In this document: one piece after another, positions 1 through 64,000 of the stretch | Layout of the letters: each line of letters opens with the position of its first letter | Numbering within the stretch: position 1 is the first letter of the stretch | NCBI GenBank assembly: GCA_049609225.1 | Contig: JBMYYH010000001.1 | Location: 84,373-148,372 of the forward strand | DNA length: 64,000 bases | Reading direction: 5' to 3' | Source: Planctomycetota bacterium | Lineage (GTDB): Bacteria; Planctomycetota; UBA1135 | Made by a program: the position numbers and the translations under genes | The notes under the pieces: model-generated | The model's input: the letters and a program-made list of their open reading frames with translations, nothing else | Told to the model about the DNA's origin: nothing | Database searches by the model: none

Positions 1-557
1 TCTTCCGAAGGAGTCATGCCGGCCTTACCCGGAGCCCAACCGGCAGGGCAGACCTGGCCACTTTCCTCAAGGAACGCCATGGCATCCAGCAGACGCAGGA
101 TCTCATCCATGTTGCGTCCGAGTGGCAAGTTGTTGACCATCTCGACCATGACCATGCCATCCTTCCCGATCAGGAAGGTGCCACGCATCGCGAAGGTGGT
201 CTCCTCATGGAGGACATCGTAGGCATTGGTCATGGAACGATCCTCGTCGCAGAGGAGCGGGTACTTGACCGGGCCGATGCCACCTTGGTCGATGGCGGTG
301 TTACGCCAGTTGGCGTGGGATTCTGCGTCGTCAATGGAGACACCCAAGACCTGGGCGCCGCGCTTTTGGAACTCACCGATGCGGTGATCAAAAGCGATCA
401 ATTCAGACGGTCACACGAAGGTGAAATCCTTAGGGTAAAAGAAGAGGACGACGGGCTGGCCCTTGTAATCAGACAAGGAAACCTGCTTGGTCGAGCCGTC
501 TTCCATGACCGCGGTAGCCGTGAAATCGGGCGCGGTTTTGTTGACGAGGACTGCCAT
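1..557 (-). CDS. Typical 2-Cys peroxiredoxin (AhpC/Tsa family). The C-terminus is cut by the window edge. An in-frame TGA (411-413) sits at the peroxidatic-Cys codon, making this a candidate selenocysteine peroxiredoxin.
   Basis: ATG at 557-555. The frame reads [12 protein letters not shown]...[13 protein letters not shown][TGA][28 protein letters not shown]...[19 protein letters not shown] and stays open to position 3. FTFV-C-P-(T/S)-E and VCPAGW are the canonical peroxidatic and resolving Cys motifs. Confidence 0.8.
361..396 (-). promoter_or_regulatory. SECIS-like bipartite hairpin 14 nt 3' of the peroxiredoxin TGA
   Basis: The minus-strand RNA folds as CGCUUUUG-AU-CACCG-CAU-CGGUG-AGUUC-CAAAAGCG. 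This gives an 8-bp perfect lower stem (396-389 / 368-361) and a 5-bp upper stem (386-382 / 378-374). Confidence 0.45.
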
Positions 558-586
558 GTTTATTTCTGGGATTGGGGACGGGCGAA

Positions 587-601
587 GCCCGGGGAAGGCC
601 A
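587..601 (-). promoter_or_regulatory. Weak candidate sigma-54 promoter for the peroxiredoxin gene
   Basis: The minus strand reads TGGCCT-TCCCC-GGGCTT, with GG (600-599) and GC (588-587) at the canonical GG-N10-GC spacing, about 30 nt upstream of ATG 557. Only the core dinucleotides and TGGC match the consensus TGGCAC-N5-TTGCW. Confidence 0.3.
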
Positions 602-619
602 TTCTAGGAGGGGTCCCAG

Positions 620-641
620 AAATCTCAATTTCGGGACGATT
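620..641. promoter_or_regulatory. 22-nt operator-like motif, near-identical to one in the norR-norC intergenic region
   Basis: AAATCTCAATTTCGGGACGATT here versus AAATCTCGAATTTCGGGAGATT at 4862-4883. The site lies inside the dyad GAAATC-N13-GATTTC (619-643). Confidence 0.5.
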
Positions 642-713
642 TCGTAGTAAATGCGACTCTCGGAAGGAATCCTCATAGGATGACAAACGATCGGCACGAC
701 ACCCCCCCACTCT

Positions 714-1862
714 ATGAGACTCCAGAAGCATCCTGACCTCCTAGCTCATTCCGAGCACCGCCATGCCACTTGGTTGGAGCTGTTCTTTGACCTCGTTTTC
801 GTTGCTGCTATCAGCGTGGTGACCCACAACCTCCTGGCTGTCCACGACGGGCATCTCGAACATGGACATGCCTGGCTATTTCCCCAGGAACTCATCCCCA
901 TCTGGTGGGTGTGGGCTTCCCAAACCCTCTTCGCCAATCGTTTCGACACCGACGGCCACCATCACCGCCTGGCCAATCTCATAATTATGCTGTTGGTGGC
1001 GACCATAGCCACCCTTCTTGGGGGCGCCTGGGCTCAAGAGACGGGAATGTTCCTGGCCTTCTACATCTCGGTGCGGATGATTTTGGCTTGGCTTTATCGA
1101 CAAGCCTCAGAGCATCAGGCCGTGTGTAAACCATTCGCACGTAAGATGAGTTTGGCAGTTGTCCTGGGCACCGCGATTTCCGCTACAGCGTTATTTCCTT
1201 CCTCACCGTGGCGTGAAATTTTATTCCTCTCAGGAATCGCATTTGAGATGATTTGTGTTGCACTTTGGAGTAAGGATAAAGATGCGCCAGAGGTCGACCG
1301 AGAACACCTCATCGAGCGCACCGGTTTGTTGTCCATTATTTTGCTCGGCGAGTCGGTCCTTAACTTGGTTTCGGCCCTGCGCAATTACAATTGGACGCCG
1401 TGGAGCCTGTCCGCTGGCCTTTCCGGGTTCATTATGCTGGGCAGCATTTGGTGGATTTATTTCGACAGCTTCAACCGACTCGGACAGGCCAAGCGACTGC
1501 GCAATGGCCTGGTGGTGCTGTATTCGCACGCGTTGTTCATCATGGGACTCGGCATTCTTGCCAGCCTGATCGCTCACGCTGTGCGCAGCGACATCGTCAT
1601 GACCGACTATCGCGTACTCGCAATCGGTGGCATGACTTTGCTATATCTGGGGAAGCAGATTCAGTACTACGTAGCCTTCCCGCCCTATCGCCGGAATATC
1701 CTCATCAACACGTCAGTCTGCATCGGCATCACTGCGGGCTCTGCGTTTTTACCTCGCCCTGAAATGGCCCTGATGGGCGCAACATGTGGACTCCTGTTCT
1801 GCGTTTTCAGCAGTGTCCGCTGGACCCTGAGCAAAGACGTTTCGGCGTACTTGAAGGGTTAG
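714..1862 (+). CDS. LtrA (low temperature requirement A) family integral membrane protein
   Basis: 382 aa and polytopic. The N-terminal [16 protein letters not shown] matches the LtrA-family signature as I recall it. Confidence 0.75.
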
Positions 1863-1872
1863 ACTCGTAAGC

Positions 1873-3189
1873 ATGCCGTTGCTCCTGGCACTTGCCCTGA
1901 CCCTAGCCCCGCAAGACCCTTCCGCGGAATCCGTGAATGTGGCTTCGGAGGCTTCCGATCCCTTTGGCGCCGTTGCGATGCCGGAGTTGGACCGCAGTGA
2001 ATACCGTGCTTGGCGTAGGTACTTGCGTCCGACGGATGAGGAAGCAGCCTTTGAAGCGATTCCGTGGCTCCCCACCTTTGCGGATGGCTTGAAGGCCGCC
2101 GAAGAAGCGCAGTTGCCGCTCCTGCTGTGGGTGATGAACGGGCATCCGCTCGGCTGTACGTGAAACAATGGTGTCGCGGGCCGTGTGTCCGTGTTCTCTG
2201 ATCCACGGATTGCAGAGTTGTCGAAGGCATTCCTGCCTGCGGCGGATGAGGTTTGGCGTTTGCAGCGCGGCGGCGATGCCGAATGTCAGTTCTTCCAGCG
2301 CGCGGTCAACGGTGGCAAGTTGATCACCGACAATGGCACGCGCCAAGGCATCTACGTGATGGCGCCTTCGGGTGAGGTGCTGGCGCGCGTGAACAGCCTG
2401 AAGGCCGATCGCGTCTTGCAGATGATGCAGGAAGGACTGGCCGCATGGGAAGCACTACCGGAGGAACGCCGCCATCTGGCGTCGGATACACGACTGGAGG
2501 GTGAGGAGCGCTGGGAAGATTCCCGCCCGACGGAAGGTTTGTTGTTGTCGCGCATCGTGCGTGACCTACCCGTCGAAGGCACGGTGGACGGCACCCGCGC
2601 CACGCGTTGGAATCGCGATACATTGTGGTTCTCCAAGGAGGAGGTGGAACAGTTGGTCAAGGATGCACGGGACCGACCGGCCGATTGGGTGCCCCTCCCC
2701 CGCGCCTTCGCCCGACGGCTGGCCTGCTTCACCTTCGTCGACAATGTCTACGGCCAGTGCATTCCCTTCGACATGGAGGATGTCACGCAGATGCAATTGG
2801 AAGTGCGTTGGGAGTCCGAAGACGACGACAACCTGCACCTTCGGTTCCGCGGACGTACGGCGGCTGCGGAAGATGGCGAGTGGCGTCTGGGCGAGAACTT
2901 GTGGAAGCCGAAGAACATGCATGCGCATGCCTTGGAAACCACCATGCTCGGCAGTGGCACTTTCGACCTACACAGCCGCAGCTTCGTTGCCTTCGAGATG
3001 CTCGCACTCGGACGTCGCAGCGGCTTCACAGAGTTGAACAGCCGACGTTTCCGCCCCGAGCCAGGCGGCATCGGCTTTTTGATTCAACTGGATCGTCGCG
3101 CCTGGTCCGCCGCACCGACCTTCATCGCGCTTTATGAAGCGGATTGGGTCAAGCCGCCGACCAAAGGGCGGGAACTGACCAAAGACTAA
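1873..3189 (+). CDS. Secreted protein with a thioredoxin-fold-like N-terminal region. It is read as one gene through the in-frame TGA 2161-2163 (candidate Sec, context GCT-U-NNG).
   Basis: ORFs 1873-2163 and 2185-3189 are in the same frame, separated only by TGA plus 7 sense codons. The junction reads LPLLLWVMNGHPLGCT[TGA]NNGVAGRVSVFSDP. The N-terminus MPLLLALALTLAP is signal-like. The gene starts 10 nt after ltrA. Confidence 0.5.
2175..2193 (+). promoter_or_regulatory. SECIS-like hairpin starting 11 nt 3' of TGA 2161-2163
   Basis: CGCGGGC-CGUGU-GUCCGUG: a 7-bp stem (two G-U pairs) with a 5-nt loop containing GU. Confidence 0.4.
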
Positions 3190-3195
3190 GGCGCA

Positions 3196-4830
3196 TCAGG
3201 CCTTGCCCTTAGCGGCTTCGCGGATGCCAAGCCGCACGCTGAGGTGATGCAGATTGCTGCGATGCATGCCGAGTTCGCGTGCTGCCGCGGCCCATACTCC
3301 GTCGTGGCGAAGCAGTGCCTCACGAATGAGCATGCGCTGATAGTCCTCGACGGCTTCGCGCAATGGCCGTGGCTCATTTTTGGCCTCCTCAGAGGTTGGA
3401 GTCTCCATCTTGACCGGTGGGACCTCCACCGACGCACTCTCCTTCTCCGACACATTCGCTGGCACGAAGTCGCCACCTAGGTCGGCGCGTTGCACCAGGA
3501 TGAGGTTGCCGCGCAATACGCGGCCACTCGCTCGGAGGACCGCTCTGGAAAGGGTGTTCTCCAGTTCACGCACGTTTCCAGGCCAAGCGAACTCACGTAG
3601 GGCTTCGAGGGCGTCGGGGTGGAGGCGAATTGGGCCTAGACCTAACTGACGTCGGGTCTGATCGCAGAAATGACCGGACAGGACCGCGATGTCTTCGCGT
3701 CGGGCGCGGAGAGGCGGGACCACCAAACGGCAGACGTCGAGGCGGTGCAGCAGGTCCGAGCGGAAATGGCCGGCCTCAACCTCCTTTTCCAAGACGCGAT
3801 TGGTGGCTGCAAAAACTCGTACTGAAACACGATGCGTCTTGTCCGAACCCACGCGCTGGATCTCTCCTGATTGCAGCGCACGAAGCAGCTTGGGTTGCAC
3901 CGACATCGGCAACTCTCCAATCTCATCAAGGAAAAGGCATCCACCATCGGCAACTTGGAATTTGCCCAAGCGCTTGTGCGTCGCACCGGTGAAGCTGCCG
4001 GATTCATGGCCGAAGAGTTCGCTCTCCACCACGGATTCCGGCAAGGCTGCACAGTTCACATAGATCAGTGGCTTGGCCGAACGGGTCGACTCCTGATGCA
4101 GGCGCTGGACCACGAGTTCCTTACCGGCGCCGGTCTCGCCGGTGATGAGTACTGGAAAATCAGAGCCCGCGAACAGGGCAATCTCTTCCAGCAGGTTCGA
4201 CATCGCCTCACTCTGCCCCACCATACGCACGGTTGGCTTGGGCCCCTCAGCCAACAGGGCGTCGGCAATGAGGTCTTGCTTCTGGGCCGCGCGCTCGAGG
4301 GCGTCGTCCAGATCGGCGGTGCGCAGTGCCGCGGTGGCGAAGGCTGCGAGCAGATCGAGCAGGATGATGGGCACCTTGTCGAAGGTCCCCGGTGCGATGG
4401 CATCCAACGCAAGGACTCCGATCAAGCGATCTCCGATCCGAAGGGGCACTCCCATGCAGGCATGGACGTGACTTGTGAAACCTTTGTGCCCATCAAGCAG
4501 ACCATCAAAGGGGTCGGCCAACGGCGAGTCTGCAGGGAATCGCACCGCCTCTTCGGCTTTGCAGATGACGGAAAACCGCGGGTTATCCGAGATGTGGAAA
4601 GCGTGACCATGGGCCTCGTCAGCCAGTCCCAGGGAAGCCACTGGGATGAGGGCTTCGTCTTGGGTCCGTAGCAGGGTGACGGCATCCGCCTTCAACAAGC
4701 GCTGCACGCCGACCACGAAGCGTTGGTAACGCTGCTCGGGGTCCAGGGTCAAAACGAGGTCTTGGGCAAGATCCCGCAGCCCTGGAAGCAGCGAAAGCGT
4801 TGTCGTTTGCACATCAGTTGTCGTTTTCAC
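3196..4830 (-). CDS. norR: Sigma-54-dependent NO-responsive transcriptional activator (NorR type: GAF domain, AAA+ domain, Fis-type HTH)
   Basis: GTG start. Walker A is VLITGETGAGKE, with ESELFGHESGSFTGA and a C-terminal HTH AAARELGMHRSNLHHL. It is divergent from the nor operon. Confidence 0.85.
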   Translation of the reverse strand: MKTTTDVQTTTLSLLPGLRDLAQDLVLTLDPEQRYQRFVVGVQRLLKADAVTLLRTQDEALIPVASLGLADEAHGHAFHISDNPRFSVICKAEEAVRFPADSPLADPFDGLLDGHKGFTSHVHACMGVPLRIGDRLIGVLALDAIAPGTFDKVPIILLDLLAAFATAALRTADLDDALERAAQKQDLIADALLAEGPKPTVRMVGQSEAMSNLLEEIALFAGSDFPVLITGETGAGKELVVQRLHQESTRSAKPLIYVNCAALPESVVESELFGHESGSFTGATHKRLGKFQVADGGCLFLDEIGELPMSVQPKLLRALQSGEIQRVGSDKTHRVSVRVFAATNRVLEKEVEAGHFRSDLLHRLDVCRLVVPPLRARREDIAVLSGHFCDQTRRQLGLGPIRLHPDALEALREFAWPGNVRELENTLSRAVLRASGRVLRGNLILVQRADLGGDFVPANVSEKESASVEVPPVKMETPTSEEAKNEPRPLREAVEDYQRMLIREALLRHDGVWAAAARELGMHRSNLHHLSVRLGIREAAKGKA

Positions 4831-4861
4831 AGCGGGTATTGTAGTCGAAAAAACAACCTCA

Positions 4862-4917
4862 AAATCTCGAATTTCGGGAGATTACTCTATTTTCGGAGTT
4901 AGAGATATTAATATCTC
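4862..4917. promoter_or_regulatory. Cluster of three dyad symmetries, a candidate enhancer (UAS) for NorR
   Basis: AATCTC-N9-GAGATT (4863-4883), CTCTA-N10-TAGAG (4885-4904), and the perfect 16-nt palindrome GAGATATTAATATCTC (4902-4917), which abuts the -24 element. Confidence 0.4.
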
Positions 4918-4932
4918 GGCACGCTTTTTGCT
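4917..4932 (+). promoter_or_regulatory. Sigma-54 (-24/-12) promoter of the nor-nir operon
   Basis: CGGCACG-CTTT-TTGCT versus consensus TGGCACG-N4-TTGCW. It lies 56 nt upstream of the norC ATG and next to a sigma-54 activator gene. Confidence 0.65.
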
Positions 4933-4987
4933 CCCTCCCCGGTGAGCCAAGAGCTCAACCTCCCAACCCAAGACCTGAGAACACCTC

Positions 4988-5719
4988 ATGCTCACCAAAT
5001 CAGCCGCCAAAGCGTTCTTCCTGGGCGGCACAGCCTTGTGCAGCATCGCCTTCGTGCTCCTCTCCATGGACACGCTGGCACAGATGCCGGATCGCTCGAA
5101 CCAGGACCAGATGTCGGATTCCGTCGTACGCGGACACCATATCTGGAACAAGAACAACTGTATGGGCTGCCACACCATCATGGGTGAAGGCGCCTACTAC
5201 GCACCGGAATTGACCCTTGTCATGGAACGACGCTCCAAAGCTTGGATCGCCGAATTCCTGAAGGACCCGGAGCGCATGTACCCAGGTCGCCGCAAGATGA
5301 CCAAGTACGACTTCTTCGATCCTGCCATCGTCGGTGAGGAAGAAGCTGCCAAGAACGTCGACGACATCGTCGCCTTCTTTACATGGGTCGGCAAGATCGA
5401 CCTCAACGGCTTCCCGGCTGAGCCGGATATGGCTACTTCGCCTCGGCTCGTGACTCCTGATGTCACCGAGTCGGACGCCCTGTCCGCTGCCCCTACATAC
5501 TTTTCCACGGTTTGCACGAGCTGTCACGCCGTCAATGGCGCCGGCGGCAACGTCGGTCCGGACCTGGCTGGTGTTGCCGACCGCTATGAGCCAGATTACC
5601 TACGCAAGTGGGTTTCCGACCCGAACTCGGTGAAGCCTGGCACCGCCATGCCAAACCTTGGCCTTCAAGGCGAAGAGCTCGAGCAAATCCTTTCCTACCT
5701 AGGAACCCTCAAGGAGTAG
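4988..5719 (+). CDS. norC: Nitric oxide reductase subunit C with an extra C-terminal class I cytochrome c domain (diheme)
   Basis: N-terminal TM helix, NorC-like CMGCHTIMGEGAYYAPELT, and a second heme site CTSCHAVNGAGGNVGPDL...PGTAMP. Confidence 0.85.
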   Translation: MLTKSAAKAFFLGGTALCSIAFVLLSMDTLAQMPDRSNQDQMSDSVVRGHHIWNKNNCMGCHTIMGEGAYYAPELTLVMERRSKAWIAEFLKDPERMYPGRRKMTKYDFFDPAIVGEEEAAKNVDDIVAFFTWVGKIDLNGFPAEPDMATSPRLVTPDVTESDALSAAPTYFSTVCTSCHAVNGAGGNVGPDLAGVADRYEPDYLRKWVSDPNSVKPGTAMPNLGLQGEELEQILSYLGTLKE

Positions 5720-5723
5720 GACC

Positions 5724-7073
5724 ATGTACGCAAAATCAACCAAGCTCGCGTGGACCTTCTTCGCCACGTGCATGGGCCTGTTCGCCCTGCAACTCCTCTA
5801 TGGATTCATCCTCGGCTTCGACCGCATGGGCTTCGATGTGCTCCATGATTGGATCCCCTTCAACACAGCACGCGCGACGCACACCAACCTGCTCGTCGTG
5901 TGGCTCTTGGCCGGCTTCATGGGTTCGGCCTACTACATCATCCCGCAGGAATCCGGTCGTGAGATCTGGAGCCCAAAGCTCGCCTGGATCCAATGGCTTT
6001 CCTTGGTCTTGGTCGGTGTCGTCGCCCTTATCGGCTACCACCTGAACTACTGGGAAGGACGCAAGTTCCTCGAGATCCCGCGCCCACTCGACTACCTTGT
6101 GGTTGTCAACGTGTTGGCTTTCTTGTTCAACCTCCTGATGACCATCTGGACGGGAAAAAACAAGAGCACGACAGCTATGGTGCTGTTCTTTGGCTTGCTC
6201 ATGGCCGCGTTGCTGTACCTGCCAGGCATGTACACCTTCGACAACATTGTGCATGATTCCTACTTCCGCTGGTGGGTGGTCCACCTCTGGGTAGAAGGCG
6301 TTTGGGAACTGATCATGGGTGCGATCCTTTCGTTCCTGTTGATCAAACTGACGGGTGTGGACCGCGAAGTGATCGAGAAGTGGCTGTACATCATCGTCGG
6401 CTTCACCTTCCTCTCCGGCATTCTCGGTACCGGGCACCACTACTACTTCACTGGCGCTCCCGGCTACTGGCTCATGGTTGGTGGAATTTTCTCGGCCCTC
6501 GAGCCGCTGGCCTTCCTCGGCATGGCCATGTACGCCATCGTCATGGCGCGCAGGGGCGGACGTAATCATCCAAACAAACTCGCTCTGACGTGGACCATTG
6601 GTTGCGCCATCATGAGTTTCGTCGGTGCTGGATTCCTTGGCTTTGCGCATACCCTTCCGGCGGTCAACATGTGGACGCACGGAACGCTGGTAACGGCAAT
6701 GCACGGTCACATGGCTTTCTGGGGCGCTTACGCGATGCTCATCCTGGCAATGATCACCTACGCCTTGCCGGAAATGACTGGGCGCAACCTCTTTAAGGGT
6801 TGGATCCCGGAATGGGCATTCTGGCTCAGCAACATTGGCATGATTTCGATGACGGGCGCCTTCGCCGTCATGGGTGTCGCCCAGGTGTACATGGAGCGTA
6901 AGTCCGGCATGGACTTCCTCGATGTGCAGGAGAGCTTGGAAATCCACGCTTTCGGCTTAGTCCTTGCTGCGGCGTTGTTCTCCATCGGCATTGGATTGTT
7001 CATCAAGAACTTCATCAGCTACGGCCTCCCGAACGACGAGGTCTTGGCAGCCCAAGAGGGCATAGAGGGTTAG
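5724..7073 (+). CDS. norB: Nitric oxide reductase subunit B (cNOR, heme-copper oxidase superfamily)
   Basis: 449 aa with 12 TM helices. Contains WWVVHLWVEGVWEL (the FeB His/Glu motif) and GTGHHYYFTG. Confidence 0.9.
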   Translation: MYAKSTKLAWTFFATCMGLFALQLLYGFILGFDRMGFDVLHDWIPFNTARATHTNLLVVWLLAGFMGSAYYIIPQESGREIWSPKLAWIQWLSLVLVGVVALIGYHLNYWEGRKFLEIPRPLDYLVVVNVLAFLFNLLMTIWTGKNKSTTAMVLFFGLLMAALLYLPGMYTFDNIVHDSYFRWWVVHLWVEGVWELIMGAILSFLLIKLTGVDREVIEKWLYIIVGFTFLSGILGTGHHYYFTGAPGYWLMVGGIFSALEPLAFLGMAMYAIVMARRGGRNHPNKLALTWTIGCAIMSFVGAGFLGFAHTLPAVNMWTHGTLVTAMHGHMAFWGAYAMLILAMITYALPEMTGRNLFKGWIPEWAFWLSNIGMISMTGAFAVMGVAQVYMERKSGMDFLDVQESLEIHAFGLVLAAALFSIGIGLFIKNFISYGLPNDEVLAAQEGIEG

Positions 7074-7076
7074 GAA

Positions 7077-7892
7077 ATGTCTGGGACCAACGTCATGTCT
7101 GAAAGTCAACAAGAGAAGGGGTTGGTCCCTTTCTACCAACCCATCGCGCAGGAGACCGATCTGTTCCTGCACTGCTGGCAGCAGAAACTGCCACTCATGC
7201 TCAAGGGGCCGACTGGCTGTGGTAAATCTCGATTCGTCGAACACATGGCAGAGCAGCTAGGCCGGCCTCTTGTTTCCGTCGCCTGTCACGACGACACCAG
7301 CGCTTCCGATCTACTCGGTCGTTGGTTGGTGCGCGGCGGCGACACCGTATGGCAAGATGGCCCTGCAACGCGCGCCGTGCGTGAGGGAGCCATCCTCTAC
7401 CTCGACGAAGTGGCGGAAGCCCGGCCCGATGTGGTCGTGGCCATCCACCCCCTTACTGACCACCGCCGTCGTCTGTTCTTGGAGCGCCACGATGAAGTGC
7501 TCGAAGCCATCGACGACTTCATGTTGGTGGTCTCCTTCAACCCCGGTTATCAGAAGGGTTGGAAGGAACTGAAGCCTTCGACGCGGCAACGTTTCGTCGC
7601 GCATAGCTTCGACTATCCCACGCCCGAACTCGAGACCCGCATTCTCTGCGGCGAGACCGGATGTGAAGTCGACCTCGCCAAACGCCTGGTGAAACTCGCC
7701 GGCAAGTTGCGCGGCCTGGAAGAGCTCGGCTTGGCAGAGAAAGCATCCACGCGCTTGTTGGTAGACGCAGTCCGCCTCATCCAAGCAGGCATGGCACCTC
7801 GTGTCGCTTGCATCGCTGCGATCTGCGAACCGCTGTCGGACGAAGCCGACATCCTCGAAGCCCTACGCGAAGTCGTCACGCTCGCCTTCTAG
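7077..7892 (+). CDS. norQ: NorQ/CbbQ-type MoxR AAA+ ATPase
   Basis: Walker A LMLKGPTGCGKS and Walker B AILYLDEV. About 270 aa, located between norB and norD. Confidence 0.85.
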   Translation: MSGTNVMSESQQEKGLVPFYQPIAQETDLFLHCWQQKLPLMLKGPTGCGKSRFVEHMAEQLGRPLVSVACHDDTSASDLLGRWLVRGGDTVWQDGPATRAVREGAILYLDEVAEARPDVVVAIHPLTDHRRRLFLERHDEVLEAIDDFMLVVSFNPGYQKGWKELKPSTRQRFVAHSFDYPTPELETRILCGETGCEVDLAKRLVKLAGKLRGLEELGLAEKASTRLLVDAVRLIQAGMAPRVACIAAICEPLSDEADILEALREVVTLAF

Positions 7893-7896
7893 TCTC

Positions 7897-9807
7897 ATGG
7901 TCCGACGCCAAGCACCACCGGAACTCCACCTCGACTTTGCCGAGGAGTTCTTTGGTGCCTTGTGGAAGCGATTCCGCAAGCGTCCGGTATGTCGCTATGA
8001 AGAGCAGGGTGCTCATTTCGAATCGATGGCGGCCTCCTTGGGCGCCGTCGCACAAGCCTTTGCCGGACGCCACGTGGTCGTGCGTCGGGCGGAAGGATCC
8101 GGAGGAGTGCACTCACATGTGGTGTTGTTGCCACGCCTCATCGCCTTGTCCTCAGAGGTCGCAGTGAACCGGCGCTTCCTGTTCACGCGTGCGGCTTTGG
8201 CAGGCGCCATGATCGCGTCGCAACTGGAGCAGACCGCAGAAAGTGCTGCACCCTCCATTCATCCGGAGCTCGCGTTCCTGCAACACGCGGTCGACACCGC
8301 ATGTAGTTTGAGCAAGGAGCATCCCGGATTCGCGGAACGTCTGCAGGAAGGCGCACGCTTGGAGCTGCAACAACGCCCAGGCGTGGATACCTACCGCGGC
8401 CATGGCGAGATCCTTGAACTGGCCCGACGCTCCGCCTTGATTGCCGTGCTGCAGGGGCAGTCTTGGGAGCCGGATCCATCTTGGTCCGTCGCCCTCACGC
8501 GCAAGGCCAAGAAGAGCCTGCCCTCTCCGGCGGTCCTGCTGTTCGGCAGTTCCCTGCCGCGTTCTGAAATGGATGTCGCTGAGCAGGCGATGTCGGAGGA
8601 AGAGAAGGCTGCGGGTATCGCAGCGGATGCCTCGGAAGTCGAGGCGCCGGTGAAGGATCATGTCAAACGCATCCTTCTGGAGGACGACGATCCCTACAAG
8701 GAGGCGATGCCGGATCATGCCTTCGAGAAGATCTCCTTCGCGGAGAAATACGAGGGTGGAAGACGTCGGATGGATGGCGAGGATGACATGGATGAGCAAC
8801 AGCAGTCGCTCGATTCCGTGGACCTGCGCGAACTGATCCGTGGTGGACCGGAAGTCCACAGTATCTACAAGGCGGACATCGGGGATACCGAAGGTATTCC
8901 AGACGTCGCATCGGTGGATCCGAAGGAGAAGGGAATCACCTACGACGAGTGGGATGAAAAGGCGCGCTGCTATCGCAGGGATTGGGTCACGGTCTATCCG
9001 ACCACCTTGCCGCCGTCGGAGGATGCTGCTTCGGAAGAGCAACGCCAACGCCTGGCCTCCACCGTGCGCACCTGCATGCGCCGTCTCGAACGCAAACGCA
9101 CCGAGCGACGTTCGCTCGACCGCCAACTCGATGGCAATGAGTTCGACCTCGCCGCCGTGGTCGAGGATCACGCGGCCTTGCGTTCCGGACAAACCCCAAG
9201 TGGTCGCATCTATCGCCACAACCCGCGCATCGATCGCGACCTCGCCACGACCGTTCTGTTGGACCTGAGTCTCTCCGCGGATTCCTGGGTCGGCGGACGT
9301 CGGGTACTCGACGTCGAACGCGATGCAGCCTTCGTTCTCGGGGAAGTCGCCGAAAAGATCGGCGATTCCCTGCAGATCATGGCCTATGCCTCGAACACCC
9401 GCAATCTCTGTCGCATGTGGGACGTCAAGTCCTGGCACGAACCATGGCGCCTCGGCGCCGCGCGCCTGCAACAGCTGAAACCTCAAGGCTACACGCGCAT
9501 TGGCCCGGCGATTCGCCATGCCACCGCGAGCCTCGAGGCCCATGATGCACGTCATAAGCACCTCATCCTCATCACTGACGCCAAACCTACAGATTTCGAT
9601 CGCTATGAAGGCAACTACGGAGTCCATGACGTCCGCCAAGCCGTGCGTGAAGCGGCTTCGCAGGACATTGGCGTTCACGCCCTCGGCATTGACCCGAAAT
9701 GCGCTGGCATCCTGCCGGTGATGTTCGGGGTTCGAGGCTGGAAGCTCCTACCCCATCTTGCGGAACTTCCTGAAGCACTCGTCAATGCCTATGGCGACCT
9801 CTGTTGA
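7897..9807 (+). CDS. norD: NorD, a von Willebrand factor A domain protein
   Basis: I chose the ATG 4 nt after the norQ stop; the track's earlier start at 7801 overlaps norQ. The C-terminal VWA domain has the MIDAS motif LLDLSLSADS and ends in ILITDAKP. Confidence 0.8.
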   Translation: MVRRQAPPELHLDFAEEFFGALWKRFRKRPVCRYEEQGAHFESMAASLGAVAQAFAGRHVVVRRAEGSGGVHSHVVLLPRLIALSSEVAVNRRFLFTRAALAGAMIASQLEQTAESAAPSIHPELAFLQHAVDTACSLSKEHPGFAERLQEGARLELQQRPGVDTYRGHGEILELARRSALIAVLQGQSWEPDPSWSVALTRKAKKSLPSPAVLLFGSSLPRSEMDVAEQAMSEEEKAAGIAADASEVEAPVKDHVKRILLEDDDPYKEAMPDHAFEKISFAEKYEGGRRRMDGEDDMDEQQQSLDSVDLRELIRGGPEVHSIYKADIGDTEGIPDVASVDPKEKGITYDEWDEKARCYRRDWVTVYPTTLPPSEDAASEEQRQRLASTVRTCMRRLERKRTERRSLDRQLDGNEFDLAAVVEDHAALRSGQTPSGRIYRHNPRIDRDLATTVLLDLSLSADSWVGGRRVLDVERDAAFVLGEVAEKIGDSLQIMAYASNTRNLCRMWDVKSWHEPWRLGAARLQQLKPQGYTRIGPAIRHATASLEAHDARHKHLILITDAKPTDFDRYEGNYGVHDVRQAVREAASQDIGVHALGIDPKCAGILPVMFGVRGWKLLPHLAELPEALVNAYGDLC

Positions 9808-9827
9808 ACCACTAACGAAAAAACAAC

Positions 9828-11282
9828 ATGTTCCTGTCCACTCTCATCCCGCTGGCAATGGCCAGTACCCTGCTGCAGGCCGAACAAGGCAGCGGAACGG
9901 GTCTTCTCGACCTCCGTGAAACGCCCGTTTCGTCGGAGTTCGGTGCAGTCATCGGCGAAGAAAACGCCGTGCTCACCGCACCACCGCATGTCCCGGCTCC
10001 GATTACCCGTAATCACCCGACCAAGCTCATCGTGAACTTGGAAGTGAAGGAGTTCGTCGCTGAAATCGCAGACGGTGTCGACTACACCTTCTGGACCTAC
10101 GGCGGCACCGTGCCTGGTAGCTTCATTCGCACACGCGTCGGCGATGTCGTTGAATTCAATCTGAACAACGATCCGTCGAGCAAGATGCCGCACAACATCG
10201 ACCTGCACGCTGTCACCGGTCCTGGTGGTGGTGCTGCCTCGAGTTTCACCACTCCTGGTCACACTTCCCAGTTCTCCTTCCAGGTCACCAACCCTGGCCT
10301 GTATGTCTATCACTGCGCCACCGCGCCAGTCGGTATGCACATCGCCAACGGCATGTACGGCCTGATCCTGGTCGAGCCCGCAAAGGGCCTCGGTACTGTC
10401 GATAAGGAGTACTACCTGATGCAAGGCGACTTCTACACCGAAGGCGCTTACGGCGAGCCAGGCCTGCAGCCCTTCAGCATGAAGAAGGCTCTGCAAGAGA
10501 TTCCTGATTACGTGCTGTTCAATGGTTCGGTCGGCGCCCTCGTTGGCGACAAGGCCATCACCGCGGAAGTCGGCGAGACCGTTCGCCTTTACGTCGGTAA
10601 CGGTGGACCAAACCTGGTCAGCTCCTTCCACGTCATCGGCGAGATCTTCGATACCCTCTACCCGGAAGGTGGCTCGGTGGTGAACAAGAACGTGCAGACG
10701 ACCTTGATCCCGGCTGGTGGTTCCGCCATCGTCGAGTTTGAGGTGGAAGTGCCTGGCACCTTCATCATCGTCGACCACAGCATCTTCCGTACCTTCAACA
10801 AGGGTGCTCTCGGCATGCTGAAAGTGACTGGTCCTGAGGACAAGTTGGTCTACTCCGGCAAGCAAGACGACCGCATCTACCAAGGTGAGGGCGGAGCCAT
10901 CCAAGAGATCCCGGCTTCCGATGCTCCTAAGGTCCCATCCACGCGCACCAAGGAAGAGCGTATGGCCTTGGGCAAGCGTCTTTACGACACCAACTGCCTC
11001 GCATGCCACCAGGCTAACGGCGAAGGTATTGCTGCCGCATTCCCACCACTGGCCAAGTCCGATTACCTGATGGACGACAAGAAGCGTTCGATCAAGGTCA
11101 TGCTCGAAGGACTCAGCGGTGAAATCACCGTCAATGGCGTGAAGTACAACGGTGTGATGCCGAAGGTCGTCATGACCGACGACGAGATCGCCAACGTCCT
11201 GACCTACATCCGCAACTCGTGGGGCAACAGCGGCGACGCCGTCACCCTCAACGAGATCGGCGAAGTCAAGAGCGGTCACTAG
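9828..11282 (+). CDS. nirK: Copper-containing nitrite reductase NirK with a fused C-terminal cytochrome c domain
   Basis: [15 protein letters not shown] and [19 protein letters not shown] (Cu ligands), plus C-terminal [11 protein letters not shown]...NGVMP. Confidence 0.9.
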
Positions 11283-11289
11283 GAAGAAC

Positions 11290-12147
11290 ATGAAACGACA
11301 CCTCCCTCTACTCCTTCTCGGCGCAGCCATCTTCGGTTGCTCCACCACGAGTCAGGACACGCCCTCCCCTGTGGAAGACGTGAAGAAGGAGGTGTCGACT
11401 TCCATCCTCACGCGGTTGGTCCCGATCCCTGCCGGGACCTACCGCCCCCTCTACTCGGCCCCCGGCGAACCTACGGAGTTCGCGCGCCCGGCCTTCCAAC
11501 TGGAAGAACACCCGGTGACCAATGCGCAATATCTGGCATTCGTCGAAGCGAATCCACGCTGGCGCAAGTCGCAAGTGGCGAGCCTCATGGCCGAAGCCAA
11601 CTACCTCCATCACTGGACGGATGATCTGACCTTCCCCGTGGAAGCCGCAGACTCTCCAGTGACCAATGTCTCGTGGTTTGCAGCACGCGCATATGCCCAT
11701 TGGGCAGGGCGACGCTTGCCCACGCTTGCCGAATGGGAAAGTGTCGGCATGGCCAGTAAGACCGCGGCCTTCGGTCGTGATGAGAAGGGCTACAACCAAC
11801 GCATTCTCAACTGGTACTCCCGGCCGACCCCACCCTACCCCGAATCGGTTCTTTCGCATGAACCGAACTACTTCGGAATCTCCGACATGCACGGTCTCAT
11901 CTGGGAATGGGTCGGCGACTTCAACTCCTCGCTTAGCACGGGGGAATCCCGTGGTGACTCGGGCCTTGACCGCAACTTGTTCTGCGGTTCCGGTTCCATC
12001 GGCGCTGCCGACCCCTCCGACTACGCCGCCTTCATGCGCTTCGCATTCCGCGGCAGTCTCGACGGACACTTCACCGTCAACAACCTCGGCTTCCGCTGCG
12101 CAGCTGATTCCGTCTCCACCGAGACGGCGACCCCAACCAAGCCATGA
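11290..12147 (+). CDS. nirV: NirV-like lipoprotein (formylglycine-generating-enzyme / SUMF1 fold)
   Basis: Lipobox AIFGCS and HPVTNAQYLAFV...NVSWFAARAYAHWAGRRLPT...GFRCA. It sits directly after nirK. Confidence 0.7.
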   Translation: MKRHLPLLLLGAAIFGCSTTSQDTPSPVEDVKKEVSTSILTRLVPIPAGTYRPLYSAPGEPTEFARPAFQLEEHPVTNAQYLAFVEANPRWRKSQVASLMAEANYLHHWTDDLTFPVEAADSPVTNVSWFAARAYAHWAGRRLPTLAEWESVGMASKTAAFGRDEKGYNQRILNWYSRPTPPYPESVLSHEPNYFGISDMHGLIWEWVGDFNSSLSTGESRGDSGLDRNLFCGSGSIGAADPSDYAAFMRFAFRGSLDGHFTVNNLGFRCAADSVSTETATPTKP

Positions 12148-12770
12148 AACTCCACCAACTCCTGACTCTGGCCCTTTTGCCCCTGTTCGCCTGCGCCGGT
12201 GCCGCCTCCGACGAGGTCGCGCCCTGCTGCGCCGACGAACCCGCACCAGCTGGCATGGCAACCGCCGATCTGCCCGGCACCTCGCTTTATCTGCTCGATG
12301 GAGACTGGACCGATCAGACCGGTCACGCGCGCACCCTGTCTAGCTTCCACGGCGAAATCGTGGTTGCCGCAATGGTCTTCACCCACTGCCAATACGCCTG
12401 TCCCATGATGTTGCAGGACTTGAAGGACATCGAATCCAAGATTCCGGAATCGGACCTGCCGAAGGTACGTTGGTTGTTGCTGTCGATGGACAGTGAGCGT
12501 GACCAGCCTGAGGTCCTTGCCGACTACGCCAAGCGCAACCACTTGGACACCGAGCGTTGGACCCTGCTACATGGCGAGGACTATCCGGTTCGTGGAATCG
12601 CCGCAGCTCTAGGCATCAACTACGTGAAGGATGTGAACGGGAACTTCTCGCACTCTAATAAGATCACGGTGCTGAAGGCAGATGGTTCGATCGCCTACCA
12701 GCTCGAAGGTTTGAATGCCGCGAACGAGCCATGCGTCGAAGCGATCATGAATGAGATCGCAAAAGACTGA
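12144..12770 (+). CDS. SCO1/SenC family copper chaperone (thioredoxin fold)
   Basis: Lipobox LFAC, the CxxxC motif FTHCQYACP, and a downstream conserved His (FSHSNKI). It overlaps the nirV stop (ATGA). Confidence 0.8.
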   Translation: MKLHQLLTLALLPLFACAGAASDEVAPCCADEPAPAGMATADLPGTSLYLLDGDWTDQTGHARTLSSFHGEIVVAAMVFTHCQYACPMMLQDLKDIESKIPESDLPKVRWLLLSMDSERDQPEVLADYAKRNHLDTERWTLLHGEDYPVRGIAAALGINYVKDVNGNFSHSNKITVLKADGSIAYQLEGLNAANEPCVEAIMNEIAKD

Positions 12771-12801
12771 ACGGCAGACGAACGAGGCCTCCCTTCCGAC
12801 C

Positions 12802-13368
12802 ATGACCAAGCCACGTTATCGAACCCTACCAGGTGATGCGGCTTGGTGGATGTTTCTCACCGCCGAGTTCCTGACTCTCGGCATCTTCTTTGTCGCCTTT
12901 GCATTCTCCCGCCAGGGCAACCTGGAAGTCTTCGAGCAAGGCAAGGCCATGCTCAACCCGGATGTTGGATTCCTCAACACCTTGGTCCTGATCACCAGTG
13001 GCTTCTTCGCAGCACGCGGGGTGGCGTCGATCGAGAAGAAGGAGAGCGCCAAGACCAGGCTATGGCTGATGCTTGCCGCGGTCCTGGGTGTGATCTTCCT
13101 CGCCATCAAGACTTGGGAATACGTCGGCAAGTTTGAAGCGGGGATCAACCTCAGCACCAGCAGCTACTTCTTCTTCTACTTTTTCCTGACGGGATTCCAC
13201 TACCTGCATGTGGTGCTGGGCGTTGGATTCCTCGGCGTCATGGCATGGCGCTGCGGACGTCAGGGTGCCACCGAAGCCAACACGCGCAATGTCGCATCGA
13301 GCGCCGCCTTTTGGCATATGCTTGACCTGGTCTGGGTGGTCCTGTTTCCCCTGCTCTATCTGGCATGA
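12802..13368 (+). CDS. norE: NorE (heme-copper oxidase subunit III-like membrane protein)
   Basis: Five TM helices and a subunit-III-like C-terminus AAFWHMLDLVWVVLFPLLYL. The start is uncertain; the track ORF begins at 12751. Confidence 0.7.
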   Translation: MTKPRYRTLPGDAAWWMFLTAEFLTLGIFFVAFAFSRQGNLEVFEQGKAMLNPDVGFLNTLVLITSGFFAARGVASIEKKESAKTRLWLMLAAVLGVIFLAIKTWEYVGKFEAGINLSTSSYFFFYFFLTGFHYLHVVLGVGFLGVMAWRCGRQGATEANTRNVASSAAFWHMLDLVWVVLFPLLYLA

Positions 13369-13607
13369 AGCAGCATCGCATCACCCTGGTCTGGCTAGCC
13401 TTGATGGCCTTCAGTACGGCCAGCTACTTTCTCGCAGACGGCGCGACGTCGTCCGCAACTCCCCTGTTCGCGATGGCCGCGATCAAGCTGTTCCTCATCC
13501 AAGCGATCTTCATGGAGTTGCTTGGATGCCGGCCGATCTTCCTACGCCTTGCAGCGCTCCTCGACTTGATCCTACTGGGCCTGTTGAGTCTGGCTTTCGA
13601 TGCCTGA
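13365..13607 (+). CDS. NorF-like small membrane protein (prokaryotic cytochrome oxidase subunit IV-like)
   Basis: 80 aa with 2-3 TM helices. Contains AAIKLFLIQAIFMEL, similar to the COX4_pro motif. Its ATGA overlaps the norE stop. Confidence 0.55.
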   Translation: MKQHRITLVWLALMAFSTASYFLADGATSSATPLFAMAAIKLFLIQAIFMELLGCRPIFLRLAALLDLILLGLLSLAFDA

Positions 13608-14435
13608 GCGACGGCTGCAGAGGATCGCAGTCTTCAAAACATCGGCTGCATTGGCGCTATGCTCCGAAGCGGTTTCCAACACTTCCTCGTGACTCGGACG
13701 ACTGCCGCCGATGCCGGCCGCGAGATTCGTCATCATCGAAATCGCCATGACTTCGGCACCTAAGGCTTTGGCTGCGATGGCTTCCGGAACCGTCGACATG
13801 CCGACCGCATCGGCACCGAGACTCTGCAGCATGCGAACCTCCGCGGGCGTTTCGTAGCAAGGGCCGCAAAGGCCTGCGTAAACCCCTGCCTTCAACTCCG
13901 GACGCAAGGCCATGAGGTCAGAGCGCCAGCGCGGGCTGTAGAGGTCCACCAGATCCAGGAACTGAGGCCCATGCCCACAGTTTTGGCCGCGTTGCAGCGG
14001 ATTCGGCAGGCTCATGTTGATGTGATCCGAGAAAGGCATCAAGGAACCGGGAGCACGATCCTCATGCAGGCTTCCGGCCGCGTTGAGAAGCAGGACTTTT
14101 TTTGCCCCCCATTGCACCAGGGTGCGCACGCCACGCACCAATTCAGCCGGCTCATAACCCTCGTAAGCGTGGATGCGGCCACTACATAGGCCGACGCGGA
14201 TATCGGTACCGCAAAGTCGACCCAGAATTAACTCGGATCCATGACCATCAACTTTTGGCGAAGGCCAATTATCCAGCCCACGGAGATCGACGTGGTCCGT
14301 ATCCTCAAGCAGTCCTGCTGCACGGTCCTTCCATCCAGACCCTAGGATGACCGCCACTTCCGGCGGTTGGCCATGCTGACGGTTCAAAATCTCGACCAGT
14401 GCGTCGACCTTCGTGCACTCCTCAAACATAGGCAC
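13572..14435 (-). CDS. Purine nucleoside phosphorylase (trimeric PNP/PunA type)
   Basis: VAVILGSGW, GRIHAYEGY, LLNAAGSL and GADAVGMSTVPEAIAA. Confidence 0.85.
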   Translation of the reverse strand: MPMFEECTKVDALVEILNRQHGQPPEVAVILGSGWKDRAAGLLEDTDHVDLRGLDNWPSPKVDGHGSELILGRLCGTDIRVGLCSGRIHAYEGYEPAELVRGVRTLVQWGAKKVLLLNAAGSLHEDRAPGSLMPFSDHINMSLPNPLQRGQNCGHGPQFLDLVDLYSPRWRSDLMALRPELKAGVYAGLCGPCYETPAEVRMLQSLGADAVGMSTVPEAIAAKALGAEVMAISMMTNLAAGIGGSRPSHEEVLETASEHSANAADVLKTAILCSRRSGIESQTQQAQ

Positions 14436-14447
14436 ATCCTACCAGCC

Positions 14448-15245
14448 ATGAGAAACACGCTCGCCCCCCTACTGATTCTTGTCGCCTCCACATCCTGCTC
14501 CATCACCTTCGGTGGCATGACGGAAAAGGCCACTCGTGAAGCCGAACTCAGCTTCGCCCCCACTGCTGGAGCCAAAGTGCTCGAGATCGATTCCTATAAC
14601 GGCAGCATCACTCTCGCCGTTTCCGAAGCTGGCGCAGGCATCAGCGGCACTGCTTCGGTTTGGGCCAAGGGCAAGACCGAAGAGCAGGCGCTTGAGCGTC
14701 TCAATCAGATGGAACTGCAGTTCAGCCAAAACGGCGAGAAGGTCCTGCTGGTCCTGACCAAGCCGAGTGGCGGCAGCAACAACTGCGGCGCGCAGATCAA
14801 GACCTTGTCCGTGCCGGCGGATTGGGCCATCGTGATCGATGGCAGTAACGGCAACGTCACGGTGCCGACTGGATTCGAGAACATCCACATCGATACTTCC
14901 AATGGCAACATCGATGTCGCGGGATCAGGTCGGATCTTCGTCGACACTTCCAACGGCAATGTCAACTATCGCGGCGGCTCGCAAGATTTCGAGCTCGATA
15001 GTTCCAATGGTTCGATCACGGTCGAGCTCAAGGGTGATTGGTCTGGGCGCGGCATGGTCTCGTCAAGCAATGGCAAGATCACACTGCGTTGCAATGGTGT
15101 CATCGATGCGCGTTTGAGCACTTCGACCAGCAATGGCAAAGCGCACATTTTCGGTCCTGAATTGGACCCGGATCAGGGACAAGGCGTGCTGAACTTGGAT
15201 ACGTCCAACGGCAACATCAGCGTCACCCACAACTTCCCGGAATAG
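14448..15245 (+). CDS. DUF4097-type beta-strand repeat lipoprotein
   Basis: Lipoprotein-like signal LILVASTSCS and repeated (D)xSNGN(I/V) units (DTSNGNID, DTSNGNVN, DSSNGSIT, SSSNGKIT, DTSNGNIS). Confidence 0.65.
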   Translation: MRNTLAPLLILVASTSCSITFGGMTEKATREAELSFAPTAGAKVLEIDSYNGSITLAVSEAGAGISGTASVWAKGKTEEQALERLNQMELQFSQNGEKVLLVLTKPSGGSNNCGAQIKTLSVPADWAIVIDGSNGNVTVPTGFENIHIDTSNGNIDVAGSGRIFVDTSNGNVNYRGGSQDFELDSSNGSITVELKGDWSGRGMVSSSNGKITLRCNGVIDARLSTSTSNGKAHIFGPELDPDQGQGVLNLDTSNGNISVTHNFPE

Positions 15246-15282
15246 GCTGCGGCCTGAACGGCTGCGTTAGAATCTGGGCGAC

Positions 15283-16083
15283 GTGGTGTCTCCCGCCCTT
15301 TCGAACGCAGCCATGCCGCCCCTCATGGCTGAGGACGGTCTCCTTCAAGGTGGCTTGATCCTATTGGTCGGCCTCGCCGGAGGTCTGCTACCGCTGCTCA
15401 CGAAATGGGATGAGCGCAAACTGCACAATGCGCTCGCGCTGAGCACCGGCATTTTCCTCGGCGCTGTTTTCCTGCATATGTTGCCGGCGCTTTCCGGCGC
15501 CACTTCCGATGGCCATGCACATGCTGGCCACGGCCACGCCGACGCCATGACCCTGTGGGCCTTCGTCCTGGTCGGCGTGCTTGCGGTGTACCTGCTGGAA
15601 TCCCTGGTCTTCCGCACCCACGACCATGATGATCTCCATCGGCACCGCGCGGTGGGTTATGCCTCAATGGCGGGCTTGTCGATCCATGCTCTCACGACGG
15701 GCGTGGGCTTGGCCGCCGCTTCGGTTGCGGAAGTTGCGGCGCCGGTGTTCCTTGCGATCATTGCGCATAAGGCCTTCGAAGCCTTCAGTCTGATGTCGGT
15801 GTTCGAGTTGGCGCGCTTCCCGCGCAAACGCACCTTAACCTTGATCGGCCTGTTCGCATTGTGCACGCCGATGGGTCTTTGGGCAGGCACCCTGTTGTTC
15901 GACACGATCGGCGATGCCGGCCTTTCCATCGCCTTGGCTCTGGCTGCTGGCACCTTCCTTTATGTGTGCCTGAGTGAACTCCTGCCCGAGGTCTTCCACC
16001 ACAAGGAAGACATCCTCATCAAGATCTCGCTCTTGATCGTGGGAATCGGCTTGATGGCGGTCATCCATGAGCTAGAAGGCTGA
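15283..16083 (+). CDS. ZIP family divalent metal transporter
   Basis: His-rich loop SDGHAHAGHGHAD, polytopic, and AIIAHKAFEAFSL, typical of ZupT-like proteins. The start is uncertain (GTG). Confidence 0.8.
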   Translation: MVSPALSNAAMPPLMAEDGLLQGGLILLVGLAGGLLPLLTKWDERKLHNALALSTGIFLGAVFLHMLPALSGATSDGHAHAGHGHADAMTLWAFVLVGVLAVYLLESLVFRTHDHDDLHRHRAVGYASMAGLSIHALTTGVGLAAASVAEVAAPVFLAIIAHKAFEAFSLMSVFELARFPRKRTLTLIGLFALCTPMGLWAGTLLFDTIGDAGLSIALALAAGTFLYVCLSELLPEVFHHKEDILIKISLLIVGIGLMAVIHELEG

Positions 16084-16084
16084 C

Positions 16085-17179
16085 ATGGAGTTCCTCCAAA
16101 CCTGGTGGGCAGCGATCTGGGGCATCCTGGCGGAGTCCGGGCCCTGGCTGTTGGGAGGATTCCTCATTGCAGGCCTGCTCAAGAACCTGATTCCACAGGA
16201 ACGCGTCTTCCGCCATTTCGGCAAAGATGATTTCGCATCCGTGTTCAAAGCGGCCATCTTCGGGGCTCCACTCCCTTTGTGCAGTTGCTCGGTCATCCCC
16301 ACCGCAGCTGGATTGCGTGATGCCGGTGCGAGCAAAGGCGCGACCACGAGCTTCCTCATCGCCACACCCGAGACCGGTGTAGATTCGATCGGTGTGACAT
16401 GGGCGTTGATGGATCCGATCATGACGGTGTTGCGTCCGGTATCGGCGATCTTCACCGCGGTGATGTCCGGCGTGATGGTCAATCGATTTGCACCTGGCGG
16501 TGATCAGGCCGCGGAAGATGTGGATGCAGCCCCGACCGCAAGTTGTGCTGCTGAGAAACCCGCGGAACCGGAAACGCCGCGCCCGTGTTGTGCAGGCAAA
16601 GTTGCCAAGCCGAGTTGGGGTGAGCGCCTCCAAGCCACCGTCCGTTATGCCTTCGGCAAGTTGATGGCCGACCTGACGCCATGGTTCCTGCTCGGTTTCC
16701 TGATCTCCGGCTTGATCACGGTGCTGGTGCCGGATGATTTCTTCGGCGACACCCTGCCTGCAGGCTGGTGGTCGATGGTCGCCATGTTGGGTCTCAGTCT
16801 TCCGGTCTACATCTGCGCGACGGCAAGCACTCCCGTCGCAGCAGCGATGATCGCAAAGGGGTTGGATCCAGGTGCTGCGGTGGTGCTGTTGCTGGCTGGA
16901 CCAGCGACCAACATCACCACCATGTTGGTGGTCCGACGCTTCCTGGGTAATGCGGTCCTACGCATTTACCTCGCGACCTTGGTGGTCTGTTCGTTGTCCA
17001 TCGGCTGGGGCGTGAATGCTCTCTATTCGGCCTTGGACTTGGACCTGAGCGAAGTCGTCCCGCATGTGCATGAGATGGAGCACGGCATCGTCGCGACGCT
17101 CGGCGGATTGATCCTGTCGGCACTCCTAACCTTCCATGCATGGAAGCTGTGGGTAGCGCCGCGCTTGCGGAAGAGCTGA
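16085..17179 (+). CDS. Permease of the DUF318/ArsP-like (SO_0444-type metal efflux) family
   Basis: FGAPLPLCSCSVIPTAAGLRDAGASKGATTSFLIATPETGVDSI and a central Cys-rich loop. Confidence 0.7.
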   Translation: MEFLQTWWAAIWGILAESGPWLLGGFLIAGLLKNLIPQERVFRHFGKDDFASVFKAAIFGAPLPLCSCSVIPTAAGLRDAGASKGATTSFLIATPETGVDSIGVTWALMDPIMTVLRPVSAIFTAVMSGVMVNRFAPGGDQAAEDVDAAPTASCAAEKPAEPETPRPCCAGKVAKPSWGERLQATVRYAFGKLMADLTPWFLLGFLISGLITVLVPDDFFGDTLPAGWWSMVAMLGLSLPVYICATASTPVAAAMIAKGLDPGAAVVLLLAGPATNITTMLVVRRFLGNAVLRIYLATLVVCSLSIGWGVNALYSALDLDLSEVVPHVHEMEHGIVATLGGLILSALLTFHAWKLWVAPRLRKS

Positions 17180-17200
17180 AGCTTCGGCGCTTCGATTCGC

Positions 17201-18424
17201 TCAGCTCAATAACATCGACGCCGTCGCCGCGGTGCAATACGTGGCCAAGGTACCGGCGCACATCGCGCGTAGGCCGAGGCTGGCGAACTCTTTCCGCCGC
17301 GCAGCGACCAAAGTGCCAAGGCCGCCGATCTGAATCGCGATGCTCGAGAAGTTCGAGAAACCGCACAGCGCATAACTTGCAATCACCCGCGAGCGTTCAC
17401 TCAAGCCCGCTTCCTGCAGATCCTGCAACTCCAAGAACGCGACGTATTCATTCACCGCCATCTTGGTTCCGAGCAGCCGCCCGACCGAAGCCATCTCATC
17501 GGCGGGTACGCCCAACAACCATGCGAAGGGTGCGAACACTCCACCAAGGATGCCTTGCAGGGTGAGCGTGTCATTGCTGGCAGCGCCGAGGACGACATTG
17601 ATGAGACCGAGCAAGCCTAGGAAGGCGATCAACATCGCAAGAATGTTCAAGGACAAGCGCATGCCATCGGCAGCACCACTGGCCGCAGCATCCAAGCCAT
17701 TGCCGTACTCCGACTTCGGCTGCGCAATATCCTTTCCGAGCGTTTCCGATTCTTCCGTTTCAGGGAACACGACTTTGGCGATGGCCAGCCCCATCGGTGC
17801 AGACATCACGGTCGCAGCGAGCAGATGTCCAGCGATGTCCGGAACGGAAGCCTGCATCATCTCGACATACACTGCGAACACACCACCGGCGACAGTCGCA
17901 AAGCCGACGGTCATGATGGTGCCGATTTCACTGCGCGTCATCTTGGCGAGATAAGGGCGCACCAACAGAGGTGCCTCAGTCTGGCCCACGAAGATGTTGG
18001 CCGCAGCTACCGTCGATTCGGAACCGGATGTGCCCATCAACTTCGCCATCATCCGCGCCATCGCACCGACGATCACTCGCACGACACCGATGTGATGCAA
18101 CAGGGCGAAGGTCGCGCTGAAGAAGATCACCGTGACCAGGACAATGGCACCGAGCACACCGGGCTGACCGCCGAATCCAAGCGGCCCATCCCCCAACACA
18201 CCGCGGCCGGCCTCCTTGGCGATATCGATCAGGCCTTGGAAGAAAGCCTGCGCCCCCTCGAAGAACCATTTGCCGAAGGTGGTGCGCAAGACCAAGAAGG
18301 CCAGGACCAACTGCAAGGCGAATCCGACCGCCAAGGTGCGCCAACGGATCGATTTTCGCCCTTCGCTCAAGGCGACGGCGAGACCGATCAGGACGGCGAT
18401 TCCTAGCAGGGGCTGCAACGACAC
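17201..18424 (-). CDS. NupC/CNT family nucleoside transporter
   Basis: GSESTVAAANIFVGQTEAPLLVRPYL. The start is set at GTG 18424 because the longer ORF (to 18562) overlaps the divergent gene. Confidence 0.8.
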   Translation of the reverse strand: MSLQPLLGIAVLIGLAVALSEGRKSIRWRTLAVGFALQLVLAFLVLRTTFGKWFFEGAQAFFQGLIDIAKEAGRGVLGDGPLGFGGQPGVLGAIVLVTVIFFSATFALLHHIGVVRVIVGAMARMMAKLMGTSGSESTVAAANIFVGQTEAPLLVRPYLAKMTRSEIGTIMTVGFATVAGGVFAVYVEMMQASVPDIAGHLLAATVMSAPMGLAIAKVVFPETEESETLGKDIAQPKSEYGNGLDAAASGAADGMRLSLNILAMLIAFLGLLGLINVVLGAASNDTLTLQGILGGVFAPFAWLLGVPADEMASVGRLLGTKMAVNEYVAFLELQDLQEAGLSERSRVIASYALCGFSNFSSIAIQIGGLGTLVAARRKEFASLGLRAMCAGTLATYCTAATASMLLS

Positions 18425-18460
18425 GTCGGCATCGTAGCGGAGCGGGGTTATCCTCGACGC

Positions 18461-19360
18461 ATGAGCCTCGATCGCCGGACCTTCCTGCAACGTTCCACTA
18501 CCGCGCTTGCCGCAAGTGCCTTGGGTACTTCCGGAGTGGCGCATGCTGCCAGCGTAAGCCAAGAGCTACAGGATCCCGCGCCGCGCAAGCTCAAGACCGA
18601 CCTCGCGCTGAACCTGGAAATGTGGCTCGGCGACCTGCCCTTCCATGAGCGCATCCACAAGGCGTCGGAGTTGGGATTCCGGCACTTCGAGTTTTGGCCG
18701 TGGCGCAACAAGGATTTGGATGCGATCGAAAAGGCGATGGCAGCCACCGGCATGCAGGCTACGCAGTTCACGGCTTGGGGATTCGTTCCGGGCATGAACG
18801 ATCCGGCCAATCATGAGAAGGTGGTCGCGGAGATCGAGGCTTCTTGCCTCACGGCCAAGCGTCTCAACATCCCGATGATGACGGTCGTCGGCGGCAATGA
18901 TCAACCCGGCATGAGCCAGGCGGAAATGCATGCCAACATCATCGCCGCGTTGAAGTTGGCCGCTCCGATCGCGGAGAAACACGAAGTCATGTTGATCCTC
19001 GAACCGATGAACATCCGGCGCGACCACAAGGGGCACTGCCTTTATGGATCTCCGGATGCGGTGCGGATTTGCCGCGAGGTGGATAGCCCCTTCGTCAAGA
19101 TCAACTGGGACCTCTACCACATGCAGATTTCCGAAGGCGACCTCTGCGGACGCCTACGCGAAGGCTTCGATCAAGTCGGCTATCTGCAGCTCGCCGATCA
19201 TCCCGGACGTCGGGAGCCTGGCACGGGAGAGATCGCGTATTGGCGCGTCTTGAAGGAAGCCTGGGATCTGGGTTACCGCAAGCCGGTGGGCGTCGAGTGT
19301 TATCCCTCGGAAAGTGCGGACATCAGCGCCAAGCGAATGCGCGAGAGCTGCGTCTGGTAG
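18461..19360 (+). CDS. TAT-exported xylose-isomerase-like TIM-barrel protein (hydroxypyruvate isomerase family)
   Basis: Twin-arginine signal MSLDRRTFLQRS...GVAHA, followed by LEPMNIRRDHKGHCLY...INWDLYHMQISEGDL. Confidence 0.75.
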   Translation: MSLDRRTFLQRSTTALAASALGTSGVAHAASVSQELQDPAPRKLKTDLALNLEMWLGDLPFHERIHKASELGFRHFEFWPWRNKDLDAIEKAMAATGMQATQFTAWGFVPGMNDPANHEKVVAEIEASCLTAKRLNIPMMTVVGGNDQPGMSQAEMHANIIAALKLAAPIAEKHEVMLILEPMNIRRDHKGHCLYGSPDAVRICREVDSPFVKINWDLYHMQISEGDLCGRLREGFDQVGYLQLADHPGRREPGTGEIAYWRVLKEAWDLGYRKPVGVECYPSESADISAKRMRESCVW

Positions 19361-19393
19361 CGAGAGATCGGTAGGTGCTAGGCTTTGCCTGCG

Positions 19394-20710
19394 ATGAAGA
19401 CCCTGCCGCGCCTCATTCTTGCCCTGCCCCTCACCATCGGAGCCTGCAGCCTTCCCGGCGCCGGCCAAGGAGATGCTGTTTCCGTGGACCTGTTCAATGG
19501 CACGGACCTGAGCGGCTGGGTCAACATCAATGGTTCGGAAGACACCTGGACCGTGCGTGACGGCATGATCATCTGCAGCGGCAAGCCGATTGCGGTGATG
19601 CGGTCGGAGCGGATGTACCGTAACTTCATCGCCGAGTTCGAGTACCGGCATATGGAGACCGGCGGTAATGCTGGGTTCTTTGTTTGGTCGGATCCCTTGC
19701 CGGCCAAAGGTGTCCCCTTCACGCGCTCGATCGAGGTCCAAGTCATCGATGGCTGGGAAACCGAGAACTACACCAGCCATGGAGATGTCTTCGCGATCCA
19801 TGGCGCCAGCATGACGCCGGATCGCCCCCACCCCGCCGGGTGGATGCGTTGCCTGCCGAGCGAGCGTCGCGCAAATGGAACTGGAGAGTGGAATCATTTC
19901 CGCATTACCGCCATCGATGGCCGCATCAAGCTCGCCGTCAACGGTAAGGAAGTCTCGGGCGGTTACGACATCCGCCCGCGCATGGGTTATCTATGCCTGG
20001 AATCCGAAGGCACCGAAGTCCACTTCAAGAACCTGAAGATTCAAGAACTGCCGGCAGAGATGCGCCTTGAGGAGGAACTCATCGCACCGGAAGCGCGTGG
20101 TTTCACTTCGCTCTACAACGGCCGTGATTTCCAAGGCTGGGATTTCAATGCCGAGCATGAGGGCCATTGGGTCGCCAATGATTGGCGCCTGTCCTACGAC
20201 GGCAAGGCCACCGACCTCTGGAGCACCGAGGAATACGGTGACTTCGAGATGATGGTCGATTGGCGTTGGACCGGCGAGGCTGTGCCGACGGAACGACCCG
20301 TCATCCAGCTGGATGGCAACATCGCCAAGAACGCCGATGGAAGTGACCGCATGATCACGGTACAGGATGCCGGCGACAGTGGCATCTATCTTCGCGGCAG
20401 TTCCAAGAGCCAAGTCAACATCTGGTGTTGGCCGATCGGTTCCGGCGAAGTCTATGGTTATCGCACCGATGGTTCGATGTCTGCCGAGGTGCGCGCTGGC
20501 GTGACGCCGCGTGAAGTGGCCGATGCGCCTCTAGGCGAATGGAACCGCTTCCACATCACCATGATCGGCGATCGTTTGACCGTGGTCCTGAACGGCAAGA
20601 CGGTCCTTCAGGGGGCACAGCTCCCTGGTGTGGCGGCACGCGGCAAGATTGCGCTGCAGCACCACGGCAATCCCCTAGAGTTCGCGAACCTGTTCATCCG
20701 CGAACTCTAG
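19394..20710 (+). CDS. Lipoprotein with two DUF1080 (3-keto-disaccharide hydrolase-like) domains
   Basis: Lipobox TIGACS. Two repeats of LFNGxDLxGW...NAGFFVW/GIYLRG...HFKNLxIxEL. Confidence 0.75.
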   Translation: MKTLPRLILALPLTIGACSLPGAGQGDAVSVDLFNGTDLSGWVNINGSEDTWTVRDGMIICSGKPIAVMRSERMYRNFIAEFEYRHMETGGNAGFFVWSDPLPAKGVPFTRSIEVQVIDGWETENYTSHGDVFAIHGASMTPDRPHPAGWMRCLPSERRANGTGEWNHFRITAIDGRIKLAVNGKEVSGGYDIRPRMGYLCLESEGTEVHFKNLKIQELPAEMRLEEELIAPEARGFTSLYNGRDFQGWDFNAEHEGHWVANDWRLSYDGKATDLWSTEEYGDFEMMVDWRWTGEAVPTERPVIQLDGNIAKNADGSDRMITVQDAGDSGIYLRGSSKSQVNIWCWPIGSGEVYGYRTDGSMSAEVRAGVTPREVADAPLGEWNRFHITMIGDRLTVVLNGKTVLQGAQLPGVAARGKIALQHHGNPLEFANLFIREL

Positions 20711-20722
20711 AGAGTTGATGGC

Positions 20723-21646
20723 CTAGTCGAGGCCGAGGCGCTCGCGCAGTTCCGCGTTCTCGGGGAAACGCTCGACGCCCGCCTGCCATGCGGCATTGGC
20801 CTTTTCGGTATCGCCAGCCTGCATGTACATGTTGCCGAGCATCAGGTGGGTCTGCTCGAAACCATCCTGCGGCGCTTGATTGGCTTGTTGCCCAACCAGG
20901 ACCTCGAAATGATGGATGGCTTCCGGACCCTTACCCATGATGGGCGGGTAGAAGCTGTAGGAGATGGCCTTACTGAAACGAGCTTCCCAGTTGTGGTCAT
21001 CGGATTCCAGGATCTGATCCCAAACACCATCGGCCTTCATCGACCAACGGCCGGCTTCCATGCTGCTGGCACCACCGCGAATGATGGGCTGCAGATAGGC
21101 GTAGGCGAGTTGGTTCATGAGATCGTTGTTGCCGGGATCGCCTTCGACCTCCGCTTCGAGTTGCGCGATGGCTTCCTCGATGAGACCGAGCTCGTTGAGT
21201 TCATCCCATAGGGCTTCGCGATCCTCATCGCTGAGGGAAGGATCCAGGAGGCGCCCGATGCTGCGGTCCAAGGTCTGCGCCTTGGACGTTTCGGCATCGA
21301 CGACAGCTTCAAGATCTCCATCGGGGCTGTTGACGGCTGCAACCAACTTTGAGGTTTCGCGGGCAATGGCTTCGGCGACCAGGCGATCGATCTCGGAGGA
21401 ATCGATGCCGCGCGAAACGGCATTGGCCGGACCAGGTGCTGGCATCGTGTCGAAACGCTCTTCCATCGACTCCATCTGACGCCCAAGGCGCTCGAGGGAT
21501 TCCGACATGGTGGCGACTTGGGTGGCGAGCTCGGCTTGGCCTTGCGCACCTTCCTGGCTGTCGGACATGGTCTGCATCAGCACGAAACCGAGGAGACCGC
21601 CACAGAGCAGCACAGCGCCCAGGAGTAGGGTGGGGTTGTTATTCAT
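20723..21646 (-). CDS. Membrane-anchored protein with a C-terminal TPR-like region
   Basis: An N-terminal TM helix, an acidic coiled region, and C-terminal helical repeats (LMLGNMYMQAGDTEKANAAWQAGVERFPENAEL). Confidence 0.5.
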   Translation of the reverse strand: MNNNPTLLLGAVLLCGGLLGFVLMQTMSDSQEGAQGQAELATQVATMSESLERLGRQMESMEERFDTMPAPGPANAVSRGIDSSEIDRLVAEAIARETSKLVAAVNSPDGDLEAVVDAETSKAQTLDRSIGRLLDPSLSDEDREALWDELNELGLIEEAIAQLEAEVEGDPGNNDLMNQLAYAYLQPIIRGGASSMEAGRWSMKADGVWDQILESDDHNWEARFSKAISYSFYPPIMGKGPEAIHHFEVLVGQQANQAPQDGFEQTHLMLGNMYMQAGDTEKANAAWQAGVERFPENAELRERLGLD

Positions 21647-21696
21647 GGGATCAAGCCGGAGAGGCTAGAGGGTATTGTAAGGGACGACGCGTACCC

Positions 21697-23556
21697 TTAT
21701 TCCGACCCAACCATCGCGAGCAATTCGGCACCGAATTCCTCGTGTTTGCTGGGCCCTATCCCATGTACGGACAGGAGTTCCCCTTCGTTGGCAGGACGTA
21801 CACGCGCGACCCCTTCCAGCGACTTGTTCGACAGGATGCAGTAGGCCGGAACCCCCTTCTCCGAGGCCCTGCGTTGCCTCCAGGCCTTCAAGGCCTCGAG
21901 TAGTTCCAACGCCTCTGGCTCCAGGTTCAGCTCCTCCTCCGACGCCGCTTTACTCCGCGCCTTGCTCCTCTTCGGCGCCGGCAGATCCGACCCCAGGGCC
22001 AGCTCCAGATCGAACTCTTCATCCAGGACCTGACGCGCTTTCGGCCCCAAACCCAGCATGGGGTATTCGCTACCCACTGTGCTCAAGTACCCCCCATCCA
22101 GCATCGCCTGCACCATCGCTTCGAGCGACGCCATCGGTACCGGCCCCAACATGCCATAAGCCGCCGGCCAAGTGGGAATGCCCTTGGCTCCACTGCCCTT
22201 CAGGATCTTCAGCATCTTGGTGCGGCCATAGCGCCCATCCAATTGGCGCACACATCCCAGCACCGCCAATCCGACATCACGCTCATCCCCTTCCAAGACC
22301 CGCATGACCTGGCCACCGCCGGCGCAACGCTCGCAGGCGCCACAATCTTCCGCCAAGGCCGCGACCTCTGGATCACCGAAGTACTCCAGGATCTGCACCC
22401 ACAGGCATCGACCCCCGCGCAAACAATCGTAAAGCCGGTTCAAGCGACGCTTGGCTGCTTCGCGATAGCCCTGATCCGGTTGCTGCTCGATGAGGAAATC
22501 CTGGGTGCGGTAATCCTTACCGCGCCACAACACGCAAGCTTCGGAAGGCAAGCCATCGCGCCCGGCACGCCCGACCTCTTGGTAATAATCCTCAAAGGAG
22601 CGCGGCAAACTCAAGTGCACCAGCAATCTGATATCCGGCTTATCGATCCCCATGCCGAATGCATTGGTGGCGACTAAGCAATCGAGCTCATCGGCCAAGA
22701 ATGCATCTTGCACCTGACTGCGATGCTCGGGCTCGCATCCCCCGTGATAGAAGGCCGCGCGCAGGCCAGCGTGCCGCAGCACATCGACCGCATCTTCGGT
22801 GGCTTGGCGCGTTGCCGCATAAGCCAAGGCCGGCGCTTTGCCTTCCCGCTCCCGCACCGCTTCCATCAACTTCGCCAGACGATCCGATTCGGACACGGCC
22901 TTCTCCGCTGACAAGTTGAGGTTCTGGCGGAAGAATCCTCGGACGTAGATGTTGGGATCCTCCAGGCCAAGGGCTTCTGCCAGCTCCGTACGCAATTGCG
23001 GGGTAGCGGTGGCCGTGAAGCCCCCCACTCGTGCCGGTTGGAGCTCCTCCAGAAAACCTTTGATGCCGAGGTAAGCCTCGCGGAACTCGTGGCCCCAACG
23101 CAACACACAATGCGCTTCATCCACCGCCACAAAAGGCACTTCCACCTGCTGCAGCAACTCCAAAAAGCGCGGCGAGGCCAAACGCTCCGGCGAAACATAC
23201 AGCAGTTTCAAACGACCCTCCGCGAAGTCTTGCTCCACTTGCTGCCGCTCCCAAGAATCCTGGTTGCTATCGAGGCTGGCGGCCGGAATCCCCTTTTGGC
23301 GCAAGGCCATGACCTGATCGCGCATCAACGCGATCAGCGGCGAGATCACCAGGCTGGTTCCCGGCAGCAACAAGGCCGGCAACTGGTAGCAGAGTGATTT
23401 ACCGCCGCCCGTGGGCAGGACCGCCACCGTTTCTTCTTCGCCCAACAACGACCGGATCACATCCGCCTGCCCGGGACGAAACTCTTCATGCCCGAAGTAC
23501 TTCTCCAGGTAACCATAGACCACACGCCGGCTGAAATTAGGCGGCGGTTCAGGCAT
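21697..23556 (-). CDS. recQ: ATP-dependent DNA helicase RecQ
   Basis: FRPGQADVI, LPTGGGKSLCYQLPAL, DEAHCV, a Zn-binding Cys cluster and a C-terminal HRDC-like region. The start is uncertain (23556 or 23598). Confidence 0.9.
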   Translation of the reverse strand: MPEPPPNFSRRVVYGYLEKYFGHEEFRPGQADVIRSLLGEEETVAVLPTGGGKSLCYQLPALLLPGTSLVISPLIALMRDQVMALRQKGIPAASLDSNQDSWERQQVEQDFAEGRLKLLYVSPERLASPRFLELLQQVEVPFVAVDEAHCVLRWGHEFREAYLGIKGFLEELQPARVGGFTATATPQLRTELAEALGLEDPNIYVRGFFRQNLNLSAEKAVSESDRLAKLMEAVREREGKAPALAYAATRQATEDAVDVLRHAGLRAAFYHGGCEPEHRSQVQDAFLADELDCLVATNAFGMGIDKPDIRLLVHLSLPRSFEDYYQEVGRAGRDGLPSEACVLWRGKDYRTQDFLIEQQPDQGYREAAKRRLNRLYDCLRGGRCLWVQILEYFGDPEVAALAEDCGACERCAGGGQVMRVLEGDERDVGLAVLGCVRQLDGRYGRTKMLKILKGSGAKGIPTWPAAYGMLGPVPMASLEAMVQAMLDGGYLSTVGSEYPMLGLGPKARQVLDEEFDLELALGSDLPAPKRSKARSKAASEEELNLEPEALELLEALKAWRQRRASEKGVPAYCILSNKSLEGVARVRPANEGELLSVHGIGPSKHEEFGAELLAMVGSE

Positions 23557-23653
23557 GGCGAGAGCAGGAAACATGGTGCATGGACGGCAGGATACCAATC
23601 CGTAAAGGACGACGCGCGGGGGTGGCCATCGACACGTGATAAACTCGCGTCAA

Positions 23654-24346
23654 ATGGAACGAGTACTTGTCATTGGAGGCAGCCGCGGACTTGGACTCGG
23701 CTTCGTGCAGTCCCTGCTCGACCGCGAGGTCTACGAGGTGCATCTCACCGCCCGCGACCTCCAGCACAACGACGATCTCGCCGCCCTCGCCGACCACCCC
23801 CGGCTGCACCAGCACACTCTGGATGTCGCATGCGCGGATTCTCGCGCGGCCCTGATCGAGGAGTTGGATGGACTGCCCTTCGATCTCGTCATCCATAACG
23901 CGGGGATCTATGGGCCGCACGGCTTGCAGATGGGTGAGCTCCCGGAGCAGGAATGGCAGAAGGTACTGAATGTCGACACCGTCGCCCCTTTGATGATGGC
24001 GCAGGCCTTGCACAAGAATCTGAAGCGGGGCACCAACCCGCGCATAGCCTTCCTCACCAGTCGGATGGGCAGCATTGCCGACAATGGCTCCGGCGGCAGT
24101 TACCTCTATCGCTCGGCCAAAGCGGGGCTCAACGCGGCCGTCCGCAGCCTGGCCTTGGATTGGCAGGCCGACGGCATCGCCACCGTACTCCTCCATCCCG
24201 GCTGGGTGCGCACGCGGATGGGTGGCAGCACCGCACCGTTGGAGGTGGAGGAATCCGTCCGCGGCATGCTCGAACGGATTCGTGAGACCAACCTCTCCAA
24301 CAGTGGGCGTTTCGTCGATTGGAGTGGAGAAGCGATTCCCTGGTAG
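23654..24346 (+). CDS. Short-chain dehydrogenase/reductase (SDR)
   Basis: VLVIGGSRGLGLG (the TGxxxGxG-type motif), NAG, and YRSAKAGLN (YxxxK). Confidence 0.8.
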   Translation: MERVLVIGGSRGLGLGFVQSLLDREVYEVHLTARDLQHNDDLAALADHPRLHQHTLDVACADSRAALIEELDGLPFDLVIHNAGIYGPHGLQMGELPEQEWQKVLNVDTVAPLMMAQALHKNLKRGTNPRIAFLTSRMGSIADNGSGGSYLYRSAKAGLNAAVRSLALDWQADGIATVLLHPGWVRTRMGGSTAPLEVEESVRGMLERIRETNLSNSGRFVDWSGEAIPW

Positions 24347-24373
24347 AGGGAACCGCGAAAGCTTCTCGCCGGA

Positions 24374-26014
24374 TTACTCGTCGCCGAAGTCGCCGCGCAT
24401 GGCCCGTGCCTTCCGTGCATGGGCTTCTTCGAGGATCTCGCGGACGGCCGGATAATCGACCACCTTCAACGCAGCTTCGAAGTCGGCGATCGCATCGTCG
24501 AAGTTCTTCTGCTCGAGCAGCAAGGCGCCGCGTTCGTAGTAGAAGATCACCGTGTTCATGCGGTTCGGGCCCATCTCCAACAACTTGCCGTAAGCCGCGA
24601 TGGCGCGATCGAAGTTGCCGGTTTCCGCAGCTTGCATCGCCGCTTCCTGCAGGCCTTCGACATCCTCAGGAAGAGGCGCTTCTTCGACGCCGGTGCCGAG
24701 GAAGACCACCGTGGTGCAGGTCTCTGGATCCATCCATTGACGCGCTGCCGCGACCAGGTCGTGGGCGCTCAGGTCTTGAAGATCCCGTCCGTAGGTGGCG
24801 TAGGCTTCGGCGAAACCGAGAGACTCAAAGGCCGCGAAGGTGGCTGCCTTGGCGAAGTAAGGGCGCGCGCGCAGAGGCTGCTCGGCATGGGCGTCGGCCA
24901 GGAGGCCCTGGATTTCTTCGAGGGCTTCCACATGGGCTTCGTCGTCGAAGTAACTGCCATCACGCAGACTGGCGAGCAGAACATCCACTTCGGCTTCGAC
25001 TTCTGGACCGCCGGACCAGCCGACTTGGAGAAGATCGCGGTCGATGCGCCCGCCGATTGAAATAGTCAGGGGTGTGCCGGAAGGCAACTCAGCGCGCGAC
25101 AGCAGGGATGCGACCAGGTCGAGTTCGGCGCGCGGTGCTTGGCCATATGCGGGCGTCAGCCAAACGCGCACATGACGGTCGGTGGAAAGGCCGGAGCGCA
25201 GGCTGACCGTGCGTGGATGAGTCGGCACTGGTTCCATCGAGATGATGGGCGCGGCCGGTCCGGTCGGTAGCAGGCGGAAGGCCTCCTCCACCGCATCCAA
25301 AGCGACTTGCGGATCCACCGGGCCGACGACCACGATGGCTACGCGGTTCGGATGGTAATGGCGGTCGTAGAACTCCCGCACTTGGTCCACGCTGAGGCCT
25401 GGTCCGCGCGTATGCCCAGCTTCGGTGCGCAAGCCATAACGGTAAGGGTGCAATCCATAGACCGCAGCCTCCAGTTGTTCGGCGCGCCCTTCGGAAGTGC
25501 GGTAACTATGCGCCTCTTCCAACTCCAGGCGATGACGCTCATGCAACACCGGCGCCGACTTCATGTGCAGGTTGCGCAGCCGATCCGCTTCCATCGCCAG
25601 CACCGTTTCCAACTCGGAAGGTGGGAAGGAGTGGTCGTAATACATGGTGTAGTCGTCGCGGGTATATGCATTCGACTCTCCACCCCAAGCGACCACCGTC
25701 TTCTCATGCATGTCGGTATCGGTGTGATCGGTACCGGCGAACATGGCGTGTTCGGTGAGGTGCGCAAGACCCGTGGTGGTGGCGGTCTCGTTGCGGTTCC
25801 CTGCAGCGACCGACAAGAACACCGTCATGCTCTCGCCTGCATCCTGGATTGCAGCCACCCGCAAACCGTTCTCGAGCTGACGTCGCTCGAAAGTGTGCTC
25901 TCCAATCGTGAGCGGGGCGAGGGCGCGGGATTCCTTGGTGGAATCGACCGACACAGGACCAGGGCTCGTGCAGCCGATCAGGCCGACGAGCATTAATGGG
26001 GCGATACGCTGCAT
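24374..26014 (-). CDS. M16 (pitrilysin/insulinase) family zinc peptidase lipoprotein with a C-terminal TPR extension
   Basis: Lipobox LIGCTS and the inverted zincin motif GLAHLTEHAMFAG. The C-terminal ~100 aa look TPR-like. Its ATG overlaps the stop of the upstream gene (TAATG at 26012-26016). Confidence 0.8.
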   Translation of the reverse strand: MQRIAPLMLVGLIGCTSPGPVSVDSTKESRALAPLTIGEHTFERRQLENGLRVAAIQDAGESMTVFLSVAAGNRNETATTTGLAHLTEHAMFAGTDHTDTDMHEKTVVAWGGESNAYTRDDYTMYYDHSFPPSELETVLAMEADRLRNLHMKSAPVLHERHRLELEEAHSYRTSEGRAEQLEAAVYGLHPYRYGLRTEAGHTRGPGLSVDQVREFYDRHYHPNRVAIVVVGPVDPQVALDAVEEAFRLLPTGPAAPIISMEPVPTHPRTVSLRSGLSTDRHVRVWLTPAYGQAPRAELDLVASLLSRAELPSGTPLTISIGGRIDRDLLQVGWSGGPEVEAEVDVLLASLRDGSYFDDEAHVEALEEIQGLLADAHAEQPLRARPYFAKAATFAAFESLGFAEAYATYGRDLQDLSAHDLVAAARQWMDPETCTTVVFLGTGVEEAPLPEDVEGLQEAAMQAAETGNFDRAIAAYGKLLEMGPNRMNTVIFYYERGALLLEQKNFDDAIADFEAALKVVDYPAVREILEEAHARKARAMRGDFGDE

Positions 26015-27348
26015 TAGTAAGGTCGAGTCGCGCGCATGCGGCCGAAGGTGGCCGTCAGCAGTGCGACGAAAATGCCCAGCAGCAATCCGGAGAAGCTGGT
26101 GAACATCAGGATGCCCGTTTGGGTAGGCACCTGTTTGGCGCGATCGACATGGGCCGCCGCATATTCATCGATAACCGAGAATTTCAGACCATGCGCGAGG
26201 TGAAACTCGAGTTCTTCACGACGCGAGGTGATGCGATCCGCCATGCTGCGTGCCTGATTGAAATCGGCCTGCAGACGCCCCAACTCTTGGCGATATCCAG
26301 GAACACCTTCCAACAAGCCATCCAGCTCGGTGCGACGGTTCTCGTAGATGTCTTTCTGCGCGGTGTAGCCCGCATCGAAGATATCGATGTCGACCAGCTT
26401 CTCGGCGAGCGCAGCGACCTGACGATCTTGGCTCATGGTCGATGCCGAAAGCACCAGATCCGCATTGCCGGTGGCTTGGGTACGCGCCATATCCAGCTCG
26501 GTCTGCAGACGCACGATCTCAGGGTGCGCATCGCGGTACTGCAAACGCGCCACCGCCAATTGCGACGACAGGTTCGAGATCCGCTCCAAGGAACTGCTGT
26601 AACTTCCTGGAAGCTGCAACTCCTGACGGGTGAGCACGAACTCTGGGCGCTCGGCCAAGGTGCTCTCGATGATCGGACGCTGCGCTTCGTACTGCAGCTT
26701 CTGCCCTTCGAGATCGAACAGGTTACGCTCCAGGCTGTTGCGCTCCTCCAACCAGCGATCGATGTCGGCGCTGAGATCAGGAGTCTGTAGCGAAACCAGA
26801 TACGCCGTGATGGCATCCGATGCAGCGACGACCTTCTCGCGAGCCCCCTCTTCATTGTCCTTGAAGGTCTTGAGGTTCGCCTCCATGCCGGTCATCGACA
26901 TCTTTTCGAGCACTTCCGAGAAAGCCAAGACCGCAGCATTCGCGACGGCTACCGACTCCTCTGCAGTGCGCCCATAACCGGTGTACTCGACCACACCATC
27001 CTTCGAGACATCGCCACGTACATTCGACTTGAGTCGTTGCGGATCGGTGTCGGGCAACAACTCCGACACGCGGTAGACCACGGCACGGCTGCGCAACAAG
27101 GAAGTCACGCCGATCAAGCGGCCCTCATCCTGCAGTGGCAGCAAAGGAGATTCAGGAACGTTGCCGCCTTCGGTGCTGATCGACAGCCCCAAAGCATGCT
27201 CCGGAATCATGATCTCGGCCGTCGCCATGAAGTCTGGCGGCTGGGTGGCGTTGAGATACAGGCCAACACCGATACTTCCACCCATCACGAGGAGGACGAT
27301 GTGCGTGCGGCGGTAAATGGCGCCGAGGATGGAGGAGGCCTGGTTCAT
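26014..27348 (-). CDS. Polysaccharide co-polymerase (Wzz/GumC-like chain-length determinant) with no kinase domain
   Basis: N- and C-terminal TM helices flank a long coiled periplasmic region. It is a paralogue of 33455-34786. Confidence 0.65.
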   Translation of the reverse strand: MNQASSILGAIYRRTHIVLLVMGGSIGVGLYLNATQPPDFMATAEIMIPEHALGLSISTEGGNVPESPLLPLQDEGRLIGVTSLLRSRAVVYRVSELLPDTDPQRLKSNVRGDVSKDGVVEYTGYGRTAEESVAVANAAVLAFSEVLEKMSMTGMEANLKTFKDNEEGAREKVVAASDAITAYLVSLQTPDLSADIDRWLEERNSLERNLFDLEGQKLQYEAQRPIIESTLAERPEFVLTRQELQLPGSYSSSLERISNLSSQLAVARLQYRDAHPEIVRLQTELDMARTQATGNADLVLSASTMSQDRQVAALAEKLVDIDIFDAGYTAQKDIYENRRTELDGLLEGVPGYRQELGRLQADFNQARSMADRITSRREELEFHLAHGLKFSVIDEYAAAHVDRAKQVPTQTGILMFTSFSGLLLGIFVALLTATFGRMRATRPY

Positions 27349-28850
27349 GGACGTACGAGGGTACCGGACGGTTCAGGGTTTGCCAGTGGCACGAGCTCCT
27401 TGCGGCGCTGCGCCTCCACATGGGCGACATGGATACAGGCGAGAACGGCGATGAAGGTCCAGAGGAACTTCAACCATAGGAATACCTCCACCATGCCCTG
27501 GATCAGGGTCACGAGGGTGGAGAGGGTCAGCGCCATGGCGAGGGTGCGCAGACGAGGGTCGACATCCTTGGCCCAGATGACGCGGAACAGGCAGCCATAG
27601 ATGGTGATCATCAAGGCACTAAACACCACGATGCCGACGAGGCCAAGGTCAGCCATGACCTGCAGCGGCGCGTTGTGCACCTGCAGCTCATAGGCGTTGA
27701 AGTAATCCTTGGTGCCCTCTACGCCGACACCAAAGACCGGGTTCTCGAAGAATGCCTGCAGACCGATCTGGTCGATGTGCCAACGGAAGTCGGCCGAACC
27801 ACGGCTGAGGTCGCGCACATAGATGTAGGCGGCCTGGATGGCGCCGGTGGTCCAACCGAGGAAGCCGATGAAGCCACCCCCCATCAGGAACAGCGGCGAC
27901 AAGTGAGGCCAACGGAAGAATGGCAACACGCCGACCGTGATGGCCAGGGACAACCAACCCGAACGCGACCAACTGAAGAACACGCCGACTGCGAGCAGGA
28001 AGAACACCAGGAACATCATGCCGCGACGTCGGGCGGAGATGGCTTCCTTGGGTTGCAGAGCCAACCACAACACGATGACCGCCACCGTCGATGCGACGTT
28101 GGAGTAACGGTTGGGGTGCGTCATCAAGCCGGTCAGACGCGCGGTCGGGCCCCAAGGTGCATCGAAGGTCTCGAAACCGGAGGGCGCGAAAGTCAGGATC
28201 TGACCGGTGGCCGCGGAACCGACACCTTGTAAGAGCTCCACGCCAAGCGAGAACAACGAAGCAAGGATCAGATAATCGATCAGCGTTTCCAGACGCCCCG
28301 TGGTGTTCACCGCAATCGGCAGGAACAGCGCCAGGATGATGTACGGAAGACGCGGCAGGAAGTTCGCCAGCGGCGAGACCGGACTCTCGGTGGAAAGGAA
28401 GGTGACGGCGTAGGCGCCAAGCACCAACAGGGTCATCAGGCCAATCGGACTGAGCGGCCAATAGGCATCGCCTTTGCGCAGGATATCCCCGCATAACTTG
28501 CCGATGAGCAGGATCGCCAACAGGGTCGAGAGACCGGGGATGACGTCTGCGACGAGCAGGAGGGCGGTGGTCAGGAGGATCAGGCGGTCGACCGACCAGA
28601 TCCGGTGCACGATGCTAGCGCAGAAGGTCAGCGCGGCGAATAGTGCGCCGAGCATGATCGTGTTGAGGTAATGACCTTCGGCGAAGAAGATCCGCAGCGG
28701 ATTGGTGTAGGTGTTGCGCAGGGCGGCAAAACCATCCTGGTACACGAAGTAGCCCAAGCCACCACCTAGGGCCAAACACACGACAGCCTGAATCGCGGTA
28801 CCGACGGGCCCGTAATCACGGATCCGGGCCTGAGATTCAGCGGTGTTCAT
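27345..28850 (-). CDS. O-antigen ligase/polymerase-like (Wzy_C) polytopic membrane protein
   Basis: About 12 TM helices, with FSWSRSGWLSLAITVG, typical of the Wzy_C loop. Confidence 0.7.
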   Translation of the reverse strand: MNTAESQARIRDYGPVGTAIQAVVCLALGGGLGYFVYQDGFAALRNTYTNPLRIFFAEGHYLNTIMLGALFAALTFCASIVHRIWSVDRLILLTTALLLVADVIPGLSTLLAILLIGKLCGDILRKGDAYWPLSPIGLMTLLVLGAYAVTFLSTESPVSPLANFLPRLPYIILALFLPIAVNTTGRLETLIDYLILASLFSLGVELLQGVGSAATGQILTFAPSGFETFDAPWGPTARLTGLMTHPNRYSNVASTVAVIVLWLALQPKEAISARRRGMMFLVFFLLAVGVFFSWSRSGWLSLAITVGVLPFFRWPHLSPLFLMGGGFIGFLGWTTGAIQAAYIYVRDLSRGSADFRWHIDQIGLQAFFENPVFGVGVEGTKDYFNAYELQVHNAPLQVMADLGLVGIVVFSALMITIYGCLFRVIWAKDVDPRLRTLAMALTLSTLVTLIQGMVEVFLWLKFLWTFIAVLACIHVAHVEAQRRKELVPLANPEPSGTLVRP

Positions 28851-28865
28851 GGACAGTCGAAAACG

Positions 28866-30908
28866 CTACCAGCGCAGCTCCACGAGCACAGAAGTCTCGA
28901 GAGGCAGTCGTAGCTCCAGTATATCACCACGCAGGGTCACCCAATCCTCGGCGTCGACCATCTGCGCGTTGGTGCAGGACAGATTGGCCAGGCTTTCGGG
29001 CACCTCGGAGGCCAGACGCTCCATGTGACCATCAAAAAGCGAGCGGGCGCGACGCGAAGTCTCACGACTGATGCCCGCAGTGCTGCCTTTATTGCCCTTC
29101 ATGTTGCGGCGCAGGGCATCCAGCTCGGACTGAGCGACGCCCTCATCCCCCAACTGCGTCAGGGTTGCCTCCACGGCAGCTCCTTGCAGGCCATTGGCAT
29201 AGGGTGCGTGGGCGCGGCGGAAGGCATCGTCGGTCAGTGGGTTGCCGTGCTCGCGGTCGAGCAGTTGCACCGACGCGATGCTGCGTGGCTTGCCCTCCAG
29301 CTTGATCTTGACCAGGCGGTTGCCTTTGGTTTTCTCGATCTCCTGCCCCGAAATCTCCGCGCGGACGGTGTCCAGCACCGACATCGTCAGTTCATCGAGG
29401 TTGAGCTTGCGCAGGGAGGACCGTTCGGCGCGTCCGTAGACATAGGCCTGCAGTTGTTTCTGACTGCGCTTCAGGCTGCTGAGGTCGACCCCACCACGAC
29501 GCAACAGGCGCGTGGCATGGCGCTCGAGTCCACCACCAAAGGTGTTGATGCCGAGCACATAGCCTTTCTGCCCTTCCTTCGATGCAAAGATCGAGATGTT
29601 GGAAGGTGCACCCAGGCGCGTGACCGGTGCGGCTGGCAAGTCACCGGCCGTCGCCATCATGCGCATGCCGCTGAGCAGGGCTTTCGGTGCTCCCGCCAAG
29701 CTGAACACGCCGACGGATTCCCCGGCGAACTCCTTCTTGGTATCCCATGGTGCATCCTGCAGGAAGAAGAAGGATGCGTGGCTGACTTGGGTCTGTGCCA
29801 GCGAGATCACCGTCGCCATGTAGTAATGCGCGGCGCGTTGATCATCCAGCGCTTCAAAACGCGGGGTGGGAAGGCCGATGTTCCATTCCGACAGGATCAG
29901 TTGTGGCGGACGAATGCCTGCGGCCTGCGCTTCGGCAAGAATGACATTCGGCACGTCGAGCATGTCGTGCTCGGAGGGATAACTGCCGTAGTGGTGCCAA
30001 GAGTAGAAGTCGATCTCGAAGCCCTTGCGCTTGCACGCGGCAAACATCTCTTTTGCCCATTCGAGCTTATCGCCGAGGGTTCCGGCCAATCCAGGTCCAC
30101 CGAGCTGGATGGTATCGCCGAACTCTTCACGCAGAGCCAGGCCGGCATCCGCGAACCAGTTGCCGAAGTTGGCGATCGATTCAGGCCAGGGATCGCCGAG
30201 GTTCGGTTCGTTCCAGATTTCAATGTGCGTGACATCCACGCCGGCAGCCTGCAGACGACGCACATCGCGGATGACTTCGCGCGTCCAATCCTCAATGTTC
30301 GGTGGTTCCGGCACATGTGCTCCACCGGTCTTGATGCCGGTCTCCTTGTGCGTCGAAGTTCCGACCGCCGTGACCATGGTGGTCAGGCCAGCTGCCTTGG
30401 CGCGCAATGCGGTATCGATATGCCCTTGGTCCACGGCGACCTGCGAGTACTTGAACCACAGACGCAGCATGCCTCCCGTTGGGGTGACGGCATCCGACCA
30501 CACGCGCCATGCACCTGGCGATGCATTACGCAGATCGTTCATGCCATAGATCAAGCCCGGCGGAATCGGCGCACCGACGTTGTTGAAGTCGATCGCAAAA
30601 TCATCGCCCTCGTTGAGCGTGGAGAATGCGAGTAGCGGGTTATCCGGAAGTGCGCCGACCACGGGCGGGGTGCCATAACCACTATCCGACGGAGTCCCGC
30701 CGGTGTTCCCGGGGTTAGTGCCGGGCTGGCTGCCACCACCGGTATTGCCGGGTTGATTCGGCTGCTCCGTTGGTTGATCCTTTCCAGGACGTTCCTTCCC
30801 TCCATTCTTGGGCAGCCGGTTCTTGGCCCAGCCGCCATCACGTTTCTGATTCTGGGCGCACGAGACCGCCAGAAGCAGGAGAGGAATGAGGAGAAGGTAG
30901 CGTTTCAT
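28866..30908 (-). CDS. Lipoprotein, putative clan GH-A (TIM-barrel) glycoside hydrolase with a C-terminal extension
   Basis: Lipobox LLAVSCAQ, a Gly/Pro-rich linker, IEIWNEPNLGD (the acid/base NEP motif) and LILSEWNIG (a candidate nucleophile). The GH family is not assignable by eye. Confidence 0.55.
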   Translation of the reverse strand: MKRYLLLIPLLLLAVSCAQNQKRDGGWAKNRLPKNGGKERPGKDQPTEQPNQPGNTGGGSQPGTNPGNTGGTPSDSGYGTPPVVGALPDNPLLAFSTLNEGDDFAIDFNNVGAPIPPGLIYGMNDLRNASPGAWRVWSDAVTPTGGMLRLWFKYSQVAVDQGHIDTALRAKAAGLTTMVTAVGTSTHKETGIKTGGAHVPEPPNIEDWTREVIRDVRRLQAAGVDVTHIEIWNEPNLGDPWPESIANFGNWFADAGLALREEFGDTIQLGGPGLAGTLGDKLEWAKEMFAACKRKGFEIDFYSWHHYGSYPSEHDMLDVPNVILAEAQAAGIRPPQLILSEWNIGLPTPRFEALDDQRAAHYYMATVISLAQTQVSHASFFFLQDAPWDTKKEFAGESVGVFSLAGAPKALLSGMRMMATAGDLPAAPVTRLGAPSNISIFASKEGQKGYVLGINTFGGGLERHATRLLRRGGVDLSSLKRSQKQLQAYVYGRAERSSLRKLNLDELTMSVLDTVRAEISGQEIEKTKGNRLVKIKLEGKPRSIASVQLLDREHGNPLTDDAFRRAHAPYANGLQGAAVEATLTQLGDEGVAQSELDALRRNMKGNKGSTAGISRETSRRARSLFDGHMERLASEVPESLANLSCTNAQMVDAEDWVTLRGDILELRLPLETSVLVELRW

Positions 30909-32578
30909 TGCAAGTAACCGAGACCGCGAAGACTTTCCTCGATGGCCTTGTTCTGATCATCATCGAGGGTAGAGCCGTCAGGAGAGCTGCCTGAGCCCGC
31001 ATCGGGCTCGTCGGACTCATCCCATACGGGTTCCGCGGGATTCTCATAGAGATCTCCGCGGATGCGGCCGTCCATCCACTTTGGAACGGCCTCTTTCACA
31101 AGGTACAGCAGGGTCGGCGCCGTATCTTGTATATGCATGCCCTCCAGGACCTTGCCGGCCTCGATGCCCGCGGCACTCACGGCGAAAATGCCGTTAAAGC
31201 GGTGCTGACCGGAGATCATGGCGTTCTTGCGCTCGGCAAACAGGGTGGATTCGCCCCAACTCTCCTTGGTGATGGTGGCTAGGCCATTCATCTGGAACTG
31301 GATATCCGGCGCTTCGCCCGTGCGTGGGCCATCGTAAGTCTCTTCCTTACTGATCGAGAAGTCGGTGGCATGGCCCTCTCCCGTGGGAGAAGCGACCTTG
31401 GCGAGTGCTTCGCGGACTTCCTGCATGACCTGCTGATAGCCCTGTTCCCCTTCGACGATGCCCTCTGGCTCGCGCCCCTTGCGGTTGACGCAAATGCCAT
31501 GGAGAGAAGCGAAAGCCCGCGTCTTAGACCAGACGATGTCGTTGGCCGTGGCCTCGGTGCGTTTCTTCGGGCGCAGAATCGGGATGTTGCCGAGGGGGCC
31601 AAGTGCCCGCCCGATTTTCCCTAAACCGATGCGTTCAAAGGCGTTGCGCACGTTCAGCTTGCCCACTGCCCAATACGGCACCTGACGTCGGGTGAGGAAG
31701 CCTTCGTCTTCCAGCCACTTGTTGACGTGGAAGTCGTAGTTCTGCGGACCAAAGCCGTGGTCTGACACCAAGGCCACCGGCACCTCATCCCCAAGGATCT
31801 CGCGCACCTCGCCGACGAACTCATCCGCCAGACGGTAGGAATCCTTGATGACCTCGCCGTAGAGCTTTTCGCCCTCCTCGGTCCAACCAGCATGGCTGCG
31901 ATCCTGGAACTTCCAGAAGTAGTGCTGACAGCGGTCGGTGACCGACACCACGGTGAAGTAAAAGTCCGTGGGCTTGTTTTTGAGGTAATGCGCCTGCAAC
32001 TTCAGGCGATCCCGTTCGATCTGGAACAGGTGATCGCGCAACTTGGCGTACATCGCCATGTCGTCCGAAGGAGTCTCGGTGTCGCCGTCGTAAGGGTAGT
32101 AATCGACATCCGGCTCATAAGGACGCCCCAGGATCTGCTCCATCTCAGCCACCGTGCCCTGCGGCCAGGCGATCGTATCCCCCGAAAGCGGCATCGGAAT
32201 GCCCGAAATCATGTAGCCATCCTTCACTGGGAAGGGCGGATAAGTCATCGGTACCGACAAACTGCCCACACTCCAGCCGCGGTTACTGAGCAGCGACATC
32301 ACATCCTTGCCCAAGTAGTTACGCGAGTCATTCAGCAGGTTCTGGTACGTGCCCAGATCCCGTCGAATGAAGTGGAAGACGCCGTGTTTACCCGGATTCA
32401 GCCCTGTGAACATCGAAGTCCAGGCTGGAGGCGTCATCGGAGGCTTCTCAGACTCCAGATCTGCCGACACCCCTTCCTTCAGGATGCGAGCAATGTGAGG
32501 CAACTCCCCTGCTTCGATCATCGGGCGGATGATCTCGTAGGTGGCTCCGTCAATTCCGACAATGGCTAAGCGTGTCAT
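30905..32578 (-). CDS. Alkaline-phosphatase superfamily protein (type I phosphodiesterase / nucleotide pyrophosphatase-like)
   Basis: The N-terminus LAIVGIDGATYEII and LVSDHGFG are typical of this family. It overlaps the next gene by 4 nt. Confidence 0.7.
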   Translation of the reverse strand: MTRLAIVGIDGATYEIIRPMIEAGELPHIARILKEGVSADLESEKPPMTPPAWTSMFTGLNPGKHGVFHFIRRDLGTYQNLLNDSRNYLGKDVMSLLSNRGWSVGSLSVPMTYPPFPVKDGYMISGIPMPLSGDTIAWPQGTVAEMEQILGRPYEPDVDYYPYDGDTETPSDDMAMYAKLRDHLFQIERDRLKLQAHYLKNKPTDFYFTVVSVTDRCQHYFWKFQDRSHAGWTEEGEKLYGEVIKDSYRLADEFVGEVREILGDEVPVALVSDHGFGPQNYDFHVNKWLEDEGFLTRRQVPYWAVGKLNVRNAFERIGLGKIGRALGPLGNIPILRPKKRTEATANDIVWSKTRAFASLHGICVNRKGREPEGIVEGEQGYQQVMQEVREALAKVASPTGEGHATDFSISKEETYDGPRTGEAPDIQFQMNGLATITKESWGESTLFAERKNAMISGQHRFNGIFAVSAAGIEAGKVLEGMHIQDTAPTLLYLVKEAVPKWMDGRIRGDLYENPAEPVWDESDEPDAGSGSSPDGSTLDDDQNKAIEESLRGLGYLQ

Positions 32579-32668
32579 GGCAGGTAGGGGCAGGTGGTCC
32601 TCACCTCTACATCAGGCCCCCGGCAGCGCTATGATACATCTGCTCGCGTAGGAGCACGCACTACCGCA

Positions 32669-33442
32669 ATGATTCGCCGCTGCAGTTTTCCGACATTGGT
32701 CCTAGCCCTTTCCACAGTGGCTTGTTCCGTGTCACCTTATACCGATGGCCCTAGCCTCGGCGAGAACCCCGAGCTCCTGCCCCTGGATTTCCAGGCTGAA
32801 ATTGCCAATGGGCAGTTCTTCCTGGGCCCAGAAGACAAGATCTCGGTCAGTTTCCACCTCCACGATGACCTGACCCGCGCCTACCGCGTGCGCAACGATG
32901 GCAGCATCATCGCGCCTTTGGTGGGCCGCGTTCAAGCTGCAGGAAGCACGCGCGAGCAGTTCGAAGATCGCCTGATGGAGGCCTACAACGAGTACCTAGT
33001 CGACCCGATCGCGACCGTCGATGTGGAGTACTCCCCCACGCGTAAGGTCACGATCCTCGGTGAGATCGAACGCACTTCGGTGCTCACCCTTACGAGCCCA
33101 GACACCACGGTGCTCGACGTCATCGCCAGCGCTGGCGGGATCGGCACCGATGGAGATCGCACTGGTGTCCTCATCGCACGTCGGGTGGATGGCATCATGA
33201 CCGTCCGTCACTACGACATCGATGGACTCTTCTCGCCGGAAGATCCGAACCTGCGCACCGAGATCCCATACGTCCAGAATGGCGATGTGATCTACGTCCT
33301 GCGCACTTGGGATTCGGTCTACCTGCAGAAGATGGAGCTGGTCTCCGAGACCTTGCGCGCCGCGACCTTCGCCGAGCGCGTGATCCTCAACGGCCCACGC
33401 ACCACCGAGGCGCTGCAAGGCGACTTGGATGAGAACGGTTAA
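32669..33442 (+). CDS. Polysaccharide export protein (Wza-like: Poly_export + SLBB)
   Basis: Lipobox STVACS, then PEDKISVSF...VRNDGSIIAPLVGRVQAAGSTREQFEDRL...KVTILGEI. Confidence 0.75.
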   Translation: MIRRCSFPTLVLALSTVACSVSPYTDGPSLGENPELLPLDFQAEIANGQFFLGPEDKISVSFHLHDDLTRAYRVRNDGSIIAPLVGRVQAAGSTREQFEDRLMEAYNEYLVDPIATVDVEYSPTRKVTILGEIERTSVLTLTSPDTTVLDVIASAGGIGTDGDRTGVLIARRVDGIMTVRHYDIDGLFSPEDPNLRTEIPYVQNGDVIYVLRTWDSVYLQKMELVSETLRAATFAERVILNGPRTTEALQGDLDENG

Positions 33443-33454
33443 TCCCGGAAGACT

Positions 33455-34786
33455 GTGAGCAACCAGACCAAAGGTCCCTTTCAGCTCTTCTACGAGTACC
33501 TGTACGTCATCGTGATCGTGACGGCTGTGGCGGTGATTTCCGCCTACCTGATCACGAACTCCATGACGCCGCAGTACCGCTCGCAGGCGCGTTGCTACAT
33601 GCCGAACGACACTTCGACGATGTCGTTGAATGAAGAGGCGGGCAACATTCCGAACAGCCCACTGCTGCCCACGGCAAACCCGGATTTCCAGGCTTCGTTG
33701 ATGGGTGTGTTGGCTGCGCAGGATACGCGCCTTCTGGTCGCTTCCAAGATCGAGGGAGTCGACAGCGAGTACCTGAAGAAGAATGTCGAGTTCCAAGTCG
33801 ACCGCTTCAACCTGATCACCATCACGGCATACGACCCAGATGCCAAGATGGCCTACCAGATCGCGCAGACTTATCTGGACACCTTCCAGAACAAGCTGAA
33901 TCAGGCGACGACTGCGCAAGCGGAAGAACGTCGGACGACCTTCTCGAATGGCATCGCGCGTGCACAGGGCGAGCTGACCGAGCTCGAAGCCGACCGCCTC
34001 GCCTTCATGAAGGAGCATGGCGCGATCGACTTCATCAGCGAACTCAGCCTTTTGACCACGCGTCAAAGCGAGTACGAGAACAAGCTCAACGACATCACCA
34101 CGAACCTTGCCTCCGCACGCGAGCAACGGACCGAAATGGTGAAGCAGTTCGAGGCACGTCCGGAGACCGAGCAGGCCTCCTCGACGATGGTGAAGAACCC
34201 GCAGCTCGAAGAGCTGAACCGCAACCTCAGTACGGTGAAGCGCGAGCGCGTCACCCTGGGCCTGCAGTTCAAGGACAACCACCCCACCATCCAAGCGAAG
34301 GATCTTGAGATCGCTGCCTTGGAAGGCGAGATCAAGACTCTCGAGGCCACCATCCAAGGATCGGCCACCATCGCTCCAGACACGATGCGTAAGGATCTGG
34401 AAGGTCGTCTCAACGACCTCGATTTGCGTGTCGCTGCGATGACCACGGAGGCCGAGCTGCACGCCGATTCGCTCGCCACCACCAAGACCCGTCGCATCGA
34501 GTTGAGTGGCTTGCAAGCGCAACTCGAAGCCAAGGATTCGCAGATCAAGAACCTTCGTGGAACCTTGGTCAACTACCGCGATCGCTATGCGGAACTCAAT
34601 ATCTACATTGAGCGCCAAGCGAACTTCCTGCAGATTCCTGAGTATCCCTCGGAATCGTCTTCGCCGTACCTGCCGATTCTGTGGGTCAACCTGCTGGTTG
34701 CTGCAGTCCTCGGCCTTTCCCTCGCCATCTGCGTGGTCCTGGTCCTGAACCAGGTGCGCTTCTCGCAGGAGGAAGCCCTGTGGTAA
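33455..34786 (+). CDS. Polysaccharide co-polymerase (Wzz/GumC-like), second copy, no kinase domain
   Basis: GTG start. TM helices at both ends and a long coiled-coil. It shares GN(V/I)PxSPLLP with 26014-27348. Confidence 0.65.
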   Translation: MSNQTKGPFQLFYEYLYVIVIVTAVAVISAYLITNSMTPQYRSQARCYMPNDTSTMSLNEEAGNIPNSPLLPTANPDFQASLMGVLAAQDTRLLVASKIEGVDSEYLKKNVEFQVDRFNLITITAYDPDAKMAYQIAQTYLDTFQNKLNQATTAQAEERRTTFSNGIARAQGELTELEADRLAFMKEHGAIDFISELSLLTTRQSEYENKLNDITTNLASAREQRTEMVKQFEARPETEQASSTMVKNPQLEELNRNLSTVKRERVTLGLQFKDNHPTIQAKDLEIAALEGEIKTLEATIQGSATIAPDTMRKDLEGRLNDLDLRVAAMTTEAELHADSLATTKTRRIELSGLQAQLEAKDSQIKNLRGTLVNYRDRYAELNIYIERQANFLQIPEYPSESSSPYLPILWVNLLVAAVLGLSLAICVVLVLNQVRFSQEEALW

Positions 34787-35052
34787 AGGTCGCTGATCGT
34801 CCTGAGTTCGCGGAGATTCCACCGCACGTGCGCGAAGGCATCGAGATCGATGTGCGCGCCGCTGCATTCGAAACGCTTCATGCGGAAGCCGTGTCGCGCA
34901 AAGACTTGAGCGCTGCACCAGGCACCTTGTTCGACAAGATGCCCGGCCGCGTCGTGCGTCTGCTCCTGTTCCTCGGCATCGGTGGTGTAATCGGCACCAT
35001 CTCCTGCCTCATCGCCATCTACCTGATGCGCCTCCTCGTCACGATCGTCTGA
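34780..35052 (+). CDS. Small hypothetical protein with a C-terminal TM helix
   Basis: A GTG overlaps the upstream stop (GTGGTAA), and the C-terminus is hydrophobic (VVRLLLFLGIGGVIGTISCLIAIYLM). I recognise no family. Confidence 0.3.
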   Translation: MVKVADRPEFAEIPPHVREGIEIDVRAAAFETLHAEAVSRKDLSAAPGTLFDKMPGRVVRLLLFLGIGGVIGTISCLIAIYLMRLLVTIV

Positions 35053-35456
35053 TGGTTACCTACAAGGAGATCGCCCAGCGCAAGCTGAAGCTCATCGAAC
35101 GTTATCGTTCGGCGCTGTTGGAGGAGATGCTCGAAGAGGGTCGTGAACAGGCCATGGTCGAGCGTGAACGCGAACGTTACGCCTGGCGTGGCGAGTTCCG
35201 TTCCCGCGATGAGATCATGGGGCTGTACAAGGAGCGCAAGAAGTGGGATCGCCGCTTCCTGCTCGACACCTTCGTCCTTTCCGTTCTGCTGTTGCTGGTC
35301 GTGATGGCCACGCCGCAATTGGTCGCGACCGTCGCACCGAAAGCAAACAAGCGCGGAGAAGGCGGGCGTCGTCAGCGTGCGCAGGCGGAGCAGACAGAAA
35401 CGCAAGCCACCACCGATCCGGTGGATGGCGAGAACGAAGAAGCTGCTGGCGAGTAA
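35052..35456 (+). CDS. Hypothetical single-pass membrane protein
   Basis: Its ATG overlaps the previous stop (TGATG). It has a charged N-terminal helix and one TM helix (FVLSVLLLLVVMA). Confidence 0.4.
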   Translation: MVTYKEIAQRKLKLIERYRSALLEEMLEEGREQAMVERERERYAWRGEFRSRDEIMGLYKERKKWDRRFLLDTFVLSVLLLLVVMATPQLVATVAPKANKRGEGGRRQRAQAEQTETQATTDPVDGENEEAAGE

Positions 35457-35471
35457 GCCAGTTGGGCGGCT

Positions 35472-36287
35472 CTAGATGCCGCGCTCCTTCTTGATGCGTG
35501 CCCATGCATCATTGATGGCCGTCATCTTTTCCTTGGCGTACTCAAGGAAGTCTTCCGGCAGGCCTTTCGACTGCATGGTGTCTGGGTGGTATTCCCGTAC
35601 CAACTTGCGGTGGGCGCTCTTCACCTCGGCATCGGTGGCGGTGGCCGCAACACCGAGCACTTCATAGGGCGAAGTGGTGTTGGCCTTGCCGTGGGTCGCT
35701 TCGAAACCGGCTTTACACGATTGGTAATCGGCGGCACTGAGGCCGAACTCACGCGCGATCTCTTGGATCAAGTGCTCCTCTTTCGCGTGCAGATGACCAT
35801 CCGCTAAGGCGACGGTGAGCAGGATGGTGATAATGTCACGCAGGCGATAGGGCTCGGCGCGGAACAGGCTGCGGATTTGCCCAGTGAACTCGCGCACCGG
35901 TGCTTGGGAATCGCGTGCGGAGTTGAAGACCTTGGCGGCCACACGGCGGTCCTCGGTGTTGAGGCGCAAGGACTGCTTCAGGAACAGATCGAAGGTCTGG
36001 ATCTCATCATGGGTGACTTTGCCATCGGCTTTGGCGACCTTCGCCGCAAGACTGGTCAGGGCGACGGCGAAGGCGAGCTGCAGTTCCTGTGCGGAACGTG
36101 GCGCATTGCGCGTGCCGGTGTACCCACCCCCCGTGTTGCCTTGGCCGAACTGGCCGGGAGCACCGCCGAAGTTACCGGCTCCAGCACTCCCGAGGTTGGA
36201 ACCGATTGCGGCACCGAGGACGGCACCTAGAGGTCCGCCGAAAAGGGCACCTACCGTGCCACCGATGAGGGTTCCGAAGATTCCCAT
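35472..36287 (-). CDS. djlA: DjlA-type co-chaperone (Gly-rich TM, TerB-like domain, C-terminal J domain)
   Basis: SPYEVLGVAATATDAEVKSAHRKLVREYHPD with the HPD motif at the C-terminus, plus a Gly-rich N-terminus. Confidence 0.8.
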   Translation of the reverse strand: MGIFGTLIGGTVGALFGGPLGAVLGAAIGSNLGSAGAGNFGGAPGQFGQGNTGGGYTGTRNAPRSAQELQLAFAVALTSLAAKVAKADGKVTHDEIQTFDLFLKQSLRLNTEDRRVAAKVFNSARDSQAPVREFTGQIRSLFRAEPYRLRDIITILLTVALADGHLHAKEEHLIQEIAREFGLSAADYQSCKAGFEATHGKANTTSPYEVLGVAATATDAEVKSAHRKLVREYHPDTMQSKGLPEDFLEYAKEKMTAINDAWARIKKERGI

Positions 36288-36297
36288 GCGCGGGATT

Positions 36298-37548
36298 CTA
36301 CGGACGGTCCAGGCGTTCTAATAGGAAATCGCGCTCGGTGTCGGTGCCGGCGAGCTCCAATGCCCGACGCCAGGCACCCTGCGCTTCCTCCTTGCGATCG
36401 AGGCGCTCGAGGAGATCGGCATGGGTGCTGTGCAGCCAAAGGTAGTCCTTGAGGGCTGGGTTGTGCTGCAGGTCTTCGAGGATGGCGAGTGCCTCCTCCA
36501 CCTTGCCGGATTCCGCCACGGCCACGGCGCGATTGAGACGGATCACGGGCGTGTCTTGGACTTGCAGGAGGATGTCGTAGATGCGCACGATGCGTTGCCA
36601 AGCGGTGTCGGCGGCGGTGATGGCACTTGCATGTTCCGCAGCAAGGGCAGCCTGCAAGGTGTAGGTGCCGGGAGCCCCCAAACGTGATGCGAACTCGAGT
36701 TGGAGTCTGCCTTCCTGCAAGTCTTCTTGATTCCAGAGGCTGCGATCCTGCTCGGCGAGAGTGAGGAACTTGCCGTCGGAGGTACAGCGGGCGGCACGAC
36801 GCGAATCCTGAAAGGCCATCAATGCTTGGAGGCCGCGGACTTCGGGCTGCTCGGGAAGAAGCTCGGTGAGGGTGCGGGCGAGGCGTCGGGCATCGCGGCA
36901 TAGATCTTGGCGCTGCAGGGCGGCGCCGGAGGATGCGGAATAACCCTCATTGAAGATGAGGTAGAGGGCGGCGAGGACTCCGGGGAGGCGTTCGGGGAGG
37001 TCGTCGGAGGATGGAATCCGATAGGGAATGCCAGCGTCGCGGATCTTGCGTTTGGCGCGTGTCAGACGTTGGGCCATGGTGCGTTCCTCGATGAGGAAGG
37101 CGCGGGCAACTTCATCGGTGCGTAGACCGCCCAGCGTGGTCAGGGTGAGGGCAACTTGCGCTTCGGGTTTGAGACTGGGATGACAGCAAGTGAAGAGCAG
37201 GCGTAGGCGGTCGTCGGGGATGCCGGAATCGACGGCGTCATCCTGACGTTCGGATCCTTGCTCCCTCTCGATGCCTTCCGGTGCATCCTGTTCAGGCCGG
37301 ATGCGCCCCTGATGACGCATGTGATCCAACAACTTATTCCGCGCCGTCACCCGCAACCACGCGACGGGTTGCCGCGGCACTTCCTTCTGCCAATGTTCCA
37401 GCGCCGACGTGAAGGCAAGTTGGACGGCGTCCTCCGCGGCGGCGAGGTCATTGCGCGCCAATGGCATCAAGGAGGCCAAAAGGAGACCGACCTGCTCCCG
37501 GTGAAGTTCCGTGAGCAGGTCGTTGAGTTTGCCACCGGTCGGCGGCAT
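36298..37548 (-). CDS. ECF-type sigma-70 family sigma factor with a long C-terminal helical extension
   Basis: Regions 2 and 4 (LTLTTLGGLRTDEVARAFLIEERTMAQRLTRAKRKI) plus ~230 aa C-terminal. Its operon position after the YciI genes is typical. Confidence 0.8.
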   Translation of the reverse strand: MPPTGGKLNDLLTELHREQVGLLLASLMPLARNDLAAAEDAVQLAFTSALEHWQKEVPRQPVAWLRVTARNKLLDHMRHQGRIRPEQDAPEGIEREQGSERQDDAVDSGIPDDRLRLLFTCCHPSLKPEAQVALTLTTLGGLRTDEVARAFLIEERTMAQRLTRAKRKIRDAGIPYRIPSSDDLPERLPGVLAALYLIFNEGYSASSGAALQRQDLCRDARRLARTLTELLPEQPEVRGLQALMAFQDSRRAARCTSDGKFLTLAEQDRSLWNQEDLQEGRLQLEFASRLGAPGTYTLQAALAAEHASAITAADTAWQRIVRIYDILLQVQDTPVIRLNRAVAVAESGKVEEALAILEDLQHNPALKDYLWLHSTHADLLERLDRKEEAQGAWRRALELAGTDTERDFLLERLDRP

Positions 37549-37554
37549 CAGGAT

Positions 37555-38148
37555 CTAGCGGACGCCCTTGAGCTTGGCCTTGTCCTTGTCTTTCATCTTT
37601 GCCTTGGCGTTGGCGGCCTTCTCGGCAATGCCTTCCACCTTGACCAGATGGAAATCCGCGACGTGACCGATCTCGCCATTTTCGAGCATGCGCCAAGTGC
37701 TGTGGATCTTGTTGCCATCGCGACGGATCACCGCATCGTGCATGTGCGGGGTATCGGCGCAGACATCGAAGTTCTCGCCTTTGCCGATGCAATCGAAACG
37801 CAGGTTGCCTTCTTCATCCTTCGACGCGGTCATGATGGGATGGTTGGTGCAACCGCAATAATGCGTGAGCATGAGCTGATCATTCTTGGTGTAGTACATC
37901 GTGATCATTTCATGGTCGGCGCCCGGGAAGAGCGTTTCCATCAAGACCGAACCACTTGCAGTGGATTTCACGATCGAGAGGACTTCTTCGGTTGGATTGC
38001 CTTCTTCATCGGCCACCACCCAAGTGCCCGCGAAACCATCGAGGGCTTCGAGGCCAATCTTTTCCTCTGGGGGCGTGAGCGAAGTGACGAGAGTGCCGAG
38101 ACCGAGGAAGGCTGCGGCGGCGAGGAGTAGCTTGGTGGTGAGGTTCAT
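37555..38148 (-). CDS. Secreted hypothetical protein (possibly DUF1579-like) with a Lys-rich tail
   Basis: Signal MNLTTKLLLAAAAFLGLG. The start is placed at ATG 38148; the track ORF extends further upstream without support. Confidence 0.5.
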   Translation of the reverse strand: MNLTTKLLLAAAAFLGLGTLVTSLTPPEEKIGLEALDGFAGTWVVADEEGNPTEEVLSIVKSTASGSVLMETLFPGADHEMITMYYTKNDQLMLTHYCGCTNHPIMTASKDEEGNLRFDCIGKGENFDVCADTPHMHDAVIRRDGNKIHSTWRMLENGEIGHVADFHLVKVEGIAEKAANAKAKMKDKDKAKLKGVR

Positions 38149-38200
38149 GAGGGTTGGTGGTTGCGGTGGTTTTTGCGGGATGTGCTCGTTGCGGCGGGGT

Positions 38201-38545
38201 TCAGACCCATTCCGGGCGGACTTCAATCGTACCGATTCTTGCAGAAGGCACCTTTGCGGCCCAAGACAGGGCTGCATCGAGGTCTGGGACGTCGATGGCG
38301 TAGAAGCCGCCGAGTTGTTCCTTGGTTTCGGCGAAGGGCCCATCGGTGTGCAGGACCTTGCCGTCGCGCACTTGCACGCTGGTTGCCGTGGCGACGAGTT
38401 GCAAGCGATGGCCCGCGACCTTGACTCCAGCGGCTTCGAGTTCTTCCCCGAAGGCGTTGTAGTCGGACATGAGTTGGTCCATCTCCTGTTCGGACATGGT
38501 TTCAAAGAGAGATTCTTCGTCGTGGATGAGTAGGAAGTAGAGCAT
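38201..38545 (-). CDS. YciI family protein
   Basis: MLYFLLIHDEE...TDGPFAETKEQLGGFYAIDVPDLDAALSWAAK. Confidence 0.8.
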   Translation of the reverse strand: MLYFLLIHDEESLFETMSEQEMDQLMSDYNAFGEELEAAGVKVAGHRLQLVATATSVQVRDGKVLHTDGPFAETKEQLGGFYAIDVPDLDAALSWAAKVPSARIGTIEVRPEWV

Positions 38546-38585
38546 GGTTGGCTGCGGGGATTCGGGTTGCGGTTTTGATTCTGGT

Positions 38586-38948
38586 TCAGTCTTGCTTACG
38601 CATGCCGTGCATCTCCGGACGGATCTCCAAGGTCCCTGAAGCTGCGGCAGGGATGCGTTTGGCCCAGGCGATGGCCGCATCCATGTCGGGTAGTTCCAGC
38701 GCGTAGAAACCGCCGATGTGTTCCTTGGTCTCCGCGAAGGGACCATCCGAAGTGATGGGTTCGCCATCGCGCATCGTCACGCAAGTCGAGGCGGACGGTG
38801 GTTGCAGTCCGTGGGTAGCCACGAAAACGCCTTCGGCCTCCATCTCGGCGTGAAGGGCATCGTAGGCTGCCATCTGCTGCTGCATGTCCTCAGGGGACTT
38901 GGGCGTGCAGCTTTCGGCATCGGTGTGCAGGAAGAGGAAGAACAGCAT
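38586..38948 (-). CDS. YciI family protein (paralogue)
   Basis: MLFFLFLH...SDGPFAETKEHIGGFYALELPDMDAAIAWAKR. Confidence 0.8.
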   Translation of the reverse strand: MLFFLFLHTDAESCTPKSPEDMQQQMAAYDALHAEMEAEGVFVATHGLQPPSASTCVTMRDGEPITSDGPFAETKEHIGGFYALELPDMDAAIAWAKRIPAAASGTLEIRPEMHGMRKQD

Positions 38949-39028
38949 GGTTACAAGATTGACGCGCCACCCCACCTTTGCGCGACAGGACTTTCAGGTT
39001 TTTTTGCGGACCGCCTACAATCCCCGAC

Positions 39029-39592
39029 ATGTCGCTCACTCGTGAGGAAGCCTGGGACCATCTCTGCACTTGGACGCCGTCGGAAGCCCTGCGCCGCCAT
39101 GGCCGCTCGGTGGAAATTTCGATGCGCGCAGCCGCGGTCAAGCTCGGCGCTGAAGAGGAAGTAGAGCTCTGGGGGCTGGCTGGACTCCTTCACGATGCCG
39201 ACTACGATTCCTGGCCGGAGGAACACCCCCATCGCATCGTCGCGTGGCTGCGCGAACGGGAGGAAATGCGCTTGGCGCATGCGATTTCGGCGCACTACAC
39301 CCAGTGGAATGTGCCCTATGAATCCTTGATGGACAAGGCACTGGTGGCCTGCGATGAACTGACCGGATTTCTGGGCGCCTGCTCGATGGTGCGACCGGAA
39401 GGCGTCGCGACCTTAAATGCGAAGAGTGTGATGAAGAAATTCAAGGATAAGAAATTCGCGGCGGGCGTCGAACGGGAAGAGGTGCGGGCTGGGTGCGCGA
39501 TGCTGGATATGGAGGTGAAGGAATGGGTGGAGTTCTTGATTCCACAGCTGCAACCTTACGCTGAGGAACTCGGATGGACCGGGCGCGGCTGA
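39029..39592 (+). CDS. HD-domain metal-dependent phosphohydrolase
   Basis: RRHGRSVEISMRAAA...GLLHDADY. Confidence 0.7.
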   Translation: MSLTREEAWDHLCTWTPSEALRRHGRSVEISMRAAAVKLGAEEEVELWGLAGLLHDADYDSWPEEHPHRIVAWLREREEMRLAHAISAHYTQWNVPYESLMDKALVACDELTGFLGACSMVRPEGVATLNAKSVMKKFKDKKFAAGVEREEVRAGCAMLDMEVKEWVEFLIPQLQPYAEELGWTGRG

Positions 39593-40314
39593 TGCGTTGG
39601 ACTGAGACAACGCCGGAAGAGGCTGCGGAGGACGTCGCCGGCAAGGTTTGTGCTTGGGCAGAAGCGCGTGCGGAGGGTGCCGAACGTGGTGCTTTGTTGC
39701 TGCCGACGGGGTCTTCACCGAAGCCTTTGTATGCGGAGTTACGCAAACGCGCGGCTGCCGGTGCCTTGGATGCATCGGCATGGAAGAGCTTCAACTTGGA
39801 TGAATACTGGCCTTGCCCAGCGGAGAGTCCGATTTCGTTTCGGACGTTCATGGAGGAAGAACTCATTGCTCCGCTGGGCTTAGGCCAAGAACAAATTGGC
39901 TTCCTTGATGGAGCCTGCGCGGTGGACCAAGTGGTGGCGCAGTGCGCGGCCTATGAGCAGACGATGGCGGATGCTGGTGGCATCGATCTGGCGATTCTCG
40001 GCGTGGGAGTGAATGGCCATTTGGCCTTCAATGAACCTGGCACCTTATGGGGATGCCGCACACGGATGGTCACCCTGGAAGACACGACGCGTGCGCGACC
40101 TGGTTTCCCTGGTGGCGTGAAGGAAGGACCGGAGAAGGCGCTGTCGGTCGGCATCGGCACGATCCTGGAGGCTCGGGAGATCGTGGTCTTGGCCTTTGGG
40201 GAAGCGAAGCAAGAGGCCCTGCAAGTATTACGGCAAGGCAGTGCGGATCTTGCTTGGCCAGTAACGAGCCTACTTGCGCATGGGGCGGTGACGGTTTATT
40301 GCGATCCGGCCTAG
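39592..40314 (+). CDS. Glucosamine-6-phosphate deaminase / 6-phosphogluconolactonase family protein
   Basis: LLLPTGSSPKPLY, FNLDEYW and ILGVGVNGHLAFNEPG. Its ATG overlaps the previous TGA (TGATG); an alternative start lies at 39574. Confidence 0.8.
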   Translation: MRWTETTPEEAAEDVAGKVCAWAEARAEGAERGALLLPTGSSPKPLYAELRKRAAAGALDASAWKSFNLDEYWPCPAESPISFRTFMEEELIAPLGLGQEQIGFLDGACAVDQVVAQCAAYEQTMADAGGIDLAILGVGVNGHLAFNEPGTLWGCRTRMVTLEDTTRARPGFPGGVKEGPEKALSVGIGTILEAREIVVLAFGEAKQEALQVLRQGSADLAWPVTSLLAHGAVTVYCDPA

Positions 40315-40329
40315 TGCTGTCGCAATCGT

Positions 40330-41019
40330 TTAGGGCATCGTCCATGCGCCAGGCATGAGGTCTGCCACTTCTGGGAAGGCTTCCATCAACTCGCCGCGAA
40401 CGAAGGGGTACATATCGTTTACCCCCCACCATGCTTCGCTCATCTCGGCGAAGAACTCCATCGGGTTGGTCAACGCATAAGCCTTCTGACGCCCGCCGGT
40501 GATGTAGAGGATGTTCTCCAAGGCAGCAGATTCCGTCAACTTTTGGAATGCCGCCTGGATGCCGGCGTGATCGTATCCGAGCACTTGATGATGCCATGCA
40601 TGACTGAGTTCATGCAGCACCATGTCCGGTTGGTTGCGTGACCACGACAGGAAGTTGGCAGCAACGCCAAACTCAATGCCCTCCGCCCAGTTCGCCGGTA
40701 GATCATGATCCGTCAACCACTGCGCCGACGGATGGTAAACACCACCGGGGCATTCCGGACGGTCCAGATGAAACCGCATCTCCACTTCCTGCAGACGCTC
40801 GACTACCGGCTGCGGCAAGCGAGTACGAATCTCCCACAACTCGATACGCAGCAAAGCGAGGACTTCCTCACGCAGATCCTTTTTGGCATAAAGTTTCTTT
40901 TGGACGTGGATCTTCCAACCTTCCAGCTCGACTTCCTTGTACTTCCACGGCGACAGGTCCGTGGTGGATGCGAACAACGGGAGGCAGGCGAGGAGAAGCG
41001 CGATGCGACTGCGGATCAT
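40330..41019 (-). CDS. Secreted hypothetical protein with an HExxH motif (putative zinc metallopeptidase)
   Basis: Signal MIRSRIALLLACLPLFAS and VLHELSHAWHH. Confidence 0.5.
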   Translation of the reverse strand: MIRSRIALLLACLPLFASTTDLSPWKYKEVELEGWKIHVQKKLYAKKDLREEVLALLRIELWEIRTRLPQPVVERLQEVEMRFHLDRPECPGGVYHPSAQWLTDHDLPANWAEGIEFGVAANFLSWSRNQPDMVLHELSHAWHHQVLGYDHAGIQAAFQKLTESAALENILYITGGRQKAYALTNPMEFFAEMSEAWWGVNDMYPFVRGELMEAFPEVADLMPGAWTMP

Positions 41020-41575
41020 GTATCGAGTGTAACGGCCGTGCCATTACGCACTCGGCTCCGGGGTCGAACAAGAGCACCTCTGGTTTAGAACCCCTTTGTT
41101 CTCTTAACCAGAGATGCCCAGCCTCCCTACACGAGATGGTCACGGGCCTATCCCTCTGAATGTGCAGTTCCGCTCAAAATGTTCGATCAGGGATCGAGAC
41201 ACGGGATCCCCTTGAGGACCCAGGTGGCGGCAGCCGCCATGATCACGACGACTGCTGCCTGGAGGACGGTGTGCTTGTTCGAACAGCGTCTTCTCCTTTC
41301 CCTTACGCGGGTGTCCGGTAAACGCTGAAGAAAAAACCGCCGTTTCTCCAATTGCCGCGACTCCAACCCCTTGGAGTACACGACTACAGGTTCTGTGAAA
41401 TCCTGTATTTTCAATAGGGCCCTATTTCGATTTGGTTAACTAATTATTTCTGTCGCGATTGCCGCGCCTGGCTCCCGATTGACGCTATCCCGATGTTTCT
41501 CAAGAACTTGTGCGAATCTTCGGAATCGCAAAGACTGTCAAGCACACGCAAATCAGAGGCCTTATCCTCGCCCCC

Positions 41576-42481
41576 ATGCAGACTGGATCCGCACCTTCCG
41601 CCCATCATTACGCGCAACGCGTGATGCGTGTGCTTGTGCACATCCAGCAGAACTTGGATGCCGCGCTGCCCTTAGAGGAGCTTGCACGCATCGCTGGATT
41701 CTCGGCCTATCACTTTCATCGCATCTTTCGCGGCATGGTCGGCGAGTCCGTCAAGCAACACATCCGACGCCTACGCCTGGAACGTGCGGCAGGGCACCTA
41801 AAGCACACCAATCGCACGGTGCTCGAACTCGCACTCGAAGCCGGTTATGAAACGCACGAATCCTTCACCCGTGCGTTCAAGCACGCCTTCGACATCCCGC
41901 CCAGCGCCTTCCGCGATGCGCATCGCCCGCCTCGCATCGAGGCGGCGGTGAATGTCCACCACGGCGATGGCGATTCCCTTCAATTCACACCCCTCGAACA
42001 CAAAGCATTTCAGATGGAAGTCCAAATCAAGGAACTCCCCTCGCGGCACGTCGCATTCCTGCGCCATGTCGGCCCCTATGACCAGGTCGGTACGGCTTGG
42101 GAGCGGCTCTGCGATTGGGCCGCCCGCAACGACCACTTCGGCAAGGACACCCTCATCTTCGGCGCTTCCTACGATGATCCGGATGTCACTCCGGCAGACA
42201 AGCTTCGTTATGAGGCATGTCTTACCGTGGAAGCTTCGGTGCAGGGTGAAGGCGATATCAGCACGCGCGAAGAAGCCGGTGGCACCTTCGCGACCACGAT
42301 CCACGAAGGCCCGTATCAGCAACTCGGCGAAACCTATGCCAAACTCTTCGGTGGTTGGCTGGCGCAGTCGAGCCATAAACCGGCGCAGGAAGCATGCTTG
42401 GAGTTCTACCTCAACGATCCGGAAACCACTGAACCCGACGACCTCCTTACTGAAATCTGCATCCCCCTCAAGGTCCAATGA
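41576..42481 (+). CDS. AraC family transcriptional regulator with a GyrI-like effector domain
   Basis: LEELARIAGFSAYHFHRIFR...ALEAGYETHESFTRAFK, followed by a GyrI-like C-terminal half. Confidence 0.8.
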   Translation: MQTGSAPSAHHYAQRVMRVLVHIQQNLDAALPLEELARIAGFSAYHFHRIFRGMVGESVKQHIRRLRLERAAGHLKHTNRTVLELALEAGYETHESFTRAFKHAFDIPPSAFRDAHRPPRIEAAVNVHHGDGDSLQFTPLEHKAFQMEVQIKELPSRHVAFLRHVGPYDQVGTAWERLCDWAARNDHFGKDTLIFGASYDDPDVTPADKLRYEACLTVEASVQGEGDISTREEAGGTFATTIHEGPYQQLGETYAKLFGGWLAQSSHKPAQEACLEFYLNDPETTEPDDLLTEICIPLKVQ

Positions 42482-43083
42482 AGATCAATCTCGTCAAGGA
42501 ACTCAAAGAGGAGTTCTCTACTGCCAAGAAGTGCAAGCTTCTGGACGTCAGCGATGCGCAATACCTCGCCGTGGATGGCAAGGGAAGTCCTGGCGAGGAT
42601 GCCTTTGCGGATGCCGTCGGAGCGCTTTATGGCATGGCCTATACCATCAAGTTCGCCTGCAAGGATCGGGATGAGGATTTCGTCGTGGGCAAATTGGAGG
42701 CGCTCTATGCCAAGGGAGTGCCGATGGAAGAGTATGTAGCGCGTCCCAAGGAGGAGTGGGAATGGACCATGATGATTCGCATGCCTGAGGTCGTCACGGA
42801 GGCAGATATGGAGCCGGCGCGGGAGGCCTTGCGCAAGAAAGGTAAGACCGAGGACTTCGGCGCAGTGCGCTTGGAGGCCATCGAAGAGGGCCGTTGCGTG
42901 CAGATGTTGCACCTTGGACCTTATGAGGAGGAAGCGGTCACGGGTGCAGCGATGATTGCGTTCTGCGAAGAGCAGGGAGTGCGTCCGCATCGTTGGCATC
43001 ATGAAATCTATATGAGCGATCCACGGCGGGTGCCTGCTGAGAAGTTGAATACCTTGTTGCGCTTCCCAGTGGTCGATGCCTGA
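42478..43083 (+). CDS. GyrI-like small-molecule-binding domain protein
   Basis: [36 protein letters not shown]...YGMAYTIKF...[11 protein letters not shown]. Confidence 0.7.
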
Positions 43084-43504
43084 ACGTCCTCCGTTCCATT
43101 TGGCCTTTCCGGTGCATGATCTTGCGGCGGCACGAGAGTTCTACGGTGCGCTGCTGGGTTGCGCGGAAGGTCGCAGCAGTGCGGAGTGGGTGGACTTCGA
43201 TCTGTACGGTCATCAGATCGTGGCGCACCTCGTGGTTGCGGCGGATGGAGCGCATCTTGCAGGCCACAATCCTGTCGACGGAGAGGCCGTGCCCGTCCCC
43301 CATTTCGGATTAGTCCTGGAGTGGCAAGCTTGGCACCAACTGGCAGAGCGGCTCACTGCAGCCGGCACGGATTTCGTGATCGACCCTTATCTACGCTTTG
43401 AGGGAGAGGTCGGCGAGCAGGCCACCATGTTCCTGCTCGACCCCAGTGGCAATGCCCTGGAGTTCAAGAGTTTCCGCGATCCTTCGCAGTTGTTCGCGAA
43501 TTAG
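43076..43504 (+). CDS. VOC (glyoxalase/bleomycin resistance/dioxygenase) family protein
   Basis: [24 protein letters not shown]...[12 protein letters not shown]...[10 protein letters not shown]. Confidence 0.8.
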
Positions 43505-43521
43505 ATTTCGCGCGCGGTCGA

Positions 43522-44682
43522 TCAGGATTCCGACCCGCGTTCGCGCGCTTGCTCTTGGCTTTGACGCATGACGGCCAGTGCTGCATGCGTGCAGGCCGAC
43601 AGAATCGCGTTCTCCTCTCCCCACTGGCGCATGAGGGCAAGCACTTGTCGCATCGCCAGCTTGGCATCTGCCTTCGCGGAGTTCTCTGGCATGTCCAGTT
43701 GCTCTTCAATCTGCAAATAGGACCACCGACGCACCTCATGCAGTACCAGAACCCGCTGCTGACTCATGGGCAATGCGTGGAAGTAACGTCCGGCGAGCCC
43801 CATCGCGTGCCTTCCGACGCCGTACCGTTCCAACCAAGTTGCCATGTAGAGATAGGGATTCAGGTGCAGTCCCAGTTTTTCCCAGCGCTCTGTAAACCAA
43901 TCTTGATTCGCCTGCAGGTCCAGGAAATCCAACCCACAGCCAGACCAGACCACCCCATACTGTCGGACAAGCTGACGCTTGATCTGCCCTTCCATTTCCT
44001 GGAGGGTTCTTTGAAACACTCTCTTGGAAGCTTGGGACGCAGCTAACTGGGTCTGCTCTTCGAGATGAAAGATATGCTTGAAGGCGATGGACTTGCGCGT
44101 TTTGTAATCATATTCAGAAAGCACGTGCAAGAACCGACGTAACCAGTTGCGCAAACACTCTTCCGAGACACAAGCGGAGAGCATATAGGATCTGCCGGAA
44201 GACACCAAGGGAGTCGCGACAGCACGTGCTCGAATTCCTGCGTTCTCCAATGCCGTCGCCTGCAACTCGATATTCTCCTTGAGATTGACGATAGTGTCCT
44301 CGCCAAGGAATCCTTGAATCAAATCGACCCTCTTCCGAAAGGACAGGCCCCCCGGAAACCGCGACGGCAAGAGGCTTGCTCCATGACCCAGATTTCGTTC
44401 ATGGAAGGGCTCGTTCCGCAGACAACCGTCGAGGAAACCAAACTTCCCGAGTTGCACCTCCAACTCCGCAAAAAAGCTGCGCAGGATTCCCTTGTTGCGG
44501 AATTCGCGTAGGACCAGCCAAACATCATCGAGGGTCGTTCGCGGGGCGAAGATCTTGGGTTTGGGCTCTCCGAACCACCGCACCAAAGTGCGGTTTCGCG
44601 AATCCAAGCGCACCAACCCTGGCCAAAGCCATTGTGCGAAGGCGGTGATTTCCTGCGGCGAAGGAGTGTGATGGTGGGGCAT
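43522..44682 (-). CDS. Hypothetical protein with only a sigma-70 region-4-like HTH at the C-terminus
   Basis: ALPMSQQRVLVLHEVRRWSYLQIEEQLDMPENSAKADAKLAMRQV resembles region 4. I do not recognise the ~270 aa N-terminal part. Confidence 0.4.
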   Translation of the reverse strand: MPHHHTPSPQEITAFAQWLWPGLVRLDSRNRTLVRWFGEPKPKIFAPRTTLDDVWLVLREFRNKGILRSFFAELEVQLGKFGFLDGCLRNEPFHERNLGHGASLLPSRFPGGLSFRKRVDLIQGFLGEDTIVNLKENIELQATALENAGIRARAVATPLVSSGRSYMLSACVSEECLRNWLRRFLHVLSEYDYKTRKSIAFKHIFHLEEQTQLAASQASKRVFQRTLQEMEGQIKRQLVRQYGVVWSGCGLDFLDLQANQDWFTERWEKLGLHLNPYLYMATWLERYGVGRHAMGLAGRYFHALPMSQQRVLVLHEVRRWSYLQIEEQLDMPENSAKADAKLAMRQVLALMRQWGEENAILSACTHAALAVMRQSQEQARERGSES

Positions 44683-44838
44683 CGGCGAGGGAAAGAATCT
44701 CTAAGCTTCGTGGAGCTTAAGGGCAGCAACCCGCCAATTGCAACATCCTATTAAAAGAAACTTCCTAACCCTCGCTGATTGGGGCAGCAGCTTGTGGGGA
44801 TCCGCGAGCGAAGGTGTGCTGGAGGATTCAGAATCTAA

Positions 44839-45159
44839 TTAGATAGAAACTGCCGCGACCACGGCAGCGCACAGCCCTGAGAGGAGGAAATAGCCTCCCG
44901 AAACCATCATCATTCCCTTGGCCATCTGTTCCTTCTTGAAAATGAGTAGGATGATCGAGGTCACCATAAGGAAAGGGAACTGGACAAAGCCCATGAGGTA
45001 GAAGAGGGCATTAACCACCAGATGGTCATCGACGCCGCCGCCCTCTAGGGTAAGGAAGGTAAAGAACAAGACGATGACCATAAAAACGGCAAGCCCAGCA
45101 CCCTGGCTGAAACCGTCCAGTTTGTTTGCTCTGTCCTTGTCGTTCGGTGGTCGATCCAT
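44839..45159 (-). CDS. Small polytopic membrane protein, paralogue C of a tandem trio
   Basis: 106 aa. Contains GFVQFPFLM...EQMAKG...LLSGLCAAV. The start is set at ATG 45159. Confidence 0.45.
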   Translation of the reverse strand: MDRPPNDKDRANKLDGFSQGAGLAVFMVIVLFFTFLTLEGGGVDDHLVVNALFYLMGFVQFPFLMVTSIILLIFKKEQMAKGMMMVSGGYFLLSGLCAAVVAAVSI

Positions 45160-45173
45160 ACGGCAGTCCCGGG

Positions 45174-45512
45174 TTACATGCTGCTTGCGCAGAGACTGGT
45201 ACCTATCAAGGCTAACAAAAGCAGGAAGGTGGCACCTTTCGCCTGTTCGCGGTTTCCAATACGTAGGCAGCGCCAAATGAAGAGTGGCATATAGAGGAGC
45301 TGGGTCCATCCAACAGCCAGAGCCAGGACCATTCCCATGAAGAAGGTATCCGGCTCCTGCAGGAATAGCATCGAACCTGCCAAGAGAAACAGGCCACCCT
45401 GCACCGCAATCATGAGGAACATGGCGCCTAGGAACCCACTCAAGAAGTTATCGAGATCCTGCTTCGGAGGTTCACCATCCTCTGAAAACTCATCCAATGG
45501 CAGCGCCCGCAT
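45174..45512 (-). CDS. Small polytopic membrane protein, paralogue B
   Basis: 112 aa. Contains GWTQLLYMPLFIWRCLRIGNREQAKG...LIGTSLCASS. Confidence 0.5.
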   Translation of the reverse strand: MRALPLDEFSEDGEPPKQDLDNFLSGFLGAMFLMIAVQGGLFLLAGSMLFLQEPDTFFMGMVLALAVGWTQLLYMPLFIWRCLRIGNREQAKGATFLLLLALIGTSLCASSM

Positions 45513-45837
45513 TGCATAAGCTCGTGAACAGGAAAAGCACGCCTGAGACCCAAAGAACTCCCTTTGCGGCTAATGGCTCCCCCCTTCGGTTTAGGCGCCA
45601 AGCCAATGGGAATAGGTAGAGCAACTGCAGCCATCCGATTTGGAAAAAAAGGACCACGACGAGGATTTCTTCCAGGTTACTGAAATGGAATACGTAGAAG
45701 TCTAGGGTGAAGAATAGAATCGCCAGGACCGGGTGCAGAGTCAGGGCCCAAAATATGGCCTTCTTCACACCGGCGGCAACTGTGCTGGAGTCCATTGGCT
45801 CCGGCTCCATGACACTCTCTCCCCGCTCCTCATTCAT
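45490..45837 (-). CDS. Small polytopic membrane protein, paralogue A
   Basis: 115 aa. Contains GWLQLLYLFPLAWRLNRRGEPLAAKG...LFTSLCNAG. Its ATGA overlaps the radical SAM stop. Confidence 0.5.
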   Translation of the reverse strand: MNEERGESVMEPEPMDSSTVAAGVKKAIFWALTLHPVLAILFFTLDFYVFHFSNLEEILVVVLFFQIGWLQLLYLFPLAWRLNRRGEPLAAKGVLWVSGVLFLFTSLCNAGAAIG

Positions 45838-47273
45838 ACTTCCTCCACCTCCCTCAAGCCGCGCAGTTTCGCCAGGACTGTCCTCTCAAGCTCACCGCGA
45901 TAGAACAGGTTGTAGGTTTCCAAGGGAATGAGGCGGCCATCTTCCGGGTGGACCACATGCACACAACTCTTCTTGATGGAGCGCACATCAAAATCATGTG
46001 CATCGAGGAAACGCATGATCACCACTCGGAAAACACGGTCGTAGCCGAGGTCATCGGGCACTTCGAACTGCGGCAGGCAACAAAGCAGGTCAGCCAGGCT
46101 ATTCGCACTGGAATCGGGGCTGTGTGCCGTCGACAACATGTCGAACAGCTTTTGCTGTAGTCGCGGATCACCCTCGAAGGTGATGGTATTGCGGGAATGA
46201 TCCATCAGCATCTGCGGATCGAAGAGGCCGGTGAGGGGAACCGGGCCCTGTTCCGTCTTCAAGGCATAGGCCATCGCGATGCAATCGGGATGACATGGGA
46301 CCGGCATAATGTCGTCGGGGGTGAAGACATCGGTCTGCGCAAGGATGTTGTTACGCACTTCGGTGAGGATCAGGCGATCGGGGCTTGCCTCATGCAGTGG
46401 AGCCCCATGGCTGAGATCCACACGTCCGGCGTCCTGCATCGGCTGGAAGGTCACGCCGCGGACGGCCGGTTGCTGCATCGCGTAGTCGATGATGCGCCCG
46501 CATTCCTGATCATTCAGCCCCTTCACCAAGGTCACCACCAAGGTCGTGGATAAACCTAGTGCATTGAGACGTTCCAAGGCCTTGGCCCGGACGTCGCGAA
46601 GATCTCCCCCACGCAACTGTCGCAGCGGCTCCTCTTCAAGCGAGTCGAACTGCAGATAGATCTCCAGGCCCGGCATGTATTCCGCCAAACGTTCGGCGAA
46701 CCCAGGCTCCTGCGCAATCCGCAAGCCGTTGGTGTTGATCATCAAATGCCGGATCGGTCGCTCCCGTGCCGCATCCATGATGCGAAAGAACTCCGGATGC
46801 AACGTGGGCTCCCCACCGGATAGTTGCACCACATCCGGTTCACCTTCACTCGCCACGACGGCATCAAGCATCCGCACGATCTTGTCGTAGTCATGAAATC
46901 CACCTGTATGCGGACCGCTCTCGGCATAGCAGACCGGGCAACTCAAGTTGCATCGCTCCCCCAGCTCGATCAAGGTCACGCAGGAATGCTGTTCATGATC
47001 CGGGCACAAGCCGCAGTCATAAGGGCATCCATATTTCACCGGCGTCTGGAAGCTATTCGGCATCTCCGACGGCTTCAGGAAACGCTCTCGCGCCTGCCTG
47101 TAATACGCGACGTCGTCCGCGATGAGGACACGCTCCTTTCCATGCTGCAGGCAATGCTTCTGCATCCATACCTTGTCATCCTGAAACAGGATCTTGGCAT
47201 CGACGCGCTGCAAGCAGGTCGAGCAGATGGATAAGGTGAAGTCGTAGTACTGGTAATCGCGGACGCGGGTCAT
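45834..47273 (-). CDS. Radical SAM enzyme with multiple Cys clusters (architecture like archaeal tetraether lipid synthase Tes/GDGT-MAS)
   Basis: CNLSCPVC (46929-46952), i.e. CxxxCxxC. The N-terminus has CSTC...CLQH, and CPYDCGLCPDHEQHSC precedes the radical SAM core. 479 aa. Confidence 0.8.
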   Translation of the reverse strand: MTRVRDYQYYDFTLSICSTCLQRVDAKILFQDDKVWMQKHCLQHGKERVLIADDVAYYRQARERFLKPSEMPNSFQTPVKYGCPYDCGLCPDHEQHSCVTLIELGERCNLSCPVCYAESGPHTGGFHDYDKIVRMLDAVVASEGEPDVVQLSGGEPTLHPEFFRIMDAARERPIRHLMINTNGLRIAQEPGFAERLAEYMPGLEIYLQFDSLEEEPLRQLRGGDLRDVRAKALERLNALGLSTTLVVTLVKGLNDQECGRIIDYAMQQPAVRGVTFQPMQDAGRVDLSHGAPLHEASPDRLILTEVRNNILAQTDVFTPDDIMPVPCHPDCIAMAYALKTEQGPVPLTGLFDPQMLMDHSRNTITFEGDPRLQQKLFDMLSTAHSPDSSANSLADLLCCLPQFEVPDDLGYDRVFRVVIMRFLDAHDFDVRSIKKSCVHVVHPEDGRLIPLETYNLFYRGELERTVLAKLRGLREVEEV

Positions 47274-48010
47274 ACCGTTGCCTTGGAAACGCGGATGAGA
47301 TCACGCAGAAGAATCACTGCACCGATCAGACACGCCATCTGAATGATACGTAGACCACCGTACACCTCATAGGGTTTCAGGAAGTCGACGAGGAAACGGG
47401 AAACGAGATATCCGAACAGGAAGAGACGAAAACTGTCACCCTCGCGCTGAAAACGACGTGTGGGGTTCTGCAAGTAAGCCTTTAGGGCGAAACCGAAGGC
47501 CACGAGGAACAAGATTTCATAAAGCGGTGCAGGGTGACGTGGAATGCCGTCGCCAAAATCGATGCCGAAGATGGAATCCGTTGGGACACCAAGCGTGTCA
47601 TCGTTCAAACCGGCGGCCAGGCAGCCGATGCGCCCGATAGCCATGCCGATGAGCAGCGGGAAAGTGAACAGGTCACCCGTGCGGGACTGGATGTTGTAGA
47701 TCCTTTTGACGGCCTCCACCACGAACCATCCGCCGAGCAGTGCCCCCACGATGGTTTTCCCCCCAGCCAAGTAAAGCACTCGCTCCAATGGACTGTGGCC
47801 TTCCCAAAAGGCCAGGAACTCCGAAGGCGATGCCAAATGATGCAACAGCTTCGACCCGATGGCCGCACCCAAAACCGCCGCAACCAGGACCGTCGTTCGT
47901 GTGTTGTTCGGGACGGGATCCCCGAGCGTCTTCCGTTGACTGCGATAGACCCTCCACGCCACGAAGTAAGCGAGTCCCTCGAACAGGAGGTGGGTCGCAG
48001 GATGCATCAT
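47270..48010 (-). CDS. Lgt (prolipoprotein diacylglyceryl transferase) family membrane protein, short paralogue
   Basis: 246 aa. Contains GKTIVGALLGGW, GRIGCLAAGLNDDTLG and RHPAPLYEILFL. Its ATGA overlaps the radical SAM start. Confidence 0.8.
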   Translation of the reverse strand: MMHPATHLLFEGLAYFVAWRVYRSQRKTLGDPVPNNTRTTVLVAAVLGAAIGSKLLHHLASPSEFLAFWEGHSPLERVLYLAGGKTIVGALLGGWFVVEAVKRIYNIQSRTGDLFTFPLLIGMAIGRIGCLAAGLNDDTLGVPTDSIFGIDFGDGIPRHPAPLYEILFLVAFGFALKAYLQNPTRRFQREGDSFRLFLFGYLVSRFLVDFLKPYEVYGGLRIIQMACLIGAVILLRDLIRVSKATV

Positions 48011-48037
48011 CCAGCCTAGAGTTTCAGAAGCACGGTC

Positions 48038-49138
48038 TTAGAAATCCATGTCGTCTTCGGCCTCGGCACTATCGACCAGGCCCTGCAGTTCGGACAGGAA
48101 CATATGGACGAAAGGCGTAGCATCCATGAAACCCTCCGCTTCAGGCTGCGGATGGAAATGGACGAGATTGGGGTCTTTCGGCGTTTGCAGGGTTGCGCGG
48201 TAGTTGGCTCGAAGCTGAAAATCGTAGTCCTCCTCAAGACCGTACTCCCTGCCGCGGAAGCTCCAATCGAAATCGACCGCCAGTGGAATGCCGGAATGCG
48301 CATCAAAGCTCATGGAAACGGGATTCCTTTCGATGAAGGAATGGACCATCTCCATGATGGCATCGACTTCTTCTTCGGCCTGCTCGCCCCCCATTTCCTC
48401 CGCGATGAACATTTGGACCATTGCCAGCAGGACGGAATCCTCGCCGGTATCCAAGGTGAACACGGCCTCGACGAGGTCATCCTTCTTGTGGAAGCTGCGG
48501 CAGATGAGATACGGGTTGGAAGTGTTCCAGTAGATCGTTGGGTGGAAGAACGAAACGAAATCGGGTGCGAAGTACCCGTCAGCTGCATCGAAGATCAACC
48601 TGGTGGACTCGGCTTCCGCATCTCCTTCCTCTGCCAAAGCAGAGAGGAAATCTGAACCTAAGTCGAGGTAGGTCTGATAGACCGTTTCGAGTACGTCTTG
48701 CTCCACCTCAACGCGATATCCGTTCTCCACCATCGGAAGAAAGTCTGATTGGACATAGACGGACATCTTTTTGCCATCCATAAGCAGATCGAGATCGAAT
48801 GCACCTGAACCTTCTTCTCTTGCATCCATCTTGATCCATACGGAATGCTGAAGTTCCTCGCCAGAGCGGAATCCGAGATTGCCCTCTGCGGTGAGGTCAC
48901 CCTCGACGCCGAAAATATCATCGGGGCCCTCACTCATACTGATGTAAGCCGCAACCTCATAAGTGAGGTAAAAGGGGATCACCTTACGTTCGACTGCGGC
49001 GGCACACCACTCGGTGTAGGCAGCGTGGCTCTCCGCGACTTCCTTGGAGTCGACGGCTGGAAGAGAAGGCGGGGCTTCCGACTCTTGGGCCGGTGCCATG
49101 GGCATGGCGGTGAGGAGGAGCAGGGATATGGCGAACAT
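48038..49138 (-). CDS. Secreted, very acidic hypothetical protein
   Basis: Signal MFAISLLLLTAMPMAPAQ. I recognise no family. It lies 27 nt upstream of the Lgt-like gene on the same strand. Confidence 0.5.
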   Translation of the reverse strand: MFAISLLLLTAMPMAPAQESEAPPSLPAVDSKEVAESHAAYTEWCAAAVERKVIPFYLTYEVAAYISMSEGPDDIFGVEGDLTAEGNLGFRSGEELQHSVWIKMDAREEGSGAFDLDLLMDGKKMSVYVQSDFLPMVENGYRVEVEQDVLETVYQTYLDLGSDFLSALAEEGDAEAESTRLIFDAADGYFAPDFVSFFHPTIYWNTSNPYLICRSFHKKDDLVEAVFTLDTGEDSVLLAMVQMFIAEEMGGEQAEEEVDAIMEMVHSFIERNPVSMSFDAHSGIPLAVDFDWSFRGREYGLEEDYDFQLRANYRATLQTPKDPNLVHFHPQPEAEGFMDATPFVHMFLSELQGLVDSAEAEDDMDF

Positions 49139-49286
49139 GATGAGATTCTAGAAGTCGAGGCTTTCTTGGCTACCTTATTCATCGAGGGTGTCTTCGAATA
49201 TCCTGCGGAGCAGGCGAAAACTGTTGATGAGGGCTATGGGCAGGGGTTTGGGCATGCATCACACGCCCGCTATTCTGCATCAAGGC

Positions 49287-49622
49287 ATGGCCGCTCCCCC
49301 AACACCTCCTGAACCTCGCAAGCATTCGCTCGACCGTCCTCCCGCTGGCGGCCTTACTCCAGAGAAGCGTGCGGAGTATTGGCGACGCAACCTCAGACTC
49401 GTCTTGGGGCTTTTGCTGATTTGGGCTGCGGTTTCCTTTGGCTGTGGCATTCTGCTGCACCCTTGGCTGGATCAATGGATGTTGCCGGGCAGCGGATTCC
49501 CAATCGGTTTCTGGTTCGCCCAGCAGGGATCGATCTTGGTGTTCATCGTCATCGTGTTCTTCTATGCACATCGCATGAACAAGCTCGATCGCGAGTTCGG
49601 TGCCGAGGAGGATGAAGGATGA
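49287..49622 (+). CDS. DUF4212 (small subunit of a Na/solute symporter)
   Basis: YWRRNLRLVLGLLLIWAAVSFG...FPIGFWFAQQGSILVFIVIVFFYA. It overlaps the symporter start. Confidence 0.75.
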   Translation: MAAPPTPPEPRKHSLDRPPAGGLTPEKRAEYWRRNLRLVLGLLLIWAAVSFGCGILLHPWLDQWMLPGSGFPIGFWFAQQGSILVFIVIVFFYAHRMNKLDREFGAEEDEG

Positions 49623-51319
49623 CGGTCGAGTCCTGGACCTTCGTTCTCATCGGACTATCGTTCGCGCTCTACATCGGCATCGCCATCTGGAGTCGGGCGG
49701 GTAATACGAAAGAGTTCTATGTCGCTGGCGGTGGTGTTTCGCCGATGGCGAACGGATTGGCAACGGCTGCCGACTGGATGAGCGCTGCATCCTTCATTTC
49801 GATGGCCGGTGCGATCTCGTTCCTGGGCTACGATGGCTCGGTTTACCTCATGGGTTGGACTGGCGGCTATGTGCTCCTGGCGCTGCTGCTGGCCCCCTAC
49901 CTGCGCAAGTTCGGCAAATTCACCATCCCGGATTTCGTCGGTGATCGTTACGAATCCTCCACCGCACGACTGGTCGCGGTGATTTGCGCGATCTTCGTTT
50001 CGTTCACGTATGTGAGCGGGCAGATGCAGGGCGTCGGCATCGTGTTATCGCGTTTCCTTGAAGTCGGCACAACTACCGGAGTGCTTATCGGCATGGGCAT
50101 CGTGTTCTTCTACGCGGTACTCGGCGGCATGAAGGGCATCACCTATACGCAGGTGGCGCAGTACTGCGTCTTGATCTTCGCCTACATGGTGCCGGCGATC
50201 TTCCTATCCATTCAGTTGGTCGGCACGCCCATTCCACAACTCGGTCTAGGCAGCGCCCTCGCCGACGGCACTCCACTACTCGAGAAACTCAACGGACTGC
50301 ACGCCGATCTTGGGTTCGCTTCCTACACCCACGGCTCCCGCGCCATGGTGGATGTGCTGTTCATCACGGCTGCCTTGATGGTGGGCACTGCAGGATTGCC
50401 GCATGTGATCGTGCGCTTCTACACGGTCCCCAAAGTGCGCGATGCCCGAAAGAGTGTGGGCTGGGCCTTGGTCTTCATCGCACTGCTCTACACCACGGCT
50501 CCGGCACTTGCTGCCTTCGCACGCACGAACCTGCTGCAGACGGTGAGTGATCAGCCTTATGCAGAGATGCCCGAGTGGTTCAGCAAGTGGGAAGCGACCG
50601 GGCTGGTCGGCTTTGAGGATCACAATGGGGATGGGCTGATTCAATACGTCGGCCCCGATGCGACGATGGCGAATGAGCTGACGGTGCACAAGGACATCAT
50701 GGTCTTGGCCAATCCCGAGATTGCTGGCTTGCCGGATTGGGTCGTGGGCTTGGTTGCTGCAGGTGGATTGGCTGCGGCCTTGTCGACGGCGGCAGGATTG
50801 TTGCTCGTGGTCTCGACGGCAGTCAGCCATGATCTGTTGAAGCGCACCTTCAAGCCGAACATCTCCGAGAAGGGTGAATTACGAGCGGCAAGGATCAGCG
50901 CGGGCGTTGCGGTCTGCATCGCCGGATATTTCGGCATCAACCCACCGGGCTTTGTAGCAGAGGTGGTGGCATTCGCATTCGGATTGGCGGCTTCGTCGTT
51001 CTTCCCGGTGCTGCTCATGGGCATCTTCTCCAAACGCATGAATCGCGCCGGTGCGATCTCGGGCATGGTCTGCGGCATTGGATTCACTGCCGGATACATC
51101 CTTTGGTTCAAGTTCCTGCATCCGGAGATGTCGACGCCAGAGAATTGGTGGTTCGGGATTTCACCCGAGGGCATCGGTTCGCTCGGCATGCTGCTCAACT
51201 TCCTGGTGGCGGGAGTGGTGCACAAGTTGGCGCCGCCGCCGTCGCCCGCGATCCAACAGTTGGTCGAAGACATTCGTGTGCCTAAGGGATCCGGCCCGGC
51301 GCACGAAATCGAGGCGTGA
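49619..51319 (+). CDS. Sodium:solute symporter family permease (VC_2705/ActP-like)
   Basis: 566 aa with about 13 TM helices. Contains EFYVAGGGVSPMANGLATAADWMSAASFISMAG. Confidence 0.85.
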   Translation: MTVESWTFVLIGLSFALYIGIAIWSRAGNTKEFYVAGGGVSPMANGLATAADWMSAASFISMAGAISFLGYDGSVYLMGWTGGYVLLALLLAPYLRKFGKFTIPDFVGDRYESSTARLVAVICAIFVSFTYVSGQMQGVGIVLSRFLEVGTTTGVLIGMGIVFFYAVLGGMKGITYTQVAQYCVLIFAYMVPAIFLSIQLVGTPIPQLGLGSALADGTPLLEKLNGLHADLGFASYTHGSRAMVDVLFITAALMVGTAGLPHVIVRFYTVPKVRDARKSVGWALVFIALLYTTAPALAAFARTNLLQTVSDQPYAEMPEWFSKWEATGLVGFEDHNGDGLIQYVGPDATMANELTVHKDIMVLANPEIAGLPDWVVGLVAAGGLAAALSTAAGLLLVVSTAVSHDLLKRTFKPNISEKGELRAARISAGVAVCIAGYFGINPPGFVAEVVAFAFGLAASSFFPVLLMGIFSKRMNRAGAISGMVCGIGFTAGYILWFKFLHPEMSTPENWWFGISPEGIGSLGMLLNFLVAGVVHKLAPPPSPAIQQLVEDIRVPKGSGPAHEIEA

Positions 51320-51409
51320 TGCTTTCAGGCGTGCCCAGACAGGGTGCGAAGGTAGATGGAGTAAGTTGTGTTAGGTTCCAGGACCCTAAGACTCTGACCC
51401 GGATACCCC

Positions 51410-52708
51410 ATGTCCCCCCGCATCCTGCTCCCTAGCCTCGCCCTCCTCCTGTTCACCCATGCCGCCGATGCGCAAGAGCGCAACCGATGCGGCACCCAGG
51501 ATCGCGCTCCCCTGCAATCCGGTGTGACCGTCGCGCCAAGCGATTGCGGTTACTGGACCAACACGCCGCAGCCGGAGTACGAGCCGACGTTCTTCTATGA
51601 CATCCCTGTGGTCTTTCATGTCATCCAGAATTCGTCGGGCACCGGTTATCTGGATGCTGCGACGATCCAGGAACAGATCGATGTCTTGAATGAGGATTTC
51701 CAGGCGATTCCAGGCTCTCTTGGAGCGCCAGGTAATAACGGCATGATTCGGTTCCACTTGGCGACCAGTGATCCGTCCGGCGCCCCGACGTCGGGCATTA
51801 CCTATACGACCAACAACAGTTGGTTCCAGGATTCCGGCAACTACTGGAACACTTTGGCTTGGGATACGAACCGTTACCTCAACATCTACACCAATGCCTT
51901 GCCATGCTGCTACGGCTATGTCGCGGACTTCCCGCAGACGGGTATCGTCGGCACCACGGAGGACCGCGTGGTGTTGTGGTACGACGCCGTCGGCCGTGAT
52001 GGCACGCCTGGATGGCCGGCGAACCGCGGACGTACGGCTTCACACGAGGTGGGACATTACCTCGGGCTTTATCACACCTTTGATTCAGGCTGCGGTTCTT
52101 CCAGCAACTGTTACGGCACCGGCGATCTCATCTGCGACACCAACGGGGAAGCCAACCCCACCAACGGATGCCCAAGCTCCAAGAGTTCCTGCGGTAGCCC
52201 GGATCCGATCCACAACTACATGGATTACTCCAGTGATGATTGCATGTGGGAGTTCACGCCGGAACAAGTGAATCGCATGCGCTGCATCATGGTGCATTGG
52301 CGCCCGAATCTCGGTGCGGCATTCCCGGCATTGGAGACCGTCCGCCTTGGTTCACCGGCGAACCCGCAAGCCTTGCTGCCTGGGCAGACTGGTCCACCAC
52401 AAGCTGGTCTATCTTGGGAACCGCGCGTGGATCATGCGACTTTCCTGCCGACGGCGACCACTGATGTACTCGCGATCTCCTTCAACCAAGTGAATCTCAC
52501 GGCGGCCGGCGTGCAAGGTATTTTGCTCTGTGCTCGCCCCTTCTACGCGACCTTCTGGAATACGAATCCAGGCAGTGCCTTCAGCATCCCGATTCCAGCA
52601 AGCTACCCAACCCTTGGCATGCAGTTCAGTGCGCAGGCGGCATCGCTTGATGGCGGTGGCGTGTGGCACCTGACCAATGCCTTGGATTGCACAGTCGGCA
52701 ATCAGTAG
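51410..52708 (+). CDS. Secreted M43 (pappalysin/ulilysin-like) zinc metalloprotease
   Basis: Signal peptide, ASHEVGHYLGLYHTF (HExxHxxGxxH) and a downstream Cys-rich segment. Confidence 0.8.
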   Translation: MSPRILLPSLALLLFTHAADAQERNRCGTQDRAPLQSGVTVAPSDCGYWTNTPQPEYEPTFFYDIPVVFHVIQNSSGTGYLDAATIQEQIDVLNEDFQAIPGSLGAPGNNGMIRFHLATSDPSGAPTSGITYTTNNSWFQDSGNYWNTLAWDTNRYLNIYTNALPCCYGYVADFPQTGIVGTTEDRVVLWYDAVGRDGTPGWPANRGRTASHEVGHYLGLYHTFDSGCGSSSNCYGTGDLICDTNGEANPTNGCPSSKSSCGSPDPIHNYMDYSSDDCMWEFTPEQVNRMRCIMVHWRPNLGAAFPALETVRLGSPANPQALLPGQTGPPQAGLSWEPRVDHATFLPTATTDVLAISFNQVNLTAAGVQGILLCARPFYATFWNTNPGSAFSIPIPASYPTLGMQFSAQAASLDGGGVWHLTNALDCTVGNQ

Positions 52709-52804
52709 GTCGCCTAATCCCTTGTCCTAAAGGAGGTTGGGGCTTCCGCTAGCTTGCCTGGTAATTAGGCTTGACATTTTTGGTTCGGAGTCCAAACTAT
52801 CCCC

Positions 52805-53467
52805 ATGGCGACGGACTCTTCAGACCCCTCTAGCACTCAGATTGCTGCTGGCCTGTTCAAGCTTGCATTGGCCTTACGCCACTTGTCATGGCAAAGTTCG
52901 GGAAGTCGCGGCCTCACTCCCACGCAGTCCCAGATCCTCACATTGATGACAACGCTTGGCCCAGGGACCTCAGTCTCTAAGGTGGCGCAACACTTGGCGA
53001 TCACGAAGGGAACAGCAAGCGAATCCATTTCCACGCTGGAGCGAAAGAAACTCCTTTCCAAGGTGCCCAATCCGGAAGACGGCCGAAAGGTCATGCTCCA
53101 GCTCTCCAGGAAAGGCCGCCGAGAAGCCCAACTATCGATGCAATGGCCTGAAGTCATCGTAGGTTCTGTAGAGGAGTTGCCACAAGAAGAGCAGTCCGGG
53201 TTATTGCGCGGACTGATTGGATTGATCATGAACATGCAGGAGAAGGGAGCTATTCCCACATCACGCATGTGCACCGAATGTCGCTTCTTTCAACCGAACC
53301 GTTATCAAGGCAAGGATCGCCCCCATCACTGCAAATTTCTTGACTCGCCAATCGCGAATGTCGACCTGCGGATTGATTGCGCAGAAATGGAGCCAGCAGC
53401 GGCCGACGCAAGGCCGCACCTTTTGGAGGCATTCCTCACCGGCATGCCCATGAGTCAAGACTCCTAA
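52805..53467 (+). CDS. MarR family regulator with a Cys/His-rich C-terminal extension
   Basis: LTPTQSQILTLM...VSKVAQHLAITKGTASESISTLERKKLL...DGRKV, followed by CTECRFFQPN...HHCKF...IDC. Confidence 0.75.
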   Translation: MATDSSDPSSTQIAAGLFKLALALRHLSWQSSGSRGLTPTQSQILTLMTTLGPGTSVSKVAQHLAITKGTASESISTLERKKLLSKVPNPEDGRKVMLQLSRKGRREAQLSMQWPEVIVGSVEELPQEEQSGLLRGLIGLIMNMQEKGAIPTSRMCTECRFFQPNRYQGKDRPHHCKFLDSPIANVDLRIDCAEMEPAAADARPHLLEAFLTGMPMSQDS

Positions 53468-53471
53468 AAAA

Positions 53472-54131
53472 ATGTACTTCACAATCTCCATTCCCAGACT
53501 CTCCCCTCGTCTACTTTCGAAGCTGGCTGGCCTGGCTGTCTTCCTTCCCCTTGTAACCAGCTGCGCAGCTCCAGCGGCCGACCACGGCTTCCGCCCCATC
53601 TCTGTTGACGAATTCTCTGATCTAAAAAAGTCATTGCTCTTCACTGAGGAGGATGTTCATTACCTGAGAATGTCATATGAGGTTCTTGAACCCCAAGTGG
53701 AGGATCTGCTCGATGTCTGGTACGGCTTCGTAGGCTCCAATCCACATTTGCTTTACTATTTTTCGCACCCGACCTCAGGCGAACCAAACATGCACTACTT
53801 GGCGGAAGTGCGGAAGCGCTTTCGCGTTTGGGTCCTGACAACTGCTGAAGCCGATTTCGACCAAGAATGGCTTCATCGTCAACTTGAAATCGGATTGCGC
53901 CATCACCGTATCAACAAGAACAAGACAGATGGCATTCAAGCGGTGGACCACATCCCCTTCCGTCATCTTGTAGCCCTTCACTATCCGATTACCACCACGC
54001 TCAAGCCATTCCTTGCCATTGGCGGCCACAGCCAATCGGAGATTGACGGCATGTTTGAAGCATGGCGCAAGGCCGTGCTCCTCACGACCATCCTCTGGAG
54101 TCAGCCTTACATGGCTAAAGAGGATTTCTAA
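53472..54131 (+). CDS. Protoglobin-like (globin-coupled-sensor-type globin) protein with a lipoprotein-type signal
   Basis: LPLVTSC lipobox, then FTEEDVHYLRMSYEVLEPQVEDLLDVWYGFVGSNPHLLYYF...EIGLRHH. The family call is from memory of PF11563-like sequences. Confidence 0.55.
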   Translation: MYFTISIPRLSPRLLSKLAGLAVFLPLVTSCAAPAADHGFRPISVDEFSDLKKSLLFTEEDVHYLRMSYEVLEPQVEDLLDVWYGFVGSNPHLLYYFSHPTSGEPNMHYLAEVRKRFRVWVLTTAEADFDQEWLHRQLEIGLRHHRINKNKTDGIQAVDHIPFRHLVALHYPITTTLKPFLAIGGHSQSEIDGMFEAWRKAVLLTTILWSQPYMAKEDF

Positions 54132-54157
54132 CCACCATCATTCCCTCAGAAAACGAA

Positions 54158-54397
54158 ATGAATCAAAAAGCCACCTTTTACCACGCCGGTTGCCCCGTTT
54201 GTGTCGATGCGGAACGCTCCGTTGCCGATTCCATTGATCGCGGTCGGTTCGACCTCGAAATCGTACACCTTGGCGAAGACGCGTCTAGACTTCCAGAAGC
54301 GGAAGCTGCCGGCGTAAAGTCGGTTCCCGCTTTGGTGCTCGACGGGTCGCCATTCCACATCAATCACGGAGCCGACTTGGCCGACCTTAAGGCTTAA
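54158..54397 (+). CDS. Small thioredoxin/glutaredoxin-fold protein (CPVC)
   Basis: 79 aa. Contains ATFYHAGCPVCVD...VPALVLDG. Confidence 0.6.
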   Translation: MNQKATFYHAGCPVCVDAERSVADSIDRGRFDLEIVHLGEDASRLPEAEAAGVKSVPALVLDGSPFHINHGADLADLKA

Positions 54398-54466
54398 ACA
54401 CTCCCTGGAAACCAAACAGGGGAAGAGGCAAGCAAAAGGATGGCCTCAGAACCTGGCTCTTGGCAG

Positions 54467-54499
54467 GGGGAGGTGAGCAGCAGCTCATCTCTCCCTTTT
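54467..54499 (+). terminator. Rho-independent terminator after the Trx-like gene
   Basis: GGGAG-G-TGAGC AGCA GCTCA-TCT-CTCCC followed by TTTTT (54495-54499). Confidence 0.55.
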
Positions 54500-54509
54500 T
54501 CTGCTCCAA

Positions 54510-56129
54510 TCATCTCAATTGATTATCCCAGAAGGTCTTCGGGCAGTTGGGACAACAAAACCCGATCACGTTGCCTTCGTGGATTATGCTGTAGCGAGGA
54601 TCGACAGGTTTGTTGGAGACAGGGCAGAGGGTGTTCTGCGGCTGCAGAAAATTGGTTTCTGCAGATGCCGGCGGTGCGTCGATCAAGGGCGCATCGCTGG
54701 TGAAGACGAGGTCAGGTTCAACCTCTAGGGGTGTATTTTCAAAAGAATCGCCTGCGACAAGGAGGACGTTGGGGATAGCCGTGCGGAGAGATGCAATCTG
54801 TTCCGGGGTGAAGCCAGACTCCCAAAGCCAAAGATGCGTGAGGCTTGGAAGCTCCTGTAGAAGTGGGGTGGATTCGGCGCTCACTTGAGTGCGGCTCAAA
54901 TTCAGTTGCTGCAAACTTGGGTGCTGCGCGAGATGGCCGAGGCCAGCATCGGTGATGGAAGTGCTCGCGAGATCCAAGTGCGTGAGTGCAGGCAGAGTTG
55001 CAATCCACTCCAGGCTGGCATCGGTGATGGCGGAGCGGGAAAGGGAGAGTTCCGCGATGTGAGCGTGAAGCGGCGAAAGCAGGGCGAGGACTAAATCGTC
55101 TTCCGCTTGGTCTGCGATGGCGGCGAAGTCAATCCAGAGTTCGGGCGAACCGGGTTCGATGGGCTGCACATGGACGAGTGCGGTATGAAGTGTGGCGAGC
55201 GCGGCTTGATAGGCGGGATCGTCGGTAGGATTCTGCGCGGAGGCCAAATCTTGGGAGGAAGGATCCTCGATTTGGTCTTGGTCCTTGCCTTGGTCCTTGT
55301 CTTGAGTGGGCGCATCGGGGAGGTGCGCTTCTTCTCCTAAGGCAAAGCCCTGCTCAAAGGGTGCTCCAGCCTCGACCCAAAGGCGTAGCAAGTCGATCTC
55401 TGCATCGAGCAACTGCGTCTTCGATTCCGGCGGCATGTGGTCATCATGCTCCAAGGGGAGCCGCAGCCGACGGTAGATCTCTGCATCCTCGGCAGGCGAA
55501 GCAAGAATGGCACCGCCTTCTCCACCGGCAAGAATGTGCTCCGGAGTGTCGAGCCGCAACTCGCCTTTGACCTTGCGCGAGCCATGACATTTGGTGCAAC
55601 GGGCGGCGAGCAAGGGCGCGATGTGCTCCTCATAGTTCGCCATGAGCGGACCATCGCTCGTATCGGTGGTAAAGGGATCGGTGATAGAGTGATCCCCCGC
55701 GACTTCCTCCTGCAGTGGCTCGAACAGGAATCCCTTGCCATGGGTCATCTCGGCACCGAGGTGTCCAGTAGGCAGCAACAACAAACAGGCAAGCGCCAAG
55801 GCCCAGCGTGCCTGGTTCACCTTGCCGCGATAACGGAAGACACAGGCTGCAATGGCGACGGCCATGGTGCCGATACCCACCCACTCATGCCTTTCCATGG
55901 TGATACTACTCGCGAACCCATCCTCTTCATGCAGACGCCAACCGCTTGCCGCGGCGATGAATGCGGTGATGGCGGCGAGTAGATACCAACCGCGCGCTGC
56001 TGGACCACCGCGTTTGCGTGCGGCGAGAAACTCCATCACTCCCAAACCCATGAGCAGGCCAATGGGAAGATGCAGCACCATCGGGTGCATGCGTCCGAAG
56101 ACGGCCAGGATGTCCGCGAAGTTTTCCAT
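54510..56129 (-). CDS. Membrane protein combining an N-terminal polytopic domain, a PSCyt1 cytochrome c motif, leucine-rich repeats and a C-terminal YHS/TRASH-like Cys motif
   Basis: HPMVLHLPIGLL TM region, CTKCHGSRKVKGELRLD, LRR units (LTHLDLASTSITDAGLGHL...LQQLNLSRTQV) and the C-terminal CPVSNKPVD...GFCCPNCPKTF. Confidence 0.7.
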   Translation of the reverse strand: MENFADILAVFGRMHPMVLHLPIGLLMGLGVMEFLAARKRGGPAARGWYLLAAITAFIAAASGWRLHEEDGFASSITMERHEWVGIGTMAVAIAACVFRYRGKVNQARWALALACLLLLPTGHLGAEMTHGKGFLFEPLQEEVAGDHSITDPFTTDTSDGPLMANYEEHIAPLLAARCTKCHGSRKVKGELRLDTPEHILAGGEGGAILASPAEDAEIYRRLRLPLEHDDHMPPESKTQLLDAEIDLLRLWVEAGAPFEQGFALGEEAHLPDAPTQDKDQGKDQDQIEDPSSQDLASAQNPTDDPAYQAALATLHTALVHVQPIEPGSPELWIDFAAIADQAEDDLVLALLSPLHAHIAELSLSRSAITDASLEWIATLPALTHLDLASTSITDAGLGHLAQHPSLQQLNLSRTQVSAESTPLLQELPSLTHLWLWESGFTPEQIASLRTAIPNVLLVAGDSFENTPLEVEPDLVFTSDAPLIDAPPASAETNFLQPQNTLCPVSNKPVDPRYSIIHEGNVIGFCCPNCPKTFWDNQLR

Positions 56130-56136
56130 CTAGCGT

Positions 56137-57624
56137 TCAGGCAAGCAGTCCTGGAATGACATGGCCTTCGACGTCGGTCAGGCGCATATCGCGGCCCTGG
56201 GCACGATAGCCGAGACGTTCATGATCGAAACCGAGGCAATGCAGCATGGTCGCATGCAGATCATGCACTTCGACGGGATCCTTGACGATGTTGTAGGAGA
56301 AGTCATCCGTTTCGCCGTAGCTGATGCCAGGCTTCATGCCACCGCCGGCAGCCCAGACGCTGAAGCAACGTGGGTGATGATCCCGCCCGTAGTTTTCGGT
56401 GGTGAGCTGCCCTTGGCTATAGACAGTGCGGCCGAACTCCCCAGCGGAAAGGACCAAAGTGTCGTCGAGCAAACCGCGACGCTTGAGATCCTTGATCAAT
56501 GCGGCCTGGGGTTGATCGACAGCCTTGGACTGGGCGCGGATCTCGGTAGGAAGGTTGTTGTGAGCATCCCAACCACGCATATAGAGCTGGATGAAACGCA
56601 CACCGCGCTCGGCGAGACGTCGGGCCATCAGGCAGTTTGCCGCGAAGCTTCCGGGAGTGCGGACCTCGGGGCCGTACATCTCCAAAGTGGCTTCGTCCTC
56701 GTTGGAGAAGTCGGTCAGTTCGGGCACCGACATCTGCATGCGGTAGGCCATTTCGTATTGCGCGATACGCGCCTGCACTTCAGGATCGAAACTGCGCTCG
56801 TATTCACGTTCGTTCATCTCGCCCACCAAGTCGAGCATGCGTCGGCGATCCTCGCGCGACACGCCTTCAGGGTTCCGCAAGTACAGCACTGGGTCGCCGC
56901 CGGAGCGTAACTTGCAGCCTTGATGTTCACTCGGCAGGAATCCAGATCCCCAGAAACGCTCGGACAAGGCCTGCATGTTGCCGATGCCCTGCGAGATCAT
57001 CACCACGAAGGTCGGAAGATTCGCGTTGGCACTGCCGAGTCCGTAGGACATCCACGAACCGAAGCTCGGACGCCCCGGCTGTTGGTTACCTGTCTGAAAG
57101 AAGGTGATCGCCGGTTCGTGGTTGATGGCCTCGGTGTGCATCGATTTAATCATGCACAACTCCTTCGCCACGCTGCCGGTGTGCGGCAGGAGTTCCGACA
57201 ACCACAATCCATCTTGGTGATTGCGATAGCGCGAGAACTGGAAGATCGACGGCGCGATCGGGAAGCGCTGCTGCCCGCTGGTCATGCCAGTAAGACGCTG
57301 ACCATCGCGGATGGACTCCGGCAGGTCTTGATCGAAACGTGCACGCAAACCCGGCTTGTAGTCATAGAGGTCGAGCTGACTCGGCGCGCCTTCCATGTGC
57401 ATGTAGATCACGCGCTTGGCCTTCGGCTTGAAGTGCGGGCCCGTCGCACCCGAAGGCATCATCAGGCCAGAGGCAGAGGCTTGCAGTTCCCGCCCGAGCA
57501 GAGATTGCATGGCCAAAGCCCCAAAGCCTGCGCCCAAGGACTTCGCCGCCTTACCGAAGAATCGACGGCGCGTCATGAGCAGGTCATGTTCGCGCAGTGG
57601 GTCGCGGGAATCGTGCGGGGTCAT
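56137..57624 (-). CDS. DUF1501 (sulfatase-fold) protein with a TAT signal
   Basis: MTRRRFFGKAAKSLGAG...; the partner gene ends 4 nt upstream. The start is set at ATG 57624. Confidence 0.85.
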   Translation of the reverse strand: MTPHDSRDPLREHDLLMTRRRFFGKAAKSLGAGFGALAMQSLLGRELQASASGLMMPSGATGPHFKPKAKRVIYMHMEGAPSQLDLYDYKPGLRARFDQDLPESIRDGQRLTGMTSGQQRFPIAPSIFQFSRYRNHQDGLWLSELLPHTGSVAKELCMIKSMHTEAINHEPAITFFQTGNQQPGRPSFGSWMSYGLGSANANLPTFVVMISQGIGNMQALSERFWGSGFLPSEHQGCKLRSGGDPVLYLRNPEGVSREDRRRMLDLVGEMNEREYERSFDPEVQARIAQYEMAYRMQMSVPELTDFSNEDEATLEMYGPEVRTPGSFAANCLMARRLAERGVRFIQLYMRGWDAHNNLPTEIRAQSKAVDQPQAALIKDLKRRGLLDDTLVLSAGEFGRTVYSQGQLTTENYGRDHHPRCFSVWAAGGGMKPGISYGETDDFSYNIVKDPVEVHDLHATMLHCLGFDHERLGYRAQGRDMRLTDVEGHVIPGLLA

Positions 57625-57628
57625 GGAA

Positions 57629-60600
57629 TCAGCGCAGAGTGATGGTCTCGTCGAGGGCGAGCAAGGCGTTGGCGAGAAGAGTCCAAGCGGCGAGGGTTGC
57701 GGGATCGTATTCCTCGGGCAGCATGGCTTCCCCGGCTTCGAGAAGTTTGGCGGCGTCTTCTGGGGCTTCGCGGTAGCGTGCTTCGAAGCCGAGCAGTGCA
57801 TCGTAGAGAGAAGCCATCTCTTCCACCTCTGGGGTGCGGCCGGTGCAACGGAGGAACATGGAAGCTATACGCAGTGGATTGGGATCGACTTCATCCGACA
57901 CACCCTCCACGCGAGGAAGAGGTTCCGCCAAAGTCCGCTGCGCCAACACGCGCGCCGCTTCCACATATTGCTCATCATTCCACAACACCAAGGCCTGCAA
58001 GGGTGTGTTGGTGATGCTTCGACTCGTCACGCAGAACTCGCGCGTCGGTGCGTCGAAGGACAACAGCGACGGCGGCGGCACCGCCCGTTTCCAGTAGGTG
58101 TACAGACTTCGTCGCCAAAGTGCATCACCTTGATCACGTTCGAAGTCGCGGGTGTTGGAAGCAAGCATCGAAACTTCCTTCCACAACCCCTCCGGCTGAT
58201 AAGGCTTCACCGAAGGTCCGCCGAACTCCTCTACCAATAAGCCAGCCACGTACAAGGCCTGATCGCGAATCTCCTCTGCGCCGAGGCGTCGGCGTGGGTA
58301 GTAGGAAAGCAGGCGGTTATTGGGGTCGACGGCTGCTGCTTCAGGATTGCGTCGAGAGGATTGGCGATAGGTTTCGCTGGTGACGATCGAGCGAACCAAG
58401 GCACGCATATCCCAACCACTCTCGCGAAACTCCACAGCCAGCCAATCCAGCAGCTCGGGGTGACTCGGCCATGCACCCTGCAAGCCGAAGTCGGCAGGCG
58501 TGGAAACCAAACCGGTGCCGAACATGGTTTCCCAGATGCGGTTCACGGTCACGCGGGCAAGCAGCGGATTCTCCGGCGCCGTCAGCCAAAGCGCGAGGCC
58601 GAGACGATTGTTGGGTGCGTCTTTCGGAAGTTTGCCGAGGGCTGCAGGCACGCCACGGGATACCGGGCGTTCACGATCGGGAAGGTCATAGGCACCGCGC
58701 ATCAAGACGAAGGTCTCGCGTGGTTGCTCCAACTCCTTCATCACCATGGTGCGCGGAATCGCAGCCATGAGAGTATCGAGTTGATTCTGCAGATCGGATT
58801 GCTTGGCGAGCTTTTCACGATAAGCCGGCGAATGACGCGTGCGCCAATCTTCCGAGACCCGCGCGGCTAGATCGGAGGCACCACCATCACGCACATGCGT
58901 AGGTGCAAGACTCCAAACCAAAGTATCCCGAAGTTCCGTTTCAGGCGGACGTGCTTCGCAATACATGCCACCGGTGCCACCCGTGTTCACGATCTTCAAG
59001 ACCAGTGTGTGGAGCCCAGGCGTGAGGTCGAGCGTGATGCGATCCTGGTCCCGCGCAGCACCACGATCCACGCGATTCTCAAAGGCCTGCACGCCGTCAA
59101 GGAAGATCTGCACGCCGTCATCCGAACCGATCGAGAAATCCAACTTGCGCGCCTGCGGTACGAAGAGGCGTCGGCCGACGAAACTGACTTTCTGCCCCTG
59201 CGGCAAGACATTGTTCACCGTTCCTTCCAGAACCTGCGGCACCAGCACCCAGCTGTAGGAGCTCGGCTCATACTTCTTGGCGAAGTCGATGGTCGGATCG
59301 GCCTCGGGTCCGAACACATGGTCATATCCCTTCTCGCCTTTGGGCGGATCATAGGGCCAGGTGCCATACCAACGAGAATCCGCAACCGGCAGGGCGGCAA
59401 GCCCTTCGTCACGAATACTTCCGGCCGTCAAGCGCACGCGGCCAAGACTGTGTTGTGGAAACTCCGAACGATAGAACAGGGTCACGCGCAACTCGGTACC
59501 CCCTGCATAACCGAACTCTTGATCGGTCAAAAGCAACGCATGACGTGCGCCGTTTTCGTTGTGCGCATCCATCGCCCAACCACGTTCGGCCGATCCATCG
59601 AGAATGTTGACGACGTCATAGTCCCCATTCGGCTGCTCCCAGTCGGCCCATGCCCATTGGAAGGACAGTGCTTGGCGCTTGCTTGGATCCGTCATGGAGA
59701 TCGCCTCGGCCTCCATATAGGAAAGCACCGCATTGCCGTTGCCTGCGCGTCCAACACGGTTCTCGAAATGCGAGGCATCCTGCAAAGCTTCCAGCAGGAG
59801 CAAGCGTTGACCCGTTCCCTCCAGATGCAAGGTGATGGTGTGGTCTTCCTGCGCCGGCACCTCCCCTGTCGCGAGCACGGAACCATCTTCCAGTAACTGC
59901 ATCGGATAACCCTCCGAGTGCTCCGCAGCCTGCACTTGTGTTGGGGACCACTGCACCCCGTACTGCGATTGCGCCTGGTCGAGGAATGCCGCGAAGGCAG
60001 CAGCGTCTTCCGCGGAGGGCTTGGCCATGGTGGTACGCAACTGTTCCAGCGAGGATTCCAGTTGCTGCTGCTCCACCGCCTGCTCGGCCGACGGCACCGA
60101 TAAGAAAGGTTCGTACGCGCGGCGCGGATCCGGCAACTGCGAGTACAGCCCCGGCTCTTCATTGGAGTTGAAGTAGGAGAAGATGGAGTAGTACTCCTCC
60201 TGACTGATGGGGTCGAACTTGTGGTCGTGGCAGCGCGAACAATGCACTGTCAGCCCCATGAATACAGCGCCCGTCGTGGCAGTGCGGTCCGCCGCGTATT
60301 CGACGAGGTATTCCTCGTTGATCGCACCGCCCTCATCCGTCACGACATGGTTGCGATGAAAACCACTCGCCACCTTCTGATCGAGCGTGGCATCCGGAAT
60401 CAAATCACCGGCCAACTGCTCCACCACGAACTGATCGAAAGGCATGTTGTCGCGCAGTGCACGCAGGACCCAATCCCGCCATGCCCACATCTGACGCCCT
60501 GCGTCCGTGTGAATCCCGATCGTATCCGCATAACGAGCCGCGTCGAGCCAAGGCGTGGCCATCCGCTCCGCATAACGACTGACATAGGGTTCTTCCCGCA

Positions 60601-61285
60601 GCAACTTATCCACCCACTGCTCATAAGCATCCGGGTGTGAGTCATCGAGGAAATGGTTCAGCTCCTCTGGCGTCGGCGGCAATCCAGTCAGATCCAAGAA
60701 CACCCGACGCAACAACACCTCTTTCGCTGCCCGCTCCGACGGCGTCAATCCCGCTCCTTCCATACCCGCAAGCAGGAACGCATCCAACTCATTGCGTACC
60801 CACTCCGCATTCATGACCTGCGGAGTCTCCGGACGCACCGGAGTCTCAAACGCCCAATGCGGCTCATATTCCGCACCCTGCTCAATCCACTTCCCGATCA
60901 GTTCCTTCTGCGACGCCGTCAGCACCTTCATCGTGCTGTCATGCGGCGGCATCGCATCATCGCGCATGTCGGTGGTCAGGCGATACCAAAGTTCACTGTT
61001 CTCGAGGTCACCCGGAACGATCGCAGCGTAACCACCAAGATCGGCGGTAGCTCCTTCGAAGGTATCCAGCCGCAGATTCGCTTCGCGCGTGCTGATGTCC
61101 GGCCCGTGACAAAGGAAACAAGATTCCGAAAGAATGGGTCGGATATCACGACCGTAACGGACTTCGTCTTCCTGGGTTGCCGACCAAAGGGGCAACGCCA
61201 GAGTCAGGCCACCCAGCAGGGCAAGGTTGCGTGGCCGAAGAAGGGAGGAGGCAGGGTTCATGCAGGCCGCAAGAGGGTGCCCCAT
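57629..61285 (-). CDS. PSCyt/DUF1549/DUF1553 giant protein with a central PA14-like insertion
   Basis: CFLCHGPD, LLRRVFLDLTGLPPTPEE, CSRCHDHKFDPISQEEYY and NRIWETMFGTGLV...PSHPELLDWLA. An alternative start lies at 61261. Confidence 0.85.
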   Translation of the reverse strand: MGHPLAACMNPASSLLRPRNLALLGGLTLALPLWSATQEDEVRYGRDIRPILSESCFLCHGPDISTREANLRLDTFEGATADLGGYAAIVPGDLENSELWYRLTTDMRDDAMPPHDSTMKVLTASQKELIGKWIEQGAEYEPHWAFETPVRPETPQVMNAEWVRNELDAFLLAGMEGAGLTPSERAAKEVLLRRVFLDLTGLPPTPEELNHFLDDSHPDAYEQWVDKLLREEPYVSRYAERMATPWLDAARYADTIGIHTDAGRQMWAWRDWVLRALRDNMPFDQFVVEQLAGDLIPDATLDQKVASGFHRNHVVTDEGGAINEEYLVEYAADRTATTGAVFMGLTVHCSRCHDHKFDPISQEEYYSIFSYFNSNEEPGLYSQLPDPRRAYEPFLSVPSAEQAVEQQQLESSLEQLRTTMAKPSAEDAAAFAAFLDQAQSQYGVQWSPTQVQAAEHSEGYPMQLLEDGSVLATGEVPAQEDHTITLHLEGTGQRLLLLEALQDASHFENRVGRAGNGNAVLSYMEAEAISMTDPSKRQALSFQWAWADWEQPNGDYDVVNILDGSAERGWAMDAHNENGARHALLLTDQEFGYAGGTELRVTLFYRSEFPQHSLGRVRLTAGSIRDEGLAALPVADSRWYGTWPYDPPKGEKGYDHVFGPEADPTIDFAKKYEPSSYSWVLVPQVLEGTVNNVLPQGQKVSFVGRRLFVPQARKLDFSIGSDDGVQIFLDGVQAFENRVDRGAARDQDRITLDLTPGLHTLVLKIVNTGGTGGMYCEARPPETELRDTLVWSLAPTHVRDGGASDLAARVSEDWRTRHSPAYREKLAKQSDLQNQLDTLMAAIPRTMVMKELEQPRETFVLMRGAYDLPDRERPVSRGVPAALGKLPKDAPNNRLGLALWLTAPENPLLARVTVNRIWETMFGTGLVSTPADFGLQGAWPSHPELLDWLAVEFRESGWDMRALVRSIVTSETYRQSSRRNPEAAAVDPNNRLLSYYPRRRLGAEEIRDQALYVAGLLVEEFGGPSVKPYQPEGLWKEVSMLASNTRDFERDQGDALWRRSLYTYWKRAVPPPSLLSFDAPTREFCVTSRSITNTPLQALVLWNDEQYVEAARVLAQRTLAEPLPRVEGVSDEVDPNPLRIASMFLRCTGRTPEVEEMASLYDALLGFEARYREAPEDAAKLLEAGEAMLPEEYDPATLAAWTLLANALLALDETITLR

Positions 61286-61349
61286 CCTACTCTGAACCGG
61301 CGCGGGCGAACCCTACCTTGGGCTCCATTCGACGCGTGCAAATGGGGGT

Positions 61350-61592
61350 TCACTCAACACCACACTCGCAGCCCATCCATAGCTGCCCGCCACAGCGAGG
61401 GCACCGCTCTACATCACAGCCAACCGCGTGGTACATGCCCAAAGTCGTTGGGCAATCAGGGCATGGCCCTCGAGTTTCCCCCCAATCTTCTGCTTCCTCG
61501 CCAAAACGGATGCGGTGCACTTCCTCAGCCCCCACGGTAGCCGTCTCAATGGACTGAGAGGCTTCGAGTCGACGTTGATGCGCTTTATCCAA
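61350..61592 (-). CDS. Possible small Cys-rich (zinc-ribbon-like) protein
   Basis: CPDCP...[12 protein letters not shown]...GCECG. I see no supporting context, so it may be non-coding. Confidence 0.25.
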
Positions 61593-61657
61593 TTCAATCG
61601 AAACTGTGATGAAGGCTGCTCCTGGGAACGCCCCTGAATCATCCTCAAGAAGCTAAG

Positions 61658-61896
61658 ATGAAGAAACACTCGCCCCCTTCCTCGGTTGGTCCTTCGTCAT
61701 CAACTGCGGCATCCTATGCCTGACCACCTTCCTCATCGTCGTGATGAAGCGGCCGGTCATGAAGGCACACGCCAACCTCTTCGCCATGGATGACGACGCC
61801 CTCAACCAGGCGTACTTCCGTTATCTCGCGCAGTACAAGGCCTTGGTTCTAACCTTGAACCTGGCGCCGTACCTGGCGTTGAAGTTGATGGCGTAG
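61658..61896 (+). pseudogene. Small two-TM membrane protein gene disrupted by a 1-nt frameshift in a C5 run (or a sequencing error)
   Basis: ATG 61658 gives MKKHSPP... and stops after 21 codons. The next frame reads FLGWSFVINCGILCLTTFLIVVMKRPVMKAHANLFAMDDDALNQAYFRYLAQYKALVLTLNLAPYLALKLMA to TAG 61896. One extra C in 61673-61677 would join the two. Confidence 0.4.
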
Positions 61897-61905
61897 ATCC
61901 GAAGC

Positions 61906-63588
61906 CTACGGAATATCCACACCACGATCCTGGCGCACTTCTTCCGCTTCTTCGTAGCCCGAATCCACGTGTCGCACCACTCCCATGCCGGGGTCGTTTG
62001 TTAACACAGCTTCGAGACGCTCATCCATTTCCGCGGTGCCATCGCAGACGCAAACCTGACCGGAGTGTTGCGAGTACCCGATACCTACACCACCACCGTG
62101 GTGCATGCTGACCCAGCTCGCGCCGGACGCAACCGCGACCATGCCATTCAACAACGGCCAATCCGCAACGGCATCGGTGCCATCTTTCATCGCTTCGGTT
62201 TCGCGGTTGGGGCTCGCCACCGAACCGCAATCCAAGTGATCGCGACCAAGCACGATCGGAGCACTCAGCTCACCATCACGGACCATCCGGTTGAACTCCA
62301 GGCCGGCGATATGACGTTCGCCATAACCCAACCAGCAGATGCGACTCGGCAGCCCCTGGAAGGCCACTTGCTCCCCCGCCATCTTGATCCAACGCACCAG
62401 ACTCTTCTTATGCGGGAACAAACGTAGGATCGCTTCATCCGTCTTGCGGATGTCTTCCGGGTCGCCACTCAAAGCAGCCCAGCGGAAGGGGCCCATGCCC
62501 TCGCAGAACAGCGGACGAATGTACGCCGGCACGAAACCTGGGAAATCGAAGGCATTCTCGACGCCCGCCTCTTCCTGCGCGAAGGCACGTAGGTTGTTGC
62601 CGTAGTCGAAGGTTTCGGAGCCGCGCTTCTGCAGCTCGAGCATCAGGTTCACATGACGCCCCATCGTGGCGAAACTGTGCTTCTGATATTCCTCGGGATC
62701 ACTTTCGCGCAGGGCGTCGGCGGCGGCGAGAGTCATTCCATCGGGAACATAGCCACCCAATGGGTCGTGCGCGGAAGTCTGGTCGGTGAGCACTTCTGGA
62801 GTGATGTCGCGTTCGATCAGACGTGCGAGCAGCTCGGTGGCATTGCAAGCCACCCCGATCGAAACCGCTTCTCCAACGGCCTTGGCTTCGAGTGCCCGAT
62901 CGATGGCGGCATCGACTCCATCCACCACTTCATCGACGAAATGCGTACGACGACGGAACTCGATGCGCGCCGGATCGACATCCGCGATCAAACAAGTGCC
63001 TTCGTTCATGGTGACCGCCAATGGCTGCGCACCACCCATGCCGCCGCAACCTGCCGTCACCGACAAGGTGTGCTTCAAGGTACCGCCAAAGCGCTTGTTC
63101 GCGGCAGCTGCGAAGGTCTCATAGGTGCCCTGCAGGATGCCTTGGGTGCCGATGTAGATCCACGAACCCGCCGTCATCTGGCCGTACATCATCAGGCCCT
63201 TCTTCTCGAGCTCGCGGAAGTGCTCCCAGTTGGCCCACTTGCCGACGAGATTGGAGTTGGCGATCAAGACCTTGGCCGCATGCTTGTGCGTCTTAAAAAC
63301 GGCGACGGGCTTACCCGACTGCACCAACATGGTTTCATCCACTTCAAGGCGCTGCAGCGTGTCGACGATCTTCTGCGCCGACTCCCAGTCACGCGCGGCC
63401 TTGCCGGTACCCCCGTAAACCACCAGATCCTCGGGGCGCTCCGCCACATCGGCGTGCAAGTTGTTGAGGAACATGCGCAGGGCGCCTTCCGCTTGCCAAT
63501 CCTTACAGTTCAGCTCGGTACCGGTAATGCTCGGCTGCGCGCCGGGCTTGAGGACGATGCGGGCAGGGGATGTCGTGGTCTGGGCCAT
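61906..63588 (-). CDS. hutU: Urocanate hydratase
   Basis: 560 aa. Contains [37 protein letters not shown] and [14 protein letters not shown]. Confidence 0.95.
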
Positions 63589-63610
63589 GGGGGCAGATTG
63601 TAACTACCCC

Positions 63611-63652
63611 CTAAAAGCAGGCGAGCAGGTCCTGGAGTAGAACCTGCTCGCC
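63611..63652 (-). terminator. Rho-independent terminator between the coiled-coil gene and hutU
   Basis: On the minus strand, GGCGAGCAGGT-(11 nt)-ACCTGCTCGCC forms a perfect 11-bp stem (63652-63642 / 63630-63620), followed by UGCUUUUA. Confidence 0.65.
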
Positions 63653-63675
63653 GTGATGGAGTATGAGGGTGCGGT

Positions 63676-64000
63676 TCAGACCTCTTCGGTCTGCACCAGC
63701 TCCAATGCCGAGACCTGCTTCTCTTCCAAACGTAGTTCGGCGAGTTCGGCTTCGAGCTCTTGCTTCTCGGCAAACAGCTTGTCGGCCTTACGAGACTCTT
63801 CCCCGTTCTTCTCGACTTCGCTTTCATAGGAGCGTTCGAGGCGGGTGATCTTTTCATCCAACATGTCGTACTGTGCGACCAGATATTCGATCCGCTTGAC
63901 GGCACTCTTCGCACTGCCTTCATAATCCTTGGCCATCACCTTGAACATCGCCTTCTGCACCTGCAAGGGCGTCGCGTCGCCCTCTAGCGGTATCACGTTC
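63676..64000 (-). CDS. Coiled-coil protein, probably truncated at the window edge
   Basis: The open frame runs to the window end. The C-terminal half is heptad-like and acidic (EKITRLERSYESEVEKNGEESRKADKLFAEKQELEAELAELRLEEK). No family is assigned. Confidence 0.4.
   Translation of the reverse strand, partial: NVIPLEGDATPLQVQKAMFKVMAKDYEGSAKSAVKRIEYLVAQYDMLDEKITRLERSYESEVEKNGEESRKADKLFAEKQELEAELAELRLEEKQVSALELVQTEEV

Follow-up and report, generated by a model that had tools for sequence, protein, structure and literature searches.

The window, by which we mean the whole stretch of 64,000 nucleotides analyzed here, carries at one edge a peroxiredoxin (Prx) gene with an in-frame TGA and, 1.3 kb away, a second gene that also contains an in-frame TGA. 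The features of the locus are as follows.

1-557, minus strand: gene of a typical 2-Cys peroxiredoxin (Prx1/AhpC subfamily) with selenocysteine (Sec) predicted at the peroxidatic position, from translation and Pfam
411-413, minus strand: UGA codon 49, predicted to be read as Sec, at the peroxidatic site of PxxxTxxU, from the alignment with Cys homologues
361-396, minus strand: SECIS-like hairpin, from the minimum free energy (MFE) fold, conservation and bacterial SECIS (bSECIS) criteria
339-359, minus strand: second small hairpin, GCGCCCAGG-UCU-UGGGUGUC, directly 3' of the SECIS-like element, from conservation of pairing
48-50, minus strand: codon TGC of the resolving Cys170 in the VCP motif GQVCPAGW, from sequence and translation
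1873-3189, plus strand: second candidate selenoprotein gene of 438 codons with an in-frame TGA at 2161-2163, from translation and homologues
2176-2192, plus strand: candidate SECIS mini-hairpin GCGGGC-CGUGU-GUCCGU, energy about -7 kcal/mol

Translation of the minus-strand frame that begins at the ATG at position 557 (MAVLVNK) confirmed what the earlier note on this DNA had read: the TGA at 413-411 is the sole stop, and the frame stays open to position 1. The Logan contig L086 (SRR27204695) is 100% identical to the window gene and reaches beyond the window edge. According to this contig, the full gene comprises 199 codons plus a stop, extends 43 nt past position 1 and ends in EGVASYLAENADSL-stop. 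The product matches the Pfam domains AhpC-TSA (PF00578, 7.8e-40) and 1-cysPrx_C (PF10417), and the best-matching solved structures are those of Helicobacter pylori AhpC (1zof, 3.5e-60) and human Prx2 (1qmv, 8.8e-58). The resolving-Cys motif GQVCPAGW, which had been pointed out before, is indeed present, and the column of Cys170 is invariant in our homologue alignment (A1). T46 and R125 (in RGTF) complete the features of typical 2-Cys peroxiredoxins, their columns being invariant or nearly so in A1; the GG(L/I)G-like loop reads GGIG (92-95). Against the NCBIfam model NF040737 (peroxi_PrxU) the protein scored 150.1 bits, below the curated cut-off of 270, so that it does not qualify as a PrxU equivalog; the model PRK15000 ("peroxiredoxin C") fits better (238.9 bits). 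Annotation pipelines cut the gene into pieces of 48 and about 147 amino acids.

The TGA lies in the motif P42-K-D-F-T46-F-V-U49 (411-434). The earlier note had placed it at the catalytic Cys of the peroxiredoxin signature and had suggested inspecting this column in orthologues. Both points held up: of the 120 aligned homologues, 106 have the Cys of FTFVCPSE in this column, and codon 49 encodes Cys in 146 of 165 loci and is TGA, as in the window, in 19 others (17 distinct sequences counting the window). The TGA-bearing orthologues, with amino acid identities of 64-91%, stem from GTDB metagenome-assembled genomes (MAGs) of Planctomycetales, Planctomycetaceae, Planctomycetota and Verrucomicrobiales as well as from TARA and other metagenomes; marine sources (TARA, ALOHA) are represented among the relatives of the protein. 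CAZPAY01, JACETS01, NYVP01, JAKVCE01, DUDB01 and CAYXZD01 belong to the TGA-bearing GTDB MAGs. Neither TAA nor TAG ever takes the place of the TGA at codon 49. A sequencing or assembly error that turned TGC or TGT into TGA at 411-413 is a practically negligible explanation, given that SRR27204695, assembled independently in Logan, matches the window without a difference over 4236 nt, TGA included, and that the TGA recurs in many independent metagenome assemblies from different projects.

A nonsense mutation, which would leave a 48-residue fragment as the only product or mark a decaying locus, could be suspected from the way pipelines split the gene into 48- and 147-amino-acid pieces. Yet 17 distinct orthologous sequences share the TGA at codon 49, and all of them have intact ORFs of 199-200 codons that contain neither a second stop nor a frameshift. 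Selection among them is purifying on either side of the TGA, with a dN/dS ratio of 0.09 before it and 0.14 after it, and the latter value implies that the part after the TGA is translated. We consider a pseudogene extremely improbable and have rejected this reading, which the conserved TGA and the intact orthologous ORFs refute in practice. The conserved TGA, the intact frames and the dN/dS ratios favor site-specific Sec recoding over nonsense mutation, and the choice between these two, as the earlier note had framed the problem, is thus decided for recoding by comparative data. Clearly decayed relatives devoid of the hairpin, which would have spoken against a selenoprotein, did not emerge: the TGA-bearing relatives have intact ORFs, and the hairpin is found in all 17 Sec sequences.

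Elsewhere in the window, TGA terminates 22 of 55 long ORFs. The codons at 12145-12147, 12768-12770 and 13366-13368, which had been quoted as ordinary stops, end the Pfam-supported genes of an FGE-sulfatase (11290-12147), SCO1 (12144-12770) and COX3 (12751-13368), respectively. A genome-wide reassignment of TGA (codes 4/25) is ruled out by this usage, which includes Pfam-supported genes. When we scanned the window for ORFs bridged by TGA, the Prx gene and gene 1873-3189 were the only credible cases.

The hairpin that had been proposed 14 nt downstream of the TGA is recovered as the predicted MFE structure, CGCUUUUG-A-UCACCG-CAU-CGGUGA-GUUC-CAAAAGCG. Its lower stem pairs 396-389 with 368-361; the upper stem consists of the 5 bp described before (386-382 with 378-374) and of the pair U387-A373. 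The loop at the apex, 28-29 nt after the UGA, is CAU (381-379) and becomes GCAUC (382-378) with the closing G-C pair open. The structure folds in 17 of 17 Sec orthologues, in which 94.6% of the hairpin cells are paired compared to at most 52% when the partners are slid. Compensatory pairs occur at columns 24-46 (CG:11/UA:5) and 30-38 (CG:8/UA:5/UG:4), and these changes tie a synonymous site (Phe TTY) to a non-synonymous one (first base of E/N/K/Q). The second small hairpin at 339-359 has 98% of its cells paired across the 17 Sec sequences, and L169 and L172, two Cys forms, fold it too. In Rfam, neither the gathering scan of the whole window nor a permissive scan of 1-3300 gave a relevant match, and no general bSECIS model fits.

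The published bSECIS consensus asks for an upper stem of 4-16 bp capped by a 3-9-nt loop, a UGA-to-loop distance of 16-37 nt, a G at one or both of the first two loop nucleotides, and an MFE of -7.5 kcal/mol or lower (PMC13188914, Fig. 2). In our own implementation of these criteria, the window hairpin was evaluated with a spacing of 28 nt, the loop GCAUC, a 5-bp upper stem and a constrained energy of -14.1 kcal/mol (-15.7 kcal/mol for the 42-nt region), so that spacing and energy are within the limits. Loop and stem agree with the consensus both in the MFE structure, where CAU (3 nt) tops 6 bp, and with GCAUC (5 nt) on 5 bp. A G is present at the loop start if G382-C378 is counted as loop and absent from the strict MFE loop CAU; in 8 of the 17 orthologues the equivalent of this pair cannot form, and the loop there opens with G. 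With the loop taken as GCAUC, the hairpin passes the published criteria; a check by SECIS prediction had been advised in the earlier note. The same test is passed by 15/17 Sec sequences, 10/138 distant Cys sequences and 2/6 close Cys sequences. On this reading of the loop, the candidate hairpin fits the published bacterial SECIS model.

Folding energies allowed us to weigh a further explanation, namely that UGA-49 does encode Sec while the structure at 361-396 arises only as a side effect of conserved amino acids, the functional SECIS being located elsewhere or being of a different kind. The residues IAF...EKR by themselves already favor part of the lower stem through their codons, the consensus G is missing from the MFE loop CAU, and structure persists in Cys forms, the close Cys form L172 retaining the full hairpin and L172 and L169 retaining much of it. 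Moreover, synonymous recoding of 66 nt did not separate Sec from Cys forms significantly (p = 0.06 and 0.29), and the folding energy of an 81-nt stretch was unremarkable against dinucleotide shuffles (z -1.19); the two classes are discriminated only if the analysis is confined to the 42-nt hairpin region. There, the window sequence reaches -15.7 compared to -10.3 kcal/mol in synonymous recodings (z -2.1; 2.7% fold as well). The mean z-score in this region is -2.67 in 15 distinct Sec sequences, all of them negative. Distant Cys forms (134) average -0.36 and close ones (6) -0.52; one-sided Mann-Whitney tests of the Sec group against them give p = 3e-9 and p = 0.002, respectively, values that overstate independence because the compared sequences are related. 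Against a by-product speak this stabilization at synonymous sites, which is specific to the TGA forms, the compensatory link between the Phe TTY site and the first base of E/N/K/Q, and the passing of the bSECIS criteria by 15/17 Sec but 10/138 Cys sequences. The hairpin-keeping Cys clade is, in addition, nested within Sec clades, a position that fits a recent Sec-to-Cys reversion. We therefore regard a mere by-product as very unlikely, and the synonymous-site stabilization seen only in TGA-bearing genes, together with the compensatory changes, supports recoding through this hairpin.

The second gene, 1873-3189, encodes a signal-peptide-like N-terminus, a thioredoxin-fold domain and a beta-rich C-terminal domain, with GHPLGC-T-U as predicted active site. 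Its TGA column is Cys in the full-length, distant homologues P0165 and P0169, and the TGA is kept in L087, L004, L178 and L180; at least five lineages have conserved it. Gene callers had started 38 of 40 homologues only 4-47 residues past the TGA. An AF2 model of P0169 matches thioredoxin-like folds in Foldseek, so that the fold assignment rests on a modelled Cys homologue standing in for the window protein. The product has no match in Pfam and NCBIfam, curated selenoprotein families included, and corresponds to none of the CxU families named in a 2026 review. The gene may hence represent an undescribed selenoprotein family, and as a candidate it indicates, indirectly and independently of the Prx gene, that the organism decodes Sec. 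In L087 and L004, the homologue is the divergent neighbor of the Prx gene; this pairing with the Sec-Prx in two relatives hints at co-regulation or at a shared selenium-dependent peroxide or thiol redox function in marine Planctomycetota. A joint reading, in which the locus holds a selenoprotein gene pair with an undescribed family, co-regulation or a shared function, and repeated Sec/Cys switching of the Prx that left a SECIS "fossil" in one Cys form, is tentative, and we would put it at somewhat less than even odds.

We also searched for the Sec-insertion machinery. Neither selA, selB and selD nor a tRNA-Sec turned up in the window, a 9.3-kb extension (about 73 kb of this genome in total) or the DNA flanking the orthologous loci. 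The window and its extension contain no tRNA and no Rfam hit; ARAGORN detected no tRNA-Sec in them or among 22 related loci, and Pfam found no Sec-machinery domain in about 56 window ORFs. A tblastn search with E. coli SelA, SelB and SelD against 2.08 Mb of window and related DNA returned no SelA or SelD match, and the SelB matches were weak ones to the GTPase domain in unrelated Cys loci. With a reach of only about 73 kb in this genome, the search carries no weight for or against Sec decoding. Complete selA/selB/selD sets have been described in some Planctomycetes (PMC4807772).

One could nevertheless invoke the machinery not found in these 73 kb, along with the W that public callers give at codon 49 in 13 protein clusters (though a code-4 artefact), to propose that UGA-49 is decoded as Cys, Trp or Gly, either by near-cognate or suppressor read-through or by a SelB-free, lineage-specific recoding in which the hairpin slows the ribosome or hinders RF2. 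Such decoding appears improbable to us. The window uses TGA as an ordinary stop, Trp or Gly as peroxidatic residue would abolish catalysis, and a UGA decoded as Cys would have no advantage over TGC, yet the TGA is kept across two phyla. Furthermore, the position and form of the hairpin are those of a bSECIS element, and a second window gene with TGA at a redox Cys position is a signature of Sec.

Overall, our comparative sequence data suggest, with a probability of roughly 0.88, that the window gene encodes a selenocysteine-containing typical 2-Cys peroxiredoxin whose UGA-49 is recoded via the downstream hairpin. SelB-GTP-Sec-tRNA(Sec) would bind the apical part of the hairpin while UGA-49 sits in the ribosomal A site, Sec would be inserted in place of termination by RF2, and translation would run to the stop at codon 200. 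Sec49, placed with the conserved Arg125 in the PxxxTxxU active site, would then attack the peroxide, and the resulting selenenic acid would condense with Cys170, the resolving residue of the partner subunit, to a selenenylsulfide, to be reduced by a thioredoxin-type reductant. The catalytic part of this scheme is drawn from peroxiredoxin and selenoenzyme chemistry, the recoding part from the established bacterial mechanism. Sec-containing peroxiredoxins and bSECIS elements in coding regions are textbook features of bacterial selenoproteomes.

Sec-Prx proteins with a TxxU motif form an established family of marine and anaerobe selenoproteomes (Zhang, Fomenko & Gladyshev 2005, PMC1088965; Zhang & Gladyshev 2008, PMC2398784; PMC13188914). 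Such proteins have been on record since 2001, the year of the work on PrxU of Eubacterium acidaminophilum (Sohling et al., as cited in PMC13188914). The earlier note had called such proteins known but rare; the former is true, whereas "rare" undersells their abundance in marine metagenomes, with 43 genes from the Sargasso Sea and 253 from GOS (PMC1088965, PMC2398784). The window gene has in common with this family an AhpC-TSA fold, a predicted Sec as peroxidatic residue of PxxxTxxU, widespread Cys homologues, a coding-sequence bSECIS hairpin just past the UGA and marine relatives, and almost certainly adds a member to a group of selenoproteins that is familiar from marine metagenomes. It differs in that the earlier sets consist of unassigned reads, whereas the window lineage is placed in MAGs of Planctomycetota and Verrucomicrobiales, and in that its product is a typical 2-Cys peroxiredoxin (Prx1/AhpC) that has kept the resolving Cys. 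PrxU, an experimentally established selenocysteine peroxiredoxin, likewise has UGA at the catalytic Cys codon, but the window Prx is not its orthologue (150 bits, cut-off 270) and represents a separate lineage with a predicted Sec; moreover, the host of PrxU is a strict anaerobe and that of the window an aerobic or marine planctomycete. With H. pylori AhpC (1zof) and human Prx2 (1qmv), the protein has in common PxxxTxxC/U, the GG(L/I)G-like loop, the conserved Arg and a VCP motif that carries the resolving Cys, but with the predicted Sec as peroxidatic residue the intermediate would be a selenenylsulfide instead of a disulfide. The hairpin resembles the E. coli fdhF and fdnG elements as an in-ORF stem-loop immediately 3' of the UGA, albeit without sequence similarity. 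It agrees with the bSECIS consensus (PMC13188914) in its small loop, the distance of 28 nt within 16-37 and an energy well below -7.5 kcal/mol, and the consensus loop start G[G/U] is matched loosely, by GC in the window and GU in several orthologues.

While the window Sec-Prx leaves current understanding unchanged, it assigns a selenoperoxiredoxin of the Prx1/AhpC type to marine Planctomycetota and Verrucomicrobiales. The natural series of Sec and Cys orthologues, one Cys form of which keeps the SECIS, is usable for studies of Sec/Cys exchange and SECIS decay, and a U49/U49C pair would test whether Sec protects a hyperoxidation-prone 2-Cys peroxiredoxin. Once the Sec codon is recognized, an antioxidant enzyme of full length is recovered. 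In public databases, the gene and its relatives are mis-called as a split of 48 and about 147 amino acids, as truncated proteins or with Trp at the active site, the last because a code-4 model was chosen; Trp at codon 49 appears in 13 protein clusters.

The minus-strand frame starting at ATG 557 was found on translation to contain a single stop, TGA 413-411 at codon 49, and to remain open through window position 1. With Cys put in for the TGA, the product of this gene, Sec-Prx, matched AhpC-TSA (7.8e-40) and 1-cysPrx_C in Pfam, which bears out the claim of the earlier note that a frame with one TGA carries peroxiredoxin sequence up to the window edge. The closest solved structures were H. pylori AhpC (1zof, 3.5e-60) and human Prx2. 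A Logan contig (L086, SRR27204695) that matches window 1-4236 at 100% identity and reaches 9.3 kb beyond it holds the full gene of 199 codons with an ordinary C-terminus (...EGVASYLAENADSL-stop). Sec-peroxiredoxins with a TxxU motif are an established selenoprotein family, in which PrxU of Eubacterium acidaminophilum was shown experimentally (Sohling 2001, as cited in PMC13188914); twelve such genes were counted in sequenced genomes by 2006 (PMC1794560) and 253 in GOS (PMC2398784). In contrast to this PrxU, the window protein is, judged by its sequence, a member of the Prx1/AhpC typical 2-Cys group. It scored 238.9 bits against PRK15000 and 150 bits against the PrxU model NF040737, below the cut-off of 270, and is therefore no PrxU orthologue. 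What is modestly new is the placement of Sec-Prx in Planctomycetota and Verrucomicrobiales, together with a useful Sec/Cys series.

When we inspected the TGA column in relatives, as the earlier note had proposed, both Cys and TGA were seen. Cys occupied it in 106 of the best 120 protein matches, and 13 clusters showed Trp (P0001, P0008-P0010, P0012-P0020; 68-79% identity), which their DNA revealed to be TGA translated under a code-4 gene model. P0075, a 140-aa fragment of 91% identity, is preceded in frame by DNA encoding the same N-terminus ending in TGA. Of the seven loci closest to it in GTDB species-representative genomes, six had TGA; the TGA-bearing loci came from uncultured Planctomycetales, Planctomycetaceae and Planctomycetota MAGs and two Verrucomicrobiales MAGs. 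A metagenome scan added eight further TGA loci. Together, 19 loci and the window gave 17 distinct sequences, all with TGA and none with TAA or TAG, in otherwise intact ORFs of 199-200 codons. Pairwise dN/dS among them was 0.09 upstream of the TGA and 0.14 downstream, indicating that the downstream 150 codons are translated and under selection. The choice that had been posed between Sec recoding and a nonsense mutation thus falls to recoding: a pseudogene or lesion is excluded by the conserved TGA, the intact ORFs and the downstream dN/dS, and a sequencing error by the orthologues and independent assemblies.

Public gene calls mishandle Sec-Prx (P0001, P0008-P0010, P0012-P0020; L001-L005, L086), giving either fragments or Trp at the active site, the latter a result of translating TGA under a code-4 model when the contigs were short. 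The gene in L086 was split into 48-aa and 147-aa products, and further relatives are called as split 48-aa and 140-147-aa fragments.

Elsewhere in the window TGA terminates 22 of 55 long ORFs. The three TGA codons cited earlier as ordinary stops are indeed such, ending Pfam-supported FGE-sulfatase, SCO1 and COX3 genes. Two long ORFs, 207-647 (+; 146 aa) and 11308-12261 (-; 317 aa), lie antisense to Sec-Prx and the FGE-sulfatase gene, respectively; they matched no family and are probably spurious, arising from high G+C content.

The hairpin noticed downstream of the TGA (361-396, minus strand) was recovered as the predicted MFE structure. All 17 Sec sequences fold a stem-loop beginning 13-15 nt past the UGA, with 94.6% of hairpin cells paired compared to at most 52% with slid 3' partners (RNAalifold and explicit pair counts). 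Double changes occurred at five pairs: column pair 24-46, for example, in which a synonymous third position (Phe) is tied to the first position of an E/N/K codon, was CG 11 times and UA 5 times, and pair 30-38 was CG 8 times, UA 5 times and UG 4 times. Folding energy over 66 nt did not separate Sec from Cys forms, because the peptide IAF...EKR by itself favours pairing. A test restricted to the 42-nt hairpin region, in which every sequence was recoded using synonymous codons taken from the gene it belongs to, was informative.

Folding of the 42-nt hairpin region in distinct sequences
Sec group, n=15: mean MFE -15.6 kcal/mol, mean z -2.67 (all negative)
Closest Cys group, n=6: mean MFE -10.9 kcal/mol, mean z -0.52
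Distant Cys group, n=134: mean MFE -5.5 kcal/mol, mean z -0.36

In one-sided Mann-Whitney tests the Sec group differed from the distant Cys group with p = 3e-9 and from the closest Cys group with p = 0.002, both values being optimistic as the sequences are related. The bSECIS criteria (loop of 3-9 nt, upper stem no shorter than 4 bp, G at loop position 1 or 2, distance of 16-37 nt to the UGA, MFE of -7.5 or lower; PMC13188914) were passed by 15/17 Sec, 2/6 close Cys and 10/138 distant Cys sequences. The window hairpin passes with a spacing of 28 nt, 5 bp, -14.1 kcal/mol and the loop GCAUC; in the strict MFE structure, however, the terminal G-C pair is closed and the remaining loop, CAU, lacks the G.

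The hairpin is lost in close Cys forms other than L172/L173 (P0004), a TGC form that keeps it complete at codons +5 to +18 past the Cys codon (-18.3 kcal/mol, z -3.2). As the L172 clade is nested inside Sec clades in a neighbour-joining tree, it would fit a recent Sec-to-Cys reversion with a SECIS fossil. A second small hairpin, 339-359 (-), directly 3' of the SECIS-like element, is 98% paired in Sec orthologues and can also form in close Cys forms.

Regarding Sec decoding, the window yielded no tRNA, no Rfam match and no SelA, SelB or SelD domain in its ~56 ORFs. The flanks of the loci held no tRNA-Sec, and tblastn with E. coli SelA, SelB and SelD against 2.08 Mb of loci found no SelA or SelD and, for SelB, only weak GTPase-domain matches at unrelated Cys loci. 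Complete selA/B/D sets are present in some Planctomycetes (PMC4807772), and the window is placed in Planctomycetota by phylum-typical Pfam families (PSCyt1/2, PSD1, DUF1570) and by the name under which NCBI lists P0121, an identical protein. A second case emerged when the window was scanned for TGA-bridged ORFs.

1873-3189, plus strand: second candidate selenoprotein gene, in-frame TGA 2161-2163, candidate hairpin 2176-2192

That two independent genes of the Sec/Cys-pair type lie within 1.3 kb is strong indirect evidence that the organism has the Sec trait. Overall, we consider it highly probable (roughly 0.88) that TGA 413-411 genuinely encodes Sec and that the hairpin is its SECIS.

The second gene reads ...LLLWVMNGHPLGCT-TGA(2161-2163)-NNGVAGRVSVFSDPRIAEL... 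and its product has a thioredoxin fold with the active site GHPLGC-T-U. Two distant full-length homologues have Cys in this column (GHPLGCSCINGV and GHPLGCTCNNGI), and 38 of 40 closer homologues have a called start 4-47 residues past it. Four relatives (L087, L004, L178, L180), three of them complete and 47-64% identical, likewise carry TGA at this place in their DNA, with a conserved potential mini-hairpin GCGGGC-CGNGN-GUCCGU 12 nt past it (~-7 kcal/mol). An AlphaFold2 model of the Cys homologue P0169 (pLDDT 81.7) showed an N-terminal thioredoxin-like domain followed by a beta-rich domain; its top Foldseek matches were 3f9u_B (DsbD-like C-terminal domain, 3.8e-5), 7tkv (Thioredox_DsbH) and AGR2/3. 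The product matched no Pfam or NCBIfam model, so the family may be undescribed; compared by model accession, none of the CxU families in a 2026 review table corresponds to it. Its homologue is the divergent neighbour of Sec-Prx in L087 and L004; in the window the two are separated by an LtrA gene. Since its N-terminus is signal-peptide-like and Sec-Prx has no signal peptide, a direct redox partnership appears doubtful.

By analogy with the established bacterial pathway, SelB-GTP-Sec-tRNA(Sec) would dock on the hairpin while UGA-49 occupies the A site, outcompeting RF2. Following peroxiredoxin chemistry, Sec49 in P42xxxT46xxU49 would, with Arg125, reduce peroxide and become a selenenic acid; in the partner subunit, Cys170 (VCP motif) would resolve this to a selenenylsulfide for recycling by a thioredoxin-type reductant. 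Sec-Prx has a GG(L/I)G-like loop (GGIG 92-95), and we speculate that Sec might help it to escape irreversible hyperoxidation.

Concerning the surroundings, a NorR-like GAF/sigma-54 activator gene (3196-4830, -) adjoins one for a di-haem cytochrome c at 4988-5719 and another for a COX1/NorB-like subunit at 5724-7073, so that 3196-7073 looks like a nitric oxide reductase cluster of the cNOR type. Genes for SCO1, COX3 and COX4_pro follow at 12144-13607, which puts Sec-Prx beside genes of NO/oxidative-stress respiration. In Cys-form relatives (L169-L173), the peroxiredoxin gene stands directly between PNP_UDP_1 and Cob_adeno_trans/patatin genes. At the present locus, PNP_UDP_1 (13572-14435, -) is found 13 kb upstream of Sec-Prx, and two DUF1570-type genes stand between Sec-Prx and Cob_adeno_trans (window and L086 1-9288). 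This spacing suggests insertions around Sec-Prx, which would include the second selenoprotein gene and the NorR/cNOR genes.

Follow-up and report, generated by a model that had tools for sequence, protein, structure and literature searches.

An ORF pair in a planctomycete genome is very probably a single gene for an exported thioredoxin-fold protein with selenocysteine at an in-frame TGA

The DNA analysed here, a stretch of 64,000 nucleotides from the genome of a Planctomycetota bacterium, is called the window throughout. On its forward strand, positions 1873-3189 form a single reading frame of 438 codons, in which the TGA at 2161-2163 is the sole interruption. Taken as separate units, a 96-codon ORF starts at ATG 1873 and is terminated by this TGA. 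Seven sense codons follow (2164-2184, NNGVAGR), after which GTG 2185, eight codons past the TGA, opens a 334-codon ORF in the same frame, ending with TAA 3187-3189. GenBank annotates the two pieces as ACPG31_00395 (96 aa) and ACPG31_00400 (334 aa), both hypothetical proteins, and both halves are deposited as database entries (P0197 and P0001). An initial annotation of the locus had described the ORFs 1873-2163 and 2185-3189 as lying in one frame, separated by the TGA and seven sense codons, with a mere GTG as the downstream start; all these coordinates, and the GTG, proved correct. In related loci, tblastn matches cross the TGA unbroken, running from about residue 1-60 to about residue 430. 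As argued below, the ORF pair very probably constitutes a single gene whose product is a secreted redox protein of two domains, with selenocysteine (Sec) encoded by the in-frame TGA.

Table 1. Features at the locus and in its neighbourhood, in window positions.
Feature	Position	Strand	Remarks
AhpC/Prx peroxiredoxin, TGA 411-413 at the peroxidatic-Cys codon	3..557	-	3' end cut by window edge
Predicted selenoprotein gene, 438 codons	1873..3189	+	one frame; two hypothetical proteins in GenBank
Probable signal peptide, MPLLLALALTLAPQ...	1873..1932	+	by-eye reading; signal peptides or lipoboxes in homologues
N-terminal thioredoxin-fold domain, about residues 42-197	1996..2463	+	AlphaFold2 model of P0049, Foldseek; boundaries via alignments A1 and A4
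Cys95 codon (TGT), probable Sec partner in a C-T-U redox centre	2155..2157	+	Cys in 69/81 loci
In-frame TGA, predicted selenocysteine codon U97	2161..2163	+	TGA in 81/81 loci; Cys in 8 homologues
SECIS-like hairpin	2175..2193	+	stem 2175-2181/2187-2193, 7 bp; apical loop CGUGU 2182-2186
C-terminal all-β domain, about residues 223-425	2539..3147	+	confident β-strands in P0049 model

Homologues clearly begin with a signal peptide or a lipobox, as in P0045 (MQTNLLSICLLLTATTVTAQE), L013 (...LMLAGCSS) and L022 (...LVSGGCAAG). These sequence features indicate that the protein is probably exported.

The fold was approached through the AlphaFold2 model of P0049, a homologue with Cys in place of the TGA (pLDDT 81, pTM 0.80), which is about 27% identical to the window protein and whose N-terminal region is covered by 2 of the 29 aligned sequences. 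Its N-terminal domain has the topology β-α-β-α-β-β-α, the redox motif being located between β1 and α1. Foldseek matched this model to 3f9u_B (E 4e-5, TM 0.59 on the target) and to the Thioredox_DsbH domain of 7tkv (E 3e-4). Model and matches thus support the initial proposal that the TGA falls, after a β-strand, at the position where thioredoxin-fold proteins carry their redox motif. At the level of sequence, Pfam gave sub-threshold matches to Thioredoxin_7 and Thioredox_DsbH in two homologues (16.6 and 14.9 bits, with a gathering cut-off of 27), and neither of these families matched the window protein.

The C-terminal domain contains strongly conserved motifs, WNRDxxWF, LVDNVRGQ and NGR. The C-terminal 330 or so residues had been said to fit no recognised family, and this still stands: the domain has no match in Pfam, NCBIfam or PDB sequence searches. 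In the PDB, Foldseek returned nothing better than E 0.04, and hence no significant structural neighbour.

Comparison of homologues revealed which residues may occupy the site of the TGA. Single uninterrupted ORFs with Cys at this position, the existence of which had been proposed as a check, were found in eight homologues (P0045, P0049, P0051, P0082, P0108, P0151, P0156 and P0176), where the motif reads C-T-C, C-S-C or C-N-C. Another eleven uninterrupted homologues carry Arg, Ala, Asp, Ser, Gly or Asn there, which shows that the fold can exist without a redox residue. In the window protein, Cys95-Thr96-TGA reads C-T-U, and the C-x-U spacing noted at the outset, as opposed to CxxU, is therefore real (Cys95-Thr96-U97). 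The residue two positions before Sec is Cys in 69 of the 81 scored loci, Gln in nine, and Ser, Glu and Thr in one each. Since Cys is not universal at this position, the invariant element is Sec itself and not the C-x-U pair. Of the 150 top-ranked representatives in an exhaustive HMM search, only 17 extend into the N-terminal domain, the other 133 starting past the position of Sec. Fragments of about 90-110 aa from the N-terminal side have database entries of their own, labelled hypothetical proteins. Sec forms far outnumber Cys forms in the homologue set.

Codon scoring was done on 81 related loci (L001-L081), which come from many unrelated samples and share 35-64% protein identity. All 81 have TGA at the position corresponding to 2161-2163 and none has TAA or TAG. 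The surrounding motif is highly conserved, W-x-M-N-G-H-P-L-G-C-T-[TGA]-[N/G]-N-G. Entropies of the first, second and third codon positions are 0.64/0.51/1.25 upstream of the TGA and 0.75/0.70/1.15 downstream, a wobble-type pattern from which we conclude that coding selection works in this frame on both sides of the TGA. The same two-ORF split as in the window is present in the Logan assembly L084, which is independent and built from other reads.

Downstream of the TGA, the initial annotation had pointed to a 7-bp hairpin with a 5-nt loop, and its sequence and coordinates are correct. The element, CGCGGGC/CGUGU/GUCCGUG, begins exactly 11 nt after the TGA and has a folding energy of -8.7 kcal/mol. 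Published criteria for bacterial SECIS elements (bSECIS) demand an apical loop of 3-9 nt, an upper stem of 4-16 bp, a G as first or second loop nucleotide, a UGA-to-loop distance of 16-37 nt and a minimum free energy of at most -7.5 kcal/mol (PMC13188914, Fig. 2). The hairpin, with its 5-nt loop CGUGU having G in second place, a 7-bp stem and 18 nt from UGA to loop, agrees with all four published bSECIS criteria (PMC13188914).

Neither a TGA with open flanks nor a hairpin is, on its own, beyond chance. Over its six frames, the window (59% GC) has 185 TGA codons that are flanked on either side by 40 or more open codons. For the hairpin, the 19-mer has a z-score of -2.6, and longer stretches reach only -1.0 (40 nt) and 0.0 (71 nt); in this last case, single-sequence folding of 2155-2225, the minimum-energy structure does not contain hairpin 2175-2193. 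Energy alone thus cannot decide on the hairpin. It is the comparison of relatives that makes both features real: we accept them because the TGA is conserved in every scored locus, because L084 is split in the same way and because the helix covaries.

In 38 relatives with this helix, 95.5% of cells are paired, a value inflated by assignment of the two hairpin classes by best fit, and controls slid along the alignment reach 40-48%. In the same 38 relatives, four pairs have changed on both sides, a level reached by 0 of 500 shuffles. When all 63 unique sequences are taken together, 83.9% of cells are paired, and again 0 of 500 shuffles attain the observed covariation. Conservation of the hairpin in TGA-carrying relatives, which had been named as a check, is thereby confirmed, compensatory changes included. 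RNAalifold over the 63 sequences returned almost no consensus structure; two helix registers seem to be in use within the family. About 25 relatives, mostly of a soil clade, fit helix 2175-2193 poorly and apparently rely on one displaced 4 nt downstream. In the soil clade this shifted helix, which pairs columns 19-26 to 30-37, is highly stable (-12.5 kcal/mol); its covariation is weak within the soil-clade subset and absent over the whole sequence set. Rfam and tRNA scans of the 64-kb window gave no matches.

In E. coli fdhF, the minimal SECIS has a helix 11 nt past the UGA, G23 and U24 in the apical loop, a bulged U17 and the loop GGUC. Our hairpin resembles it in the 11-nt distance of the helix start and, counting from the U of UGA, in having G23-U24 in the loop. 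It differs in its perfect 7-bp helix devoid of a bulged U and in the loop CGUGU instead of GGUC.

Does the genome decode Sec? The sole other comparable TGA in the window occupies the catalytic Cys codon of the peroxiredoxin gene in Table 1. With U replaced by C, its product matches Pfam AhpC-TSA at 7.8e-40, and in the independent assembly L084 the peroxiredoxin is likewise split (48 + 147 aa). Prx with Sec in a TxxU motif is among the selenoprotein families that have been verified experimentally (PMC13188914). That a Prx in the window carries TGA at its peroxidatic Cys makes it probable that Sec is decoded in this genome. For other planctomycetes, a complete set of Sec machinery has been reported (PMC4807772). 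Searches with E. coli SelA, SelB and SelD by tblastn yielded no match in the 64-kb window, a small part of a genome of several megabases, or in the 81 loci; ARAGORN detected no tRNA-Sec in 40 loci, and the 64-kb window holds no tRNA at all.

This lack of Sec machinery in the window and loci sequence would suit an explanation in which the TGA is read as an ordinary residue, either through a suppressor or a near-cognate tRNA for Trp or Cys, or because TGA is a sense codon. We consider it very improbable. TGA terminates 12 of the 26 window open frames of at least 400 codons, including the Pfam-confirmed NorR-like and NorD-like genes, and is therefore not reassigned genome-wide. Besides, the site aligns with the Cys of homologues inside a redox motif, a covarying hairpin of bSECIS geometry lies downstream, and the only other such TGA marks the catalytic Cys of a verified Sec family.

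Slightly less probable still is that the locus consists of two separate genes, encoding a 96-aa secreted peptide and a 334-aa protein from GTG 2185, perhaps translationally coupled. Gene callers split this locus and dozens of its relatives in just this manner, as does GenBank, and a GTG sits close behind the TGA. The restart codon is, however, not conserved, the next in-frame start being anywhere from 4 to 71 codons downstream of the TGA across the loci, and the codons between TGA and called starts (NNGVAGRRSVWSDP) rank among the most conserved of the family. Homologues consistently occurring as separate genes would have spoken for this explanation; those that look like two genes all break at the same conserved TGA, and conservation runs on across the break. 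The stop is TGA in every locus, and uninterrupted Cys homologues exist. Finally, a stop at the TGA would cut one thioredoxin fold between β1 and α1, which we count in favour of read-through. Were the locus a pseudogene or an artefact of sequencing or assembly, that is, a formerly intact Cys gene with a nonsense mutation, a single TGC/TGT-to-TGA change would suffice, and assemblies of metagenomic origin (MAGs) do have errors, but this explanation is effectively refuted by the identical TGA in all 81 diverged loci, by the same split in L084 and by purifying selection on both sides, the divergence also excluding that the loci are copies of one contaminated sequence.

We are thus highly confident that 1873-3189 is one gene encoding an exported two-domain selenoprotein, with UGA 2161-2163 recoded as selenocysteine. 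Its genomic neighbourhood adds little: clustering of gene neighbours across loci detected no conservation beyond close relatives and no functional hint, so that adjacency to the nor/nir cluster is probably coincidental.

Is this a known selenoprotein? With U replaced by C, the 438-aa protein matches at E <= 1 no family of Pfam or of NCBIfam (release 20.0), and PDB sequence searches gave no matches. Having no Pfam or NCBIfam match, the protein corresponds to none of the 119 prokaryotic selenoprotein families that have been catalogued (PMC13188914, Table 1). Bacterial thioredoxin-fold members of that catalogue include Sec-containing Trx, DsbA-like, Prx-like, the CxxU 'Trx7/PDZ domain' and the CxU 'thioredoxin-like selenoprotein Sec.1' (PMC13188914, Table 1). 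The families GOS_A to GOS_C and deep-Sep were considered and do not fit, having NCBIfam models or many Cys homologues.

The protein shares with catalogued thioredoxin-fold selenoproteins an in-frame UGA at the redox motif past β1 and the existence of Cys homologues. Those selenoproteins likewise have a stem-loop immediately downstream of the UGA, with G among the first apical-loop nucleotides, and pipelines routinely call their genes as two ORFs. Unlike them, the present family has no match to their defining Pfam and NCBIfam models, carries C-x-U in place of UxxC or CxxU, and possesses an additional all-β domain, conserved and about 220 residues long, for which Foldseek gave no structural neighbour. 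Sec forms dominate in it, the reverse of most families (GOS_A has 2 Sec against 155 Cys members).

Structurally, the N-terminal domain is matched best by 3f9u and 7tkv, from the exported thioredoxin-like domains Thioredoxin_7 and Thioredox_DsbH (DUF255), which are extracytoplasmic as well and have the same layout of β1, redox motif and α1. Their cysteines form CxxC, whereas here C-T-U has one-residue spacing; the Pfam scores of homologues (14.9-16.6 bits against 27) and a structure identity of 12-16% also set the two apart. Eukaryotic Sep15/SELENOF combines CxU on a thioredoxin-like fold with location in the secretory compartment, a second domain for partner binding and a eukaryotic 3'-UTR SECIS. 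Our protein is similar in its one-residue C-x-U on a thioredoxin-like fold and in being predicted extracytoplasmic. It differs in having no Pfam match at E <= 1, in the element lying within the coding region and in its other accessory domain.

The following mechanism can be proposed. During translation, UGA 2161-2163 would be recoded as selenocysteine, SelB and Sec-tRNA(Sec) presumably binding hairpin 2175-2193, whose apical loop starts 18 nt past the UGA. Removal of the signal peptide would leave the N-terminal thioredoxin-fold domain and the C-terminal all-β domain. The Cys95-Thr96-Sec97 centre is expected in the loop past β1, the site of CxxC in thioredoxin-like proteins, with Sec as the attacking or redox-active residue, and the all-β domain probably binds a substrate or partner. 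In most members, Sec may cycle with Cys95 via a selenenylsulfide; where Cys95 is lacking, as in roughly 15% of members, an external reductant would have to recycle it.

A bolder joint reading, which we hold to be rather unlikely, takes the family as previously unrecognised and near-obligately selenium-dependent, comprising hundreds of sequence clusters at 50% identity. Its extracytoplasmic chemistry would be new, more than that of another disulfide oxidoreductase. Sec would be a catalytic or sensing residue that works alone, given that about 15% of members do without the partner Cys, and a specific small molecule or lipid would be the ligand of the novel β-domain. Transmembrane Ser/Thr kinases have taken up Cys or redox-dead variants of the module as their outer sensor domain. 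The family could then be a main reason why many Planctomycetota keep Sec machinery.

Be that as it may, the selenoprotein family is a new one of a well-known kind. It is large, with roughly 2,400 representatives, mostly planctomycete, absent from current selenoprotein catalogues and routinely split by annotation pipelines. Standard selenoprotein searches begin with annotated Cys homologues and seek Sec/Cys pairs; this family may have been overlooked because its Cys forms are rare and its Sec forms dominant. In the databases, the gene, like its many relatives and the peroxiredoxin next to it, stands as a pair of "hypothetical proteins"; recognition would correct these records and give a new model for selenoprotein catalogues such as NCBIfam and BSepDB. 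It would also add a predicted exported selenoenzyme to Planctomycetota and lengthen the short list of C-x-U thioredoxin-fold centres, the kinase fusions offering a handle on what the module binds or senses. A "hypothetical" selenoprotein candidate in planctomycete P1 could belong to the same family, and a scan of a genome collection revealed one related locus.

Positions 1873-3189 of the window are highly likely to be a single gene encoding selenocysteine (Sec), and the interpretation in the initial annotation, which joined two ORFs across an in-frame TGA, is essentially right. As described there, the two ORFs are split only by this TGA and seven sense codons; upstream ORF, linker and downstream ORF share a single frame of 438 codons in total, with the junction ...LPLLLWVMNGHPLGC95-T96-[TGA]97-NNGVAGRVSVFSDPRIAEL... 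The hairpin CGCGGGC/CGUGU/GUCCGUG was also found where it had been placed, at 2175-2193, 11 nt 3' of the TGA. Taken singly in the window sequence, both the TGA and the hairpin are unremarkable, and the case therefore depends on comparison with relatives. Over six frames, the 59% GC window contains 185 TGA codons that are flanked on either side by 40 or more open codons. TGA is moreover its most frequent true stop: of the 26 open frames that reach 400 codons or more, 12 end in it, so it is not reassigned genome-wide; Pfam-confirmed NorR-like and NorD-like genes are among the frames ended by it.

Features of the window around the junction TGA
Feature	Position	Strand	Remarks
AhpC/Prx peroxiredoxin gene	3-557	-	start codon 557-555; TGA 413-411; 3' end cut by window start
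LtrA (low temperature requirement A) family membrane protein gene	714-1862	+	stops 11 nt upstream of the predicted selenoprotein start codon
Upstream ORF	1873-2163	+	ATG 1873 to TGA 2161-2163; 96 codons
Linker after TGA		+	seven sense codons, NNGVAGR; precedes GTG 2185
Downstream ORF	2185-3189	+	GTG 2185 to TAA 3187-3189; 334 codons
NorR-like sigma-54 activator	3196-4830	-	
Dihaem cytochrome c	4988-5719		
NorB-like haem-copper oxidase subunit	5724-7073		
NorQ	7077-7892		
NorD-like VWA protein	7801-9807		
Copper nitrite reductase fused to cytochrome c	9828-11282		

The fused sequence, with C in place of U, was searched against 5.8 billion proteins and gave 49 relatives. With few exceptions these have a length of 310-345 aa, align to no more than the final three-quarters of the query and begin just past the TGA position, with M/V-AGRxSVxS. 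With the 96-aa N-terminal piece as query, 57 stand-alone proteins were matched, which measure about 60-130 aa and carry neither a Pfam domain nor a functional name. For the two window halves themselves there are separate database entries, ACPG31_00395 and ACPG31_00400, both hypothetical proteins from a Planctomycetota MAG. Two matches of the fused sequence, P0049 (...FIWAMDGHPLGCTCNNG...) and P0045 (...FLWNFHGHPLGCSCING...), run uninterrupted across the junction with Cys exactly at the window's TGA position; single-ORF homologues of this kind, by which the initial annotation had suggested checking the fusion, do exist.

An exhaustive HMMER search with a profile of two full-length Cys forms against 1.84 billion cluster representatives yielded 2,398 proteins with E <= 1e-3; tightening the threshold to 1e-10 leaves 939, and tightening it to 1e-30 leaves 268. 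Among the best 150 matches, 133 start past the Sec position and 17 extend into the N-terminal domain. These 17 together with P0045 and P0049 form a set of 19 uninterrupted proteins, eight with Cys at the site and 11 with Arg, Ala, Asp, Ser, Gly or Asn. By these proportions Sec forms dominate the family, true Cys orthologues are rare, and the redox residue is gone entirely from some lineages.

Next to these proteins stand related loci whose tblastn matches span the junction, one from a genome (L001) and 80 from metagenomes (L002-L081). The homologous codon is TGA in all 81 and TAA or TAG in none, in the context W-x-M-N-G-H-P-L-G-C-T-[TGA]-[N/G]-N-G. Entropy per codon position amounts to 0.64/0.51/1.25 over the 20 codons upstream of the TGA and 0.75/0.70/1.15 over the 15 codons downstream, a pattern indicating coding selection in this frame on both sides. 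Downstream of the TGA, the distance to the next in-frame start codon varies between 4 and 71 codons among the loci, which means that there is no conserved restart site. Two positions before Sec, 69 of the 81 loci encode Cys and nine encode Gln; since this partner varies and the TGA does not, the constant element is the Sec and not the Cys/Sec pair. An assembly artefact as the source of the TGA is excluded by L084, an independent Logan assembly (run SRR27204695), where the gene is split identically. The succession of LtrA gene and selenoprotein gene recurs in L084.

In the hairpin, with the U of UGA counted as position 1, the helix proposed initially pairs 15-21 with 27-33 around the loop C-G23-U24-G-U (22-26). 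The 19-mer has -8.7 kcal/mol and z = -2.6; z is -1.0 over 40 nt and 0.0 over 71 nt, a stretch whose minimum-energy fold lacks this hairpin. The consensus bacterial SECIS model has a loop of 3-9 nt with G within its first two positions, a stem of 4-16 bp, 16-37 nt from UGA to loop and MFE <= -7.5 kcal/mol (PMC13188914). The window element, with its 5-nt loop, G second, 7-bp stem, 18 nt spacing and the energy of the 19-mer, falls within the bSECIS model on all four counts.

Over all 63 unique sequences the helix is 83.9% paired and its covariation score is equalled by none of 500 shuffles; the hairpin is thus conserved in relatives carrying the TGA. For the 38 best-fitting sequences 95.5% of cells are paired (slid controls 40-48%), a figure inflated by choosing the subset for best fit, the full-set value being the unbiased one; both sides change in four of the seven pairs (equalled by 0/500 shuffles). 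Compensatory changes include GC->CG or AU at 15:33, GC->AU or CG at 18:30 and CG->UA at 21:27. The 25 sequences of a soil clade (...AARRSVW...) fit this helix poorly. Here (L044-L080 subset, alignment A3, columns 19-37) GCCAGACG-GUC-CGUCUGGY can form 4 nt further downstream, with -12.5 kcal/mol. The corresponding helix, 19-26 with 30-37, is 87.0% paired with weak covariation in 25 sequences, mostly of the soil clade, and 65.5% paired with no covariation above shuffles in all 63 unique sequences. We read the hairpin after the UGA, from this sequence comparison, as a real element; its shift in one clade may represent register drift of the SECIS inside conserved coding sequence. Soil and rhizosphere samples are the main source of the shifted clade, in which Gln often takes the place of the partner Cys. 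Four related soil-clade loci (L057, L059, L061 and L062) carry a group of tRNA-Gln(TTG), tRNA-Gln(CTG) and tRNA-Glu(CTC) about 1.1-2.6 kb downstream of the TGA; tRNA-Sec is not among their tRNAs.

Use of selenocysteine by the genome gains indirect support from the AhpC/Prx gene, whose TGA falls exactly on the peroxidatic Cys codon. With U replaced by C the product matches AhpC-TSA (7.8e-40), and in L084 it is called as separate 48-aa and 147-aa proteins. Sec-containing Prx (TxxU) counts among the selenoprotein families verified by experiment (PMC13188914), and several planctomycetes are reported to have complete Sec machinery (PMC4807772). To judge by its sequence, the AhpC/Prx gene is a second selenoprotein gene, of known type. 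Relatives of SelA, SelB and SelD are absent from the window and the fetched loci, 64 kb being too small to expect otherwise; tRNA and Rfam scans of the window gave no match.

Neither Pfam nor NCBIfam has a model that the fused protein matches at E <= 1, and sequence searches of the PDB found nothing either, in agreement with the earlier remark that its C-terminal part belongs to no recognised family. A structure was modelled for the Cys homologue P0049, not for the window protein (29-sequence alignment; pLDDT 81, pTM 0.80). Its N-terminal half has β-α-β-α-β-β-α topology, with C63-T-C65 in the loop between β1 (residues 51-56) and the following helix. Foldseek relates this half to two exported thioredoxin-like domains, 3f9u_B (E 4e-5, TM 0.59 on target) and 7tkv (Thioredox_DsbH domain, E 3e-4); the model and the Foldseek matches bear out the redox motif at the thioredoxin-fold site after a β-strand. 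Two homologues give sub-threshold Pfam matches to Thioredoxin_7 and Thioredox_DsbH in the N-terminal region. The C-terminal half is confidently all-β, with no Foldseek neighbour better than E 0.04. Because the family N-termini are signal peptides or lipoboxes and the fusion partners in P0020, P0067 and P0176 (M28 peptidase, PQQ-type β-propeller or SecDF P1-head-like domain) are all of extracytoplasmic type, the protein is very probably exported.

SelB-dependent recoding at the UGA would insert Sec97, and the mature protein would be periplasmic or lipid-anchored. Sec97 would form the reactive centre, with a selenenylsulfide to Cys95 in most members and an external reductant recycling Sec where Gln, Ser, Glu or Thr replaces Cys95; the β-domain could be a site for substrate or partner binding. 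We hold this specific Sec97 chemistry with much lower confidence than the single gene. A denitrification and NO-detoxification cluster (NorR/NorCB/NorQD/NirK, 3196-11282) adjoins the gene; as no neighbour conserved across the family was found, this adjacency is probably unrelated to the selenoprotein.

The protein belongs to a familiar kind, the bacterial thioredoxin-fold selenoproteins with coding-region SECIS. Eukaryotic Sep15 has a C-x-U centre. Catalogued C-x-U centres are those of rhodanese form 3, UshA-like proteins, ferredoxin-thioredoxin reductase and Trx-like Sec.1 on PF13192 (PMC13188914). The window protein has no detectable relationship to these families or Sep15. The 2026 catalogue comprises 119 prokaryotic selenoprotein families, each with a Pfam, NCBIfam or TIGRFAM model as its definition (PMC13188914); lacking a Pfam or NCBIfam match, the present family lies outside it, as judged by those models. 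GOS_A is a misfit, with two Sec and 155 Cys members, whereas the window family is Sec-dominated. Earlier sightings are possible in planctomycete P1, as a "hypothetical" candidate without a name, and among the candidates listed by a groundwater-MAG study. The selenoprotein family appears to be new; it is large and systematically mis-annotated, of an established kind and not a new mechanism.

In P0060, P0156, P0158 and P0186 the whole module (thioredoxin fold plus β-domain), without Sec, is the C-terminal domain of Ser/Thr protein kinases, CTC, CVA, CSS or TGD replacing CTU. P0156 and P0158 have a hydrophobic stretch upstream of the module, presumably a transmembrane segment. These fusions suggest that the module can serve as an extracytoplasmic sensor or ligand-binding domain.

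Follow-up and report, generated by a model that had tools for sequence, protein, structure and literature searches.

An Lgt paralog, a Tes/GDGT-MAS-family radical SAM protein and small membrane proteins with an invariant cysteine are encoded together in diverse bacteria

What might be the function of a locus in which an Lgt-like protein is encoded beside a radical SAM protein resembling Tes/GDGT-MAS, a secreted acidic protein and three small membrane proteins? The question is raised by a stretch of 64,000 nucleotides from a Planctomycetota bacterium (contig JBMYYH010000001.1), here called the window. An earlier note had described six tightly linked same-strand genes at this locus, and a check of the open reading frames in the window places all six, with their overlaps and motifs, on the minus strand at the coordinates that follow. 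The note also knew of no characterised system with this gene set, and our literature search likewise found no paper describing it.

The gene for the secreted acidic protein (48038 to 49138, 366 amino acids) is followed, after a gap of 27 nucleotides, by the gene for the Lgt paralog (47270 to 48010, 246 amino acids). The latter overlaps the radical SAM gene (45834 to 47273, 479 amino acids) by 4 nucleotides in an ATGA, and the radical SAM gene overlaps the first small gene in the same manner. The three small genes encode proteins with three hydrophobic segments each (45490 to 45837, 115 amino acids; 45174 to 45512, 112 amino acids; and 44839 to 45159, 106 amino acids) and are spaced by -23 and then +14 nucleotides. 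The longest reading frame for the third small gene spans 44839 to 45309 (156 amino acids), and the ATG at 45159, which was also chosen by gene callers on the identical contig, is the likely start. A terminator-like hairpin on the minus strand (44849 to 44868) overlaps the 3' end of the third small gene, which is separated from the next gene by 156 nucleotides. The consensus scan that located the hairpin and the 156-nucleotide gap weakly suggest that it is a possible operon end. A single sigma-70-like promoter match (49145 to 49172, minus strand) lies just upstream of the acidic gene, but it is very weak evidence, as the scan returned one site versus 2.7 expected in shuffled sequences, which is not significant.

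The association is not particular to this organism. Radical SAM loci from 80 species representatives were surveyed, and they span Planctomycetota, Acidobacteriota, Bacillota, Myxococcota, Gammaproteobacteria, Elusimicrobia, Melainabacteria and Gemmatimonadota. A same-strand Lgt-like gene is present in 59 of the 68 loci with enough upstream DNA, representing more than 10 phyla, and a small reading frame with the cysteine motif is present in 54 of the 63 loci for which both flanks are available (background rate of the motif, 1.7%). The two partners usually co-occur or are jointly absent (50/4/1/8; Fisher p = 1e-6), and roughly 10-15% of radical SAM loci have neither within 5 kb. The reverse direction gives the same picture: all three Lgt-like proteins picked from an Lgt-like search adjoin the radical SAM gene and small cysteine-containing reading frames, and both small proteins picked from a context-blind search adjoin the other two partners. 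No further neighbour recurs around the surveyed loci. The linkage far exceeds chance, and dozens of genomes that are distant in phylogeny share the arrangement. The pairing of Lgt-like and radical SAM genes proposed in the earlier note is thus conserved, and the small membrane proteins, which the note had correctly recognised as paralogs (29-31% identity), are not incidental but a third conserved core component. Together the Lgt paralog, the Tes-like radical SAM protein and the small cysteine proteins constitute a widespread three-part membrane system.

The acidic protein does not share this distribution. It contains 72 Asp and Glu versus 19 Lys and Arg residues (pI 4.07), carries a hydrophobic N-terminal leader ending in APAQE, and has no Pfam or NCBIfam match. 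Its AF2 model is unusable (pLDDT 41.7). The same strand, the 27-nucleotide gap to the Lgt-like gene and the synteny preserved in the closest relative, locus L084, would be expected if it were a functional member of a six-gene unit, as the note's description implied. However, a search of 5.8e9 sequences recovers only the protein itself and one ortholog, that of L084, which is 56% identical, whereas between the same two genomes the Lgt-like proteins are 74% and the radical SAM proteins 89% identical. All other loci examined, among them L085, L086, L002 and L003, lack the acidic gene, even where the radical SAM protein is 77% or 70% identical. A functional six-gene unit is consequently quite improbable, and as a general feature it is largely refuted. 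The acidic gene is a lineage-specific orphan addition outside the conserved core, and it is probably co-transcribed with the module in its own lineage.

The radical SAM protein matches GDGT-MAS/Tes, the archaeal tetraether lipid synthase (MJ0619; PDB 7TOL and 7TOM), over its full length (7TOL, E 1.7e-64, residues 12 to 466), and Pfam detects Zn_ribbon_HMPTM (66 bits) and Radical_SAM (88 bits) domains. It includes the motifs CSTC...CLQH, CPYDCGLCPDHEQHSC and CNLSCPVC, which correspond to the cofactor motifs of GDGT-MAS (PMC9433317). The rubredoxin-like site C17x2C20x20C41x2H44 has spacing identical to C9X2C12X20C33X2H36 of GDGT-MAS, the N-terminal auxiliary motif C83x3C87x2C90, which with a His ligates a [4Fe-4S] cluster in GDGT-MAS, is invariant together with H93 and H96, and the CX3CX2C motif C108x3C112x2C115 is invariant in 24 homologues. 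In the alignment the nearly invariant M420 corresponds to Met439, the labile ligand through which the C-terminal auxiliary cluster of GDGT-MAS engages the lipid, and the cysteine beside Met439 aligns with isoleucine in the present family. On the basis of this homology, the protein belongs to the Tes/GDGT-MAS family, as the earlier note had recognised. By analogy, it might join lipid chains tail to tail through Csp3-Csp3 bonds. In contrast to GDGT-MAS, however, the C-terminal family-invariant cysteines (C327, C398, C399 and C437) occupy other positions, so the chemistry may depart from tail-to-tail coupling.

Membership of the family does not extend to equivalence with Tes. The window protein scores 253 bits with the Tes equivalog model NF045702, the match spanning only its N-terminal two thirds, and four other members score 265-299 bits, all below the cut-off of 450; the protein is therefore a relative of Tes. 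The best NCBIfam match, nearly full length, is the radical SAM (seleno)protein TrsS (NF045646), to which members score 300-337 bits (300.6 for the window protein and 308-337 for others). Unlike TrsS, every member tested falls below the 490-bit cut-off and no selenocysteine is evident, and the scores with the two models place the proteins in an uncurated clade. TrsS is itself uncharacterised.

The Pfam name Zn_ribbon_HMPTM, and the label "7,8-dihydro-6-hydroxymethylpterin dimethyltransferase" that JGI gives to homologues, could indicate a pterin methyltransferase with no link to lipids. This assignment is extremely unlikely, because the conserved partners of the protein are membrane proteins and, to our knowledge, most host taxa, including Bacillales, make no methanopterin. 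Moreover, Lloyd et al. could not corroborate such activity for MJ0619 and showed the protein to be GDGT-MAS (PMC9433317).

The small membrane proteins always contain one invariant cysteine. In the window it is Cys108 of the first protein (codon 45514 to 45516, context ...AKGVLWVSGVLFLFTSLCNAGAAIG), Cys108 of the second (codon 45189 to 45191, context ...AKGATFLLLLALIGTSLCASSM) and Cys97 of the third (codon 44869 to 44871, context ...AKGMMMVSGGYFLLSGLCAAVVAAVSI), within the sequences TSLC, TSLC and SGLC at the C-terminal helix. The residue is present in 56 of 56 proteins of a C-terminal type, 27 of 27 of an N-terminal type, and all 73 true matches of the context-blind search, which covered 1.84 billion representatives. 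The two types defy alignment with each other, and for each of them the distance from the cysteine back to the closest preceding basic residue is most often 16 positions. Because a positively charged loop comes before the cysteine-bearing helix, the positive-inside rule predicts that the cysteine faces the outer leaflet, approximately 16 residues beyond the point where a predicted in-to-out helix leaves the cytoplasm in every small protein. The active site of Lgt also sits toward the outer leaflet (PMC4728403).

Basic residues are followed by a hydrophobic segment about 15 residues long, then by small residues and the cysteine, a layout that resembles a lipobox. However, the canonical form [LVI][ASTVI][GAS]C is found in only 8 of 55 type A proteins, 0 of 24 type B proteins and 0 of 68 representatives. 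Since the context is mostly non-canonical, the housekeeping Lgt and LspA would not be expected to handle these proteins. The invariant cysteine may be the site of a novel lipid modification; alternatively, it could bind a metal, have a structural role or be redox-active. The earlier note had suggested a module dedicated to the tailoring of lipids or lipoproteins, and the sequences are compatible with this idea, which is strengthened by the invariant lipobox-like cysteine.

Tandem copies of the small gene (two to five) recur across several lineages, and tandem divergent reading frames with one invariant motif beside a radical SAM gene are suggestive of precursors of RiPP-like peptides. The radical SAM protein would then modify them directly, for example by cross-linking the cysteine or its surroundings through a thioether or C-C bond, and the Lgt paralog would attach a lipid or serve as a membrane scaffold or exporter. 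The radical SAM core does match sactipeptide and ranthipeptide maturases, but these matches to SPASM maturases are weak (30-55 bits) and cover only the generic core (residues ~95-290), and the C-terminal half aligns with GDGT-MAS rather than with SPASM maturases. The full-length relative is a lipid enzyme (7TOL), the surveyed loci share no conserved protease, transporter or leader-like region nearby, and the substrates would be polytopic proteins of about 100 amino acids with the cysteine predicted toward the outer leaflet, whereas the enzyme is cytoplasmic. Peptide maturation is accordingly improbable.

The Lgt-like protein contains the motifs GRIGC and RHPAPLYE and matches the Pfam LGT family (PF01790) with 87 bits against a cut-off of 24.9. 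Its AF2 model (pLDDT 92) has only one significant Foldseek match, E. coli Lgt, the phosphatidylglycerol:prolipoprotein diacylglyceryl transferase (5azb; E 1.5e-6, TM 0.58/0.52), and the modelled structure has the 7-TM Lgt fold. When 66 family members are aligned to E. coli Lgt, the catalytic-pocket residues R143 (100%), Y235 (98%) and R239 (100%) are kept, as are G142-R143-x-G145 and the YE of RHPxQLYE (E202), and E243 is Asp in 83%. R143, E202, Y235, R239 and E243 are pocket residues of E. coli Lgt (PMC4728403). Unlike in E. coli Lgt, Y26 is replaced by Glu (97%), H103 by Val (89%), N146 by Cys within the GRIGC motif (100%) and E151 by Leu (79%), and G154 is deleted along with roughly 15-30 residues of the periplasmic head domain. 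E. coli Lgt mutants at Y26, H103 and E151 are inactive (PMC4728403), and N146 and G154 belong to the Lgt signature motif. With NCBIfam Lgt models the window protein scores only 21-47 bits against cut-offs of 119-558 (for example, 38.5 versus 118.9 for TIGR00544 and 47 versus 334 for NF000778), and other members score 23-57 bits. The earlier assignment to the Lgt family is therefore sound, but ordinary Lgt chemistry cannot be assumed, given the missing essential residues and scores far below equivalog cut-offs. The paralog may use a different donor or acceptor, or may have no transferase activity. The presumed acceptor motif also departs from that of E. coli Lgt, as it is non-canonical, lies inside polytopic proteins and is C-terminal in one type.

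The best explanation of these features, which we offer tentatively, is that dedicated cysteine proteins are lipidated by the Lgt paralog and that their tails are then coupled by the Tes-like enzyme. Besides the Lgt paralog, the conserved three-component inner-membrane system comprises a Tes-family radical SAM enzyme of the cytoplasm and at least one small membrane protein. The small proteins would be dedicated acceptors encoded beside their enzymes. The paralog, with its phospholipid-binding pocket (R143, E202, Y235 and R239) kept, its donor filter remodelled and its head domain missing, might then take a diacylglyceryl group from a phospholipid of the membrane and attach it to the cysteine thiol. 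By means of a 5'-deoxyadenosyl radical and its C-terminal auxiliary cluster, the Tes-like enzyme would subsequently join the ends of the protein-bound acyl chains, which are probably iso-branched, through C-C bonds. Coupling could occur within one anchor to yield a macrocycle, between two anchors, or to a phospholipid of the opposite leaflet, so the product would be a protein-tethered macrocyclic or membrane-spanning lipid. The radical SAM enzyme is cytoplasmic whereas the cysteine is predicted near the outer leaflet, and its access to the tails is plausible only by argument, which speaks against this reading, as do the roughly 10-15% of radical SAM loci with neither partner. That the system represents a new type of protein lipidation, in which an internal membrane-embedded cysteine is S-diacylglycerylated and the acyl tails are welded by a Tes-family enzyme, is conceivable and on balance doubtful.

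Alternatively, the Tes-like enzyme might couple the tails of free iso-branched phospholipids to yield lipids of the iso-diabolic-acid or brGDGT type, an idea that Zeng et al. put forward for bacterial Tes homologs. The Lgt paralog and the small cysteine protein would then be non-catalytic or accessory and would dock the soluble enzyme on the membrane or present lipids to it. The lost Lgt-essential residues fit such a lipid-binding role. Many host taxa (Bacillales, Rhodanobacteraceae, Myxococcota, Acidobacteriota) have abundant iso-C15:0, which ends much as a phytanyl chain does. Within Acidobacteriota, subdivisions 1 and 3 commonly carry the cassette. Synthesis of brGDGTs or membrane-spanning lipids has been proposed for bacterial Tes homologs (PMC8941075; PMC11868695), GDGT-MAS binds ester-linked phospholipids (PMC13274423), and Acidobacteria, which lack Mss, make iso-diabolic acid aerobically (PMC13159169). 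However, free-lipid synthesis leaves unexplained the fixed depth of the invariant cysteine and the recurrent tandem small genes, and the kept R143/Y235/R239 pocket favours a functional active site. We also know of no membrane-spanning lipids in the aerobic cassette hosts Paenibacillus, Bacillaceae and Rhodanobacteraceae. Tes homologs were reported in only 3 of 14 acidobacteria that produce iso-diabolic acid and in no producers of diabolic acid, by stringent criteria that might miss the present clade (PMC13159169). Synthesis of free lipids by this system is possible but rather unlikely.

If protein-bound lipids are indeed made, a protein-bound pool in acidobacteria could add to the iso-diabolic acid that is set free only by hydrolysing biomass or Bligh-Dyer residue (PMC13274423). 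Such a pathway would also bear on the aerobic origin of brGDGT-type lipids.

Several known systems resemble the present one in part. Unlike Tes/GDGT-MAS, the radical SAM protein has an Lgt paralog and cysteine-motif proteins as linked partners, and its bacterial hosts are not known to contain archaeol. No Lgt homologues have been reported from archaea (PMC12462473). The bacterial Tes homologs of Zeng et al. (2022) and of Black Sea metagenome-assembled genomes were collected with a criterion, E < 1e-50 to archaeal Tes, that would include the present family, and the two sets have Acidobacteria, Proteobacteria and Planctomycetota in common. Those homologs have been treated as stand-alone, putative brGDGT synthases, and no mention of the Lgt paralog or cysteine-motif proteins was found in the papers searched. 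Mss, the bacterial membrane-spanning lipid synthase of Thermotoga and Thermoanaerobacter, is likewise a radical SAM enzyme, a presumed coupler of acyl tails and a remote relative of Tes. By description it stands apart from the present protein, as it belongs to another family, is described from anaerobes, and has been expressed alone in E. coli, with no partner genes (PMC13159169).

All six minus-strand ORFs that the earlier note had proposed as a lipid or lipoprotein tailoring operon were reproduced at exactly the same positions, and every motif quoted there is present in the window proteins. The genes encode, in order, a 366-aa acidic protein (48038-49138), a 246-aa Lgt-like protein (47270-48010), a 479-aa radical SAM protein (45834-47273), and three paralogous small membrane proteins of about 110 aa (45490-45837, 45174-45512, and 44839-45159). 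The last of these is a 106-aa paralog read from the ATG at 45159, where gene callers on the identical public contig also start; its longest ORF extends to 45309. The window is 100% identical to a Planctomycetota MAG (metagenome-assembled genome). The successive gaps are +27, -4 (ATGA), -4 (ATGA), -23, and +14 nt, and the next gene follows at +156 nt. A scan of the operon for promoters and terminators gave nothing informative, and no second, housekeeping lgt was found within the 64-kb window.

The radical SAM protein contains the Pfam domains Zn_ribbon_HMPTM and Radical_SAM; the "HMPTM" label is out of date, as Lloyd et al. failed to reproduce that activity (PMC9433317). Among solved structures, its sole strong match is 7TOL, the tetraether lipid synthase (GDGT-MAS/Tes) of Methanocaldococcus jannaschii (E 1.7e-64, residues 12-466). 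The cofactor motifs described for GDGT-MAS (PMC9433317) were recovered as invariant columns among 24 homologues. Thus, the spacing of C17-x2-C20-x20-C41-x2-H44 equals that of C9X2C12X20C33X2H36 in GDGT-MAS, C83-x3-C87-x2-C90 plus a His corresponds to the N-terminal auxiliary cluster, C108-x3-C112-x2-C115 forms the radical SAM motif, and the nearly invariant M420 aligns with the labile Met439. In contrast, the ligands of the C-terminal cluster are laid out differently, with C327, C398, C399, and C437 invariant. Scores of the window protein and of four family members found in Paenibacillus, Acidobacteriaceae, Rhodanobacter, and Neobacillus are 253-299 bits with the Tes model (cut-off 450) and 300-337 bits with the model for TrsS (cut-off 490), a radical SAM (seleno)protein family that the literature found mentions only in a table. 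These curated cut-offs rule out either equivalog for the five family members. Therefore, the earlier description of the protein as Tes/GDGT-MAS-like stands as regards homology and cofactor motifs, but the protein is a member of the Tes superfamily in a clade that has no curated model, not a Tes equivalog.

The Lgt family assignment is similarly divided. The Lgt-like protein matches Pfam LGT with 87 bits, and its AlphaFold model (pLDDT 92) has a sole significant PDB match, E. coli Lgt (5AZB; E 1.5e-6, TM 0.58/0.52). However, all NCBIfam Lgt models score far under their cut-offs, and several key residues are replaced. In E. coli Lgt, R143 and R239 lie in the catalytic, second phosphatidylglycerol site, the first, substrate-selecting site includes Y26 and E151, and mutation of Y26, H103, or E151 inactivates the enzyme (PMC4728403). 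When 66 members of the Lgt-like family were aligned to the E. coli protein (from NC_000913), G142, R143 (100%), G145, E202 of the RHPxQLYE motif, Y235 (98%), and R239 (100%) were found to be retained, with E243 changed to D in 83%. By contrast, Y26 is replaced by E (97%), H103 by V (89%), N146 by C (100%, the Cys of the previously noted GRIGC motif), and E151 by L (79%), whereas G154 and most of the periplasmic head are deleted. The catalytic pocket therefore survives, and the donor filter and head domain are remodelled. As judged from these residues, the protein is a paralog, probably with altered specificity and possibly with altered chemistry, rather than the housekeeping Lgt. Thousands of entries labelled "prolipoprotein diacylglyceryl transferase" are not housekeeping Lgt.

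The pairing of these two genes, which the earlier note had reported for the window and proposed to trace across genomes, is widely conserved. When one genome per GTDB species was scanned, at least 595 relatives of the radical SAM protein were recovered, of which the best 80 loci were retained. These 80 are found in Planctomycetota, several classes of Acidobacteriota, Myxococcota, Elusimicrobia, Melainabacteria, Cyanobacteriota, Paenibacillus, Cohnella, Brevibacillus, Bacillaceae, Rhodanobacteraceae, Longimicrobium, and a few MAGs labelled as archaeal. An Lgt-like gene lies upstream on the same strand in 59 of the 68 loci, among the best 80 of at least 595, that have at least 1.2 kb of upstream DNA, and it mostly overlaps the radical SAM gene or sits within a few bases of it. 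In the reverse direction, all three Lgt-like proteins taken from a search with the Lgt-like protein (from Telmatobacter sp. DSM 110680 and two metagenomic contigs) adjoin a radical SAM gene of this family. All-against-all clustering of ORFs from 85 loci revealed no other recurrent partner, whether LspA, Lnt, transporters, or proteases. The sole other neighbor in more than 10 loci is an ABC-transporter ATPase (12/85, for example at 443-1186 of the Bacillaceae locus L055).

The small membrane proteins are a third component of the system. The radical SAM gene of Archangium, like that of an 8.7-Mb genome, is followed directly by an ORF for a small membrane protein whose Cys lies near the C-terminus, and an HMM built from ORFs in this position found such proteins (type A) in 43 loci. 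Type A genes occur as three tandem copies in the window and in loci L025 and L029, and as two in L014, L015, and L086. Type B consists of one to five tandem small proteins encoded between the Lgt-like and radical SAM genes of Acidobacteriaceae, Thermoanaerobaculia, and relatives, with an N-terminal signal-anchor and motifs of the SLGLCG, SFGLCG, or ATSCFGF type. The Cys is kept in 56/56 type A and 27/27 type B sequences, four sequences having been re-aligned by hand. When a profile of the three window paralogs was searched, blind to gene context, against 1.84 billion representatives, 74 matches were obtained, one a repetitive false positive; all 73 others have [KR]G, then about 14 uncharged residues, and then a Cys near the C-terminus, and both of the two that were traced to contigs lie directly after the radical SAM gene. 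Among the best 80 of at least 595 loci, a Cys-motif ORF is present in 54 of the 63 that have both flanks, versus a background of 1.7% for this pattern. The Cys protein and the Lgt-like gene tend strongly to be present or absent together (50/4/1/8, Fisher p = 1e-6). No Pfam or NCBIfam model covers the invariant-Cys proteins.

The helix follows a basic segment in type A and type B alike, and the distance from the closest preceding basic residue to the Cys is most often 16 residues. Under the positive-inside rule, such an arrangement predicts an in-to-out helix that would bring the Cys toward the outer leaflet. The active site of Lgt is situated toward the outer leaflet (PMC4728403). The context of the Cys is lipobox-like, with Leu frequent at -1, but mostly non-canonical (canonical matches in 8/55, 0/24, and 0/68).

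The most economical reading, which we propose tentatively, is lipidation followed by coupling. The small proteins, whose motif lies outside what the housekeeping pathway should recognize, may be dedicated acceptors of the Lgt paralog, which retains the pocket for diacylglyceryl transfer. The Tes-like enzyme would then couple the tethered acyl chains by radical Csp3-Csp3 chemistry. If so, the system adds a post-translational modification and a bacterial use of this coupling that are both new.

Many taxa that host the cassette of Lgt-like, radical SAM, and small Cys proteins are rich in iso-branched fatty acids, which favors the main, somewhat less likely rival: bacterial Tes homologs might make free membrane-spanning lipids, with the two membrane proteins as accessories. 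However, this leaves the invariant Cys and the amplification of the small genes without explanation, and the cassette is also present in aerobes that are not known for membrane-spanning lipids. The free-lipid idea has been published (PMC8941075, PMC11868695). Acidobacteria make iso-diabolic acid without the bacterial membrane-spanning lipid synthase Mss, as the idea would allow, but Tes homologs were found in just 3/14 producers of this acid (PMC13159169). Acidobacterial iso-diabolic acid is freed only by hydrolysis of biomass or extraction residue (PMC13274423), which is consistent with a protein-bound pool; its reported share, 20-40% of fatty acids, makes it unlikely that a small protein holds the whole amount.

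The system resembles Tes plus Lgt and is an equivalog of neither. Targeted literature searches found no description of the gene set, as the earlier note had supposed, nor any paper in which a tetraether synthase is joined with a diacylglyceryl transferase, or a radical SAM enzyme and a lipobox with Lgt paralogs. The enzyme families are already known; their three-part combination and the class of invariant-Cys small proteins are new. Bacterial Tes homologs are often invoked as candidate makers of the brGDGT paleoclimate biomarkers, but their distribution agrees poorly with that of known producers of membrane-spanning lipids; in a 2026 review they are still listed only as bioinformatic detections. 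The homolog of Solibacter usitatus is 40% identical to MA_1486. Most bacterial Tes homologs seem to be firmly tied to an Lgt paralog and to membrane proteins with the Cys motif. In that case, their function becomes a concrete and testable question, with three genes and a defined Cys site. Cultivable aerobic hosts include Paenibacillus (such as P. harenae DSM 16969), Heyndrickxia (such as H. sporothermodurans DSM 10599), Neobacillus, Oleiagrimonas, Paracidobacterium (such as P. acidisoli), Archangium, and Telmatobacter.

Several loci carry variations. Some Acidobacteriota have the N-terminal helix with the Cys motif (LLLLSLCAAGGGL or LLLALCFGMLGN) at the start of a polytopic membrane protein of about 280-330 aa instead of about 100 aa (L056, 2883-3827 and 3876-4856; L061, 4161-4994; L073, 4121-4954), which would be a third architecture of the presumed acceptor. 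In some Acidobacteriaceae, a fourth gene between the small Cys protein and the radical SAM gene (L016, 4426-4995; L054, 4365-4913; L057, 4386-4976; L091, 6408-6959) encodes a protein of about 185 aa with a canonical-looking lipoprotein signal peptide, such as MLRSKLLAVAAVLAILACGACF or MLHKKLFTLACAIAVVAMGACF, and this may be a lineage-specific lipoprotein partner. In Archangium lipolyticum, an FA_hydroxylase-family gene lies immediately upstream of the Lgt-like gene, and a DAHP synthase gene adjoins the cassette in both Archangium and Paracidobacterium; these neighbors are at 6668-7165 and 9799-10872 of L002 and 2766-3860 of L037, and their recurrence is too sparse to call. The radical SAM and Lgt-like genes also occur on contigs binned as archaeal, in Halobacteriales (L044), Poseidoniales (L070), and Methanobacteriota (L079) MAGs. 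Lgt homologues are reported as absent from archaea (PMC12462473), and haloarchaea with Tes homologs but no GDGT production were noted by Zeng et al. (PMC8941075). Neighboring Pfam domains in L044 are diagnostic neither of archaeal origin nor of misbinning.

Contrary to the earlier proposal, the acidic protein is not a core component alongside the products of the other five genes. It has no Pfam or NCBIfam match, and exactly one homologue was found in 5.8 billion sequences. This is its ortholog in L084, the closest relative, with 56% identity, compared with 89% between the two radical SAM proteins. The gene is missing from all distant loci and from those whose radical SAM proteins are 77% and 70% identical to that of the window. 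The protein is an addition specific to its lineage and evolves fast. Its AF2 model, from a two-sequence alignment, has a pLDDT of 41.7. Both homologues share an acidic C-terminal tail ending in E(D/E)DMDF (48038-48070), and much else has diverged.

Divergent from the operon, about 50 nt from the start of the acidic gene, a plus-strand gene pair for an ActP-like transporter (49188-51319) encodes a DUF4212/sodium:solute symporter small subunit together with a 566-aa protein, the ortholog of which in L084 has Pfam SSF. On the other side, 156 nt downstream, a minus-strand gene (43522-44682) encodes a 386-aa basic protein that has a sub-threshold match to sigma-70 region 4 and no other match. Its synteny is shared with L084 and not elsewhere, and it may be a lineage-specific regulator. 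Farther downstream, on the opposite strand, genes for an AraC/GyrI-like regulator, a GyrI-like protein, and a glyoxalase-family protein (41510-43504) also keep their synteny with L084 and appear to be unrelated to the module.

Follow-up and report, generated by a model that had tools for sequence, protein, structure and literature searches.

C-terminal membrane helices that act as sorting signals are known from the exosortase, archaeosortase and myxosortase systems (PEP-CTERM, PGF-CTERM and MYXO-CTERM, respectively), in which a short module, made up of a conserved small motif, a helix and a basic tail, is carried by a large secreted protein and recognised by a dedicated membrane enzyme. MYXO-CTERM contains a cysteine, and some of the proteins that carry such signals are thought to be attached to lipid in the end. 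In lipoproteins, where the signal is N-terminal, position -3 of the lipobox is usually Leu. For archaeal Tes, the tetraether lipid synthase, we know of no Lgt or small-protein partner that has been described.

Second copies of Lgt occur in about 1,300 genomes and are treated as weak duplicates (PMC13251419). M. smegmatis has a second Lgt homologue, MSMEG_5408, whose reported signature combines Y26H and N146C; this type of Lgt is presumed to be low in activity, and its gene context is not discussed in that work (PMC13251419). Bacterial homologues of Tes, including those of Planctomycetota, have been proposed to be synthases of branched tetraether (brGDGT) or membrane-spanning lipids, and serve, when genomes and metagenomes are surveyed, as markers for brGDGT producers (PMC8941075; PMC11868695). 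To date, there is no biochemical characterisation of these bacterial homologues (PMC11868695; PMC13459092).

The gene row and its two enzymes

We analysed a window of 64,000 nucleotides from the genome of a Planctomycetota bacterium, in which six genes follow each other on one strand in the order 366-aa secreted protein, Lgt paralogue, radical SAM enzyme and small membrane proteins A, B and C (Table 1). The start codon of A overlaps the stop codon of the radical SAM gene (ATGA) and is preceded by GGAGG, A and B overlap by 23 nt, and a gap of only 14 nt separates B from C; the three small ORFs are translationally coupled in tandem. A weak terminator-like hairpin is located by C, at 44868-44849, and beyond C a 156-bp spacer leads to the gene of an unrelated protein with a match to sigma-70 region 4. 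At the other end of the row, a promoter-like site, identified by consensus match only, lies at 49172-49145, upstream of the gene for the 366-aa protein, and the latter is probably co-transcribed with the cassette in the window. The GC content between 44 and 46 kb is 0.536, below that of the surroundings (approximately 0.59-0.61).

The 366-aa secreted protein gave no family match in Pfam or NCBIfam, and 25 related loci searched by tblastn contained no match to it. Both this upstream protein and the downstream protein with the sigma region 4 match were considered as parts of the module and rejected, since neither has a counterpart in the related loci.

Table 1. Features of the gene row, in positions of the window.
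Feature	Coordinates	Strand	Length (aa)	Basis
Small membrane protein A	45490..45837	minus	115	ORF; best family-profile match, E=4.4e-37
Small membrane protein B	45174..45512	minus	112	ORF; family profile E=5.7e-32
Small membrane protein C	44839..45159	minus	106 (from ATG at 45159)	Family profile E=9.6e-30
Tes/GDGT-MAS-like radical SAM enzyme	45834..47273	minus	479	PF04055 9.2e-25; PF23545 1.8e-18
Lgt-family paralogue	47270..48010	minus	246	PF01790 87.1 bits, cut-off 24.9
Acidic secreted protein	48038..49138	minus	366	ORF; 27 nt upstream of the Lgt paralogue

The Lgt-family protein exceeds the Pfam cut-off for PF01790 (Table 1), and lies under every cut-off of the NCBIfam Lgt equivalogs, of the TIGR00544 family (47.4 versus 334, and 38.5 versus 118.9). 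It is a second copy, since the canonical Lgt of the same genome (179 bits) is encoded on another contig (C4). We aligned 30 Lgt paralogues to E. coli Lgt, and found that the catalytic residues R143 and R239, together with Y235 and E202, were kept in all of them; Y26 was replaced by His in 25 of the 30, H103 by Val in 26, and N146 by Cys in 30. The paralogue in the window resembles E. coli Lgt (PDB 5AZB/5AZC) in having R143, R239, Y235 and E202, and resembles MSMEG_5408 in having both Y26H and N146C. Unlike canonical Lgt, it carries Val at H103, and it has a Tes-like partner, a pairing that recurs in every locus of the 25. N146C was initially taken as a special feature of the paralogues, but this was dropped, since the canonical Lgt of the same genome has a Cys at this position too.

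The radical SAM protein aligns along its full length (residues 12-466) to GDGT-MAS (PDB 7TOL; E=1.7e-64), and is composed of an N-terminal zinc ribbon (PF23545), a radical SAM core (PF04055) and a C-terminal domain. The ribbon and the core are the same as those of Tes/GDGT-MAS, the archaeal tetraether lipid synthase (PDB 7TOL/7TOM). Unlike archaeal Tes, the enzyme of the window belongs to a bacterial host, and it does not reach the cut-off of the Tes equivalog NF045702 (253.4 versus 450). Its identification as the selenoprotein TrsS (NF045646) was rejected, with a score of 300.6 for a cut-off of 490 and no in-frame TGA. Orthologues in relatives are 78%, 71% and 57% identical, and in the two closest relatives the Lgt and radical SAM genes are followed by two small homologues in the same order, with the ATGA coupling preserved in one of them.

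A family of small proteins with a C-terminal cysteine

A, B and C had been predicted to be three tandem paralogous small membrane proteins with a common layout, and the minus-strand ORFs and the alignment of the trio bear this out, including the C-terminal strings TSLC-N, TSLC-A and SGLC-A as they had been quoted. BLASTP relates A to B (E=5e-8, 29% over 104 aa) and A to C (E=1e-7, 35% over 72 aa), and the comparison of B with C alone was not significant; judged from their sequences, the three are old, diverged paralogues (27-35% identity). Invariant positions of the trio include G68, Q71, A91-K92-G93, L107 and C108. The corresponding motifs read GWLQLLY, RRG...AAKG and TSLC108N in A, which has three TM helices, GWTQLLY, IGNREQAKG and TSLCA in B, and GFVQFPF, KKEQMAKG and SGLCA in C, the most diverged of the three copies. 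It had been envisaged that these ORFs might not be translated. Their GC contents by codon position (0.58/0.38/0.65), however, follow the order GC3>GC1>GC2, which is also that of the neighbouring genes and unlike that of shifted frames, and thus show a coding signal. No further copies beyond A, B and C were found in the same genome.

Relatives of these proteins were detected with a profile. Word-indexed searches, with A alone (no match except the query itself) or with a profile of seven sequences, yielded in all nothing but proteins of the window and one relative, and a search for related loci with four sequences found only two loci that were already known. It was an all-against-all search that brought the family to light: the profile, built from seven sequences and run against 1.84 billion representatives, matched 266 proteins at E<=1e-3, of which 30 reached E<=1e-10; almost all are 85-135 aa long. 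Alignment revealed conserved motifs in 144 representatives. No Pfam, NCBIfam or PADLOC family covers the small proteins: Pfam searches on 63 members gave scattered single-member chance matches only, and PADLOC reported only a generic radical SAM (viperin) similarity and no match to a defence family.

The original prediction stood or fell with the cysteine in homologues, and this residue is indeed kept in 141 of the 144 representatives; some family members lack it or have it in a shifted position. Among the same representatives, G68 is conserved in 137, Q71 in 139, Y74 in 122 and G93 in 143. The distance from G93 to Cys is 15 in 137/140 proteins and that from Q71 to G93 is 22 in 132/138. The family is defined by three TM helices, of which TM2 carries the G68-x-x-Q71-x-x-Y74 motif and TM3 starts with K92-G93, and by the Cys at +15 from G93; these features are complete in A and B, and complete in C except for Y74, which is Phe. 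The loop between TM2 and TM3 is strongly basic (4.2 K/R versus 0.56 D/E per protein) and ends in the conserved Lys-Gly pair, after which come an uncharged 14-residue stretch and the near-invariant Cys; only 4 of 2019 residues between G93 and Cys are charged. The TM1-TM2 loop is mildly acidic. Outside of these elements the family has diverged fast, with small proteins approximately 30% identical between genomes whose radical SAM enzymes are 78% identical. A, B and C belong to a conserved, unnamed family of inner-membrane proteins of approximately 100-115 aa with three TM helices.

An AlphaFold2 model of A, calculated with 43 sequences (pLDDT 82.4), places the helices at residues 20-49, 56-84 and 88-114, and a Foldseek search of this fold against the PDB gave nothing below E=7, and therefore no structural analogue. 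The positive-inside rule predicts an N-in/C-out topology and puts the Cys in the part of TM3 that crosses the outer leaflet, approximately 7-10 residues inside the end of the helix and not at the interface. A cytoplasmic N-terminus fits with the longer members of the family, which carry N-terminal zinc ribbons or soluble extensions; fusions to either enzyme were not observed in this subfamily.

The original prediction had likened the region around the cysteine to a lipobox. The likeness holds insofar as a C-terminal Cys follows small residues, but the canonical pattern [LVI][ASTVI][GAS]C is not matched: the consensus before the Cys is L-[NTS]-[AGS]-[ALT]-C, which, unlike the canonical lipobox, has an extra polar residue (position -3 is N, T or S in 134/144) and often a residue at -1 that is not small. 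The wider layout is closer to that of a lipoprotein signal peptide of the PROSITE PS51257 type. TM3 offers a basic segment in the place of a positive n-region, approximately 14 uncharged hydrophobic residues, which is within the 7-22 residues of an h-region, then small residues and the Cys, and in the predicted orientation this Cys points towards the periplasmic leaflet. The distance from Lys to Cys is 16, to be compared with 10-24 (median 14) in 69 candidate lipoprotein signal peptides of the same genome. Unlike a lipoprotein signal peptide, however, the element is not N-terminal: it spans residues 85-115 of proteins of 106-115 aa, as the third and last helix of a polytopic protein, and since only about 4-14 residues (median 9.5) lie beyond the Cys, there is no mature domain. 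With the C-terminal sorting signals described above, the family shares a short membrane-helix module at the C-terminus that bears a conserved small motif. It differs from them in that it displays a basic loop, a helix and a Cys, in this order, on a tiny polytopic protein, and its partner enzymes are unrelated.

This layout could also belong to a precursor, whose three-TM body would be a leader and whose S-lipidated Cys would be freed, together with the 4-14 residues that follow it, by a cut of the signal-peptidase-II type before the Cys. Such a lipopeptide would agree with the succession of n-region, h-region and Cys, with Ala, Gly or Ser at -1 in 77/144 representatives, and with the tandem variable copies, which resemble precursor-peptide arrays. 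Nevertheless, Leu or Thr at -1, which disfavours cleavage by LspA, is found in 51/144, and Leu occupies this position in all copies of the window. Moreover, the residues after the Cys are unconserved and hydrophobic, like the end of a helix, so that the 'leader' would be conserved and the 'product' variable, without a conserved core, and the cassette contains neither a dedicated protease nor an exporter. We consider release of a lipopeptide improbable.

Linkage of the small proteins to the enzyme pair

Approximately 45 of 401 sampled genomes of the phylum, scattered over many families, carry an orthologue of the radical SAM enzyme with at least 53% identity, and we inspected closely 25 Planctomycetota loci with such an orthologue. 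The Lgt paralogue adjoins the radical SAM gene in all 25, and members of the small family, identified by HMM, are located directly beside the pair in 18. Nine of these 18 loci have one copy, five have two, one has three (as in the window) and three have four. Variation of copy number along with the pair in other genomes, a point raised at the outset, is therefore clear, with 1-4 small genes accompanying enzymes that are themselves single-copy. Six of the other seven loci harbour divergent Cys-tailed small membrane ORFs, in which the last helix ends in two small residues and Cys; their endings include AFGIG[ATC]C (in two genomes of one genus), GFGLACC, LLNTFC and KGMAVG...C. One divergent variant is a 72-aa zinc-ribbon protein with a single TM helix and keeps K-G, 14 residues and Cys; the variants of this zinc-ribbon/single-TM type preserve a KG-helix-xAC module with the same 16-residue spacing.

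The association was also examined starting from the small proteins. Over the 401 genomes, the family profile matched 24, and 21 of these also have the radical SAM orthologue, compared with a base rate near 11%; the family is thus not one that is widespread without the enzyme pair, an outcome that would have counted against the original prediction. The three exceptions correspond to an MFS transporter (a false positive), a match at a contig end and an orphan copy that has no Cys. Three off-site copies were also seen: two, in a single cassette-bearing genome, are likewise devoid of the Cys, and the one in a different genome retains it. Six other homologues in public assemblies led to seven contigs, ranging from 36% to 58% in GC and including one Acidobacteriota MAG, and all seven encode, in this order, the Lgt paralogue, a zinc-ribbon radical SAM enzyme and one or two small proteins. 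We note that one of the seven contigs is flanked by phage capsid and protease genes.

Farther away, next to distant Tes-like genes (35-40% identity), the Lgt paralogue is adjacent in 9/16 loci. Near these distant Tes-like/Lgt pairs we counted 11 Cys-tailed small membrane ORFs in 52 kb versus 5 in 163 kb of background, an approximately seven-fold difference that comes from small samples with related genomes included. Near Tes-like genes without Lgt, the count was one Cys-tailed ORF in 28 kb, which is the background level, again in a small sample that includes related genomes.

The small family is a third component of a compact cassette, together with the Lgt paralogue and the Tes/GDGT-MAS-like radical SAM enzyme. 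This conserved linkage, which extends over many families of Planctomycetota and to Acidobacteriota, lends strong support to the proposal that the small proteins are partners of the two enzymes encoded next to them, the Lgt-like and the radical SAM enzyme. A full-text literature search found no published link of an Lgt paralogue, a Tes-like enzyme and a small cysteine protein, and the three-part module appears to be undescribed.

These data also bear on the opposite view, according to which the ORFs lie beside the enzyme pair incidentally, and either are non-coding or encode unrelated small proteins (membrane or immunity proteins). The absence of Pfam, NCBIfam and PADLOC annotation would be in line with it, as would the single-sequence search that retrieved the query only. 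It is contradicted, however, by the 266 relatives found with the profile, by the coding-type GC at codon positions, and by a linkage that recurs over many families of Planctomycetota and in Acidobacteriota. The immunity role that had been put forward as an alternative finds no support, since the cassette includes no toxin-like gene and no defence family was matched. Incidental adjacency is thus very improbable.

Candidate roles in lipid modification

In the reading that we prefer, with a probability of roughly 0.5, the Lgt paralogue would use the small proteins as its dedicated thiol acceptors, and the lipid would be remodelled by the Tes-like enzyme. The last helix, TM3, would play the part of a lipoprotein signal peptide, here internal and C-terminal, and would expose the thiol of the Cys to the Lgt paralogue in the outer leaflet; the n-region/h-region/Cys layout and the Lys-to-Cys distance of 16 indicate that TM3 could offer a thiol to a periplasm-facing active site of the Lgt type. 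The Lgt paralogue, with both of its catalytic arginines kept, would then move a diacylglyceryl-type group to the Cys, forming a thioether. On the cytoplasmic face, the Tes-like enzyme would use C-C coupling to remodel hydrocarbon tails, either in that lipid or in its donor, a step that we propose from the homology of this enzyme to Tes, and the product would be an anchor that is macrocyclic or spans the membrane. The radical SAM enzyme may dock on GxxQxxY and RG...KG, which are conserved towards the cytoplasm, and the tandem copies may be alternative acceptors. As far as sequence features allow one to say, the role of Cys-lipidated substrate is plausible.

A different assignment would make the small proteins accessory subunits, i.e. 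membrane adaptors or lipid-presenting scaffolds and not final acceptors. The enzymes would then act on free membrane lipids, which they would make or remodel (for example, diacylglycerol lipids that are macrocyclic or span the membrane), and the role of the Cys would be transient catalytic, carrier or structural. Translational coupling of the genes, in fixed order after that of the radical SAM enzyme, is what one would expect of a subunit, as is the position of GxxQxxY and RG...KG on the cytoplasmic side, where a soluble radical SAM enzyme must dock; in addition, bacterial Tes homologues have already been proposed to be synthases of membrane-spanning lipids (PMC8941075; PMC11868695). However, a subunit is less easily reconciled with 1-4 copies for single-copy enzymes and with the fast divergence of the small proteins, with minimal variants that retain only the KG-helix-Cys module, and with a near-invariant Cys in the outer-leaflet half of a helix, far from a cytoplasmic enzyme. 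In addition, Cys-tailed ORFs track the presence of Lgt and not the Tes-like enzyme alone. We see the subunit assignment as possible but rather unlikely; compared with a stoichiometric subunit, a dedicated acceptor agrees better with copy numbers that vary, with sequences that diverge fast outside the motifs, with minimal KG-helix-Cys variants and with off-site copies that have lost the Cys.

Several observations go against the acceptor reading. The lipobox is non-canonical, with a polar residue at -3 and, in all copies of the window, Leu at -1, and several residues separate the buried Cys from the end of the helix. Conservation of the TM2 motif and of the cytoplasmic loop goes beyond what a bare substrate signal needs, and a stable subunit would fit it equally well. 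Some family members, as mentioned above, have lost or shifted the Cys, and Lgt of the MSMEG_5408 type is presumed to be of low activity (PMC13251419).

Taken further, the acceptor reading would make of the cassette a self-contained, horizontally mobile and new protein-lipidation pathway, in which the Cys of the last TM helix would receive a glycerolipid from the dedicated Lgt paralogue and the Tes-like enzyme would then weld the tails of this lipid, leaving the protein covalently bound to a macrocyclic or membrane-spanning lipid. We put this forward tentatively, as a doubtful proposal. Both enzymes come from known families; what is new is thus not the folds, but the way in which the enzymes are combined and the family of small proteins.

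The tight linkage suggests an undescribed protein-lipid modification, and it provides a context for a protein family that comprises several hundred clusters and lacks annotation. If the lipidation reading is true, the linkage between protein and lipid would be a new one. Over a large clade, a Tes-like enzyme and an Lgt paralogue are locked together with a cysteine-bearing microprotein, and because of this association many 'Tes hits' may report a different chemistry, in which case the interpretation of lipid biomarkers would be affected.

Composition and borders of the cassette

The block carrying the Lgt paralogue, the Tes-like radical SAM gene and the small Cys proteins has a GC content of 0.536–0.579, as compared to approximately 0.59–0.61 elsewhere, and an orthologue of its radical SAM enzyme was found in only one of the eight further congeneric genomes covered by the search. 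Taken together, these two observations suggest that the cassette was acquired horizontally.

Both bordering proteins lack counterparts in the related cassette loci. The only family signal in the downstream protein is a sigma-70 region-4 match over residues 303–346, which is sub-threshold (22.7 bits versus a cut-off of 25.7). The acidic protein encoded on the other side has no family match and is, therefore, probably a lineage-specific passenger of the operon.

Features of the cassette borders and of related loci
Location	Coordinates	Strand	Feature
Window	43505-49140		Cassette block
Window	43522-44682	-	386-aa protein, downstream of cassette
Window	48038-49138	-	366-aa acidic protein with signal peptide, 27 nt upstream of Lgt paralogue
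L089 / L090	1-10342		Lgt / radical SAM / small-protein trio with flanking genes
L078	6413-6631		Zinc-ribbon relative, 72 aa
L084	5997-6407		Zinc-ribbon relative
			Zinc-ribbon relative, protein P0160
L107	2442-3930		Tandem small membrane ORFs
L026	8971-9996		Tandem small membrane ORFs
L099	5457-6263		Tandem small membrane ORFs

Related enzyme arrangements

The trio also occurs in L089 / L090, an 8.4-Mb contig and a short contig that match each other. It is flanked on one side by an AAA_25 protein and on the other by phage genes, which encode a Peptidase_S78 prohead protease and a capsid protein, with SIR2_2 and HerA-like genes beyond them, and may be carried by a prophage or island.

In other Planctomycetota, Tes/TrsS-like radical SAM genes stand in tandem, two or three to an array, with no Lgt neighbour (L102, L104, L110 and L111, in genomes G248, G141, G052 and G226). 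For both G052 and G226, the whole-genome search flagged one among the Tes-like matches with a single in-frame TGA, the pattern expected of a selenoprotein of the TrsS type.

Variants and possible analogues of the small proteins

Some small-protein relatives carry a CxxC...CxxC zinc ribbon in place of, or ahead of, the first helices, and the L078 protein is reduced to this ribbon and the KG-helix-xAC module.

Tandem small membrane ORFs also flank more distant Tes-like/Lgt pairs. Those at L107, L026 and L099 do not match the family HMM; ORFs of this type have small-small-Cys endings, such as SGAC, TGAC, SAAC, IGAC and FAVC, and may represent analogous or very diverged acceptors.
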